Shown here one piece after another: positions 1-64,000 of a DNA stretch of 64,000 nucleotides. Source of the DNA: the human T2T-CHM13v2.0 reference genome, Homo sapiens; assembly GCF_009914755.1 (NCBI RefSeq), contig NC_060929.1; one strand, written 5' to 3'. The translations under genes were made by a program, and so were the position numbers. The notes beneath the pieces are model-generated. The model was not told the DNA's origin and did no database searches. It was given only the letters and a program-made list of their open reading frames with translations. The first letter of the stretch is position 1; each line of letters opens with the position of its first letter.

Positions 1-195
1 CTCCTGCCTCAGCCTCCTTAGTAGCTGGGATCACAGGCGTCCACTACCTCGCCTGGCTAATTTGTGTATTTTTAGTAGAGATAGGGTTTCACCATTTTGG
101 ACCAGGCTGGTCTTGAACTCCTGACCTCAAGTGATCCACCCACCTCAGCTCCCCCAAACTGCTCGGATTATAGGTGTGAGCCACTGTGCCCGGCC
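1..195 (-). mobile_element. Alu (AluS-like), cut by the window edge
   Basis: Antisense Alu sequence ending ...gagccactgtgcccggcc. Confidence 0.95.
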
Positions 196-294
196 GCTTT
201 GTTTTACAAAAGATCTACACACTGGCAGAAAAAAATAACACTAATGAGGAGGGTACTTAATAAAAACAAACAAAATATCCATGGTAACACACAC

Positions 295-450
295 TTGTGA
301 GCCAGTGCATTTGCGCCAGGAATTGTGCTAAGTCCTTAGTATTTCTTTCAATGTTTAAACAATCTTATAAAGTTATTATTATTCATCCTTTTTAATGATA
401 AAAAACTGAGGTTTAATATGTAACTAATTTGTTAATTTGTCCATGGTTAT
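295..450. mobile_element. MIR fragment
   Basis: gccagg..tgtgctaag...ttattcatccttttt..aaactgaggttta, MIR core-like. Confidence 0.55.
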
Positions 451-1162
451 GCTATTTTTAAAAAGGTTTTATTGATGCATGATTTAAGTACCACAAAATT
501 TGCCCATTTTCTAATGTTAGAACATTGCCCACCTACAGTCATTTCCCATTCCCCATGACCAGCACCCTTCACCAGCCCCAGGTATTCACTAATTTTCACT
601 AATTTCACCATTTTCTGTCTTCCATAGTTATACTATTCACAAGTAGCAGTGTCAGGGCTCAAGATTGGATTAACATATTCCAAAAGTTCTGAAAGATGTG
701 CCTTAAATCCTAGGGATTTAAAATAAATGAAATAGTATAAAAATTTATTAAAACAAATAATTAAATGGGGGAACTGCCTGCTTCATAAAAGAATTATTTA
801 GTTCACAAAGAATGCATCGTAACTTCAATGGCAAGACTCGCTATGCACTTATGAACTGATGTACAGGCACACCTCAGAGATATTGCTGGTTTAGCTCAAG
901 ACCATGCAATAAAAGTGAATATCACATTAAGTGAGTCATATGAATTTTTTGGTTTCCCGTGAATATATGTTTTGTTTACACCATACCGTAGTCTATTAGG
1001 TGTGCAATAGCATTATGTCTAAAAACACAATGTATATACCTGAATTTAAAAATATTTTGTTGGTAAAAAATGCTAATAATCATCTGAGGCTTCAGTTAGC
1101 TGTAATCTTTTGGCTTGTAGAAGTCTTGATGGTTGCTGACTGATCAGGGTGGTGTTTGCTGA

Positions 1163-1324
<162 letters not shown>

Positions 1325-1942
1325 TAAAATAGATAACAATGTTTATTGCATCGATGGACTCTTCCTTTCACAAATGATTTCTCTGTAGCATGTGATGCTG
1401 TTTGATACCACAGTAGAACTTCTTTCAAAATTGGAGGCAATGCTCTCAAACCTTGAAGCTGTTTTATAAACTAAGTTTGTGTAAAATTCTAAATCCTTTG
1501 TTGTCATTTCAGCAGTGTTCATAGCATCCTTACCAGGAAAGAGTAGATTTCATATCAAGAAACCATTTTTGTTGCTCATCCATGAGAAGTAACTCCTTAT
1601 CTGTCAAAGTTTTATTATGAGAGTGTGGCAATTCAGTCACATCTTCAGGCTTCACTTCTAATTCTAGTTCTCCCTCTATTTTCACGACATCTGTAGTGAC
1701 TTCCTTCACTCAGGTCTTGAACCTCTCAGAGTCATCCACAAGGGTCTGAATCAGCTTCTTCCAAACTCCCATTAATGTTGATATTTTGACCTCTTTCCAT
1801 GAATCACAAATGGACTTAATGGCATTTAGAATGGTGAATTATTTCCAGAAGGTTTTCAATGTACTTCCCCAGATTCATCAGAGAAATCACTACAGATGGC
1901 AGCTACAGCTTTATGGAATATATTTCTTAAATAGTAAGAACT

Positions 1943-2296
<354 letters not shown>

Positions 2297-2552
2297 TTAT
2301 ACCCAAGAACTCTGATGCAGTTGTCCAAGACTAATGAAAACAACATTAATCTTGGACAACTGCATCAGAGCTCTTGGGTATAAGATGTGTTACCAAGGAG
2401 TAGTAAAAAATAAAGGAATCTTTTTCTCTGAGTAGTAGGTCTCCACACTGGGCTTAAAATAGTCAGTAAATCATGCTGTAAAAAAGATGCACTGTCATCC
2501 AGGCTTTGTTGTTCCATTTATAAAAGACAGGCAGAGTAGATTTAGTATAAAA

Positions 2553-2845
2553 TTTTTTTTTTGAGACAGGGTCTCCCTCTGTTGCCCAGGCTGGGGTGCA
2601 GTGGTGCAATCTTGGCTGACTGCAACCTCTGCCTCCTGAGTTCAAGCAATTCTCTCACCTCAGCCTCCTGAGTAGCTGGGACTACAGATGTGTGCCACCA
2701 AGCCCAGCTAATTTTCTGTATCTTTTGGTAGAGATGGGGTTTCACCATGTTGGCCAGGCTGGTCTTGAACTCTTGATCTCAAGTTATCCATGTGCCTCAG
2801 CCTCCCAGAGTGCTGGGATTACAGATGTGAGCCACGTACCTGGCC
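2553..2845 (-). mobile_element. Alu (J/S) inside Tigger1
   Basis: Full antisense dimer; agattta.. repeated on both flanks. Confidence 0.95.
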
Positions 2846-4104
2846 AGATTTAATAAGTTTTAAGGGACCAAGGATTTTTCAGAATGGTACATGAGCACTG
2901 GCTTCAACTTAAGGTCACCAGTTGTATTACCCCCTAATAAGAGAATCAGCCTGCCCTTTAAAGCTCTAAAGGAAGGCATTGACTGACTATGGCTATGAAA
3001 GTTCTAGGTGGCATCTTCTTCCAACAGTTTAGTGTAGTCATCTTCATCAATTATCTTAGCTAGATTTTCTGGGTTACTTTCTGCAGTAGAATCATCAGGA
3101 CTTGCGGCTTCACCTTGAGTGTATGTGTTCTGGAGACAGCTTCTTTCCTAAACTTCATGAACAAATCTCTGCCCGCCGCCCTCAGGCTTTTCTTCTGCAA
3201 CTTCCTCAGCTCTCTCAGTCTTCACAGAACTGAAGAGACTAAAGGCCTCACTCTGGATTAGGCTTTGGCTTAAGGGAATATTGTGGCTGGTCTGATCTTC
3301 TGTCCAGACCATAAAAACTTCCTTCTATCAGCAATAAGGCTGTTTTGCTTTCTTATCATTTCTGTGTTCACTGGAGTAGCACTTTTAATTCTTTCAAGAA
3401 CTTTTCCTTTGCATTCCTAACATTGCTGTTTGGCACAAGAGGCCTAGCTTTTGGCTTATCTTGGCTTTTGACATGCCTTCCTCACTAAATGTAATCATTT
3501 TTAGCTTCTGATTTAAAGTGAGCGATGTGCGACTCTTCTTTTCACTTGAACACTTAGAGGCCATTTTAGGGTTATCAGTTGGCCCAATTTCAATACTGTT
3601 GTGTCTCAGGGAATAGGGAAGTCAAGGAGAGGAATAGTGATCAGGGAGTGGCTGGTCGGTGGAGCAGTCAGAACATACAGAATTATGAATTAAGTTCACT
3701 GTCTTGTATGGGCACGGTTTGTGGCAACCCAAAACAATTACAATAGTCACATCAAAATCAGTGATCACTGTAAGAGATATAATGAAAAAATTTTAATATG
3801 AGAGTTACCAAAACGTGACACAGAGACACAAAGTGAGCACATGCTGTTGGCTAAATGGCACTTACTGACTTGCTCAATGCAGGGTTGCCATAAAACTTTA
3901 ATTTGTAAAAAACATATCTGTGAAGCATAGTAAAATGAGGTATGCCTGTGTATTTCCTTGACTACCATTATATAGTTCACTCATGGAGACTAAATGCTCA
4001 TTGATGCTGAAAAAATGGTGAATTTCTCAAAGCTTTAAGATTTAATTCAGTAACAATTTTGATGAACCAAATTTTTTATGGGCCCATAATGATATAATTA
4101 AATA

Positions 4105-4210
4105 TCAGAACTAGAAGAGCCTTTAGAAATACCCACATCCACTCCTATTTTACAGGTAAGAAAACCAAAACCCAGAAAGTCTAAGCGACTTGCTCAAAGT
4201 TATACATTGC
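4105..4210. mobile_element. MIR fragment
   Basis: tttacaggtaagaaaacc..cccagaaag..aagcgacttgctcaaagt MIR core. Confidence 0.6.
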
Positions 4211-4357
4211 TGGCTTTTGGACCTAAGATGCCAGACGCATTTAGGTGCTTTCAACACCACTGTCATTTTATTCCTCTAAAACGACAATATCAACACAGAA
4301 GATATTAAATTAAGTGTAGGAAGATGTTTGTCCCTATAGCACAACTCACCATTTGAC

Positions 4358-4388
<31 letters not shown>

Positions 4389-4426
4389 TTTATACTTTTC
4401 TTTTTTCTATATTTCAACAACTGCAA

Positions 4427-4619
4427 CTGTGCTGTTCAAATTAAAAGCTCTTTACCACATGCAGCAATTTAAATTTAATTAAAATTAATTTAATTAAAAA
4501 TTTAGTTCTTCACTCACACTAGTCCTATCTCAAGTGCTCAAGTACTAAAACTACTGCATATGATAAATGCAGGTATAAAATATTTCCATCATCCCAGAAA
4601 GTTCTATTGGGCAGTGCTG
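4427..4619 (-). mobile_element. MER3-like hAT-Charlie MITE
   Basis: atttccatcatcccagaaagttctattgggcagtgctg end and AT-rich centre typical of MER3. Confidence 0.75.
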
Positions 4620-4740
4620 CATTAGAATGTCAGCTCCACAAGAGAGATTTTCATTAGTTTGTCCACCAATGTATCCCCCACATCTAGGATGGTACCTGGG
4701 ACACAGTAAACCTCAACAAGTATCTCTTGAATGATTCAAT
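4620..4740 (+). mobile_element. L2 3' end fragment
   Basis: agaatgtcagctcc...cctgggacacagtaaacctcaacaagtatc..tgaatga. Confidence 0.65.
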
Positions 4741-6275
4741 ATTTCTGAGAGTGATTTTGGATAGCCCTGTGAAGTTTCTATCCAAATATATGGCAACGTA
4801 TTCTATGTATTGACTTATCCAAAAATGGTATATCTATGACAAAATGACTATAAGATAATGAGGTATGTTTTGGCAAAAGAAGTGAACATTGTATCATAAA
4901 ACCTCCATAAAACTATAACTTAATTGTATCAAAAACCTTCATAAAACTATAACTTAAATTAGGTAAGACTGAATAGAATTCACTATGCAAAATTTTCTTG
5001 GTTTGAGAAGGATAAAAATAAATTTGTTTGTTAATTTTCCCTATAAAGGTAGAACAAAATTAGAAAAAGATATATATCTCAGGATAAACTCAAAATTCAA
5101 AGTCATAAGAAAATACTATATTTTAATCTTGCCATGTTGGATTTGAAATAATAATTTAAATCTTAGTGTAATTATCATAAAAATAAAAAATAATGAGCTC
5201 CCAATAATAGAAAGGGGTATTCTAAACCAGCCAAAGAGGCTACTTTATGCTTTTAATCATTAATCACTAACATATTAAACAGATACATTTTATCATCTCA
5301 ATAAATTTAATTCTATAACATGATTTTTAATATGTACATACTATTTCATCATTTCAATATACCATAATTTACTTAACCACTCATCTATTATTGCACAAAT
5401 ATCTGAAGATTTCAGTAGAATGGTCAGATGTAGTGTGTTTGTAGAATACCAAATTCAACTTTAGAGTACAAAATGGGCAACAGAATTAACAATGTTTTTC
5501 ATTCCATATATCTGTTGACAGTGTTTCAGGAATCTGAAGAAACAGAGGATAAAGTTTCTGAATTCTATAGGATCAACAGATCTATAGTTAAATTATTTTT
5601 GGTGTCACTCATATCATTAACATTATCTGTATTTCGGGCTGTCTTGATTTCCTCAAGATAGTGTTGAATGAATACTGTGAATTTTTCTGATTGCATATTT
5701 TATCCATGGGAAGGATAAAGACTTGCTCGGTTCCAGGTTACAGATGCTTCAATACCAAAGATCCCTTCTGAGAGTTGAACCAATTCCAGTGTAAAATTGT
5801 ATAGTCAAATATATTTTGTAGATTTAACTTCTATGTTTCATGTTTCGTCATATATATTTATCCTCTGCTATATTGCACAGTTTTGTAATTTTATTTTCCT
5901 TTCATCATTTTAGACATTATTACCCCTTCCTATATTTTTACAACATAGTGACATTATATCATATTCCAATACCCAGTGCTATACATATACAAAGAATATA
6001 CACCCTTATGGATTTAATCCAGAACCATAAAAATGGTTTCAGGGGAACTCAAATTTAAATCTGTAGTCTAATCATTAGTAATTACAAATTGAGTAAAATC
6101 TGTTTATTAAAGAGATGTCTTTTACATATTCAAAATGATTAGTCAACACTACTGAAGAGGTTACTATTTCTATTTCCTTAGATACAAACTCTTAATAAAA
6201 CATAACGTCATTAGTTTATGACCAATTAATATGAAAACTAAATTTAAAAATAAACACATTAGTGGATTTTAAAAT

Positions 6276-6412
6276 TTTATTATTTGTTTATTTTTTAGAG
6301 ACCAGGTCTTCCTATGTTGCCCAGGCTGATCTCAAACTCCTGGGCTCAGGCGATTCTCCTGCTTCAGCCTCCTGAAGTGCTGGGATTACAGATGTGAGCT
6401 ACCATGCCTGGA
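6276..6412 (-). mobile_element. FLAM Alu monomer
   Basis: Single antisense left-arm monomer with T-rich tail. Confidence 0.85.
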
Positions 6413-8214
6413 CACATTTGTGTTTTTATCTACATAATTCCAATTAATCACCAAAAATAGTTTTGCCCATTCTACTTTAATGACTACATAACAAAATTGA
6501 GAAACCGTGTTTATGCTTGAAAAGTTCATGCTCCTAACTAGGTTAAACATTTCCTAAAACAATATTATTTATATTATTAACACAACTCTTTTTTAAAAAA
6601 TAGTAGAAATGTAAATTATTATAAGTTTGGATGATAGCTGTTTGAATTAATGAAGCTTAACTAAATGTGTATGTATGTGTGTGCACTGGAGTGGTGGTGG
6701 GAATGGACAAAAAGAATCCCTGAGAGAAGAGTACAATTGTTTTAAAATACATTTAGGTAAAGACTATTTATGATTCTTGAGGAAAGAGAGCCTATATAAA
6801 AACTTTTTATTATCTTTAACTTTTTAATTGTCTCTTTTGAAAATTCAAAGACATTAAATACCTGTTCGTAAAATTTGTCAACAAACTAGGTTTACAATTT
6901 TACATTCCCACCACCAACCTTGTCTTCAAAGTGTTCATTTTGTTAGTCTCTACGGAACCTAGGATATGGAACCTAGGATAGTATCTTATACATGGCAGGC
7001 ATTCAATAATGTCACTTGAATACAATTCCAATAATTTTATCACATTTTCAACATTGATACACAATATATGAGGTCAAAAATTCTAATAACACACTTATAC
7101 TAGAATTTCACATTTCCCTAATTCAGATATTTAGGCGCTTCCTAGACTTATATAATATACAAAGCTATGGACGGAATGTCTAAAAAACCATGAAGCCTGC
7201 CTCCAATAAGAGATGCACATTTCTTTAAAAAGAAATTTAAAAGACTCAGGCACCTATATAAGTAGATCTGACTGTCAATATATACAGGTTTACCCACAGA
7301 GAAAATAAAATTCCCGTATGTTGTAACCCTTGGCATCTGTGCACTTCTCTTTCCTATTTTATGCCATCTTCCCCTGCCCCGATGTACTGAATTCAGATTT
7401 GGTCTATAGGAGAAAAATGCTCCAGCTGCTAATGTGAGAAAGACTGCCAAGCACTGTTATCATGAGATGACCCAGCACTGCTTCCTACTCAAAGTTCTCC
7501 CCTGGGGGTGAATCTGAGTGCTGGCACTTTCTGCTGTGCACTAGAAGCAGAGAGCACCAGCAGATTGAGACACCTCAAAGATAGCATAATTTCAGTAAGA
7601 GTTAGGAGAGGAGAAGCAGAATTCTGCTGCCGTCAAGTAAATTAGTAATTTTAACTTTCTTGTTCCATTTCTGGTAAGGAAGAAAGTGGAAATGAAAAGA
7701 CAGTATGAATGAAAAAGAGAACTTATTGTAATAACATGGTTTACCTTAAATATGGGATAAAGCTAGGTATACAAACAACAGAATTAGAGAAAGTGACAAG
7801 ACAATTATCTTGACACAAGTATTCCATAGTGTTAAGCATTTAATTTCTTCTCGGGTTATATACATACAGTGCCTGTATCCTAAAACTAAACTACAAACTC
7901 TTTGTGAGTAAAAATTGTATTTTATTCTCTTCAGCAAATAAATACTTATGATATTAATAAAAAGCTATTTGAGAACAAAACATGAAATTTTAGAGCTCTT
8001 GTAGATTAAAATGTTGGAAGATTTTATTGGTAAATATTTATTAACAGATCTATCTCTTCTAGAAGCAGCTAATTATTTGCCTAACCTGCCATTATAATTG
8101 GATAAAATTTGTATGAATGCTAGAGCCATGATATTGAAACCATATAATATGAAAGTAAACAAAAGTATGTTCATGGAAAATTTTATTGCTATTCTTTTTT
8201 TAATATTATTAAAC

Positions 8215-8613
8215 TTTATTTTTTAAAAAATATTTCATTAACAAAGATTCTATATATTTAAGTTGTATAATGTGATGATTTGACATACCTATACATTATG
8301 TAATGATTATCACAATCAAATTATAACACATCCATTACCACTCATGCTTTATTCTAGATTCCCAGAACTTGTTCATCTTAAAACCAAAAATTTATGCCCT
8401 TTGATCAACACCTTCCTATTTCCCTGACTTTCTAGCCTCTGGCAACCACTGCTCTATTCAGCTTCTATGAGTTTGACCTTTTAAGAGTTTACATATAAGT
8501 GAGATCATGCAATATTTTTCTTTCTGTGTCTGACTTATTTCACTGCTAATGTCTTCTAGGTTCATCCATGTTGTTGCAAATGGCAGTATTTCCTTCTTGT
8601 TTATGGCCAAATA

Positions 8614-8644
<31 letters not shown>

Positions 8645-9134
8645 ATATCATATATTATATATATACACACACACACCACATTTTTTATATCCATTCATTC
8701 ACCGATAAAGTTAGGTTTATTCCATATTTTGGCTATTTTGAGTAATGCTGTAATGAACATGGGAATGCAGATATTCCTTCAAGATACTGATTTCATTTCC
8801 TTTGAATATATACCTTGAAATGGGATTGCTGTATCGTATGGTAGTTCAATTTTTAATTTTTTGAAGAATCTCCATACTGTTTTCCATAATGGCTGTACCA
8901 AGTTACTTTCCCTGCAACAGTGTACAAAAGTTCCCTTTTCTTTACATACTTGGTAACACTTGTTATCTCTTGTCTTTTTGATAATAGCCATCCTTACAGC
9001 TGTGTGGTGATATCTCATTGTGATTTTGATTTGCATTTCCTTATGATTAGTGATATTGAGCACCTTTTCATACACTATACCTGTTGGCCATTTTTATATC
9101 TTCTTTGGAAAACACCAATTCAGGTCCTTTGCTA
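8215..9134 (-). mobile_element. L1MA/L1MB-type 3' end (ORF2 C-terminus and 3' UTR)
   Basis: Minus-strand ORFs ..[31 protein letters not shown].. and ..ILPFATTWMNLEDI..; contains a (TA)n tract near 8615. Confidence 0.9.
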
Positions 9135-9400
9135 TTTTTTTTATATTATACTTTAAGTTTTAGGGTACATGTGCACAACGTGCAGGTTTGTTACATATGT
9201 ATACATGTGCCATGCTGGTGTGCTGCACCCATTAACTCATCATTTAGCATTAGGTATATCTCCTAATGCTATCCCTCCCCCCTCCCCCCACCCCACAACA
9301 GTCCCCAGTGTGTGATGTTCCCCTTCCTGTGTCCATGTGTTCTCACTGTTCAATTTTCACCTATGAGTGAGAACATGTGGTGTTAGGTTTTTTGTCTTTA
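9135..9400 (-). mobile_element. Young L1PA 3' end, 5'-truncated
   Basis: ttatactttaagttttagggtacatgtgcacaacgtgcagg..., typical L1PA 3' UTR. Confidence 0.92.
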
Positions 9401-9487
9401 TTGCCGTTCTTTAAACGGGAGGATAATCAGCATTTACCAAAATTACACAAGTTTTTAAATTAGGTTCGAAGTATAAGGTAGACTCCA

Positions 9488-9697
9488 AGAATGGGCAAAC
9501 TTTTTTCTGTAAAGATCCAAATAGTAAATATTTTAGGGTTGCCGGCCACATATGGTCTCTGCCATGACCACTTAAATCTGTATTGTAGTGTAAAAGTAGT
9601 CACAGACAATACAGAAATAGATCTGTGTGGATGTTTTTCAATAAAACTTTATTTATAAAAAATAGCTAGCTTATGAGCTGTAGTTTGCCAACCCTTG
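9488..9697. mobile_element. MER58A hAT MITE
   Basis: ggcaaacttttttctgtaaag..atagtaaatattttagg...aataaaactttattt...gtagtttgccaaccc. Confidence 0.8.
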
Positions 9698-9828
9698 AAG
9701 CAGACTAGAAATAGCATTAAATGGGACAGAAAAAGGAGAATTTCATATTTTTACAGGATGATAAATATATGTGACATTTTCAAGATCTTTGATTCTTACA
9801 AAAAACTTACATAGCACATAAATCTTAC

Positions 9829-9888
9829 CTGATTAGGTATCCTCAATGGGGGCCTTGGACCTCCAGGGTACCGAGGTGACATAAAAGG
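9829..9888 (-). CDS. SSBP2: SSBP2 internal coding exon (60 nt, probably exon 6), start of the proline-rich region
   Basis: Minus strand TTTGTTTTACTTCAATAG|CCTTTTATG...CCTAATCAG|GTAAGA. Encodes [20 protein letters not shown], which directly follows ...GFFQ in SSBP2; phase 0-0. Confidence 0.97.
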
Positions 9889-10451
9889 CTATTGAAGTAA
9901 AACAAATAAACAAACAAAACAAAAAACAGTACAATGTAAAATACATATCTGAAAATAAACTACTTAAAAAATTTTAGAATTAATCAAATCACAAATCAAT
10001 GTACTTTGAGGCTGCTTTCAGCATAATAAATGCTTTTAAGAAAAATTACCATCCCATTACTTATTTTGTAGAATATCTAGAAAATTTTCCAAAGAAAATG
10101 TAAAAACATAAAAGCTGGCTAAAGTAACTATAGCAAAATCTTTTAAAAATGTGAATTATTAAGGCAATAATATCTAGTGGCAAAAAATAAGGTAGAGAAG
10201 CAGGCAATTTAATCTTAAAAAGGACCTCTGGAGGCAGCTTACTGCCTATGTTATTACATTCTAAATAGATACTTTTGATGGAATTGTTTGGTTTGGTTAT
10301 CAATTCCTTTAATAATTTTAAAATTGCCAAATTTCATCTTTTATAGCTTTGTTTAAAATGATAAATAAATTTCTTTTCCAAGGGTCATCTGTAGTCAAAA
10401 AAGCTCTGGCTTTTCCTCATCATGGGTTTCTTATAGTTCAAAACGGACTCT

Positions 10452-10626
10452 GTGGGTGTGGCGGCACACACCTATAGTCCCACCTACTCGGGAGGCTGAG
10501 GCCAAAGGACTGCTTGAGCTCAACAGTTAGAGGCTGTGGTGCATCATGACCATGCCTGTAAACAGCCACTGCACTCCAGGCTGGGCAACACAGTAACATT
10601 TCATTTCTTAAAAAAAAAAAAAAAAA
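10452..10626 (+). mobile_element. FAM (fossil Alu monomer)
   Basis: Monomer with FAM-type gcctgtaaacagccactgcactccag segment and A tail. Confidence 0.75.
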
Positions 10627-12116
10627 TTGACTACAAATTTTAAAGTTGAAATTTCTTTGCATATTTTGACCCTAGCTGATTATGAAGCGTATATTTTTAA
10701 CAAAAGAAAAAAATGATCTTATATTAAAAGTCAAGTTAATTTATGTTGCTGGATGAGTCAGAGGCTCCTAAGATGTACTGAATCTGTCAGTCTGGAAATT
10801 GTCTGAAAAGTATCCTAAAAGCAACATTTTAGTGAAATGTTTAGGTAAGGTAAAAAGAGACTATTTTTGATCATCCAGACTTAGGCACCAAAATTTTATA
10901 AGTTTATTAAATTATTTAAAATTTGATTTTTTATTTATTTTTCTAGAAACAACAGAAAAATTATAATTTTGTTTAATTACATCTCAACATATAATTACTT
11001 AAACGTAAGATGTTTCTTACATGTAATATAAGCAAATATCAAATCTAACGGGTTGAATGTTATTAAGATATTAAGAATTAATTAATATGAATTAAGAAGT
11101 AATATACAGCAAGTAGACAAAGGTTTGGGGAAATCATTGACAGTGCATTACAGAATTAAATCCTACATGTAGAATGTATTTTCTACAAATATTTTTAGAA
11201 ATTAGGCTTGGAGGACATGGCTACTCAGGTTTTCCAGAGCTGTTTTAAAAGGAGCCTCTAAAAAATAAAATCCTAATTAATGCTGTATAGATTTTTCCTG
11301 TAGTATCTTTTGCAGAGTCTGACAAACCAACAAAAGGAGCTTCACAATTAAGTGAGCAATTTGGCTTTTTGTTCACTGTGTTCTTATATGTAAAAGTGCT
11401 TCCAGCAGTTCATTTTATATGGACAGAAACAGTAGATTAGTCAGGTAGTATTGTCACCTCCAGCTGATAAAACTTAAGTAGATTTTCCAATTTTAACAAA
11501 GTTGATTTTAAAAACGTTTAGTTTTCACATATTTGATTAAAGTTGTCTCTCATTTATCATTTTGAAACTCTACCATAAATTGGATAAGTTAGTTATGTAC
11601 TGTCAACTAGAAGCTTATTCTAATATTCACACTCTCTCTGTTATTTTCTCTTTCCTTTATAAATCACCTAATTTCACCTATGAAGCTGTCTTTTTAATTC
11701 TGGACTAATTTAAAAAATTTAATAAATATTGTGTCATTGGTTTTATAATGGCTGTCTTTTACAAAATGATGTTTTATGACATAGTCATTAATTCAAAATA
11801 TAGTATCAATTTAGTTTTTGAAACATGGAGACATAAAAATAGGTTACTAATAATTTTTGTCTGTAATACAACCACTTTGAAGTAGAATACAAGGTAAAAT
11901 TATGTGAAAAATATTACTAAATACCAAATGTTGAGATAAATATTTAGAAGTGCCTCACTTGAAACAGAAGAACACTTGAGATCTGCGTGTTGATCTGAAT
12001 GTAAGAAGATGATACAGTGTTTATTTAGTGGTATATGTAAAAGGAGAATTTTTTTTCCCCAAATGGATGGCATTGTGAATGAGTGTATGTTAATGGAACT
12101 GTCTATACCCTCCTAC

Positions 12117-12189
12117 CTGACTGAGGCCCTGTGAAGGAGCTGCTGTGAGGGAGGGTCAGTGTATGTGCTAGCTGGGAACCTGCAGGTTA
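12117..12189 (-). pseudogene. Vestigial exon or pseudo-exon homologous to the SSBP3/SSBP4 cassette exon (possible poison exon)
   Basis: TCTCTTTCTCTTGATCTCATTTTGTAG|TAACCTGCAGGTTCCCAG...GGGCCTCAGTCAG|GTAGGA. Translates *PAGSQLAHTLTLPHSSSFTGP.. versus recalled SSBP3 GPPGSQPSPHAQPPPHNPSSMMGPHSQ at the equivalent position. Confidence 0.75.
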
Positions 12190-12763
12190 CTACAAAATGA
12201 GATCAAGAGAAAGAGACAGATTCTGTTTTTAGTCAATTTATTACTCTTATATGTCCTCCTTTAAGTTCAAATTTGTATGTTTTTTTGGAGGCCAAAAAAA
12301 AAGAAATAGAAAACCACTTATAAACTCTAATCTTCACACAATTAAAGCACAAAAAGACAAAACAATCGGTTAATATAGCTAAAAACTACTACTTTTACCT
12401 GAAATATAAGATTACTATGGTTAAAGTATTTTTAACACAAAATTAGTGCTGTTATAACATGGCTTAGTATTCAGATTGATCCTTCCCTTATGTTATCTAG
12501 ATAACCACCTAAGTCCTCAACTGCCTAGTGAATTAGCTTGCGTAGACACAGCAACAGAATCTAAAAGCGTTTGCATACTAGCAACTGAGAATAATCTGCA
12601 CTAGTATCTGTACTTCACTATTCAGAAGTCAATTTGCTTTCAAATGAAATTCAAAATGTTAACCCCAATTTTAATTATTTTATGGTAAAATGCTAATCTG
12701 TCCAAGAGATTATGCTAATATAAATTATATCTATTGACAGACATGTCAGTATTCCCTGCTTTA

Positions 12764-13210
<447 letters not shown>

Positions 13211-13284
13211 TCATGATGGTGAATCAGTGTTTTAACTGGAAAAAAGCCTTCCCCAGAAAGGATTATTTGTAATGTGTGTGGAAA

Positions 13285-13435
13285 TAACATTTGACTGGGA
13301 GTCAAAGACCTGGGTTTTAGTTTCTGTACCTCTATTAATTAGCAGTGTCCCTGAGCTAATCATCTTTCAGGGCTTTAGTTTTCTCAACCTTAAAATGAGA
13401 GAGTTAAACCAGGTGACTTCTAAAGTCCCTTTTAA
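13285..13435. mobile_element. MIR fragment
   Basis: gactgggagtcaaagacctgggtt...ctttagttttctcaaccttaaaatgag. Confidence 0.65.
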
Positions 13436-13830
13436 AATAAGGAACCAATGATTCTGTGTTAATTATTTTTAGTATTACATTTAAATATAAAGATTAGTAT
13501 AATGTAGATAGCTATAAATATTTGAAGTGTGTGTGGGTGAGGCAGGGAGTGGGGATAAAGGCATATGTTCCTAAGGCACAAACCATTTTCATCAAGGAGC
13601 TAAAGAAAATTATTACCATGCTTCATAGAGAAAAAGAAAAACCTAAAGATTAAATATCCCACAACACAACAGTCCTCTTTGTTGTGTCAGATTAAAGGTC
13701 AATTAGGAGAATAAAAAAGCTACACTTAACAATGAGAAAGTATGGTAGAAATTTGTTCATTCAAAAACATATATATATATTCAAAAACATATATATATCA
13801 AAAACATATATATATTTGAATGAACAAAAC

Positions 13831-13886
<56 letters not shown>
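13831..13886 (+). repeat. (AGAT)14 tetranucleotide microsatellite
   Basis: 56 bp perfect repeat at the tail position of an antisense AluJ. Confidence 0.97.
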
Positions 13887-13887
13887 T

Positions 13888-14480
<593 letters not shown>

Positions 14481-14965
14481 CATCAAATATTTATTAAACA
14501 CCCACAAAGGCACTGTTCTAAGTGGCTAGATATATCAGTGAACAAGGAAGATAAAAATGACTACCCGCTGATTAGGATTTTTCAAGGTTCACAGTCTTGT
14601 AATTAATAGGAGAAACAATTTCTATAAAAATTCTTTTCTACATCAGTCCACTAATCTGAGACAAATAGAATGTTCTCTTCACCAAATGGCGAGTATCAAT
14701 GAAAACCCAGGGAAAATAATATTTCAATCTGTTGTCTTTCCTCAAAAGTCATATTACATCATCCCTATTTGATAGAACATGTAGTGCTATGAATACTGAA
14801 GATCAAGGCTATGCTTTTAAAAAAGTTTCAAAATTAGGAAAAACTCATAAGGTAAGCTTATTTACTTTATAAGAGAAACTGGGTAGCATAGTTAGTACTC
14901 TGACATACGGAAACTACATTTATAGGTATAAATTCTCATTTCTACATGTTCTAGTGATCTGTGTA

Positions 14966-15318
14966 TGCTACGGACTGAATGTTTATGTCTGCATAAAATT
15001 CATATATTGAAATCCTAATCTCCAATGTGATGGTATTTGGAGGTGGGACCTTTGAGAAGTAATTAAGTCATGAGGGTGGAGCCTTCATGAATGGGATTAG
15101 TACGCCTATAAAAAGAGGCACAAGAGAGATGATCTCTTTCCTTCTGCCATGTGAGCATTATGGCCATCTGCAAGCCAGGAGGAGGGTCCTCTCCAGGAGT
15201 CAAATTGGCTGGCACCTTGATCTTGGACTTCCCAGCCTTCAGAACTCCAAAGAATAAATTTCTGTTGATTAAACTTCCTCATCTATGGCATTTTATTATA
15301 GCAGCCCAAACTAAAACA
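14966..15318 (+). mobile_element. MaLR solo LTR (MLT1A-like)
   Basis: TG..CA termini; ggcaccttgatcttggacttcccagcc motif; 5-bp TSD gtgta/gtcta. Confidence 0.88.
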
Positions 15319-16327
15319 GTCTAAAATAAATGGAATAACCCAAAGTAGAAGAAATAAAAGTATATACAAGCCAAGAAAATCAATAAATATTTGGTGACAA
15401 AATGAAAAAAAAATACTCTAATAGAAACGCAAACCAAATGTTCACCTCATTTTCTCCAAGTAGTCTTTTGGAGAAAAAATTACACCACTTAGAATCATAA
15501 TTTACTTCAGAATGAATGCCATTATGTTTTAAATAATTATTTTTCTATTATATCAAGAATTATTCATGGAATTTTAGACTTCTAGTTTCCTAAAAGAGAG
15601 ATTTTCCTTTATTTCTTGTCCTTTCTGCTAGCACAAAAGCAGTAGTTTCCCCTCCCCTTATTTTGATCTTTCATAAGCCCTTAGCTTTTTATCTCAATTC
15701 CCTAAGAATTAGAAGGAACCAGCTCTTTCTTCATATTAGCTAAAGGTAGATCCCTCAGTCGAAGTCTTTTCTTTTTGAAGGTCCCAGGCCCCTTAATGAA
15801 ACTGTTTTATAAATTATTTACCTGAAATTACTGGTGATACAAACTATTTTAAGCCCTAACTGCCTTGAAGACATATATGATAAAACTGTACATCTTAAAT
15901 GACACATTGCTCAAATGTTAATTTTGTTAATATTTTCTAACATTGTCAATAGAATCTAAAAATTCCATATAAATATGATTCCCCAACACCAGAATATTCT
16001 CTGTTCCTGAAGATTACGCTGTACTCGCTTTTCTCTGCCAAGTAAATTAATTCCCCAAGGGCCAGTTTTGAAACACTGCTTTCTCTTTAAAGAATTTCTA
16101 TAGGCTCCATTTCCCCTACTTCATCAGCACTTTATTTATACCACTTATCATAGAGGATTTAGTACACTGTGGTATAACATACTCCGATATGAAGGAACTG
16201 TACTTTAGAGGAAAGAATACAAAATACTATCAGAGCAACAACTATCTTAATGTCAAGATAATTAATTCTTAAAATAAGGCCAGCATTTCTTAGAATACCT
16301 AAAATTGATGTAGCAATATATAAGTCA

Positions 16328-16396
16328 CCTTATATCTCATTATATCTTACCTTATATCTCATTATATCTCAACTTGTATCTCATTATATCTCATCT
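16328..16396 (+). repeat. Degenerate ~11-bp tandem repeat (ttatatctca)
   Basis: About six imperfect copies. Confidence 0.8.
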
Positions 16397-16769
16397 TGGC
16401 TTTAAAAGTTCTTTAAATCTTAGTTTTTCAGTATAAATTAATAATAAAGAAAATTAAAAATCATTAAAAAGTAAAAAAAACCCTCTAAAATGTCAATTGC
16501 TAAGCATTTTCCATATTCTATCTTTTATTTTATGAGCACAATTTAGAACAATCAATGATGAAGAAAAGAATAACAATAATTTCCTTAGAATGAACGAATT
16601 AACATTTAGGACAGTTTACATGTCAGAAAACTTAGAAGTCTGAGGTACAGTTCTAAAACGCACAATTATACAGGACTTATGTAATTTAAAGTAACTTTGG
16701 ACTTTTTTGAGGATAAAATTATTCATGTGAAAGTAGCTTCCAAATTTGAAAACCTAGAAGTTTTAAAAC

Positions 16770-17062
16770 TTTTTTTTTTTGAGACGGAGTCTCACTCTGT
16801 TGCCCAAGCTGAAGTGCAGTGGCGCGATCTCGGCTCACTGCAACCTCCGCCTCCTGAGTTCAAGTGATTCTCCTGCCTCAGTCTCCTGAGTAGCTGGGAC
16901 TACAGGCATGTGCCACCACGCCTGGCTAATTTTTGTATTTTTAGTAGAGACAAGGTTTCACCATGTTGGCCAGGTTGGTCTCGAACTCCTGACCTTAGGT
17001 GATCCGCCTGCCTAGGCCTCCCAAAGTACTGGGATTACAGGTGTGAGCCACAGCACCCGGCC
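16770..17062 (-). mobile_element. AluS
   Basis: Full antisense dimer; flanks agaagttttaaa / agaactttttaaa. Confidence 0.95.
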
Positions 17063-20000
17063 AGAACTTTTTAAATGACTGTAAGAAATATATAATTACC
17101 AGGTTTAAGAAAATATAAACTTACAAAATAATTTAGCAAGTGATCATTTACTTAACAAAGACTTCTTACTTCACAAAATTGCTCACTTGAAGTTTTGCAA
17201 GTTCTGTGTTATACATATATAATAAAATATTACTTATGCAATGTTATTTGAATATGCCTTTTAGAAACATGTTCAAGAAGGAAGTTTAACTTTTTAAAGT
17301 TTACTACATCCTCCTCATTTTATGTAAAAGAAAACCGAAGACCAAATTTCTTAACTGCCATTTTAGTCTTCTTTTCTTTGTAACACCCTGCCATAGGAAT
17401 ACCTTTAGAATAACGGCAGATACACACACTTATGTACCAGGCTCATTTTATGGTCAGTTGGTCACAAAAAGCGTATGGTACATAAATAAATTGTTTGATG
17501 TGGCACTTTCTCTCAGGCCCTCAGCAACTGTGCAACCATTTATTAAATACTTAATGTGGAGTTCTTTAGTTACCACTCAAACATGAAAGGTGAAAATGTA
17601 GTGGTATTTCAGGTAGGCAAGCTAATTTGCACATAAAGCACCAATTAGCATGTGCTCTTGATTCACCAGACTAAAAAGAAATGTAACAACTGAAATAAAA
17701 TAAATTTCAAAAGCTCTATCTCTCTTTTCTGGAACATTTTTGGTGGAGTTTTGACAATATATGTAGTCTTTAGTCCAATTATTTGTGTTTTTAAGGGAAT
17801 AGTAGAGGATGGGTAGAGAATGGTGGTAAATGGGTACGGTATTAATTATCGTCATTATAACAAAGATGTTCATTATAATGTGGTTCATGAAGAATGGAAG
17901 AAAGCAGCTAGCACATTCGAAGACAGAATGTATGAAGCAAATGTTCAGTAAATATTTGGTTGCTTCAGTAGCTGGCCCATTGACCAAGTGATCACCAACC
18001 CTAATGGAAGACTAAAAGCCCGCAAAAGATATAATAAAGCTTGGTCCTCTTGTATAAAATCTCACCTGGACAATTTATTTGTCTTGTTAAAAATAGGCAG
18101 TATCCGTTGATGTGGTAAAGAGTAAATCAGACTATTGGTATAACATATCTGGTTGTCTAATGAGAAAATGCTTATAAAGTATGTCTAGAGGAAGAAATCC
18201 TGCTCGCTTAAATAGGATAAATTATATCTTCCAGAGGTCCTAAGTAAGAGTAAGTAAAAAACAAAGAGCTGGGGACCCCAAATATCCATACTAACAGTAT
18301 ACAAGAGAACTTATAATTTAGATGACTAATAAGGCCTTTCATTCTCTCCTGCTTTCAGGTTTCTCTTACTGTTTCTGGGTGACAGGGTTGAAAATAATGA
18401 GTCTTAGGTAGTTTTACAGAATTGCAGTATTTAGTAAACATGATTTGGCACAAAAGGATATCAGGTTAATTTATATACAATTTTGGAAGAAAAGTGTGGT
18501 AACTTACTGATCTTTTTCTGAAGCATACACCAGTCACAAGAACTGCTAACAATTCTATATAGCAGTTTGCCTCTCAGGTGTGTCTTATATAAGGCCATGT
18601 TTATAACTGGGAACCTAACGTTTTAGGTTGAAATATATTTTAGAAACTATAATATTCAGGTCTCAGAAACAACATATTTTAGTTGAAATATTTTCTTTCC
18701 ATTAAGAAAAGGCTCAGCATTTGAGTAAAAACATAAAACATTCTGCTTTCTTAATATCATATTGTCTTTAGCACATAACCATCTTTAGATTAAAAACCTG
18801 TAAGAAAATGGTTATTTGCCAAAAAGTAATTTTCTTTACTCAACGTTTAGGTAAAAACACAAGGTACAAAGTGAAATACAGCCTGGAAAAATATGGGTTA
18901 TCTTCAGTAATTATATTAACTACGTATATACCAAATCTATCTCACTTGGACCTGTGTAAACATGACTTTAGACATATTTATTCTTTCCTCTGATACTTTC
19001 TTTGCACTATTTGAAACAGTGTTGAATTCTGTTGAAGACAAAATTCCATGACATAAAAACTATTCTAGAATCTAAAACATAATTTTATAAAATGATAAAA
19101 ATGACTGTAAAATTATTTATTCATAGTTCTGCAAAAGTAATAAAAATACATTTACTATAAGATTTAACCAAAAGCATAAACATTCTTTAAAAAAGTAGTA
19201 CTTATTATTCATGATGTGCCCTTTTTTAGTTAATTTAATTATCTTTCCCGTATATAATTTTCTCTATATAGATTTCTATTCTGTATGTTGCTATTCTATA
19301 TTTTACTTACAAGCAAATCATTTTTTAAACTTAAATGTGTTAACGCTCTTGAAGTCATGTGCTATCAATAAGTATTAAATAAATAATATTGAGAATATTA
19401 CGTTGAAAAATCACTAGAGTATTGTGACATCCTTATTTCAGCCATCTTTAAGAATGTTCACATATTTTTATTTTTATAATTCCATGAGATACTTCATACA
19501 TTTTCTGTAGAAAAGTAATGATGCATAAATTATACATCAAATGAATTTTGTCAAAGTTACTTTACAATTCATATATCTTAATTTGTTTAGTTTCCTTTCT
19601 GTTTTTCATGAACATCTCCATCAGACATTACTGACACCCCAGTGGATAAGACATTCCTGATTAACACATTTTAATTCCAACTAGTACTAAACTAATTTAG
19701 ATCACAAGATGACATACTTATGCTGGCATATTCTGCTGATAAGCATAAGTATGCAGTTTATCTCCCATACATCTTAGATATTCTATCATCAACACTTAAT
19801 TAAAATAACTCACATAAAATAACTGTAAAGCAATGACAGATCCAGTTTCCTTGATGCTATTTTGGCAAGGCTAACCCAATAGAGCAGAGTTACAAACAAG
19901 TTGATTCTTCTACATGAATTTAGTCTAAGCATCAATATTGGCCGCTGATATTATGAGCTTTTTCAAGAAGATGAGACTTTTCCTCAAGTCTTCATTACCA

Positions 20001-20802
20001 GGTACTCATTGGATAAAGGTGTGTAGCAACAGACAGTGGGATTGTGAATGGGAGACTAAGCTGTCTGCTGGTCTAATAAACTGTGAATGTTTTCATAATA
20101 TTCTATAACAATTTTAAATAGTTTGTTTAAATCCATTTATATTCAGAAAAATTCGGTGTGAGGCAAGTATCTGGAGCTACTGTGCTCCTCTGCTGCCTCC
20201 TACTACTGATTAAAATGACAATGACAGATTAACCCATATTTAAAAAAATAACAGTTTGGGTAAGACAATAAAGATTTGAGATTTATAATTTAGGATAAAA
20301 TATTAGGCTGACTTAATCAAAAAGATGCTAAAACAATAATTTTTAAAAATCACCTGAACTTTTCATTAAAGAATGCAAAAATATTCCTCTTGTCTCCCTT
20401 TTCTCTACTTTATATTCCTACTTTCATGTAAACTTGCTCCAGATGAAGTATGGAAGATAGGTACTTCAATTTATTTAAATGTAACACTGCAAAAAAGCAT
20501 AGCGTTTTGTTCTTAAGTTTCTGATATCTTGATATGCTTGGGAAGTTTCTACTGATTAAGTGGTAGTCCTTTCAAATTCCCATGCAGAGATAACAGCATT
20601 TGTTAAAGAAACTGGCCTATGGGCTTGATCTTCTGATATAACTGGCTGGTTATATATGTTTTTACTTCTTTAGGAATGAAAAAATACTTGCATATTCATT
20701 TGGTTACTTATAGACATGAAGTTTATACTTAAAGCCACTCAACTCATATCTGAACTATGTAAGATGGTATTGAACTAGGTAAGATGTTTCTATAAAACAT
20801 AA

Positions 20803-21341
<539 letters not shown>

Positions 21342-21405
21342 CAGATTTTCATATTTTATAGAACTGAGAAATTATTATTGCACCAAGAAGTCTGTTTTGA
21401 AACTA

Positions 21406-21963
<558 letters not shown>

Positions 21964-22135
21964 TCAAAGGTATTTGTGATGTCAGAGAGTATTTGTAGAA
22001 TACAAAAATGACATAGAGAAGGTAGTATTCACATTTGCAGGCATTCCAAGTAATTAATTATACTTTACTCTTTTTTGATAAGCATCTTACTGTGCACAAA
22101 GGGTATTCAGTTACTCTATTCCCTGGTGTTGTTTC

Positions 22136-22453
22136 CTTTTCTTTCTTTCTTTTCTTTTTTTTTTTTTTTTTGAGATGGAGTCTCACTCTGTGGCCCAGGC
22201 TGGAGTGTAGTGGCGTGATCTGGGCTCACTGCAAGCTCCGCCTCTCGGGTTCACGCCATTCTCTCGCCTCAGCCTCCTGAGTAGCTGGGACTACAGGCGC
22301 CCACCACCACGCCCGGCTAATTTTGTTTTTGTATTTTTAGTAGAGACGGGGTTTCACCATGTTAGCCAGGATGGTCTCGATCTGACCTCGTGATCCTCCC
22401 GCCTTGGCCTCCCAAAGTGCTAAGATTACAGACGTGAGCCACTGCGCCCTGCC
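22136..22453 (-). mobile_element. AluY-like element
   Basis: Diagnostic gcaagctccgcc..ttcacgccatt; perfect 15-bp TSD ccctggtgttgtttc. Confidence 0.93.
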
Positions 22454-23392
22454 CCCTGGTGTTGTTTCTTGTACTGAAAATGGTACCCGATTGCTTGGGA
22501 GGATGGGAATAGCAGATACTCTTTTCCCATAGTTGCCAATAGGGCTGTTTTTTCTCTGTTCCTCAAAATAGTTTGTAAGAGCCAACATTTCACTCCTAGC
22601 AGCATTTCTCTGTCTTCCCTTGACTTCTCCCTCCACCTACTGCCTCATTTTTCACTTTCCTTTAAATCAAAACTCCTTGAGTTGGCCATACTCATTGCCT
22701 CCAATTTCTCTCCTCTCAGCTTAACCTAGATCCACTTTTATGAGGCTTTCACCCCCAGGACCACATTGAACAAGGCCACTAATGACTTCCTTGTTGTTAA
22801 ATCCAATGGTCAACTGTGAGCCATTGACTAATTTGACCTATCAGCAGTATTGGACACAGCTGATCATTCTTCTCCTCCTCAAAGCATTTTCCTCATTTGG
22901 CTTCCAGCATACTTCCTTGCCTGGTTATCTTTCTGTCTCAAGGGCTGCTCTTTTTGGCTGGTTCCTCTTCATTTTCCTAATTTCTTAATGTTAGAGTGTC
23001 CTGGGATCCATCATTGCACAGCTTCTTGTTTCCATCTATGCTCACTATCTTGTTGATGTCATCCAGGCTCATAGCTTCAAATATATTCCAATCCATATGC
23101 TAGTGACTCTCAGAGTTCTCTCTCTAGCTCAAGCCTCAAACATAAAAGTCCAGCCTCTCACATCTTGTTCCCTACTCAAAACCTCTTGCATGTCTAACAG
23201 CCATCTCAATCTTAACAAGTTCACAATTAAGCTGATAATTCCATCTCACACCTCCTCTTGAAGTTTTATACACATCAGTAAACATCAACTCCATTCTTCC
23301 AGCTGCACAGGACAAAAGCCTTGGATTCATCCTTGACTTGTCTTTTTATCTTGCCAACACATATCCAAACTATCATCAAAATCTGTTGGATC

Positions 23393-24738
<1,346 letters not shown>

Positions 24739-25693
24739 AAATCTGTTGGCTCTAGTATCAAAATATATAATCTAATTACTTCTCACCACTGCTACCTCCT
24801 TGGTGGTATAATAATCTCTTGTCAAAATTTTGCAATGACATGCAAACTGCTCTCCTTGTTTCCACACTTTCTTTTAACAGACTAATCTCCATGTGCAGCC
24901 AGAATGATGCTGTTAAAACCCTCCACTCAGAGGAAAATCCAAAGTCCCTACAATAACCTACAAGGTTCTTCTTGACTTGGATTTCTGTTATCTATGACTT
25001 CCTATCTCACAATTCTCCCCAGCTGATGCTCTACTTTATCTAGCCAGACTATCTTACTGTCCCTAAACAGTCATGCTTTGAACTGGAGGCCTTTGCACTT
25101 GTTTGTCCCTTAACCTAGAGCACTTTTCCCCCAGATATTACATGGTTTGTTCCCTCTCTTCCTTCAGGTCTTTACTCAAATACATCTTTTTGATGAGCCC
25201 TTTTCTGGCCACCCTATCCAAAACTTTTGCAATGCTGCCTAGTTTTCTTTTCTGTTTCATTTTTCTCCCTAGCCCTTATCACAACTAACATATCACATAT
25301 TTTAAAATAGTTATTTATTTTGCTCAGTTTCCCTTAGTAGACTAAGTTCTATGAAGACAAGAATTTCTATTTATCTTGTTCACTGTAGTGACTCTGGTAT
25401 GAATGGCAGGGGGGCAATATTTGTTGCTAAATATCATTGACAATCTTAGCTAGTGATCCTCAAATTTTAGTTTGTAAGACTTATCTGTTAAAAACAAAAC
25501 AAACAACAAAACCATAACTAAAACTAAAGGATTTGTAGCCCCATACTCCCTACCCCCAAGAATTCTAGTCCCCTAAGAGTTGGGTGGCTCCCAGGACTCT
25601 CGTATTAGTATTCCACAGAACCCCCTTAGAGAAACGCTGGTCCTTACCCTTTGGATCTCTCATAGGCTACCTTTTATCACATTCATGTAGAAC

Positions 25694-25915
25694 AGAAGTA
25701 GGCAAATTATGGCTCACAGGCCAAATGCTGCCCATCACCTGTTTTTTTTTGTAAGTGAAGTTTTACTGAAACACAGCCATGCTCTTTAATTTACATAATG
25801 TCTATGGTTGCTTTTATGCTACAACCCAGTTGAGTGGCTGTGAGAGACCGTGTGACCTGCAAAGCCTAAAATATTTTCTATCTGGCCTTTCACAGGAAAA
25901 TTTTGTTGACCCCTG
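25694..25915. mobile_element. MER58A hAT MITE, opposite orientation to the 9.5-kb copy
   Basis: ggcaaattatggc...gttttactgaaacacagccatg...aaagcctaaaatattt..tctggccttt..gacccctg. Confidence 0.8.
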
Positions 25916-27741
25916 ATATAGAACATAAGACAAATTGTTCCTGAACGCTACCTTGTAATAAGTTATTCTTTTAAAAAGCTAAAGTCTTTCTAATATATGC
26001 TTAAGACAAATCTATTCCCCCTAAATATGTAATTAATAGTATATTTAAATGCCTGTTCCTTATCTTTAATTCCCCAAAGAATGTGGAGCATTTTTGTTTC
26101 TGTAACCAACACTAAAATAAAAACTAAATTAAATTGTGTTATAAATAGCCTTTGCATATTTACAATTTCCTCTCTATATAAATTTTTTTTATCAAGAAAT
26201 GTCAATAAAAACTACAGCACTCGGAAGAATTTTCAATAATATTTTCAAAAGAAAAACTATAATTTCAAATGATCTGAACAATAGCTAAGCTCTTATCTCA
26301 GATGTGATTTTAAACTATGATGCTTTATTGTTTCATACTAAATGTGTTGGACATCTTTGGCTTGCAGGAGTAGCATGAAAAGTGAAAGGAAAACCAAATA
26401 CTGGTCTAGAATGACCAGCCTAAATTTCTCCTAAATACGCAGTTTGGCTAACAAATAAACAACAAAAAATTGGATTTCTAATAGGAAAGTGTTTCATTTG
26501 ATTCTAACTGGAAAACCCAAGTAAAGACTCTGAATACCTGACACTCCCTTCTTTGCTCTCTGTCCATCCAGTTACTGCTGTAGGGTCTTTAGTTGCCTGA
26601 ATTGCAATTTTTAAAAAAGCTTACTTAGTTATTCAAGCTGGGCAGTTTTAATTTGTTCTAATAGTTGAGGCCAGAAAAACTATTACCACAACTGCAGGAC
26701 AGCATTATCAAAGCCAGCAGCTGTTAGGCACCTTTGTTTTTTTAGTTGCTTTTATCTTTATAACAGGGAAAGATCTGTTCTATTTTCAACATTTAGAATC
26801 TGTGTTCTTTAAAGATACAAAATTATATTTTTAAGAAAATTAAACTTAATTTTTATTTCTTGAGGTTTGATAAATAAGCCAACTTCCTCACCTCCACTAT
26901 CTAAATCCTAGGTGTATTTAATTCTGAGAAATACTATTTCTAACGTCTGAATTTTTTTAAACTATATATATTAATGCTGTTAGATATTCTAGTCTAATAA
27001 ATTAATTCTACTTCAGAGTTTCAGTACCCTACTCATTCAAACTAAGAAGGATATAACAAGTAATCTTTTGGTTCATTTATCTAAGATCTAAGATGGTATT
27101 TATAACTTCCTAAGAGGGAAAGGGAGTTTCTCCTGGCTTAGAGTACTTTCTGAGACTAATTTCTGAAACAACCATAGTCAAGAAAGATAAGAGGAAAGGC
27201 AAACCACTGGAAGTGAAGGTAATGCCAAGACTAATAACAGAAGGAAATTGAGAGGGCATGTAGATTATTTAACTATATGTATATAAACGGCTGGATTTAG
27301 GAAGTCTGAATAGGAATAGCAGAGTAGATGAATATAGATACTAAGGTATCTTCAAAATGCAGAATTTATTTCCAGAAATAAACATCTATCTCCCAAAAAC
27401 ATTTAACCAGGACTTATAAAACCATATATTATTGGTTTTCTTTTTTAGTTTTGAGTGTCATATTAAATAATTATTTTTCTCATTTTTGATTTTTTCTTTT
27501 AAAATATCAAAAATATTATACACTTTGAGCTTTTTGTCCTTGTTGCTTTATGAATGTTGTTTATATGGAGCCTTCCTTAGTCAATAACACCACCATGGAG
27601 AAAAGAGGAAATTTCTTACTATTTTTTTTTCTTATTGCGTTATTACTATGTCAAAGCATTAGGTCAGCTTGCTACAGTGCAGCCTTGCTAAAAATAGAAA
27701 GTCTAGAAAAAGGCCCTGAACAAGTGGAGCCATCTGCAAAC

Positions 27742-27760
27742 TACCACTAGATGGCAAGGC
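27742..27760 (+). promoter_or_regulatory. Candidate CTCF site
   Basis: CCACTAGATGGCA (27744-27756) matches the CTCF core CCASYAGRKGGCR; motif evidence only. Confidence 0.45.
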
Positions 27761-30339
27761 AGCTTTACCACTACCAATCTTAGGCCTGCAAACCAAATGT
27801 GACTTAAAACCTGCTGTCACATATTTTCTACTATATCAGAGTTTCATTCTACTTAGATTTTAAAGTATGAATGATCACCTTGGTCTGAAACTAAATTACT
27901 TGGTATCCTTTTTCATTAACATGTATTTATAATCTTATCCACGTCAAAGTCTTAAATTTACAACCCAACATCAACATATTATCAGTTTTCAACAGTTTCA
28001 TCTAATAAAACTAAAGATCTAGTGACTAAAATATAGTAAATATATCAAGATAAAAATCAAAATACATGATAAAAGAAAACAAAGGTCTATATAGAGTTCA
28101 AAATTAGATATTAACAGGTATATCCCAGATTAGTTACAGAATCAAAGATATTATCCACATTAGCACCTATTAAAAGATTACGTTGTGTTTTTATATAAAG
28201 GATATGAATGTATTTGGTTATTAGAGTGATAAGGAAGTTATAGTTTCCTTCTTAAAAGCTTTCTTGTGGTAAAGAACATAAAGTAGGAAAAAGCATTTTT
28301 ACCCTTCTCGATATTTTTTTGGTTAAAATAAGAAACGTCCATTGCATTAATGTTCTATAAGTTATAGAAATTCACAAGAGAAGCTTCCTTGTTACTTACT
28401 CATCCATAAAATTACAGAACTTTACAAGGTAACAGAGTTAATAATCTAATTTTTTAAACAAAAGAATTAGTACTTTTGTGTTATTTAGTGCATTTTATTA
28501 GTAGTAAATTATTTTGATCATTATACATAAGTGAGAAGAAAATCCACTTGGTCTAAGGAATGCTGCTGCCTATTTATATTGCAGGAATCAAAGTCCTTTG
28601 CCTGTCCTTTTGTATGAATGCCACAAGAATGAATAAATAGCATATCGATGCTTTTAATACATAACTCAAATTTCTTAGCATACAATGAAATCTTTGAATA
28701 AGACAGAGATATAAAAGAGTAAAACTCAGTTCTGGGTACCTACAATGGATGTGTATTCACACCATACCAAGATACTGTACTTTATTCTACAAAAACTGCC
28801 AAACTTTTAGTTAGATCAATGGCCATGTCTACTCTCTTCCCTCTGGATCCCAAGCAGCAAGACTTCCCAATTTAAGAAAGCTGCTCTAAAGTCATTCATC
28901 AGTTCCATAGTGTCACTCTGAGGACTTATAGGGTTTCTTATACAAATTACTCATTTGAAAACAGACTCCAAGTAAATAACTACATGTCATACTTTAAATG
29001 GCTTTATTTTATTAAATTTATACCTCCTTTTGCATGTCCGACTAGTCTTACTGATTTTACTTAATTGGTTTCCTGCTCAGCAACAGAGGCTCTCTCATTT
29101 CAATAAAAACATCAAAGTTTAAGTATGAACAATGTCACAAATAGAAAGACACTAAAGACTGCCTTCCAGAATGGATTTATTAAGTGTACCAAGTTATATC
29201 ATAATTATTTATTTTAGACTTTAATTCATTGCTATTTTTCAAATGTAGTTGTTATGTATTCACAAGTTCAGTTTGTGATCATTCCACTTGGTAATGAATT
29301 TAAGTCTATACTTATCATGGAAGAGGGAGCTTGTTCTGTAACATAAACAGGAAAAAAAGGAGTATGTTTGTCTATTTAGGAGAAATGTTTCAATGTATTT
29401 TTTAGAGTATGATCACAAAGTAAGTAGAGCTCAGAAATACTTAGGCGGGGACTTCATTTGCTAATTATAAATTATTCTTCTTTACTTTTACTTATTCACT
29501 AATTCTAATAGGCTAAATTCTTTTTCGGTCTAGTCCATTCAAGCTATCTCAAAATAAGCTTTGCATTTACTAAGAATATAAGTTTAAAATATTATCATTA
29601 TCTAAAAGTCAAAGGCAATAGGAGGTAACCACCCTTCAGAATTTAGTAGTTGCAACCAGGAGAGGCTGGAAAAACTATTTAGCACCCTTTTGACTAAGTC
29701 TCTTTTGAACCAGGAATTCCCTAATATCCAAGTCTGGCTTTTTGGAGAATCTGAGTCTTTATCCTAGCCAGCCTTCTGGGCCTTGTTACTTTAAGGAGCC
29801 ACATCAGCTCTTTTCCAGTTGCTTCCATTCCTCCTTGCCTTGTACTGAACTAATAATCAGGATTGTGCCTGATCTTGGGTATTAGAGTTTATGAACTGTG
29901 AACTGATACTCCAACACAGGTTCTCCAGATTTGGATCATTCTTGAAGGTCAACATCTCTTTGGAACTAGATTAGAAACTGGGGTGTGAACTTGAATTATG
30001 ATTGTCTGCTGCTATTTCTACCCATGGAAAGCAGCTACTCCTCATTAACTATATGTATTTTGACATTATGACCAGAATCACACTAGTTCAGTAACTGCAG
30101 GAAACCAATGCTGATATTTAGGACACACTTGAGTCATTTGATCACATCATTATATGTACCAAAAGATAATAATATAATATGTCTTTTTTAAATTTTTGGT
30201 ACTTTGAGTTTTTTAATATTTTAGAGAGTCATTTATAGGGAGACATATTTAAATGTTGAATAGAGGAAAAAAGTACTTGGGATTAGTTGAAATAGTCTGC
30301 CTAGATAAACAGAAATGACTTGTGTATCAAATTCAAATA

Positions 30340-32460
30340 TATCTGAAAGTTTTTCAATCTCCTGTCTTTCATTACTCAGATAAAGACACTAAACTTATCC
30401 AGAGACCCAAAGTAGAAATCTCAGAATCATCCTTGATTCTTCTCTTTCTCTTCTACCTTAACTTTGGTTAATTAAGGCCTATCAAACATAACTATGAACT
30501 GTTTATTCCTTTCTAATTCTACTGCCACTGATCTTGAATCAGTTCAGAAAGTCTCTTCCTTAAGCTGCTATCATAGCCAACCTACTAACACTGCATCTGT
30601 AATGGGTTCTTCTTTTGTTCATCTTTTAAATATTAGTGTTTTTTGTAGTTCAGTTGTATATTCTCTTACCCTCTCATTCTGTACTTTCTCCCTGGACAAT
30701 TCATCTACCCCTGTGGATTCAAGTACCCTTAAAATGATATGGCCCTGCAATTTTTATCTCTAGTTTAGATTACTGTCCTAGACCTCAAACCTAGGACAGG
30801 TCTATCAGCTTAACAGATATGTCTAATTGGAGGACTCATGGGAACCTCATCTGTCCCACCTCAAACCTATTCCCCATTTTGTGTTCTCTAGCTTAGAAAA
30901 TGGTACCTACATCTGCCCAGATTAGAGCCAGAAACTAGAATTATTATCCTTGAATTCCCTTATTTTGCAATATCCTGCATTTATTTCTGTCTCTCAAATC
31001 TACTTCTTATCTCCCCATACTTACCATCCCACTATCTTAGTTAAGGCCACCATTAAATTTTACTTGGAGTAGGCTGGGCACAGTGGCTCACGCTTGTAAT
31101 CCCAGCACTTTGGGAGGCCAAGGCGGGCAGATAATGAAGTCAGGAGTTCAAGACCAGTCTGACCAACAGGGGGAAACCCTGTCTCTACTAAAAATACAAA
31201 AATTAGCCGGGCGTGGTGGCACATGCCTGTAATCCCAGCTACTCAGGAGGCTGTGGCAGGAGACTCGCTTGAACCCAGAAGGCGGAGGTTGCGGTGAGCC
31301 GAGATCACGCCACTGCACTCAGCCTGGGCAACAACAGCGAAACTCCATCTCAAAAAAAAAAAAAATTCACTTGGAGTACTGTAAAAGACTCCTAAATTCT
31401 CTCCCTATCTTCAGACTTGTTCCTCTGCAATTCTGACTACACAATGGAGCTGGAGTGATTTTTCTAAAAATGCAAATATGAACATGTCTGTCTCCTGCTT
31501 AAAATCCTCCAGTAGTTTAGTACTGCCTTTAGGATCAAGTTCAAACTCTACTAACCTACAAGGCCCCTGCAGTCCCTCTCAAGCTTCATCACCAGCTACT
31601 CTCCCTTTAGCTAATTAAGCTCCAGTTTTTCTTGGTCTCTCTCTCTCTCCTTTTCCCTCTGGATCTCTGTAAATTATTTTCCCTCTTCCTAGAAATTTCT
31701 TCCCCTCTCTTCCTTTGCCTAAGTCATAACTCATCCTTAAATGCGAAATTGGATTTCATTTACTATTTTGACAATACTTTCCTAACTATGCACCTCCCAA
31801 GATTCGGTTTGGTGGCCTTCTGATTTGCTCTAAGAGCACACTACAGCCATTTTCTTTCTATGCTGTAATGGCCTCTTCTCTCATTCATCACATTGTAGGG
31901 CTTCTCGAGGGCAGGGATTTTGTATACAACTCTCTCACAGGTGCCTACCAGAGCCTGAATCCACCGTTTAGTATGAATTCAGGTCATTGCCCTTCCTAAA
32001 GATCTCTGATGGCTCCTACTGAATACTCAGGTTCTTAACATGTGCCATGCTATAGCATATCTTTTCAATTTTATGTCTTGGAACTCCTGCCTACCCTCCC
32101 CACTACCTTCTGTATGTATTACTCTGAACACCTCTGCACAGATCATTTTGATGCAGTCACGCTTTTGTTTATACTATTCTGACTTTCTGAAATGTAATTC
32201 CTCTGCTTATTTTGGTGGACAATGTTTTCCAATCTACTCTTATCTCCAACTCAGGCAGATTTAATGGCTCTCTCATCCAGGTCATCACAGAACTTTAAAC
32301 TTTACTCTGTTACAACACATATTTCACTGTATTATAGTTATTTATTTTTAATAATGCCTCACGGGCTATACAATAAGCTTCAGGAAGGTACACACTACAC
32401 CTGCTAGTTTTTAGATGCCTACTACAGTGCCTGGCATATAGTAGTACTCAAATATTTATC
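30340..32460 (+). mobile_element. Cluster of old L2 fragments; boundaries approximate
   Basis: catccttgattcttctctttc, ctcctgcttaaaatcctcc, acagtgcctggcatatagtagtactcaaatatt. Confidence 0.65.
31072..31364 (+). mobile_element. AluS (Sp/Sq-like)
   Basis: Full dimer; TSD aaattttacttggagta / aaattcacttggagta. Confidence 0.95.
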
Positions 32461-32814
32461 ACATTGGAAAAACTAAAAGCTAACGGTTTCAATTACTCTT
32501 ACCGAGACTTTGAGATAAAAGATAGGCAAACGGAGAACAGTTCATTCTACAAAATGTGGAAATGAAAAATGTATGGATTTATACATCTTGGCTTAACCCT
32601 AGAATGAAAGAATCTGGCTTCCTCCCCAAACTGCTCCCTCTTTTAAAAGTGCCTCTTAGAGACTTTCAGTAACTCTCAAATATATATTTTTCTGATTTAC
32701 TCTGTTAACTCCTACCCATCTTTGGTAAGAGAAAGAAGGGAATGAGGAAAAAATAAAATGAACTGGAAATATTTCATGAATAACAATCAACTACGAGGCT
32801 TAAAAGATAAATTC

Positions 32815-33040
32815 AGTGGCAGAAGTCCAGACTACTTTGATTTGAATTCAAGCCCTGTAACTTTCTGACTTTGTGCAAATCACTTAGCTACCAATGCCTT
32901 GGTTTCTCTATCTGTACAGTGGGAATGATAATAATACATATTTTACATCTAGGGATATTGTGAGGATTAGAGTTTATATATGTAAAGCATTTAGAATGAA
33001 GCATGGCATGTAGTTAGCAGTTGTTAAGTGTAAGCTTTTA
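32815..33040. mobile_element. MIR
   Basis: ttggtttctctatctgtacagtgggaatgataata..gtgaggatta..tgtaaagcatttagaa. Confidence 0.75.
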
Positions 33041-34218
33041 TTTTCAATATCTTAAATGCTGGTGGTTTAATTAATAATCAAGAGTTACAGTCTATTCCTA
33101 GATTATAAGATAGGGCCCCCACGACAGAATGTGACTCTAAGAAGACTTTTCTAGACTACTTGGGTATTAATACAGAGTAGCTGAACAAATAAGCATGTCC
33201 TAAAGGACTAGAGTTGGATCTCTGCTTTAATTAAGACCTTTTATTCAACTGATACGGTTTGGAAAATTATTTATAATTTTATTTCTTTATTTTCACATTT
33301 ATAAGTACATTGATGACCCTGCAATGATGGTGTGAATTTGAATTAGCTAACAAATGATTATGAAGAACTCTGAAAATACAAAATGGAAGTGACAAATTAG
33401 TTTATAAGTACCTAATGTAATTCATTAACAATACAGCATATTACCTTAGGTCCTGTAATGCCTTTCGACTCTAGTTCTTAGCTCCTAAGTTCTTAATTTT
33501 CTTAAACGGTATTATAAAATTAACTATAATTAATTTAAAAATGAATTTCGAAATTTATGTTGGTTTGAGTTAGAAAACTGTCAGATTTAAGAAGTGGATG
33601 CTGTGAAATTTTAAAAAGTTAAATACTGTATTGTCATTGTAAAATTGTTATCATCATTGCTAAAATAAGTGGTCTTGTTGAAATTTAAGAATACTCACAT
33701 GTATTTGAAATCTGATCTTAAAATGTTATATAATATTAATAAAAATTCCAGCTTAAAAGCCCCAAAGATAATTCTCAAACATATTTTGATATAGCCTGTA
33801 ATTCTTGATAAATTAATAAATTATAATTTAGTTATATTTTGAAATTACAGCCAAATCTTAATCATCTTGTCTATGCTTGTATAGTTAATATCCATCTCTT
33901 TCCAGAACCTCATATTTAGTCTGTTCTCCCACAAAATATTTACCACAGTTAATTTAATGGGCTAATTTGTATTTCTCAATTCCTTTTCTTTCTTAATTGA
34001 GCAACAAAATGACTAAGTAAATAAATACATAATCTAATAACAAATAAAACATAAGAAGAAAGGGATATAATAGATAACCCATCTGAATAATCAAGAGTTG
34101 GCTACACATTATTATTTACCTTAAAAATTAAAATAGCCTTATCTTCCTTCGTATCTTTAATAAAATCAAACAGGAGTTCCTATGCTTTAACATTCCTAGT
34201 CAGAGTTTCTCTGAGTAC

Positions 34219-34308
34219 CTGAAAGAACCCTGGTGGTACAGGACCTACTGGCATGCCATCTCCTGGGGGAATGTTTCCTAGCACTGGACTGGGAGCTGCT
34301 GCAGCACT
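34219..34308 (-). CDS. SSBP2: SSBP2 internal coding exon (90 nt, probably exon 5), just after the LUFS domain
   Basis: Minus strand TTTATTCTTTGCAG|AGTGCTGCA...TTCTTTCAG|GTACTC. 30 codons, [30 protein letters not shown], matching recalled SSBP2 protein; phase 0-0. Confidence 0.97.
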
Positions 34309-37300
34309 CTGCAAAGAATAAAGGAGAAACAAACCTATATCATTACAGAGAAGGCACAAAACCAAAGACTAATGATAATAGATTGCAGGACGGGATGCTC
34401 TTTCATGCCTGGGAACAAATACTGGTAATTTTCCCCATCCTAGAAGTAAACTGAGATACAACAGTTTAGTATATGACTGGTTAAATTAGTTGGTTTTAAC
34501 AAATCTCTTTAAACTTTGTGAAGTCAAAGAACTTAAATAATGTGGTATATTTTGATGATATAGTAAATGCAAATAGTACTATGACAAAATAATAAAAGCT
34601 TTAGTAAATGCTTTATTTTAAGGCACAGGCATCTGAAATGGCAACATCAAAAACAAACAGGTGAATAAATAGGTAAAAAGTTTGAAGATGGTGGGGTGGA
34701 TTGTAGGAGTTGACAAAAATAATTCTCCCTTTTTTTTTAAGATTATGCTTTTATGTCATAAACAAGTATAATTAAATTTCCTGCCTATAGGTGGCAACAC
34801 TCATATTATTCACTTTCTGATATACTGTAACTGGTAGCCAAAGTATATAGGGTGGTGAGGACAAAAAAGTAAATAAGGGATTGAATAGGAGAAATAAATT
34901 AGATTTGGAGAGAATAGTCTCATACAAATTATGAAAAAAAAAATTGAAAAATTCAAAGTCTACTTCACTTGCAAATTATTTCATGGAATCCTGGTATTTC
35001 ATAAAATAGGAGTATGAAAAACTTTGGGTTGGACTCTTTGTAATAAAATCAACATTATAGATTTAATACTTACATAGGGCAGTTATACATACAACTGTTC
35101 TACAATCATAGATTTCATCCCTCAACCTGATTAGACATATTACAAATACTAAAAACAGTCGAGAAGGGATCAGAAATATGCTGAAGATAGATCAGTTTGA
35201 ATTGAACAGTTCTGCTATGATGAGAAATCAAAGCAACTCTTGTATCTAGTGTATCTGTTGCGCTATCTTCACCTATATTTCAGTGTATTCATTCATGCAT
35301 TAATATTCCATTATAAGATGTAAAATCTCAGTATGTTTGTAGCACACATTTCCCAGTATATAAATTGTTTAAAAAAACTAAATATGTTTATTTTATAGTA
35401 CTGACAGTTGTTAATAATTAAGGCCAATGATTTTAGTATTTCCTGAGGAAGTCTAGATTTAAACGTGATTATCTGAAATGTTGCTTACCTATGAATGTCA
35501 AAATTTTAAATTTCTGATAAGGCATATGAATATAAAAGAAGAAATAGTATTTCTTAGATTTTAAGATGAAACATGGATCTATTATTCTAAGAAAAACCAT
35601 GCAATTTCAATTAGCGCACATTAATGGAATACCTACCATTTGTCAGTTATTGCTCTATTGAGCTTTATATAGCAACATTCATGTTTTAAAAAAAGAGAAG
35701 CAAATTGCTTTTTTTCATTTTAACTAAACTTGCGTAAAATTTTAATACAACAATGTTACAGTAAGAAGAAAAAATATCATCAAACACAACCTCTTTTAGT
35801 TTAAATAAATACGATTACATCCAGATCTAGGAAGAAAGATTTGATCTATATCTTTATGGCTGAAATTACTGTCATGTAGAAGTTGCTCTTAGTATGAAAA
35901 GCTAGACATAGCCTATCACTATTGTTCTAATTAACTGCAGAATAGAAAATTGTATAACAACAAAAAGACATATTAAAAAAGACAAATTTGGAAATCACAC
36001 TCACCTGTACTTTCAAATGTATACTGTAACACTGAGCATATGTACAAAGTGACAAAACAGAATTTACTGAATTACTAAAACTTTTTAGTGTAGTTCAGAG
36101 ATGTAATTTCTCCCTCAATTCCAGTTGCCTAAGAAGTATATAAAATATGTTTTTTTCTCTATTCAAAGGAATAGGCATTTGTATTCATTTGTAGCTGAAC
36201 TAAAATTCAACAGGTAAGGATGCTGGTAAAGAAACATGTAAAATTCACAGTTAAATATTTGACTAATTGCTTATTTTTTTTTTCTTTTTTAGCAGGCTAC
36301 ATTGTTTAAAGGTATATCATATGCTAGGTTGGTAGGGTTTTCTTCAAAGTTCTTAATTATATATGTTTCCTGGGTTTTTTTTCTTGCTATTACGTAAAAG
36401 CAAAACAAAATAAATCATTTGATGAAGATTTAAGCAAGTTAAACCTTTAAAATGGCTTCTGAATTTTCATCTTATGCTTTAAATTTATTTAATAAATTCA
36501 ATAAGAATACTGAATTTATTCTCTCTTCTTACATATAGTAAAGGATTTTTAAGTTTTGTAATATAGTAGTTAATGTAATAGGAAAAAAAATCTTTGCCCT
36601 CATAAAGCCAGCATTCTACTGAGGGAAGAAAGACAATGAGTAAAACAAACAAAATATATTTATCCATGATCTAAGAAGAAAAAAGGATGGGGAATAGAGA
36701 ATTCCCAGTAAAATAGGCAAGGATTGTAATTTTAAATAGGATAGTCAAGCAATCAACAAATCAAACAAATGAATGAATCCAGTTACAGTGACTACTAACT
36801 GATTTCCCTTCCTACATTTCAAGATGTACCACATTTTTACAGTTTGTACCTATTCCTTCAAAGTGGCACAATAATTTTGTGGAAGTTCCTCTTTCTTAAT
36901 ATTCATACTTTAGGCACAACAAGAGAAGTGTCTTGAAAATAAAGATTTTTATAGCTAGATGATTCATTGTATCCAGCATGAGTTATCTGATGTGATAGTA
37001 ACTTCTAGCCTTGACCTAAAGACACAAAGTGAAGTGTGCTGAATGCTGGTAATTATCCAGTACACCCAGTATAAAGCACTAGTCCACAGCATTTCAGCCC
37101 AAACTTCACTTTGTGGACCACACTTTTTAGCTAAATTATCCATTCACTCTGCTGCAATTTATTGGCAAAAGATTATTCCCTCTCTACTGTATTACACGGA
37201 CTCAGCTTAGGGTACCATTTGGTACCCTATGCTGATCATTAACATATACTGATAATAAACGCTATAGAGGTACACTAAATGGTGCTCTCAGCATTGTAAA

Positions 37301-38891
37301 AGAGTATATTTCTCAAACTGCCTAACCTGCTAATTTATATACAGTAGCAAATAAATAATGCAAGCTTTGAAACTGTAAGGTAAATAAGAAGTTTTTGGAA
37401 TTAGAAATTTATTTAGATGGGAGAAGTACCACATTTCTTCGGATATGTTGCTGAAATTTCTGAGACTTCTCTCAAGCTAACTTCCAAAACTCATGAGTCA
37501 AATTTATCCATGATCCACAGAAAGTTGTTGTTGGGCCTGAACCATAAAGCATGTATTATTACTCTATGATGTTGTGACAAAAATCACAAAAGGAGAGCAA
37601 ATAGTTTAATTACAGTTAAGAACTACTAGAAAGCATTAGTTTCACTGAATTTATGTGAATTCCCATTGGAGTAGCATAGAAAATCCTTTATTATATAATA
37701 TATCCACGACTATTTAGGGTTGAGTTTTCATTATAGCTCTCTCTTAAAAGAGAAAAACATACAAATAATATGGGTTTACAGTATTTCCTCCAACTAAACT
37801 GAATATATAAGACTTCAGTGCAGATATAACAATATTATCATTAAAAGTTGTTTTGTTTCTTCTAACAGATCAATTTGCATGCTTTTATCATGCACTGCCA
37901 GATAATGTATTTTCTAACTGCTCTTGAAGCATTTACTTAGCCATCTGTCCTAAATTTCAAGTTTTTTTTTTTTTTTTTGGAGAGTGACAACTTTTTTATT
38001 TCTTTTTCATTTTCCCAAAATACAAATATAATTTTACTGACTTTTTATAAATCCAATATTTTAAATTTGGTGTTCTCAAATCAATTAAAGTATGGAACAA
38101 TTATTTGTTTTCTCAAGGAAATATTAAAATGAACTTATAGAGTTACCATGATATCTTTCTTCATGTTCTATGTACTTACATTTTGTTCAGTTTGTGTGGT
38201 CATCTTCTCTGGAACTTTTTGAACTTATATCATTCTACCCTCTAAGAAAGCATGAGTCAATATGTTTATGTTATTTATTTCATCATTTCCCATTTCCCCA
38301 TTTCTCTGAAATGCTATTATGTGACTGATTTTTAAAAATATTTTATTCTAATTCCATATTTTCTGAATTTCAAGAACAGAGAAATATACTCCTATTTTAT
38401 ATTTTTGTCCTGTTAAATAAAAACTTGAAATAAAAGTTAAAAACCTTCTTATTTTTAAATTTAGTTATTATCACTGTTGGTCTCTGGTAGGGAAAAAAAG
38501 TTGTATATACTCTGTATGAAAGTTTCAAAGCAACAGGCATTAAATACAAATTTGTTTAAAAATAAAATTAGGATGCAATTTATTACTAAACACAATTAGC
38601 ATTTATCAAGATTCTACACACTGAATAACAATTTATTTACTAAGAATGCTAGAGAACTGTTTGCCTAATTATACAGTGAAGAATCAAGACAGTCTATATT
38701 TGGTAAAATAGGAAAAATAATTTCATGTGTATGAAAAGTATTTTAAGTATATGAAGATAATAATAGAGAAATTAAAATAGTGCTATGATTATTAGAAACT
38801 GGAAAGGGGATTAAAGGGAAGGGTGAGTAGGAAGAGGCTGAGCAGGGGATTATAGATTTTCCTTATTTAGCCATCTGTACTCTTTTTAAGA

Positions 38892-39227
38892 TGCTATGGT
38901 ACGAATGTGTCCCCTCCAAAATTCAGGTGTTGCCAGTGTGATAGTATTAAGAGGCGGGCCCTTTAGGAGGTGAGTAGGTCTTGAGGGTTCCTCCCTTGAG
39001 AATGGTATTACACGTCCTTATAAAAGGGCTTGCTTGATGGAAGGAGTTTTTTGTAGCTTTCCCTCTGCCATGTGAGGATGCTGCAAGAAAGCCCTCACCA
39101 GACCCAGATGCTGGTGCCTTAATCTTGGACTTTCCTGCCTCCAGAACTATAATAAATAAATTTATGTTCTTTATAAACTACCCAGTCTCGGATATTCTGT
39201 TATAGCAGCACAGAATGAACTAAGACA
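38892..39227 (+). mobile_element. MaLR solo LTR (MSTC/MSTD-like)
   Basis: tgctatgg...taagaca termini; TSD taaga/taagc. Confidence 0.88.
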
Positions 39228-39979
39228 TAAGCCATCTGTAGGTACTTTATGAGAAACACTTAAAATAATGATAGTAGGTATCTTATGTTGGCAACTTTAG
39301 TGTAAAGCACAGTAAAATATTTTGGCTATTGGTTGAGGACATATTATTTATCATACTAAAAAATCATCCTTTGCCTAGTACTATAAAAAACAATTTTCAA
39401 AGAAATCAGGAATAAGAAAATATGCTTTTTGCCTTTTCATTTTTGGAGTAGTATTATTTAGTGTTTCTTTTGGGAAGCATGATATAAGTAATCACATATT
39501 GATAGTTTTCTTAAATCTTCATTGTATTTCTGAGATAAGTCATGCTTGATCATCATGCATGATGCATTTAATAGGCTACTGAATTATATTTGGTAATATT
39601 TTATGTAGGAGTTTTACATCTCTATTCTCAATGAGATGGGTCTAGAATGTCCTTTGATGTATTATATTTTTCAAGCTTGAGCATCAGGATTATTCTACCT
39701 TTTCAAAAGGAATTGATGGCAAATTGTTTTTTATAATGCTCTGAAGAAGTTTCTATAATATGGTATTTATCTACTTATTGAAAGTTAAAAGACACAGCAG
39801 TAAAGCAGTAAAACTGCCTTAGACAAAGGCAATGTTGGAAAGAATTATTATCTTTTCATATTTTCTACTTCTCTTTTCTTCAATTTGGTTCATTTACATT
39901 TTCTCAGAACACTTCATGTCACTGAAATATTTAGTTTTATCCATATATACACTACTTTTACATAATTTATAAAGGTCCA

Positions 39980-40370
39980 CTGTAGCAGGTGTGAGAGACA
40001 CTGCTAAGTAGACCACAAAAATATGTTTTTCCTTTCTTCTACCAGCCAGGCACATGGCATCCCAGCTATATTACATTTCTCAGTCCCCTGTGTTCTCACC
40101 AAAAATCAGGTTCTTACTGATGGAATATGAGCAGAAGAGACACATGTCACTTCCAGAACATTGGTCTTAAGATCTTGTTTGTAATGCTCCCTCCTTTCTT
40201 TCTCCTCCTATTGTCTGGAACACAAATGTTTCAGAGATTTAATTTCTGCCATGCAGACCAAAAAAAAAGGATGCCTTATACAATGGCAGAGCACCTGCTA
40301 GTTTCAATCTCTGGATGACTTCGTGGAGCAGAGTCTGCCCGCCTGCCCTGGACTGTCTTTCTGAATTGTA
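39980..40370. mobile_element. Old MLT1 (J/K-like) LTR
   Basis: tacatttctcagtcccc..ggaatatgagcagaag..tgtcacttccag motifs. Confidence 0.6.
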
Positions 40371-40525
40371 GGCCCCCAGAGATGATGATTTATTTTCTCC
40401 CTCTTAAACTGAATTAGCATTCTCATCATCTTTGCCAGGAATTGGTCTATTAATTTACTTTTTTTCTGTTTCATTAACATGTTTACTTCTTTTTAACAAA
40501 TTATTTGCATTCTCCAGCCTTTTAA

Positions 40526-41020
<495 letters not shown>

Positions 41021-44000
41021 TGAATGCAACTGGCAATGAATATTACAGTAATTCAATGATTTACGAAAAAAATGAGAATACCAATATCAAGTTTGCAGAT
41101 GTAATAAAAGATATGCTTTAATTCACAAATAGTTGGAGGTTTTATTTTTTAATTTGTTTTTTCTAGTTTTCCAATTGTGGCCAGGTAAGATGTATTATAC
41201 AATTTTTGTATTTAGAAATTTATTAAACAATTTTTTTTGTGGTCTAATCAATGATTGTTATAATTTCCCATGGATACTTAGTAAATATCCTTATTCTCTG
41301 TCTACATTTTAATCTATTGGTTTAATATCTTCATATTGTCTCTAATTTTTGTCCCTTGCTCTTTCAAATATATATACAATGCCCACACTGTTGTCAGTCC
41401 ATTTCTCCTTGTGCCTCTACCAATGTTTGCCTTACATATTTTAATTCTATGTTCATTAGCACAATGTTTATCTTTACTGTGGATTCTATCCTTTATTAAG
41501 TCACTTTCTTTTTCATGTTTAGTAATCACTGCCTTGAATCTATTTTGTCCAAAATTAATATTGCAAGCTCAGCTTTCCTTTTGTGTTTGCATAATAAATC
41601 ATCTCCCATCCATTTATTTTTAAACTTTATGGCTATATTTTATTTAACTGTTTTACTTGTTAGTAGAAAAGTTTCTAAAATGCATCTAATGAGATGTCCT
41701 TTAAAATCAGAAAAAAAACTTTCTTTATCCTATGCTTTAAAGGTATTAAAGTTAAGACAAACAATATTGTTTGCCTTTACCTATGAAAAATGAAGAAGCT
41801 AGCTTATTTTTCCTATTCTATATCTCCCTCTTCCATGTCCCAATCCTTATTATAAACATCTGGTGTTTTAGGCATACATTTTTGTTTTTATCATCTCTTC
41901 TTCAGTAATAATTTTTGACCTTAACCTTCAATTTTGTAACCATACTCTTAGCATCCAAAATAATGACTTCAACTTTATCTAATTTTTTAATAACATAACT
42001 TCACTATGCTTGAGTTTTAATTTTTATACATTTCTTAGTTTAACAGAGAGTAAATGGATATTGTTTTCCAAATCCTTATATATAGGAAAGTGTCTTTGAT
42101 GACACTCATCAAACTATAGTTAACTACTGTTGTCTAGTATTTAGTGGTACAGAGAAGTCTGATACCACCTTGATTTTTGTTCCTTGGGATATCATCTGTT
42201 TTTATCTTCTAAAGATTTGAAGGACATTTTCCTGATACTTTTAATTCTCAGATGTTTCAATTCTATATCTAGGTATTGGTCTCTTTAAATTACTTGCCTG
42301 GAATAATGTGAACCTTTCCAATGTTCGTACTTAGTTTCTTTTTTGTTGTAATGTTGGAAAGTTGGGGAAAATCTTTTTAGTTAATAGGTGTAAAGCAAAG
42401 ATCTGGTAAACCTCACAAGGGTCATTTTTTGCAAATGTTATTAACAACTAGATAAACAGTTGCAATGTTATTGATGACTGGGGAAATATGCTTAAGAATC
42501 TTGCCAGAAGGATTTTTACAGTTTATTGGTATCATGGGAAACTAGTACACTTGTAGAAATCACATTACATGTATATATCATGTGCTATAAAAATATTAAT
42601 AAATTTGACTAAGTGACCCTTCTTTTCCGAAACTATCCAAATATAAATTCTGAACGGTGAGAAAAACAGTATACATAAAATGTGTTCTGTGATATATTTA
42701 CAGTAAGAAATATTCAAAGTAACCCAAAAATTCATCAGTAATATAATGCGTAAATTGCAGTACATCTAAATTATGGAACATGATTCAACCATTAAAAACA
42801 ATGCTTACAAATGGCATTATTTGAGAAATGTGGGAACCCGTTGGTGATATAATGCCATGTGAAGCATACCAAATACAGAATTGAGTGTAACATGATTTTA
42901 GTTATGCAAATGATAAAAGGTAACGTATAAAAGACTGTAGGTGAATAAATAGTATTAGCTTAGAGTAACGTACCTGAGTGATTTTTTTAAATACAATTTT
43001 TATAAACTTTCTGGAATGTCTTATTTCTAACATAAATGAAAATGATTGTTTACTCACACACACACAAACCCAGTTTTGTCAATAGCTAGAAAATATGACC
43101 ACATATTAAGTTTACTTCAAATAAACCTAATCCCTAAAATTTGTTAAATAAAATGCAGATATTTCTAACTTTAAAATAATTCATTTCAATAAAATAAGAT
43201 TTGAAGCATTTTAATTTTCAGACTATGAAGAACAAGTTTTTCTATTTTGGAAAGTTAGGTACTAGAAATAACCTAGAAATCATTTACATTATTCCTGGGC
43301 ATTTGTTTGCACAGGGACACAAATTTATTTTTAGCACCACGTACTCTACCCTGGGCCACCTCACTTAGTCACCCACTCACAGTCTGGAGAACCAGTATCA
43401 TTCACTGTGCTACTTTTTTTGGTCTGTTTTTCAATCACAAAAATATTTTACATGTTATTTTCACAAAGAATCCACAGAATAGTATTCAATCCTTTAGGCT
43501 TCCAAAAGAGCAAGAGAGAGACCCAGAAATAACATCAAAAACAAAATCAAATAAACAAAACCAAAATATTCCACAAAGAAGTAGATCCTTAGCATCTAAA
43601 AACAGATAAAGGGCCAAAGAGTTGGTGATCTAAATATTGTAGCTGGTATTTGCCATGCAAATGAAAATAAGAGTGCTGTGACTGGCTGGTGATTTCTACA
43701 AAAGGCGAACTTTTCATATGGAAGCCATGAAACATGGGAAGTCTGATAGGTAACAAGGGAGAAGCAACCACTCTTGCCAAATAAATGTTTTATGTGCAAG
43801 AGAAGTGCAAAAGGACTCTGATAAAAACAATTAAAATTTCATTAAAAGTATTAAAATACTTTAGGAGGTGGCCTTTGATTTTTCACTGTTAATTTTCAGA
43901 ATAAGCAGCCATGTTTAATGGTGCAGAAACTGAGCTTCTTGCATTCTGTATTTAGCTTAACCAGAAAAGGTAGATAACAAGAAAGAGTGTAACATAAGCA

Positions 44001-44730
44001 ATTTGTTTCGAGAAAAAAATCTCTGGGTGATACATTCACATTTGTACGTGCATCCCAAATAGTAGGTGCCTTCTATGTGCCTGAGGCTAAGACGTACTGA
44101 TTCATTATTACACAAAAGTCACAATTTAGTGCAATTACCTCTCAAAATGAGTTATTAAAAAAGTTAAATAGCATAAAAACTTTCTGTTGAAAAATGAAAT
44201 ATCATTGAGATATTTTAGCATTCATGTTATATGTTCAGCTCTCAAGAAGCATTTATTGTCTTCGTATGAATTTCAGAGGTTGGGTAAATTTTTACTAGAG
44301 CAATAAATCAGCGTTACAGCCACATGGTCAAACTCTAGGTGTATATGTGAGCTTTTCCATTAAATATACTCCCTACCGCCAACACACAGACAAATAACAT
44401 TTAGCCAAATACTTAATAAAATAACCTTAAAGAGCATTTCGAAATACCATAGTTTAAAGAGAAACACAAGGAAAAGGTGTTAGAAATATTAACATTGTCT
44501 CCGCTTTCACAAGTTGTAAACCATTATATATTCTGGTCATTCCCTACTTTCTCCTTTTTGACCTAAAAGATGGAAGCCTTTGTCTCTTTCCAATAAATGA
44601 TTTAATTCATTGTAAAAATCCCAGGGCTTCTATTTGAGAGTCTAGGTACAGTTCTTACTATTCTTACTAACACCTAGTAAGATAAACTGGATAATTATAG
44701 TCATCCCTTAGGAAAAACTTTTTTCCCCTC

Positions 44731-45090
44731 TGTGGTAGGCAGAATGGCCCCTCAAAGATATCTATGTCCTAATCCCCAGAGCCTGTGAATGTGGGGCTTC
44801 TAAATCCTGTAAGCCTGTGAAGCTTAGGGCACCCCTCACTGATTCCTACAACTACAAGAAACTGAATTTTGCCCAGAACTTAAATAAGCTTGAAAGTGAA
44901 TTCTTCTCAGAGCCTCTAGGTAAGAGTCTGGCAGGCCCACACTTTAATTTCAACCTTGTGAAACTTGGAACAAAGAAATCAGCCCAGCAATCCCAGACTT
45001 CTGACCTACAAAACTGTGAGATAATAAACTCATTGTTTTAAGCTGCTAAATTTGTGGTAATTTGCTATGGCAGCAACTGAAAACTAATAT
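44731..45090 (+). mobile_element. MLT1D-like LTR with internal deletion
   Basis: tgtggtaggcagaatggcccc..gtcctaatcccc; gacttctgacctacaaaactgtgagataataaa..aaactaata. Confidence 0.82.
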
Positions 45091-45769
45091 TCTCCCACTC
45101 CTGCTCCTAAATGACTATTTCATTTTGGATAATAGTTTTTCATGAGGTATCTAGAAACTAGTAAACTACGGATCCTAAAACGTTACTGTACTTGGCCTAT
45201 TGCAGTATGTACTTGCTAATTCTATCATTTTGGTTAAAGCAATTCTTCTTCTGGTTAAAAATAAATTCCATGTTTTACAAAGCTAAGTGTTGTGGTTCCC
45301 CTGGTCTCATAGCTCTTTTAGTGGCTTTGAATTGTGCCTTGTGTGAATAGTTTTTTCCCTTCCACAGTTAAGAGGAGGGAAGCACAGGGAGGGGAAGAAG
45401 AATGGCACACACTGCATCTTTTCTTCGGCTATTTTGCCAGCCAGGCCTCTAACTCTGCCTTCCTCTCATTCACAAAGGAATGGCCCTTTAATTGTTGACA
45501 AGGTCCCACCAATTCCATCTAGACTGTAGTGAAGCTAGTTCCTATGGCAGGGAAAATATAAATACAACTGAAACCATAATCTAGGATTCACCATTCATAT
45601 CAACTTGCTGATGGTCTCTATTTTGACCTTGTACTCTGATTCAAAGTAATTAGGATCTAGTTTTAATCCTTGTGCCAAAAGAGAGTTCATTTCTTTCTTC
45701 TATTTGCTAGATTCCCTGACTCGGTTCCCATCCAACTGGATCTGAATGTCTCAAGAGACTAGGGCTCAC

Positions 45770-46072
45770 ATTTTTTTAAAAAACTTTTAGGTTCAGGGGT
45801 ACATGTCCAGGTTTGCTATATAGGTAATTTCATGTCACAGGGGTTTGTTGTACAAATTATTTCATCACTCAGGTACTAAGCCTAGTATCCAGTAGTTATT
45901 TTTTCTGATCATCTCCCTCCTCCCACCCTCCATCCTCAAGGAGGCCCCAGTGTCTGTTGTTCCCCTCTTTGTGTCCACATCTTTTAATCATTTAGCACCC
46001 ACTTATAACTGAGAACATGTGGCATTTGATTTTCCGTTCCTGCATTAGTTTGCTAAGGATAATGGTCTTCAG
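45770..46072 (-). mobile_element. L1PA15/16-like 3' end
   Basis: ggttcaggggtacatgtccagg...ttagtttgctaaggataatgg. Confidence 0.88.
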
Positions 46073-47264
46073 TAGAGCTAACATTCTTGAGAGTTCTTTC
46101 CTCATATTAATTCTAAGGGACTGTATCTGCCACTGGACTTCCATTTCCACTGCTGAGTCTGCACTACCTGCAGTTGGATTCCCTTGATATCAACAGTTAG
46201 TTCAACTGCCTAGATCACCATTTTTTTATTGCCATCTACTCCTGGTGCATAGTTTTTCCTACCTGTAAAGCATTCCCACTGTTCATTTTATACCATCCTA
46301 ATGGTGACTACTTGCATGTACCTCTGCCTATTACCTGTACCAGTCTATAAGCTCTCCAAGGCAGATCTACTTCCTGCCAATGGTCTGCTGTGGGACCTCT
46401 CTCATCTGCTTCCTCTATCATCCTAGAATGGCCCTGTCTTAGAATCCAAAGCACACTTGTTCTGATTGCATAAGCACAGCACTTCTATTTAAGAAGTTCT
46501 TTAAAACGTCTTTGTCACAGAACAGATTACAATCATGGAGGTAGAGCTTTGCATCAATAGCATGAATCATTGTAATTTTAGTTTGTGTGTTGATTTTTCC
46601 AGGAAGAAGGTCATCACTACATACTCATCTTCTAAAAATATCATATCCCATATACGTCAGTAAAAAGTTTACACAAAAAAGCACATCTCCTCTGAAAGAA
46701 CTTAAAATTTCTGGTTAAGCATATTTAAAATTTGTTTCATTGTTTCACCTTTTTCTTTTGAAATTTACAGAAATTAAACTCATAAGAAGAAACTTAAAGT
46801 CAAAAAATTCAGTTTTTTTCCCTTAACACTATTGTTAGCACAGATCTGAAACAGTATGCATCTAATATAACATATTTCAAAAACTTCTTAAATTTTATCT
46901 AGAACAAATTGTTTATTGTTTCACCCAAAATTTTAAATTATTTCACTATCTCATAGTTTTTACTATTTTAGGGTGATATGCCTTCACATACTGCAGCACA
47001 TTCTTTTGGATATTCTCAAAATAATAAACTTTCATCCTGAAAGAGTTAGTTTATTTTTTGGAAGCAGACAAAATTCATTTGGTATAGTGTTATGAAATAC
47101 TGAGTAATAAGACTAGATAACATATTTTGAAGTAAAAAATTTAAATATGACAGTTGTTCACATAAAATGGCTTTGAATTTAATTTCAAAAATCATAGCAT
47201 TAAAAAATGATATAATTGAGATGTTTTAGGTCTTTATATATTTTTAAATCAACCTTTTGAATTC

Positions 47265-48180
47265 ATTATTTTCATTAATTAATGCAAGCTTTTTAATTCA
47301 ACAAATATTTGCACCTACTATAGATGTGACATTGTGCTCAGCAGACCTTTGTTCTTCTTCTCAGGAGCTTATAATCTTGGAGGTGAAAAAGACAATGACA
47401 TATATATTTACCAGTGTGATAAAAATTAGAAAGGGGAAAAATAAGGTGTCCTTTACAGAGTTAAAAAAGGTTTCCTCAAAGTAACAAATATTCTTCAGGC
47501 TGAGACCTGAAGAATCAGTCATAGGGAGGCCAAAAAACCAAACAAACCAACCAACAAAAAACAAAAAAACAAAGAAAGAAAAAGTAACGCAACAGAATTA
47601 AAAGTATTACAAATTAAAAGAATTAAAAAGTAAAGACCATAGGGTGGGGAGGGGAGTGACAGAATACAAGATATATTAAGAAAAGTCAACATGGCTGAAT
47701 CACAGGGATTTCAAAGCGTGGCCTGAGATGATTTTATCATAGGATCAATATGAAGTTATCAAAAAGTTTTGAGAAAGTAAGCACATGATTATTAGATGTA
47801 ATATTTTTAAATAGATAACTCTGGTAGCTCTTTGAGAAAATGAAATAGACAAGAGATAAAGCAAGAGAAGATGCCTTCTGGAACAGCACAAGTGAAAAGT
47901 GGAGGAACTTGGGCAGTGGTGGAGAAGAAATGCAGATGGACTCAAAATGTATTTCAAAGTAAAAACTGCCAGGATTTGATGAAGGCCAATCAAAAGGGGG
48001 TTAGGAAGCAGGATTATCATGGATGGCTTCTGGATTTCTAGCATAAGCATTGCAGTAGTGCAATGAAATACAGGTAACAGGGTATCAATCAAGTTTGAGG
48101 GAAGGAGTGAAAGACAGGCATGGGAGAAGCATAAGTTAATCTAGAATATGTAAAACATTCAGCGAGAATATTTACTAATA
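47265..48180 (-). mobile_element. L2 fragment
   Basis: ttcaacaaatatttgcacctacta.., purine-rich antisense L2 body. Confidence 0.65.
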
Positions 48181-48275
48181 ACTATTTTTAGAAGGTATTT
48201 CCAGAAAGGAAATTTCACACCCCCTAATTTGTTTAGTAGGTTTATTGACTTTGTGTGTTAAATTAATGTGTTCTA

Positions 48276-48509
48276 ATGAGAACACATGGACACAGGGAGG
48301 GGAACATCACACACTGGGGCCTGTCAGAGGGTGGGGGACAAGGGGAGGAAGAGCATTAGGACAAATACCTAATGCATGCAGGGCTTAAAACCTAAATGAT
48401 GGGTTGGTAAGTGCAGCAAACCACCATGGCACATGTATACTTATGTAACAAACCTACGCGTTCTACGTATGTATCCCAGAACTTAAAGTAGTAAAAAAAA
48501 AAAAAAAAA
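48276..48509 (+). mobile_element. L1PA 3' end, 5'-truncated
   Basis: gagaacacatggacacagggagggg..aacttaaagta plus A tail; TSD gtgttctaat. Confidence 0.92.
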
Positions 48510-50759
48510 GTGTTCTAATTTAAGTCCCTCTTTTATATATTTTTTCTGTATTACAGAAAAAACAATTGACTACCATCTTAGGTGTGTAATTACAGCATCA
48601 CCATTAGTAAACTATGAATAAGAATGTATGGTTTCTGTAACTCTTGCATAAATTCTATTGTGGTACCTACCGTATTATATTGAGATTTTGTTTTCAGTCC
48701 GAAAATAACACTAAAGGGACAGGCCTGCTTTCTTCCTTTGTATATGTAGTGCTTAGCAGTGCCTGACATGAAATCGGTAGAAGCTGGCTGAACTTAATAT
48801 ATTATGATGATATGTTTTGTTTCTGGCTAAAATAAATGATATGTCATTTATAGAATTAATAAGTATCTTAAATCTAAGGTAGCTTGTGCTATTTTATGTC
48901 AAGTAAGTGTATCAAGTTCTCAGAAAACAAAGTGACAGAAGTCAATGTAGTTGATACTTGCTTCACTATTTTCTAAACAGGCTTGGATAGTCTTAAAGGA
49001 CATTAAAGTACAATAAATTACACAACCTTTATGTTAACATTCAATGTTAAGTTATGAACATGAATCAATGGTGCTATTAAATATGAAATGTCAACTGTTT
49101 TTAGTATCATTTCATCCGAATAGTAATTTGACTACTGTAACATGCCCACATAATTCATTTTCAAGATCAAGTTCTAATACATGGTTGCCAATCACATATA
49201 TCCATTAAGTTAACATGGTTTTAAACATCATTTTGAAAATGGAGCCATAAAATAATCATTTATTTCATTGTGAAACCACTACTGATGAGTACTTAACTAG
49301 ATAAGATTAGATGCACTGTTTAACAAAATAAAATTTAAGGCAAAAGGCATTAGTAGATACAAAGACGGTCTTTAGTCAATAATGAAAGGAACAATTTACA
49401 AGCAAGTTATAACAATCTTTAATCCATACAGCAATATAACTTCAAAATTCATCAAGCAAAACTGACAAAATTGCAAAGAGAAATGAACAAATCAATAATC
49501 ACAGTGAGAGATTAGGAGACCTCCTAGAAACTGATTTATTAAATAGACTAAAAATCAGATTTTCCCGCAATTCATTTAATGGACACTTATAAAACCCTGT
49601 ATTCACAAATTAAAAATACACATTTTTTTCAAGCACTCTTTTAACCTGAGACTTGGCAAGTGCCAAGTTGAGTGTAGTGGAATGTAAGATACTATTTCTA
49701 AGTTTTTGGTAGTACCGAAAAAGAAAGAAATTATTATTTAACACTGTAAGGTAATATGTAGAATCAAGTATAATACAGAGTAGTAAAAACACAGCTATGG
49801 GGTAAAATCACCGTATGATGGCCTTTCTGACTCCTTAAATTGCATTAAGTGGAAAGTAAAGAGAAATATCTCTGAAGGAAATAAACAACATTCTGGTTGG
49901 AGGTGAAGTTATCATAAGTTGTAGTACATTTCATTGCCTTGGTAAAAATATTACATATTCTTTCTATGTTTGTGAGAAACTTGCATATTTATGCCTAAGC
50001 AGAGGCATTGCCACCTATCCTCCACACACTAACACCTTGATGTAGCTCAGGTCAGTTAAGTTGGTCATGAGGGCAGGCTCAACCGTCTTCATATTACCTG
50101 GGAGACTAGTGCTCTACTAAAGGCATAGATAGGTCAGAACACAGCTTATTGTAAATGGTAGAGAATTCACAGAAAGGGGAAAACAACCACACATTGGTTT
50201 AATTTCATGGGAGACAGTCTTGGTTAAGCCACATCTTGAAGAAAAGTTAAAGTGATGTAAAGGAATAAAAAACAATTCAGATTAGAAGAACAACATAGAT
50301 ATGCACAAAGGAAGCAATGATTTTGGAACTACAGAAGAAAGGAAACTGTTCTCTTCTGGGTAATGTGGGGAAAGTAGAGTTGGATTCATGATATGAGCCC
50401 AATTACTGGGAATTGAATACTATGACATATTTGATTCAATGAGTGATAGAGAATTATTACATCTTTCCAAGACATTAATCAACTCAATAACATGATGATA
50501 GTGATATTTCTCTGGCAGTAAAAAGAAGAGGAATAAGGGAAAATTGAAGGCAGAGAAACCAGCATTTAAAATGATGCAGACTGCCAGGTTAGGAAGAAAA
50601 GTAGACAGAGATAGCGATACAGAGAAATGAAGGCAAATAGAACAGAAGGTAAGAGAAATGATCAAGCCGGGTTTCAGACAATGTAACATTATGGTTTTCA
50701 AAAAAACAGAGGAAGAATAAGGATCCTGTGTGACACTGGTCAGTTACTGAAACTCTACA

Positions 50760-50900
50760 ATGGTTCCTCCTTCAGATAATGTGTATATTAATAGCACCTG
50801 CCTTATAGAGTTGCTGGGGGATTAAACGAGTTAATATAGATGAAGCAATTAGAACAATGTCTACCACAAAGTAAGGTATCAATAAATATTGGCTATTATT
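50760..50900. mobile_element. MIR fragment
   Basis: atagcacctgccttatagagttgct..gattaaacgagttaata..caataaatattggctattatt. Confidence 0.7.
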
Positions 50901-51526
50901 TTCATTACTTAGTTGAATTTGAGTTGATACACAATTAGAGGTATTTTAGAGACCAGTGAGAAACATACAACTGAAACACAGATGAAAAGACAAGGCTGGA
51001 TAAATATCTTTGGTATTTTTGCCATCCTTGCCCACTGCCACTGTCAAAATCAAGTTTTTTCATCATCTTGTTGATGATTGTTACACAACCCCATTTGTTT
51101 TTTTTTTCTGTTTCTTCTCCCTCAGATCCATCTTTTAGGCTGCCAACAGTTATCTTTTCATAAGCATAAATGTATTCAAATCACTTCTTCAAGTGAAAAC
51201 TTTAAAACAAATGAAGATACCTCATTTCCTATAGGAGAAAACACAAACTATTCAGAATAGTATAGTGTACATATTATAATCTTTTGAGTGTTTTTCTCTC
51301 CTTTGAGTCAATGAAGTTCTCAAGTGAAAGAGCTGTGCCTTATTACTACTGGAATCTCTTGCACCTAGGTGCACAGTAGCTGTTATAAATGCATTCACTG
51401 AAAGCTGTATAAACATACAGAATCATAATTTTATGGTGCCAAAAACTTGCAAAAAGTAGGTATTCAAAAAAGAATTTTGAGGACATAAAGCAAACAAGTT
51501 TAGAAGTCAAGAAAGAATATAATTTC

Positions 51527-51850
51527 AGACTGCGCATGGTGGCTCATGCCTGTAATTTGGCAATTTGGGAGGCCCAGGTGGGAGGACTGCTTGCATCCAG
51601 TTCAGTCTTGGAAACATAGTAAGACCCTATTTCTACAAAACCAAACCAAAACCAAAACCAAACCAAAACAAAACAAAAATTAGCTAGGCATGGTGGTGCA
51701 TGCCTATAGTCCCAGCTACTAGGAAGGCTGAGGTGGGTGAATCACTTGAGCCCAGGAGGTCAAGACTGCAGTGAGCCATGACTGCACTCAGCCTGAGTGG
51801 CAGAGTAAGACCCTGTCTGGAAAAAAAAAAAAAGAAAAAAAAAAAGAAAG
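51527..51850 (+). mobile_element. AluJ with (AAACC)n-expanded linker
   Basis: Diverged dimer; TSD aagaa(t/g)ataatttca. Confidence 0.88.
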
Positions 51851-52979
51851 AAGATAATTTCAACTGGAAGATTAAAAATCTTGAATGATACACTGATCAA
51901 AAATTTTTACAGAGGAAAAGATACTGAATTTCAGTTAAACTAAAAAAAAATTAATTGTGGGCTTATATACCAGACACTGGCAGAATATAAATAAATAAGA
52001 CAAGATTATAGTCCTAAAGGAATTAATATAGAGTGGGAACTGTATACAAACTAATAAGAAGAGAGATTCACAAGAAGCCCATCCTGGAAGTTTTAAGAAT
52101 GCTTCTTTGAAATTATTATTCTACAGCTTAGTGTTTAAGGTAAGAATTAACCAGGCAAAAATGGAATGCTTATTGTGAGGCTTCAGTGTGGAAGCTAGAT
52201 TACAATATATGAAGAATAAAGTAGGCTGCAAGGACACAGAGGAAATGGCTGTAGACCAATCATTTTAAAATGCTAGATAAGAAAGACAGTAAAGAAATCA
52301 AAAGGTAGTTAAAATGAACAAGACAGTAAAGTGGAGGTTTTGTCCAGATTTGGAAAGAGTGCAAGAGAAAGATAAATTAGGAGATCAGGGTCCCTAAGAA
52401 ACATGAAATTCTAAGGCTAGAGCAAGAGGTATGCTAGGAAAGGAAGAGGGCACCTCTTCTGGAACAGTAAGGAGGATGAGATTATCATCACCTACTGGAG
52501 AAGAAAGCAGAAATGAGTTGAGGTGAAAGCAGTGTATCCATGCATCTCATTCCAAATGTTCTCAGTTTTCTCTGTCAAGAGATATGAAGTTATCAGCTGT
52601 TATTGAGAGGAAATGGAATAGAGAGCATTTGGAAAGAAGATATTTGAAACAGATGCATGAAAAGTTATCAACTGATCAGTGAAGAGCAGTACTGTCAAGG
52701 CATATACAGAGCCAAGTTTATGTTGGAAATGTACACCTAAAAGGAAAAAGTTTATTTGATGAAAAAAATGTTCCTTAGTATGGAGGAGGAAGTGATCATA
52801 GATAAAAAGGCCAGATGTGAAAATTAATACTTTATATAATACTATTTTATAAAGCAGTATTAATTAATTTTTGTTTTAAAACTACCATCTTCAAACTACA
52901 AAATTCAGTGACTGATTAATCAATTTATCTACACAGTCCACATCAGCCACAATTTTCTAAGTCTGAACTTTGTTTTCAA

Positions 52980-55900
52980 GGAAAATTATATTGCAGATAT
53001 TTAAGTTCTAGAGCAATTGCTAAAAACAATAAAGACGTATACCTAACAGTAGAGAGAAAATGAAATAGTAAAAATTAATACTAAAAAGGACAAAGATTAG
53101 ATAGTATAAATAAATGGAAAACAAAATGAAAGATAATTCAAAAATAAAGATTTTTAAAAATTAAATATAAGTGGTCTAAACACTGCAATAAAAAGTATAG
53201 ATTTATAGTGGATTACAAAACCAAATCAACATATGCTGCTCCAAGAAACAACTTTATGTATAAGACAAATTTAATATTAATGGCATAGAAAAGAATATAC
53301 CTGCAAATATTATCATAAGAAGCAGGGTACTTGTATAAATACCAGATAAATTAGACTTCAGGACAAGGAATAACAGAAAAAAATAAAGACAGCTGTAGAA
53401 TAATAAGAGAGTAAATGGATCAAAATGACAAAACAATATTAAATGTTTTATATCTAACTAATAAGGTTTAAAGTGCATGAAACAAAGATTATCAGACTTG
53501 AAAAAAGAAATAGACAAGTTTGCAATTATAGGTAGAGATTTTAACATTTCTCTCTCAACAACCGATAGTAGACAGAAAATTAGTGAGAATATAAAATACT
53601 AGAACCAATCTCTACATCAGCTAGATCTAGTTGAATTTACAAAATACTACACTCATAAATAGCAGAATATACATTCTTTTAATGTGTATTCTTGAAGCAT
53701 TCACCAAAATAGACCATATTCTGTGCCATAAAACAAGTCTCAATAAAATTTAAAAGACAATATATACAAAGTATGTTATCTGACCATAATATAATTAAAC
53801 TAGTACTAAAAAACATAATGCACCTGAAAAATCTCCAATCATTTGGAATTAAAAAATACTCCTCTAAACAACATATAGGTAAAAGACAAAATTGCATGGG
53901 AAATTAAAAAAAATTATAATGAGTAATAATGAAAATATAATATATCAAAATTTGTGGGGTAAAGCTAAATACTGGGAGAGTGAGTATTACTCTGACAGTA
54001 AAACCAGAAAAGGAAATGTAAGAAAAGAAAACACAGTCAACATCCCTCATAAATGTAGACACAAATATCTTTAGCAAAATATGAATTTAGAATCCAACAA
54101 CATATATTTAATAAGAAGGACAGCAGGGTTCTGTTACGCCATGTAAGAACTTGGAAGTCACCACCCTGACCTAATAAAAAGTAAAAAGCTGAACAAACTG
54201 AGAACCCAACAACCCTGTGTTAGATCCAGTGAACAGATGAGGTCACAAGGCAAACCACTGCCCCCAAAACTGGAGAGACAAACAGGTAGATACAGACAGG
54301 CAATTTACCTGAGCAAAACTCATGAGAAAAAACATCCCCTGGAACCAGTGCTAGGTTAGGAAAACCTAAACTGTAACTGATTAACTGCTGGAGGTTCATT
54401 GTAGACAAATCTGAGAGTCAATAATTCTAGGGTAACTCAGTCACAGGGGGATCTCTAAATGCTTGTGTTTTGTCTCTGGGGACTGGACAAGGTTCTCACA
54501 GTAAATACTGGAGAGTACTCTCCTTGCTTCTGGCAAGGGAAAAGGAAAAAGAACCATTCTGAAATACTCCAGAGCATTCTGTTCTTAACAAGGCCTGCCC
54601 TCAAGAGAAACTAACCGGAGCCTCACCTGCTATGGTTTTATCAGAGCCTAACTGCCTAAGATAACAAAAATACTCAAATCCAGCCCACTCTAGCCAACCT
54701 TTCCCACCTATGGAGTAGTGTGAGGTCAACAGAGAAGCACTTGCAAATTTCACAGTCCACAGGCACAGGCTCACTAAAACACTGAGTCCTAATCATAGGA
54801 CTATGAAGAACATTTCCCCTCTCTTCACAAGTTACCACCACATTACTGAAAGCCTATTTACAGCAGTTCCTTTTACCCAGGATATCATGTCCAGCTATCA
54901 AGAAAGAATCACAAGGCACACTAAAAAGCAAAAACCACAGTTTGAAAAGACAGAACAAGCACCAGAATCAGACTCAGATAAGGGAGCGATGTTGGAATAT
55001 CAGACTGGGAATTTAAAACAACTATGATTAATATGCAAAGAACTCTAATGGATAATGCAAACAAAATGCAAGAACATATGGACAATGTAAGGAGAAAGAT
55101 GAAAATTCTAAGAATAAAAAAGAAATGCTAGAGATCAAAAACACTGTTACACAAATAAAGAATGCCTTTGATAATTTTATTACTAGACGAGACATGACTG
55201 AAGAAACAATCTCTGAGCTTGAGGATGTGGCAATAGAAATTTCAAAACAGGAAAGTCAAGAGAAAAAAGACTTAAGAAACACAACAGAATATCCAAGAAC
55301 TGTGGAACAACTACAAAAAGTGTAAATATGTGTAATGGAGATACAACAAGAATAAAGAGAGAAAGAAACAGAAGCAATAATGACTGAGAATTTCTCCAAA
55401 TTAATGTCAGACACAAGGCTCCAGAACCAGGAAGCACAGAGAACATTAAGTGGGACAAATGCTCAAAAGAAAGCAAAATCCCATCTAGGCATGTCATAAC
55501 TAGATTGCAGAAAATAGAAGATAAAGAAAAAATCCTGAAAGAAGCCAGAGATAACGCACACACACACACACCCCTTACTGATGGAGAAACTAAGTTAAAA
55601 ATTACATCTGAATTATCAGAAACCATGCAATCAAGAAGAGAGTGATGATAAGTAATTACAGTAAGGTGTCAGGATACAAGGTTGATATACAAAAGCCAAT
55701 TGATTTTCTATAAGCCACCAAAGAACAAACAAAATTTGACATAAAAAAACACAGCACTATTTACATTATTACCCCAAAAGATGAAATACTTAGGTATAAA
55801 TCTAATAAAATTATGTATAAAATTTTACATGAGGAAAGCTACAAAATGCTGATGTGAAAGAAATCAAAGAACTAAATAAATGGAGAGATATTCTATGTTC

Positions 55901-57245
55901 ATGAATAGGAAGACTCAATATCTCAATATTGTCAAGATGTCAGTTCTTCCTGATGTGACCTATAGATTCAATACAATCCCAATAAAAATACAACGAACTT
56001 ATTTCGTCGCTATTGATGAACAAATTGTAAAGTTTATATGAATAGGTAAAAGATCCAAAATAGTTCAATAAAAAAGGAGAACAAATTTGGAGGACTGACT
56101 ATAAGGCAACAGTTATCAAGATAATACGGTATTGGAAGGAAAAATAGACAAATAGGTCAATGGAACAGAAGAGAGAGGCCAGAAATAGACCCATATAAAT
56201 ATAGTCAACTGAATTTTGACAAGAGAGCAAAGGTACTAGAATGGAGAAAAGACAGCCTTTTCAACAAGTGTTGCTAGAAAACAGGGATATCCACATGCAA
56301 AAAGAGAAAAATGAATCTAAACACAGACCTTACACCCTTTAGAAAAATTACATCAAAATGGACCACAGACATACAAGTAAAATGCAAAACTATAAAACTT
56401 CTAGATAATAACATATAATAAAATCAAGATGACCTTTAAGATACAATACCAAAGGCATGATTCCATGAAAAAAAAATTATAACATGGACTTCATTAGAAT
56501 TAAAAAACTTCTGCTCTGTAAAATACATTGTCAAGAGAGTGAGAAGACAAGCCACAGACTGGGAGAAAATATTTGCAAAAGACATATCTGATAAATAACT
56601 GTTACAAAAATATACAAACAACTTTTAAAAATGCAATAATAATAAACAGCCCAATAAAAATGGACCAAAGACCCAGATATCTCAGCAAAGGAGATATACA
56701 GATGGCAAATGAGCATATGAAAAGAGGTCCTACATAATATGTTATTGGGGAAATGCAAATTAAAACGAGATTCCATTATATGCATATTAGAATGGCCAAT
56801 ATGTAGATCAATTACAACATAAATGCTGGTAAGGATATGGAGCAACAGGAACTCTCCTTCAAAATGCAAAAGATACAACCACTTTGGAAGAAAATCTGGT
56901 AACTTCTTTTTTTAACTTTTATTTTAAGCTCAGGGGTACACATACAGGTTTGTTAGATAGGTAAACTTGTGTCATGGGGGTTCGTTGTACAGGTTATTTC
57001 ATCACCCAGGTATTAAGCCTAGTACCTCTTAGTTATTTTTCCTGATCCCCTTTCTCCTCCCAACCTCCACCCACCTGATAGGCCCCAGTAACTTCTTAAA
57101 AAACTAAATATATTCTTACCATAAGATTCAGCAGTTGCTCTTCTTGGTATTTAGCCAAAGGAGTTGAAAACCAAGTCCATACAAAAGCTTGCACATAGAT
57201 GTTTACAGTAGCTTTATTCACAATTGCCAAAACTTGAAAGCAAAC
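52980..57245 (+). mobile_element. Composite old L1 block: L1M ORF2 5' piece, then L1MC/MD-type 5' region and ORF1 (~54120-55645), then ORF2 3' half
   Basis: ORF1-like MLEIKNTVTQIKNAFDNFITRRDMTEETISELED; A-rich ORF2 remnants with many stops and large internal deletions. Confidence 0.85.
56909..57087 (-). mobile_element. Short L1PA15/16-like 3' end inserted antisense in the older L1
   Basis: TSD gtaacttctt at 56899-56908 and 57088-57097. Confidence 0.85.
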
Positions 57246-57366
57246 AAGATCTTTTTAAAAACTTCACCTATGCGCTTAACTCTATCACAGGACAGGAAAA
57301 ATTACCTTATTTTCAGATATTGTGGTACTGAAACAGTATGTGTTGCTATATCTTAAAAATATTGTA

Positions 57367-57608
57367 CTTTGGGAGGCCAAGGAGGGCGGATCATGAGGTC
57401 AGGAAATCAAGACCATCCTGGCTAACATGGTGAAACACCATCTCTACTAAAAATACAAAAAATTATCAGGGTGTGGTGGTGCTCGCCTGTAATCCCAGCT
57501 AGGAGAATTGCTTGAACCCAGGAGGCGGAGGTTGCAGTGAACTGAGATCACAACACTGCACTCCAGCTTGGGCAACAGAGCAAGACTCTGTCTCAAAAAA
57601 AAAAAAAA
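57367..57608 (+). mobile_element. AluSc-like, 5'-truncated with small internal deletion
   Basis: Starts ctttgggaggcc; lacks actcgggaggctgaggc; attgta on both flanks. Confidence 0.9.
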
Positions 57609-58072
57609 TTGTAGCAATTGATTTCTGTTTTAGGAAAGATTAGATTCATTTTCTAAAAGGAATTTTGAAACATTTAAAAATTTCGTTAGTTGACTTTCTC
57701 CAAAAAAGTGAGGGATTGTGATTAATATCCTTAACGTGCTCTGATCTCACTGGGCTTGTCTGACTTTATTGCTTAATAAAATCCAAATTTTTGGGGGGGA
57801 TTTCTGTGATGAACATCTAAAGGTTAACTTACCTAAAAATCTTCTTAACTACTGATGACCTATTTTTCTTCTTATGGGGGTGGAGGCTTTGAGTTGGACT
57901 GAAGACAATGCTGATGAGACCTGAGACAATTCTCATATGAATTTGTCTGTTCTGCAACTAGGCCACAGGTGGCATCCTTAACTCTAGAAAGACATTTCAA
58001 AATTTCAGTGACCATCATGAGAAACAGGAGACAGCTTATTCTGGGATTAAAAAAACCCATCATCACTGAATA

Positions 58073-61000
58073 GAGACATACCTCACTTTATTGCACTTCA
58101 CAGATATTGTGGTTGTTTTTGTTATTGTTTGTTTTTACAAATTCAAGGTTTGTGGCAACCATACCTTGAACAAGTCTCCATTCATCATTTATCCAACAGC
58201 ATGTGCTCATTCAGGTCTGTCACATTTGGTAATTCTTGTAATACTTTATCATTATATCTGTTACGATTATCTGTTATCAGTGATCTCAGATGTTACTATT
58301 GTAGGACACCGTGAACCACACCCATACAAGACAAACATAATCCATAGATGGGTGTGTTCTGAGTGCTTTACCTACTGGCTGTTCCCCATCTCTGTCCCTC
58401 TCCTCAGGCTTCCCTATTCCCTGAGACACAACAATATTGAAATTAGGCCAATATTGAAATTATAACGGCCTCTAAGTGTTCATGCAAAAGGAAAAAGTTG
58501 CACTCTCCCATTTTAAAACAAAAGCTAAAAATGACAATAATATTAAAATTAGGCCAATTAATAACCCTATAATGGCCCCTAAGTGTTTCAAGTAAAAGGA
58601 AAAAGTTGCACATCTCTCACTCTAAATCAAAAGCTAAAAATGATCAAGCTCAGTGAGTAAGGCACGTCAAAAGCCAAGATAGGCCGAAAGCTAGTCCTCT
58701 TGTACCAAACAGTCAAGTTGTGAATGCAAAGGAAAAGTTCTTGAAGGAAATTAAAAGTGCTACTCCAGTGAAACACAGATGATAAGAAAGCAAAACAGCC
58801 TTACTGTTTATACAGAGAAAGATTTAGTGATGTGGATAGAAGATCAAACCAGCCACAACATTTCCTTAAGCCAAAGCCGAATACAGAGCAAGGCCCTAAG
58901 TCTCTTCAATTGAGTGGTAAGAGAGCAGCAGACAAAAAGTCTGATGTTGGCAGAAACTGGTTCATGAAGTTTAAGGAAGGAAGCTGTCTTTAGAACAAAA
59001 CGGTGCACAGTGAAGCAGTAAGTGCTGATGTAGAAGCTGCACCAAGTTATCCAGAAGATCTAGCTAAGATCACTGATTATGGTGGTTATACCAAACAACA
59101 GATTTTCAGTGTAGATGAAACAGCCTTCTATTGAAAGATGCCATGTAGAACTTTCATAGCTAAAGAGCAGAAGTCAATGCATGCTTTCAAATATTCAAAG
59201 GCTGATTCTCTTGTTAGGCTGGTTCTCTTGTTAGCAGCTAATGCAGTTGGGGGCTTTAAGCTGAAGCCAATGCTCATTTACCATTCTGAAAATCCTATGG
59301 CCCTTCAGAATTACACTAAATCTACTCTGCCTGTGTTCTATAAATGGAACAACAAAGCCTGGGTGACAGCACATCTGTTCACAGAATGGTTTACCGAATA
59401 TTTGAAGCCCACTGTTGAGACCTGCTACACGGAAGTCCTCTGCTGTTCATTGACAATGCATCTAGTCACCCAAGAGCTCTGATGAAGATATACAAGGAGA
59501 CTGATGTTGTTTTCCTGACTGCAAACACAATATCTATTCTGCAGCCCATGGATCATGGCGTAACTTTGACTTTCAAGACTTATTATTTAAGAAATATATT
59601 TCATAAGGCTTTAACTGCCACAAATAGTGAATCCTTCGATGGGTCTGGAAAAAGTAAATAGAAAACCTTCTGGAAAGAATTCATTATTCTAGATGCTATT
59701 AAGAACATTTGTGATTCACGGGAGGAGATTAAAATAGTAACATAAACTAGAGTTTGGAAGTAGTTGATTCCAACCCTTGTGGATGACTTTAAGGGGTTCA
59801 AGACTTGAGTGGAAGAAGTCACTGCAAATGTAGTGGAAATAGAGGGAGAACAAGAATTACAAGTGGAGCCTGAAGATGTGACTGAATTGCTGCCAATCTC
59901 ACGATATCAAACTTGACAGATGAGTTGCTTCTTATGGATGAGCAAAGAGAGTGGTTTCTTGAGATAGAATCTACTGGTGAAGATGCTATGAACACTGCTG
60001 AAACGATTACAAAAGATTTAGAATATTACATAAACTGAGTTGATAAAGCAGCGGCAAGGTTTAAGACTAAAACTGACTCCAATTTTGAAGTTCTACTGTG
60101 GGTCAAATGCCATCAAACAGTATTGTATGCTATTGAGAAATCATTTGTGAAAGGAAAAGTCATTCAATGTGGCAAACTTCATTGTTGTCTTATTTTAAGA
60201 AACTGCCACAGCCACCCCAGCATTCAGCAACCACCACTCTGATCAGTCAGCTGCCATCAATATCAAGGCAAGACCTTCCAACAGCAAAAAGATTTTGACT
60301 CACTGAAGGCTCAGAGAATTGTTGCCATTTCTTAGCAATAATTTTTTTATTATACTTTAAGTTCTGGATTACATGTGCAGAACGTGCAGGTTTGTTACAT
60401 AGGTATACACGTGCCATGGAAGTTTGCTGCACCCGTCAACCCGTCATCTACATTAGGTATTTCTCCTAATGCTATCCCTCCCTTAGCCCCCCACCCCGAC
60501 AGGCCCCGGTGTGTGATGTTCCCCTCCCTGTGTCCATGTGTTCTCATTGTTCAACTCTCACTTATGAGTGAGAACATGCAGTGTTTGGTTTTCTTTTCCT
60601 GTGTTAGTTTGCTGAGAATGATGGTTTCCAGCTTCGTCCATGTCCCTACAAAGGACATGAACTCATCCTTTTTTATGGCTGCATAGTATTCCATGGTGTA
60701 TATGTGCCACATTTTCTTTATCCAGTCTATCATTGATGGGCATTTGGGTTGGTTCCAAGTCTTTGCTATTGTGAATGGTGCCGCAATAAACATATGTGTG
60801 CATGCATCTTTATAGCAGCATGATTTACAATCCTTTGGGTATATAGCCAGTAATGGGATCGCTGGGACAAATGGTATTTCTGGTTGTAGATCCTTGAGGA
60901 ATCGCCACACTGTCTTCCGCAATGGTTGAACTGATTTATACTCCTACCAACAGTGTAAAAGCGTTCTTATTTCTCCACATCCTCTCCAGCATCTGTTGTT

Positions 61001-61413
61001 TCCTGACTTTTTAGCAATCGCCATTCTAACTGGCATGAGATGGTATCTCACTGTGGTTTTGATTTGCATTTCTCTGATGGCCAGTGATGATAAGCTTTTT
61101 TTCATATGTTTGTTGGCTGCATAAATGTCTTCTTTCGAGAAATGTCTATTCATATCCTCTGCCCACTTTTTCATGGGGTTGTTTTTTTCTCATAAATTTG
61201 ATTAAGTTCTTTGTAGATTCTGGAACTAAGGTATGTACATTGTTTCTTTAGGTATAATGCTATTGCATGTTTAATAGAATACAGTATAATGTACATATAA
61301 CTTTTATATGCCCTATAAAAGAAACCAAAACATGTGTGTGACTCAGTTTATGGCAATATTCACTTTATTGTGGTGCTCTGAAACCAAACTGCAGTATCTC
61401 CGATTTGCACCTG
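58073..61413 (+). mobile_element. Tigger1 DNA transposon, near full length, decayed, interrupted by L1PA
   Basis: TA|gagacatacctc...cacctg|TA termini; DDE-domain remnant [40 protein letters not shown] (59138-59482) with flanking stops and frameshifts. Confidence 0.93.
60341..61224 (-). mobile_element. L1PA (about PA7/8) 3' end inside Tigger1
   Basis: Minus-strand ORFs [17 protein letters not shown].., KTVWRFLKDL.. plus 3' UTR. Confidence 0.93.
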
Positions 61414-63225
61414 TAAATCACTCAAAAAGCATGACATGAAATGTAACTCCATTCAATATTAAGGGTTAAATATTAGAATTCCTGGAGGTCCTAGCCAGAT
61501 CAATTGGGCAACAGAAAGTTAGAAAAAAAAAAAAGGTATCCAAATAAGAAAAGAAGTCAAACTATCTCTCTATGCAAACAATGTGTGATTCTATAGCTAG
61601 AAAACCTTAAAGACCCTGCCAAAAGTTTCCTGGAGCTGATAAACTACATCAGCACAGTTTCAGGATGTCAATTCAATGGAAAAAAAAATCAGCAGCATTT
61701 CTATATACTAATCATGTTCAAGCTGAGAGCCAAACCAAGAATGCAATCCCATTTACTATAGCCACAGGAAAAAAATAAAATAGCCAGGAATACATCTAAC
61801 CAAGTAGTTGAAAGATCTCTACAAGGAGAACTACAAAATACTGATAACAGAAGTCATAGAAGACACAAACAAATGTAAAAACATCTCATGCTCACAGATT
61901 GGAAGAATCAATATTATTAAAATGGCGATACTGCCTAAGGCACTCTATAGATTCAATGCTATTCATACCAAACTACCAATGTCATTTTTCACAGAACTAG
62001 AACAAACGATTCTAAAATTCATATAGCACCAAAAAAGAGCCAAAATAGCCAAAGCAATCCTAAGTGAAAAAAAACAAAGCCAGAGACATCATATTACCTG
62101 ACTTCAAACTATACTATAAGGCTACAATAAGCCAAAACAGCATGGTACTGGTCCAAAAAGAGACATATAGACTAATGGAACAGAATAGAGAACCCAGAAA
62201 AAAAGCTGCAGACCTACAGCCATCTGATCTTTGACAAAGTAGACAAAAATACTAAATGGGAAAAGGACCCCTATTCAATAAATGGTGCTGGGATAGTTGG
62301 CTAGCCATATGTGGAAGAATGAAACTGGGCCCCTACCTTTCACCATATACAAAAAATAACTCAAAATAAAGTATAGGTTTCAATGTAAAACCTCAAACTA
62401 TAAGAATCCTAGAAAAAAAAGTAAGAAACACCATTCTGGACTTCGTCCATGGCAAAGAATTACGACTAAGTCCTCAAAAGCAATTGCAACAAAAACAAAA
62501 ATTGACAAGTGGAACCTAATTCAACTAAAGAGGGTCTGCAAAGCAAAGAAACTATCAACAGAGTAAACAACCAACCTACAGAATGGGAGAAAGTATTCAC
62601 AAACTCTGCATTCAACAAAGGTCTAATATCCAGAATCCGTAAGGACCTTAAATGAACAAGCAAAAAACATATAGCCTCATTAAAATATGGGCAAAGACAT
62701 GAACAGACACTTCTCAAAAGAAGACATACAAGCGGCCAACAAACACATGAAAAAATGCTCCGCATCACTAATAATCAGAGAAATGCAAATCAAGACCACA
62801 ATGAGATACCATCTCACCCAGTGAGAATGGCAATTATTAAAAAAGTCAAAAAAACAAAAACATGTTGGTAAGGCTGTGAAGAAAAGTGTTATACACTGTT
62901 AGTGGGAATGTAATTTAGTTCAGCCACCGTGGAAAGCAGTTTGGAGATTTCTCAAAGAACTCAAAACTATCATTCAACCCAGCAATCCCATTACTTGGCA
63001 TAAAACCAAAAGTCAATAAATCATTCTATCAAAAAGACACATACACTCACATGTTCATAGCACCACTACTCACAATAGCAAAGACATGGTATCAACCTAG
63101 ATGTCAATCAACAGTGGACTGGATAAAGAAAATAGATGCATAGTATTCCATGGTGTATACACATGGTATATATTCCATATACACCATGGAATACTATGCA
63201 TCCACAAAAAAGAACAAAGTCATGG

Positions 63226-63931
<706 letters not shown>

Positions 63932-64000
63932 CATGTCCTTTGCAGCAACATGGATGCAGCTGGAGGCCATTATTTTAAGCAAATTAATTCAGGAACAGAA

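What the first reader, a model, noticed from the sequence alone, without database searches (positions are those of the whole stretch)
12117..12189. Vestigial paralog exon in the SSBP2 intron that may act as a poison exon
Seen: between the ...GFFQ and PFMSPR... exons there is a unique, GC-richer 73-nt minus-strand segment. It has a pyrimidine tract and AG (TCTCTTTCTCTTGATCTCATTTTGTAG|), YTNAY branch candidates (TTGAC ~12232-12236) and a CAG|GTAGGA donor. In phase 0 it reads * P A G S Q L A H T L T L P H S S S F T G P and ends CAGTCAG. Knowledge (recalled): SSBP3 carries GPPGSQPSPHAQPPPHNPSSMMGPHSQ and SSBP4 a similar GPPGSQPSPH..MMGPHGQ at exactly this point, while canonical SSBP2 lacks it. P.GSQ, H, PH, SS, GP and the terminal AGTCAG (SQ) line up. 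The first codon is now TAA and the length is 3n+1. A second AG 10 nt inside (63-nt exon from 12179) reads GTT CCC AGC TAG, also a stop. Inference: an ancestral SSBP-family cassette exon lost its coding role in SSBP2 but kept its splice signals. Inclusion would trigger NMD or give a short protein ending just after the LUFS domain, a possible dosage control for LDB1 complexes.
Basis: partly seen in the sequence, partly recalled or inferred. Interest (0 to 1): 0.85.

Follow-up and report, generated by a model that had tools for sequence, protein, structure and literature searches.

The report
Dead cassette exon in SSBP2 intron
A 73-base stretch inside a human SSBP2 intron is the broken remnant of a small coding exon that sharks, fish, frogs and lizards still use in SSBP2; it keeps its splice signals, so if spliced in it would stop the protein early, but whether cells ever use it is untested.

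Summary
Minus strand 12189->12117 is a unique, GC-richer 73-nt segment. It has a pyrimidine tract plus AG, a CAG|GTAGGA donor, an in-frame TAA as first codon and a length of 3n+1.

The homology claim holds and can be sharpened. The human SSBP3 (81 nt) and SSBP4 (66 nt) cassette exons were found in the same genome at the same gene position. Aligned end to end with the SSBP3 exon, the candidate ranks 1 of 18,864 AG..GT-bounded segments in the window. Composition-preserving shuffles give z = 3.

SSBP2 proteins of sharks, chimaera, gar, sturgeon, teleosts, frogs and squamates carry an intact 25-28-residue cassette exactly here. The human element is therefore the decayed orthologue of SSBP2 exon 6, not only a paralogue look-alike.

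The poison-exon function is untested. No RNA data or other mammalian genomes could be reached. Splice signals this good occur 10 times in this intron. No paper links SSBP2 to a poison exon.

Verdict: a real vestigial exon, a new member of a known kind, of moderate interest.

The parts
12117..12189 (-). Vestigial SSBP2 exon 6 (73 nt). It is the decayed orthologue of the 84-nt (28-codon) vertebrate SSBP2 cassette and a paralogue of the SSBP3 81-nt and SSBP4 66-nt cassettes.
   Evidence: It shares 48 of 73 ungapped columns with the SSBP3 exon and 43 of 64 with the SSBP4 exon. It ranks 1 of 18,864 anchored segments.
12187..12189 (-). TAA in phase 0, where the intact cassettes have a Gly codon. This is the first disabling lesion.
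12117..12125 (-). 3' end CCTCAGTCAG. Compared with SSBP3 (CCCCACAGTCAG) and SSBP4 (CCTCACGGTCAG), 2 nt are missing from the His codon. This makes the exon 3n+1, the second disabling lesion.
   Evidence: Alignments.
12190..12220 (-). Acceptor region: pyrimidine tract (16 of 20 pyrimidines at -23..-4) ending in tAG (AG at 12191-12190).
12232..12236 (-). TTGAC branch-point candidate, with its A 43 nt upstream of the AG. A second YTNAY (TTGAT) lies at 12202-12206.
   Evidence: This is a motif match only.
12111..12116 (-). Donor intron part gtagga. With the exon end CAG it matches the donor consensus at 7 of 9 positions.
12180..12181 (-). Second AG, 10 nt inside the segment. It would give a 63-nt variant (12117-12179) with an in-frame TAG at 12168-12170.
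34219..34308 (-). SSBP2 exon 5 (…GFFQ), the exon upstream of the cassette position.
9829..9888 (-). The next constitutive SSBP2 exon (PFMSPR…), 2,228 nt downstream of the vestigial exon.

Best explanation
The segment is the decayed orthologue of vertebrate SSBP exon 6. That exon is a small alternative cassette encoding a Pro/His/Ser-rich insert of 25-28 residues between ...GFFQ and PFMSPR.... It is intact in human SSBP3 and SSBP4, and in SSBP2 of cartilaginous fishes, ray-finned fishes, frogs and squamates. In the human SSBP2 copy the first codon is TAA. A 2-nt loss near the 3' end makes the length 3n+1, and three codons have been lost in frame. The AG, the pyrimidine tract and the GT donor survive at the ancestral exon borders. 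These points are shown: identity, position, lesions and surviving signals. The rest is inferred. The exon is normally skipped. When it is included, the stop directly follows Gln of GFFQ. It lies 70 nt before the exon's own 3' junction and upstream of many further junctions, so the transcript should be an NMD substrate. If it escaped NMD it would encode only the LUFS domain plus exon 5. The most likely status is a vestigial exon with at most low, unselected inclusion. A regulated role is possible but unproven.
For: Position: the segment is on the same strand, in the same intron and in phase 0. It lies near the 3' end of a ~24-kb intron, as in SSBP3. The intron split is 22.0 kb + 2.2 kb in SSBP2 and 23.3 kb + 0.9 kb in SSBP3.

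Similarity: it ranks 1 of 18,864 AG..GT segments (55-100 nt, both strands) against the SSBP3 exon in all three scoring schemes. Against the SSBP4 exon it ranks 1 or 2; under one scheme its own 63-nt variant comes first. It ranks 1 of 466 composition-matched segments. Shuffle z is 3.05 and 3.09, with 19 of 5000 shuffles reaching the score in each case. Both alignment ends coincide with the splice sites, and ...GTCAG|gta is shared by all three genes.

Orthologues: cassettes were read from nine fetched SSBP2 orthologues: shark, chimaera, gar, sturgeon, Brienomyrus, sardine, Rhinoderma, Xenopus and gecko. A second lizard has the same cassette as the gecko. By tblastn on the window, the candidate is the best hit for the Xenopus cassette (E 0.002, 14 of 26 identical), for sturgeon and for Brienomyrus. 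The human PAGSQ shares its Ala only with the two squamate SSBP2 proteins.

Splice signals are as good as those of the two real flanking exons.
Against: Plain local DNA alignment does not single the site out. It is the third distinct locus under one scoring scheme and much lower under two others; C-rich repeats score as well. Genome-wide searches with the SSBP3 cassette peptide, with the candidate peptide and with a full cassette-bearing SSBP2 protein did not link the site to the paralogues. In tblastn the candidate is not among the top 5 hits for the shark, gar, gecko or sardine cassettes. Against the SSBP4 exon, GC-rich control DNA gives some equal or better scores. The shuffle p of about 0.004 is modest on its own. 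Nothing here shows that the exon is ever spliced. Ten AG..GT pairs with equally good signals lie in this one intron.
Confidence: 0.8

Rival explanations
1. Regulated poison exon. After losing its coding capacity, the cassette was kept because its inclusion sends SSBP2 mRNA to NMD. That would tune SSBP2 dosage and hence LDB1 complex stoichiometry. This accepts the homology and adds a selected function.
For: The stop is in frame at the first codon and sits 70 nt before the exon's 3' junction. The splice signals are as good as those of the neighbouring real exons. The paralogous SSBP3 exon 6 is a regulated cassette with lineage-specific inclusion, and its deletion has a phenotype (PMC12946277, passages). 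That it is the same exon follows from my exon count, not from the paper. So regulators that recognise this exon type exist. Relative to the intact cassettes there are few lesions: one nonsense codon, one 2-nt loss and in-frame codon losses.
Against: There is no evidence of inclusion. No paper in the library holds SSBP2 together with 'poison exon' or 'unproductive splicing'. A search for truncated proteins ending at GFFQ listed none from a mammal among the 120 of 503 rows shown. Ten of those rows were read; the only one ending at GFFQ is a partial fish model. Retention of four essential splice-site bases is not improbable under neutral decay (inference). Conservation could not be measured.
Confidence: 0.25
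2. Chance pseudoexon: a C-rich intronic stretch with fortuitous splice-like signals that only resembles the Pro-rich cassettes because of its composition.
For: Pro-codon-rich queries hit C-rich repeats in the window as well or better in local searches. The shuffle p is only about 0.004. Ten equally good AG..GT pairs lie in this intron.
Against: The segment ranks 1 of 18,864 in the anchored test and 1 of 466 composition-matched segments. Strand, phase, intron and place within the intron are all as expected. Both exon borders match. The orthologous exon is proven to exist in other vertebrates' SSBP2, so a remnant is expected somewhere in this intron.
Confidence: 0.1
3. Alternative terminal exon. 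The donor is ignored, the transcript is cleaved after the AATAAA 92 nt downstream of the donor, and a stable mRNA encodes a LUFS-only SSBP2 (residues 1-123) that could compete for LDB1.
For: AATAAA lies at 12025-12020 on the minus strand. Solved structures show that SSBP2 residues 1-94 form the folded LDB1-binding part. An SSBP3 1-98 fragment tethered to a promoter activated transcription like the full-length protein (bioRxiv 10.1101/2025.06.05.658047, passages).
Against: AATAAA is common by chance in AT-rich introns. No transcript evidence exists. No truncated mammalian protein was found among the rows listed.
Confidence: 0.04

Closest known systems
SSBP3 exon 6 (81 nt, 27 residues) and the SSBP4 cassette (66 nt, 22 residues) in the same genome
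   Same: Same gene position between the GFFQ and PFMSPR exons, same phase, same ...GTCAG|gt donor. About 66% nucleotide identity over the ungapped columns.
   Different: Those two exons are open and 3n long. The SSBP2 copy starts with TAA and is 3n+1, so it cannot code.
SSBP2 exon 6 of non-mammalian vertebrates (shark, gar, sturgeon, teleosts, frogs, squamates)
   Same: This is the orthologous exon. The flanking exons are almost identical to the human ones, and the cassette motifs P-x-G-S-Q, H, P-H, S-S and G-P occur in the same order.
   Different: It is intact there, at 25-28 codons. Only protein sequences could be fetched, so the DNA of those exons was not compared.
Classical poison exons, such as those of SR-protein genes, TRA2B and SCN1A 20N (recalled, not from a call)
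   Same: A cassette with an in-frame stop whose inclusion should trigger NMD.
   Different: Those exons have shown inclusion, an NMD response and often extreme conservation. None of this was testable here.
Intronic pseudoexons with good splice-site matches that are never used (recalled concept)
   Same: Splice-like signals inside a long intron. Ten equally good AG..GT pairs lie in this intron.
   Different: This one has a demonstrable exon ancestry. Ordinary pseudoexons do not.

Membership tests
SSBP-family cassette exon 6 (by descent) | Lies between the GFFQ exon and the PFMSPR exon, on the gene strand, entered in phase 0 | tested here: met
SSBP-family cassette exon 6 (by descent) | End-to-end sequence similarity to known cassettes above chance | tested here: met
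   Rank 1 of 18,864. Rank 1 of 466 GC-matched segments. Shuffles 19 of 5000. Best tblastn hit for 3 of 9 cassette peptides. Local DNA scans and genome-wide searches did not find it.
SSBP-family cassette exon 6 (by descent) | An orthologous exon exists in SSBP2 of other vertebrates | tested here: met
   sharks, chimaera, gar, sturgeon, two teleosts, two frogs, two squamates
SSBP-family cassette exon 6 (as a working coding exon) | Open frame with a length that is a multiple of three | tested here: not met
   TAA at codon 1 and 73 nt = 3n+1. The 63-nt variant has an in-frame TAG.
Poison exon (AS-NMD) | Inclusion introduces a premature stop more than about 50 nt upstream of a later exon junction | tested here: met
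   The TAA at 12189-12187 is 70 nt before the junction at 12117. Further SSBP2 exons follow. The 50-nt rule is recalled.
Poison exon (AS-NMD) | The exon is included in real transcripts | not testable with these tools
   No RNA-seq or transcript table was reachable. Only 1 of 89 RefSeq transcripts was shown in the task.
Poison exon (AS-NMD) | The inclusion isoform rises when NMD is blocked | not testable with these tools
   No data. Literature searches gave nothing for this exon.
Poison exon (AS-NMD) | Splice sites and exon conserved beyond neutral expectation in related species | not testable with these tools
   No other vertebrate genome DNA is held.

The most novel reading that the evidence does not exclude
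The dead cassette has been co-opted as a regulated poison exon that still answers to the splicing factors controlling the intact paralogous exon 6 of SSBP3. In cells that include exon 6, SSBP3 would then switch protein isoform while SSBP2 mRNA is sent to NMD. This would be a paralogue-specific dosage switch for LDB1 complexes, built from one ancestral alternative exon.
Probability: 0.15. Interest if true: 0.65.

Novelty: new member of a known kind. Interest (0 to 1): 0.42.

Why it matters
SSBP2, SSBP3 and SSBP4 are partners of LDB1 in enhancer-promoter looping complexes (bioRxiv 10.1101/2025.06.05.658047, passages). The paralogous SSBP3 exon 6 appears to be a regulated exon, and its deletion has a haematopoietic phenotype (PMC12946277, passages). 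Human SSBP2 carrying the broken orthologue of this exon explains why mammalian SSBP2 lacks the insert. It is also a clean, datable example of exon death. It also defines an exact and cheap test, a junction-read count with and without NMD block, of whether a dead coding exon was recycled as a dosage valve. If the exon is not used, the finding is a small annotation note.

Tried and rejected
1. Local Smith-Waterman scans of the SSBP3 and SSBP4 exons over both strands of the window did not make the candidate the top hit. C-rich repeats scored as well. An anchored global test replaced them.

2. Three genome-wide searches returned no link between the site and the paralogues. The queries were the candidate peptide, the 201-nt DNA and the SSBP3 cassette peptide. 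A search with a full cassette-bearing SSBP2 protein mapped the other SSBP2 exons but not this site.

3. A 30-aa query was too short for the large protein search. A 77-aa translation of an SSBP3 retrocopy was used instead.

4. The third protein search looked for short mammalian proteins ending at GFFQ as a footprint of an annotated NMD transcript. None was found among the 120 of 503 rows listed. This is weak evidence, because only cluster representatives are shown.

5. Seven literature searches were run. None describes this exon. A mouse brain study reports an unannotated Ssbp2 exon that is lost in a Huntington model (PMC11802453, passages).

6. Earlier findings of this scan were not open.

7. 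Rfam and tandem-repeat scans of the intron found nothing at the site.

8. Dating the loss (mammals only, or birds too) failed. No SSBP2-named bird or mammal protein with the cassette appears in the listed rows, but members of the 612-sequence cluster P0118 could not be listed.

Full report
**Observation**

On the minus strand the window reads ...tctgtctctttctcttgatctcattttgtag | TAACCTGCAGGTTCCCAGCTAG...GGGCCTCAGTCAG | gtaggagggtat. The segment between AG (12191-12190) and GT (12116-12115) is 12189->12117, which is 73 nt.
- The upstream SSBP2 exon (34219-34308) ends GGG TTC TTT CAG (…GFFQ). The next exon (9829-9888) starts CCT TTT ATG (PFMSPR…). The intron is therefore entered and left in phase 0.
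- In that phase the segment reads *PAGSQLAHTLTLPHSSSFTGPQS plus one extra base.
- A second AG at 12181-12180 would give a 63-nt variant reading GTT CCC AGC TAG.
- TTGAC lies at 12236-12232.
- GC is 0.53 in 12100-12199, against 0.22-0.39 in most neighbouring 100-nt windows.
- The stretch is not a repeat. A 201-nt query and the 23-aa translation each matched only themselves in the 3.1-Gb assembly.

**The paralogous exons, taken from this genome rather than from memory**

- Searching the assembly with the two flanking SSBP2 exons located SSBP3 on contig 1 and SSBP4 on contig 19. It also found a set of intronless copies.
- An intronless SSBP3 copy on contig 7 has 81 nt between the two exons, reading GPPGSQPSPHAQPPPHNPSSMMGPHSQ.
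- That peptide found the true SSBP3 exon at C1:54140897-54140977 (-). It lies 23.3 kb after the GFFQ exon and 882 nt before the PFMSPR exon.
- In SSBP4 the 716-nt interval holds a 66-nt AG..GT exon reading GPPGSQPSPHNPNAPMMGPHGQ.
- In SSBP2 the candidate splits the intron into 22.0 kb + 2.2 kb. This is the same asymmetric layout as in SSBP3.

**Is the similarity more than chance?**

Results against:
- Plain local alignment of the SSBP3 and SSBP4 exons along both strands of the window did not put the candidate first. It was the third distinct locus under one scoring scheme and far lower under two others. C-rich repeats did as well.
- Genome-wide searches did not connect the site with the paralogues.

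Results for:
- I took all 18,864 AG..GT-bounded segments of 55-100 nt on both strands of the window and aligned each end to end with the two exons. The candidate is first against SSBP3 under all three scoring schemes (10 against 5 for the runner-up under +1/-1/-2/-1). Against SSBP4 it is first or second; under one scheme its own 63-nt variant comes first.
- Among the 466 segments of similar composition (GC >= 0.5, C >= 0.30) it is again first.
- In about 6,400 control segments from other loci, only fragments of the true SSBP3 exon beat it against SSBP3. Against SSBP4, 15 control segments scored at least as high; some are fragments of the true SSBP4 exon and at least one is unrelated very GC-rich DNA.
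- Dinucleotide-preserving shuffles of the candidate give z = 3.05 (SSBP3) and 3.09 (SSBP4), with 19 of 5000 shuffles reaching the observed score in each case.
- Identity is 48 of 73 ungapped columns with SSBP3 and 43 of 64 with SSBP4. The alignments run from acceptor to donor, with ...GTCAG|gta shared by all three genes.

**The decisive addition: orthologues**

The large protein database holds vertebrate proteins. A 77-aa query (exon 5 + cassette + next exon, from the contig-7 copy) returned 755 proteins, of which 120 were listed. A second query, from a gecko SSBP2, returned 841, of which 120 were listed.

Proteins named SSBP2 that carry a cassette exactly between GFFQ and PFMSPR (SFMSPR in the sardine) come from these groups:

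| Group | Cassette |
|---|---|
| Two sharks, a chimaera | GPPGSQPSPHAQPPPHNPSNPMMGPHSQ |
| Gar | same as shark except ...HTQ |
| Sturgeon | 26 residues |
| Two teleosts | 28 and 25 residues |
| Frog (Rhinoderma) | GHPGSQSSPHAHHLPHNLSSSMIGPHGQ |
| Frog (Xenopus) | GPPGSQLSLHAQHLPHNLSNSMIGPQNQ |
| Two squamates | GPAGSQPSPHAQPPTHNPSNPTMGPHGQ |

- The flanking exons of these proteins are nearly identical to the human ones. The cassette is therefore an ancestral SSBP2 exon, not only a feature of SSBP3 and SSBP4.
- tblastn of nine cassette peptides against the window puts the candidate first for three of them: Xenopus (E 0.002, 14 of 26 identical), sturgeon and Brienomyrus. It is second for Rhinoderma and third for human SSBP3. 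It is outside the top five for shark, gar, gecko and sardine.
- The human PAGSQ shares its Ala only with the two squamate SSBP2 proteins. This fits orthology within amniotes, although it rests on one site.
- No bird or mammal protein named SSBP2 with the cassette appears among the listed rows. Members of the large cluster behind the gecko protein (612 sequences) could not be listed, so the time of loss stays open.

**Lesions**

Three kinds of lesion separate the human copy from the intact cassettes:
- TAA stands where all the others have Gly.
- There is a 2-nt loss in the last His codon (CCTC--AGTCAG against CCTCACGGTCAG in SSBP4). This alone makes the length 3n+1.
- About three codons are lost in frame (28 -> 24 codons and one base).

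Up to GGG CCT the similarity runs in the acceptor-anchored frame. The last AGT CAG (Ser-Gln) fits the donor-anchored frame. This pattern is what a once in-frame exon with one late frameshift would show.

**Splice signals**

- The acceptor has 16 of 20 pyrimidines at -23..-4, and the donor matches 7 of 9 consensus positions.
- The two real flanking exons have 17 of 20 with 6 of 9, and 14 of 20 with 8 of 9.
- Of 32,775 minus-strand AG..GT pairs of 50-200 nt, 24 are at least as good on both counts, and 10 of these lie in this intron.
- The signals are therefore competent-looking, but alone they are no evidence of use.

**Consequence of inclusion (inference)**

- The TAA would follow Gln of GFFQ directly. 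It lies 70 nt before the exon's 3' junction, and further SSBP2 exons follow.
- By the usual rule (recalled) the mRNA would be an NMD target.
- An escaping product would be SSBP2 1-123. Solved structures cover residues 1-94, the LUFS domain. Pfam SSDP starts at residue 82.
- An SSBP3 1-98 fragment tethered to a promoter activated transcription like the full-length protein (bioRxiv 10.1101/2025.06.05.658047, passages).

**What is known**

- By exon count the cassette is exon 6. A 2026 paper reports SSBP3-E6 as a lineage-regulated skipped exon, with mean PSI 0.27 in myeloid, 0.08 in erythroid and 0.10 in lymphoid cells. Its deletion lowers mouse myeloid colony formation by 58% (PMC12946277, passages). 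That this is the same exon is my inference from the count.
- No paper in the library holds SSBP2 together with 'poison exon' or 'unproductive splicing'.
- The 8 papers holding 'nonsense-mediated decay' and the 4 holding 'cryptic exon' do not describe this exon, as far as titles, abstracts and the passages read show.
- A mouse study mentions an unannotated Ssbp2 exon present in normal brain and lost in R6/2 mice (PMC11802453, passages).
- The task's gene table shows 1 of 89 RefSeq transcripts, so the exon may already be in a model I could not see.

**Verdict**

- The homology inference is supported and sharpened: this is a decayed orthologue of SSBP2 exon 6 (confidence about 0.8-0.85).
- The regulatory poison-exon idea is untested (about 0.25).
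- It is a new member of a known kind, a vestigial exon and poison-exon candidate. Interest is moderate, and a cheap decisive test exists.

Noticed in passing
L014 (G000:C6:83482585-83485638), minus strand: A processed SSBP2 copy on contig 6 has a 147-aa open frame. It joins ...FHDY directly to the PFMSPR-type exon, so it derives from an mRNA that skipped exon 5 (window 34219-34308) as well as the cassette.
   Followed up: partly
L003/L021 (C7:39.99 Mb), L004/L023 and L006/L024 (C14), L005/L025 (C22), L020 and L022 (C2): Six intronless SSBP3-like copies all contain the 81-nt cassette. Two have long open frames without stops (304 and 357 aa).
   Followed up: no
L007/L013 (G000:C18:12.23 Mb), minus strand: An intronless SSBP4-like copy carries the 22-residue cassette and has a 196-aa open frame.
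   Followed up: no
window 21858-21894 (+): An (AC)18.5 array, which is a (GU)n run in the SSBP2 pre-mRNA of the same intron, about 9.7 kb upstream of the vestigial exon. GU repeats are the recalled TDP-43 motif. A mouse paper reports TDP-43 sites in the intron holding an unannotated Ssbp2 exon.
   Followed up: no
window 12937-13084 (+): An Rfam Metazoa_SRP match at the gathering score, inside a stretch masked as a repeat. It is most likely an Alu element, not an SRP RNA gene.
   Followed up: no
window 12020-12025 (-): AATAAA 92 nt downstream of the vestigial exon's donor. It could in principle end a transcript that fails to use the donor, but the hexamer is common by chance in AT-rich DNA.
   Followed up: no
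proteins P0118, P0128, P0130, P0126, P0135 against P0046: In SSBP2 the cassette varies a good deal among frogs, teleosts and squamates, while the two flanking exons are almost invariant. This suggests relaxed constraint on this exon in SSBP2 well before its loss in the human lineage.
   Followed up: partly
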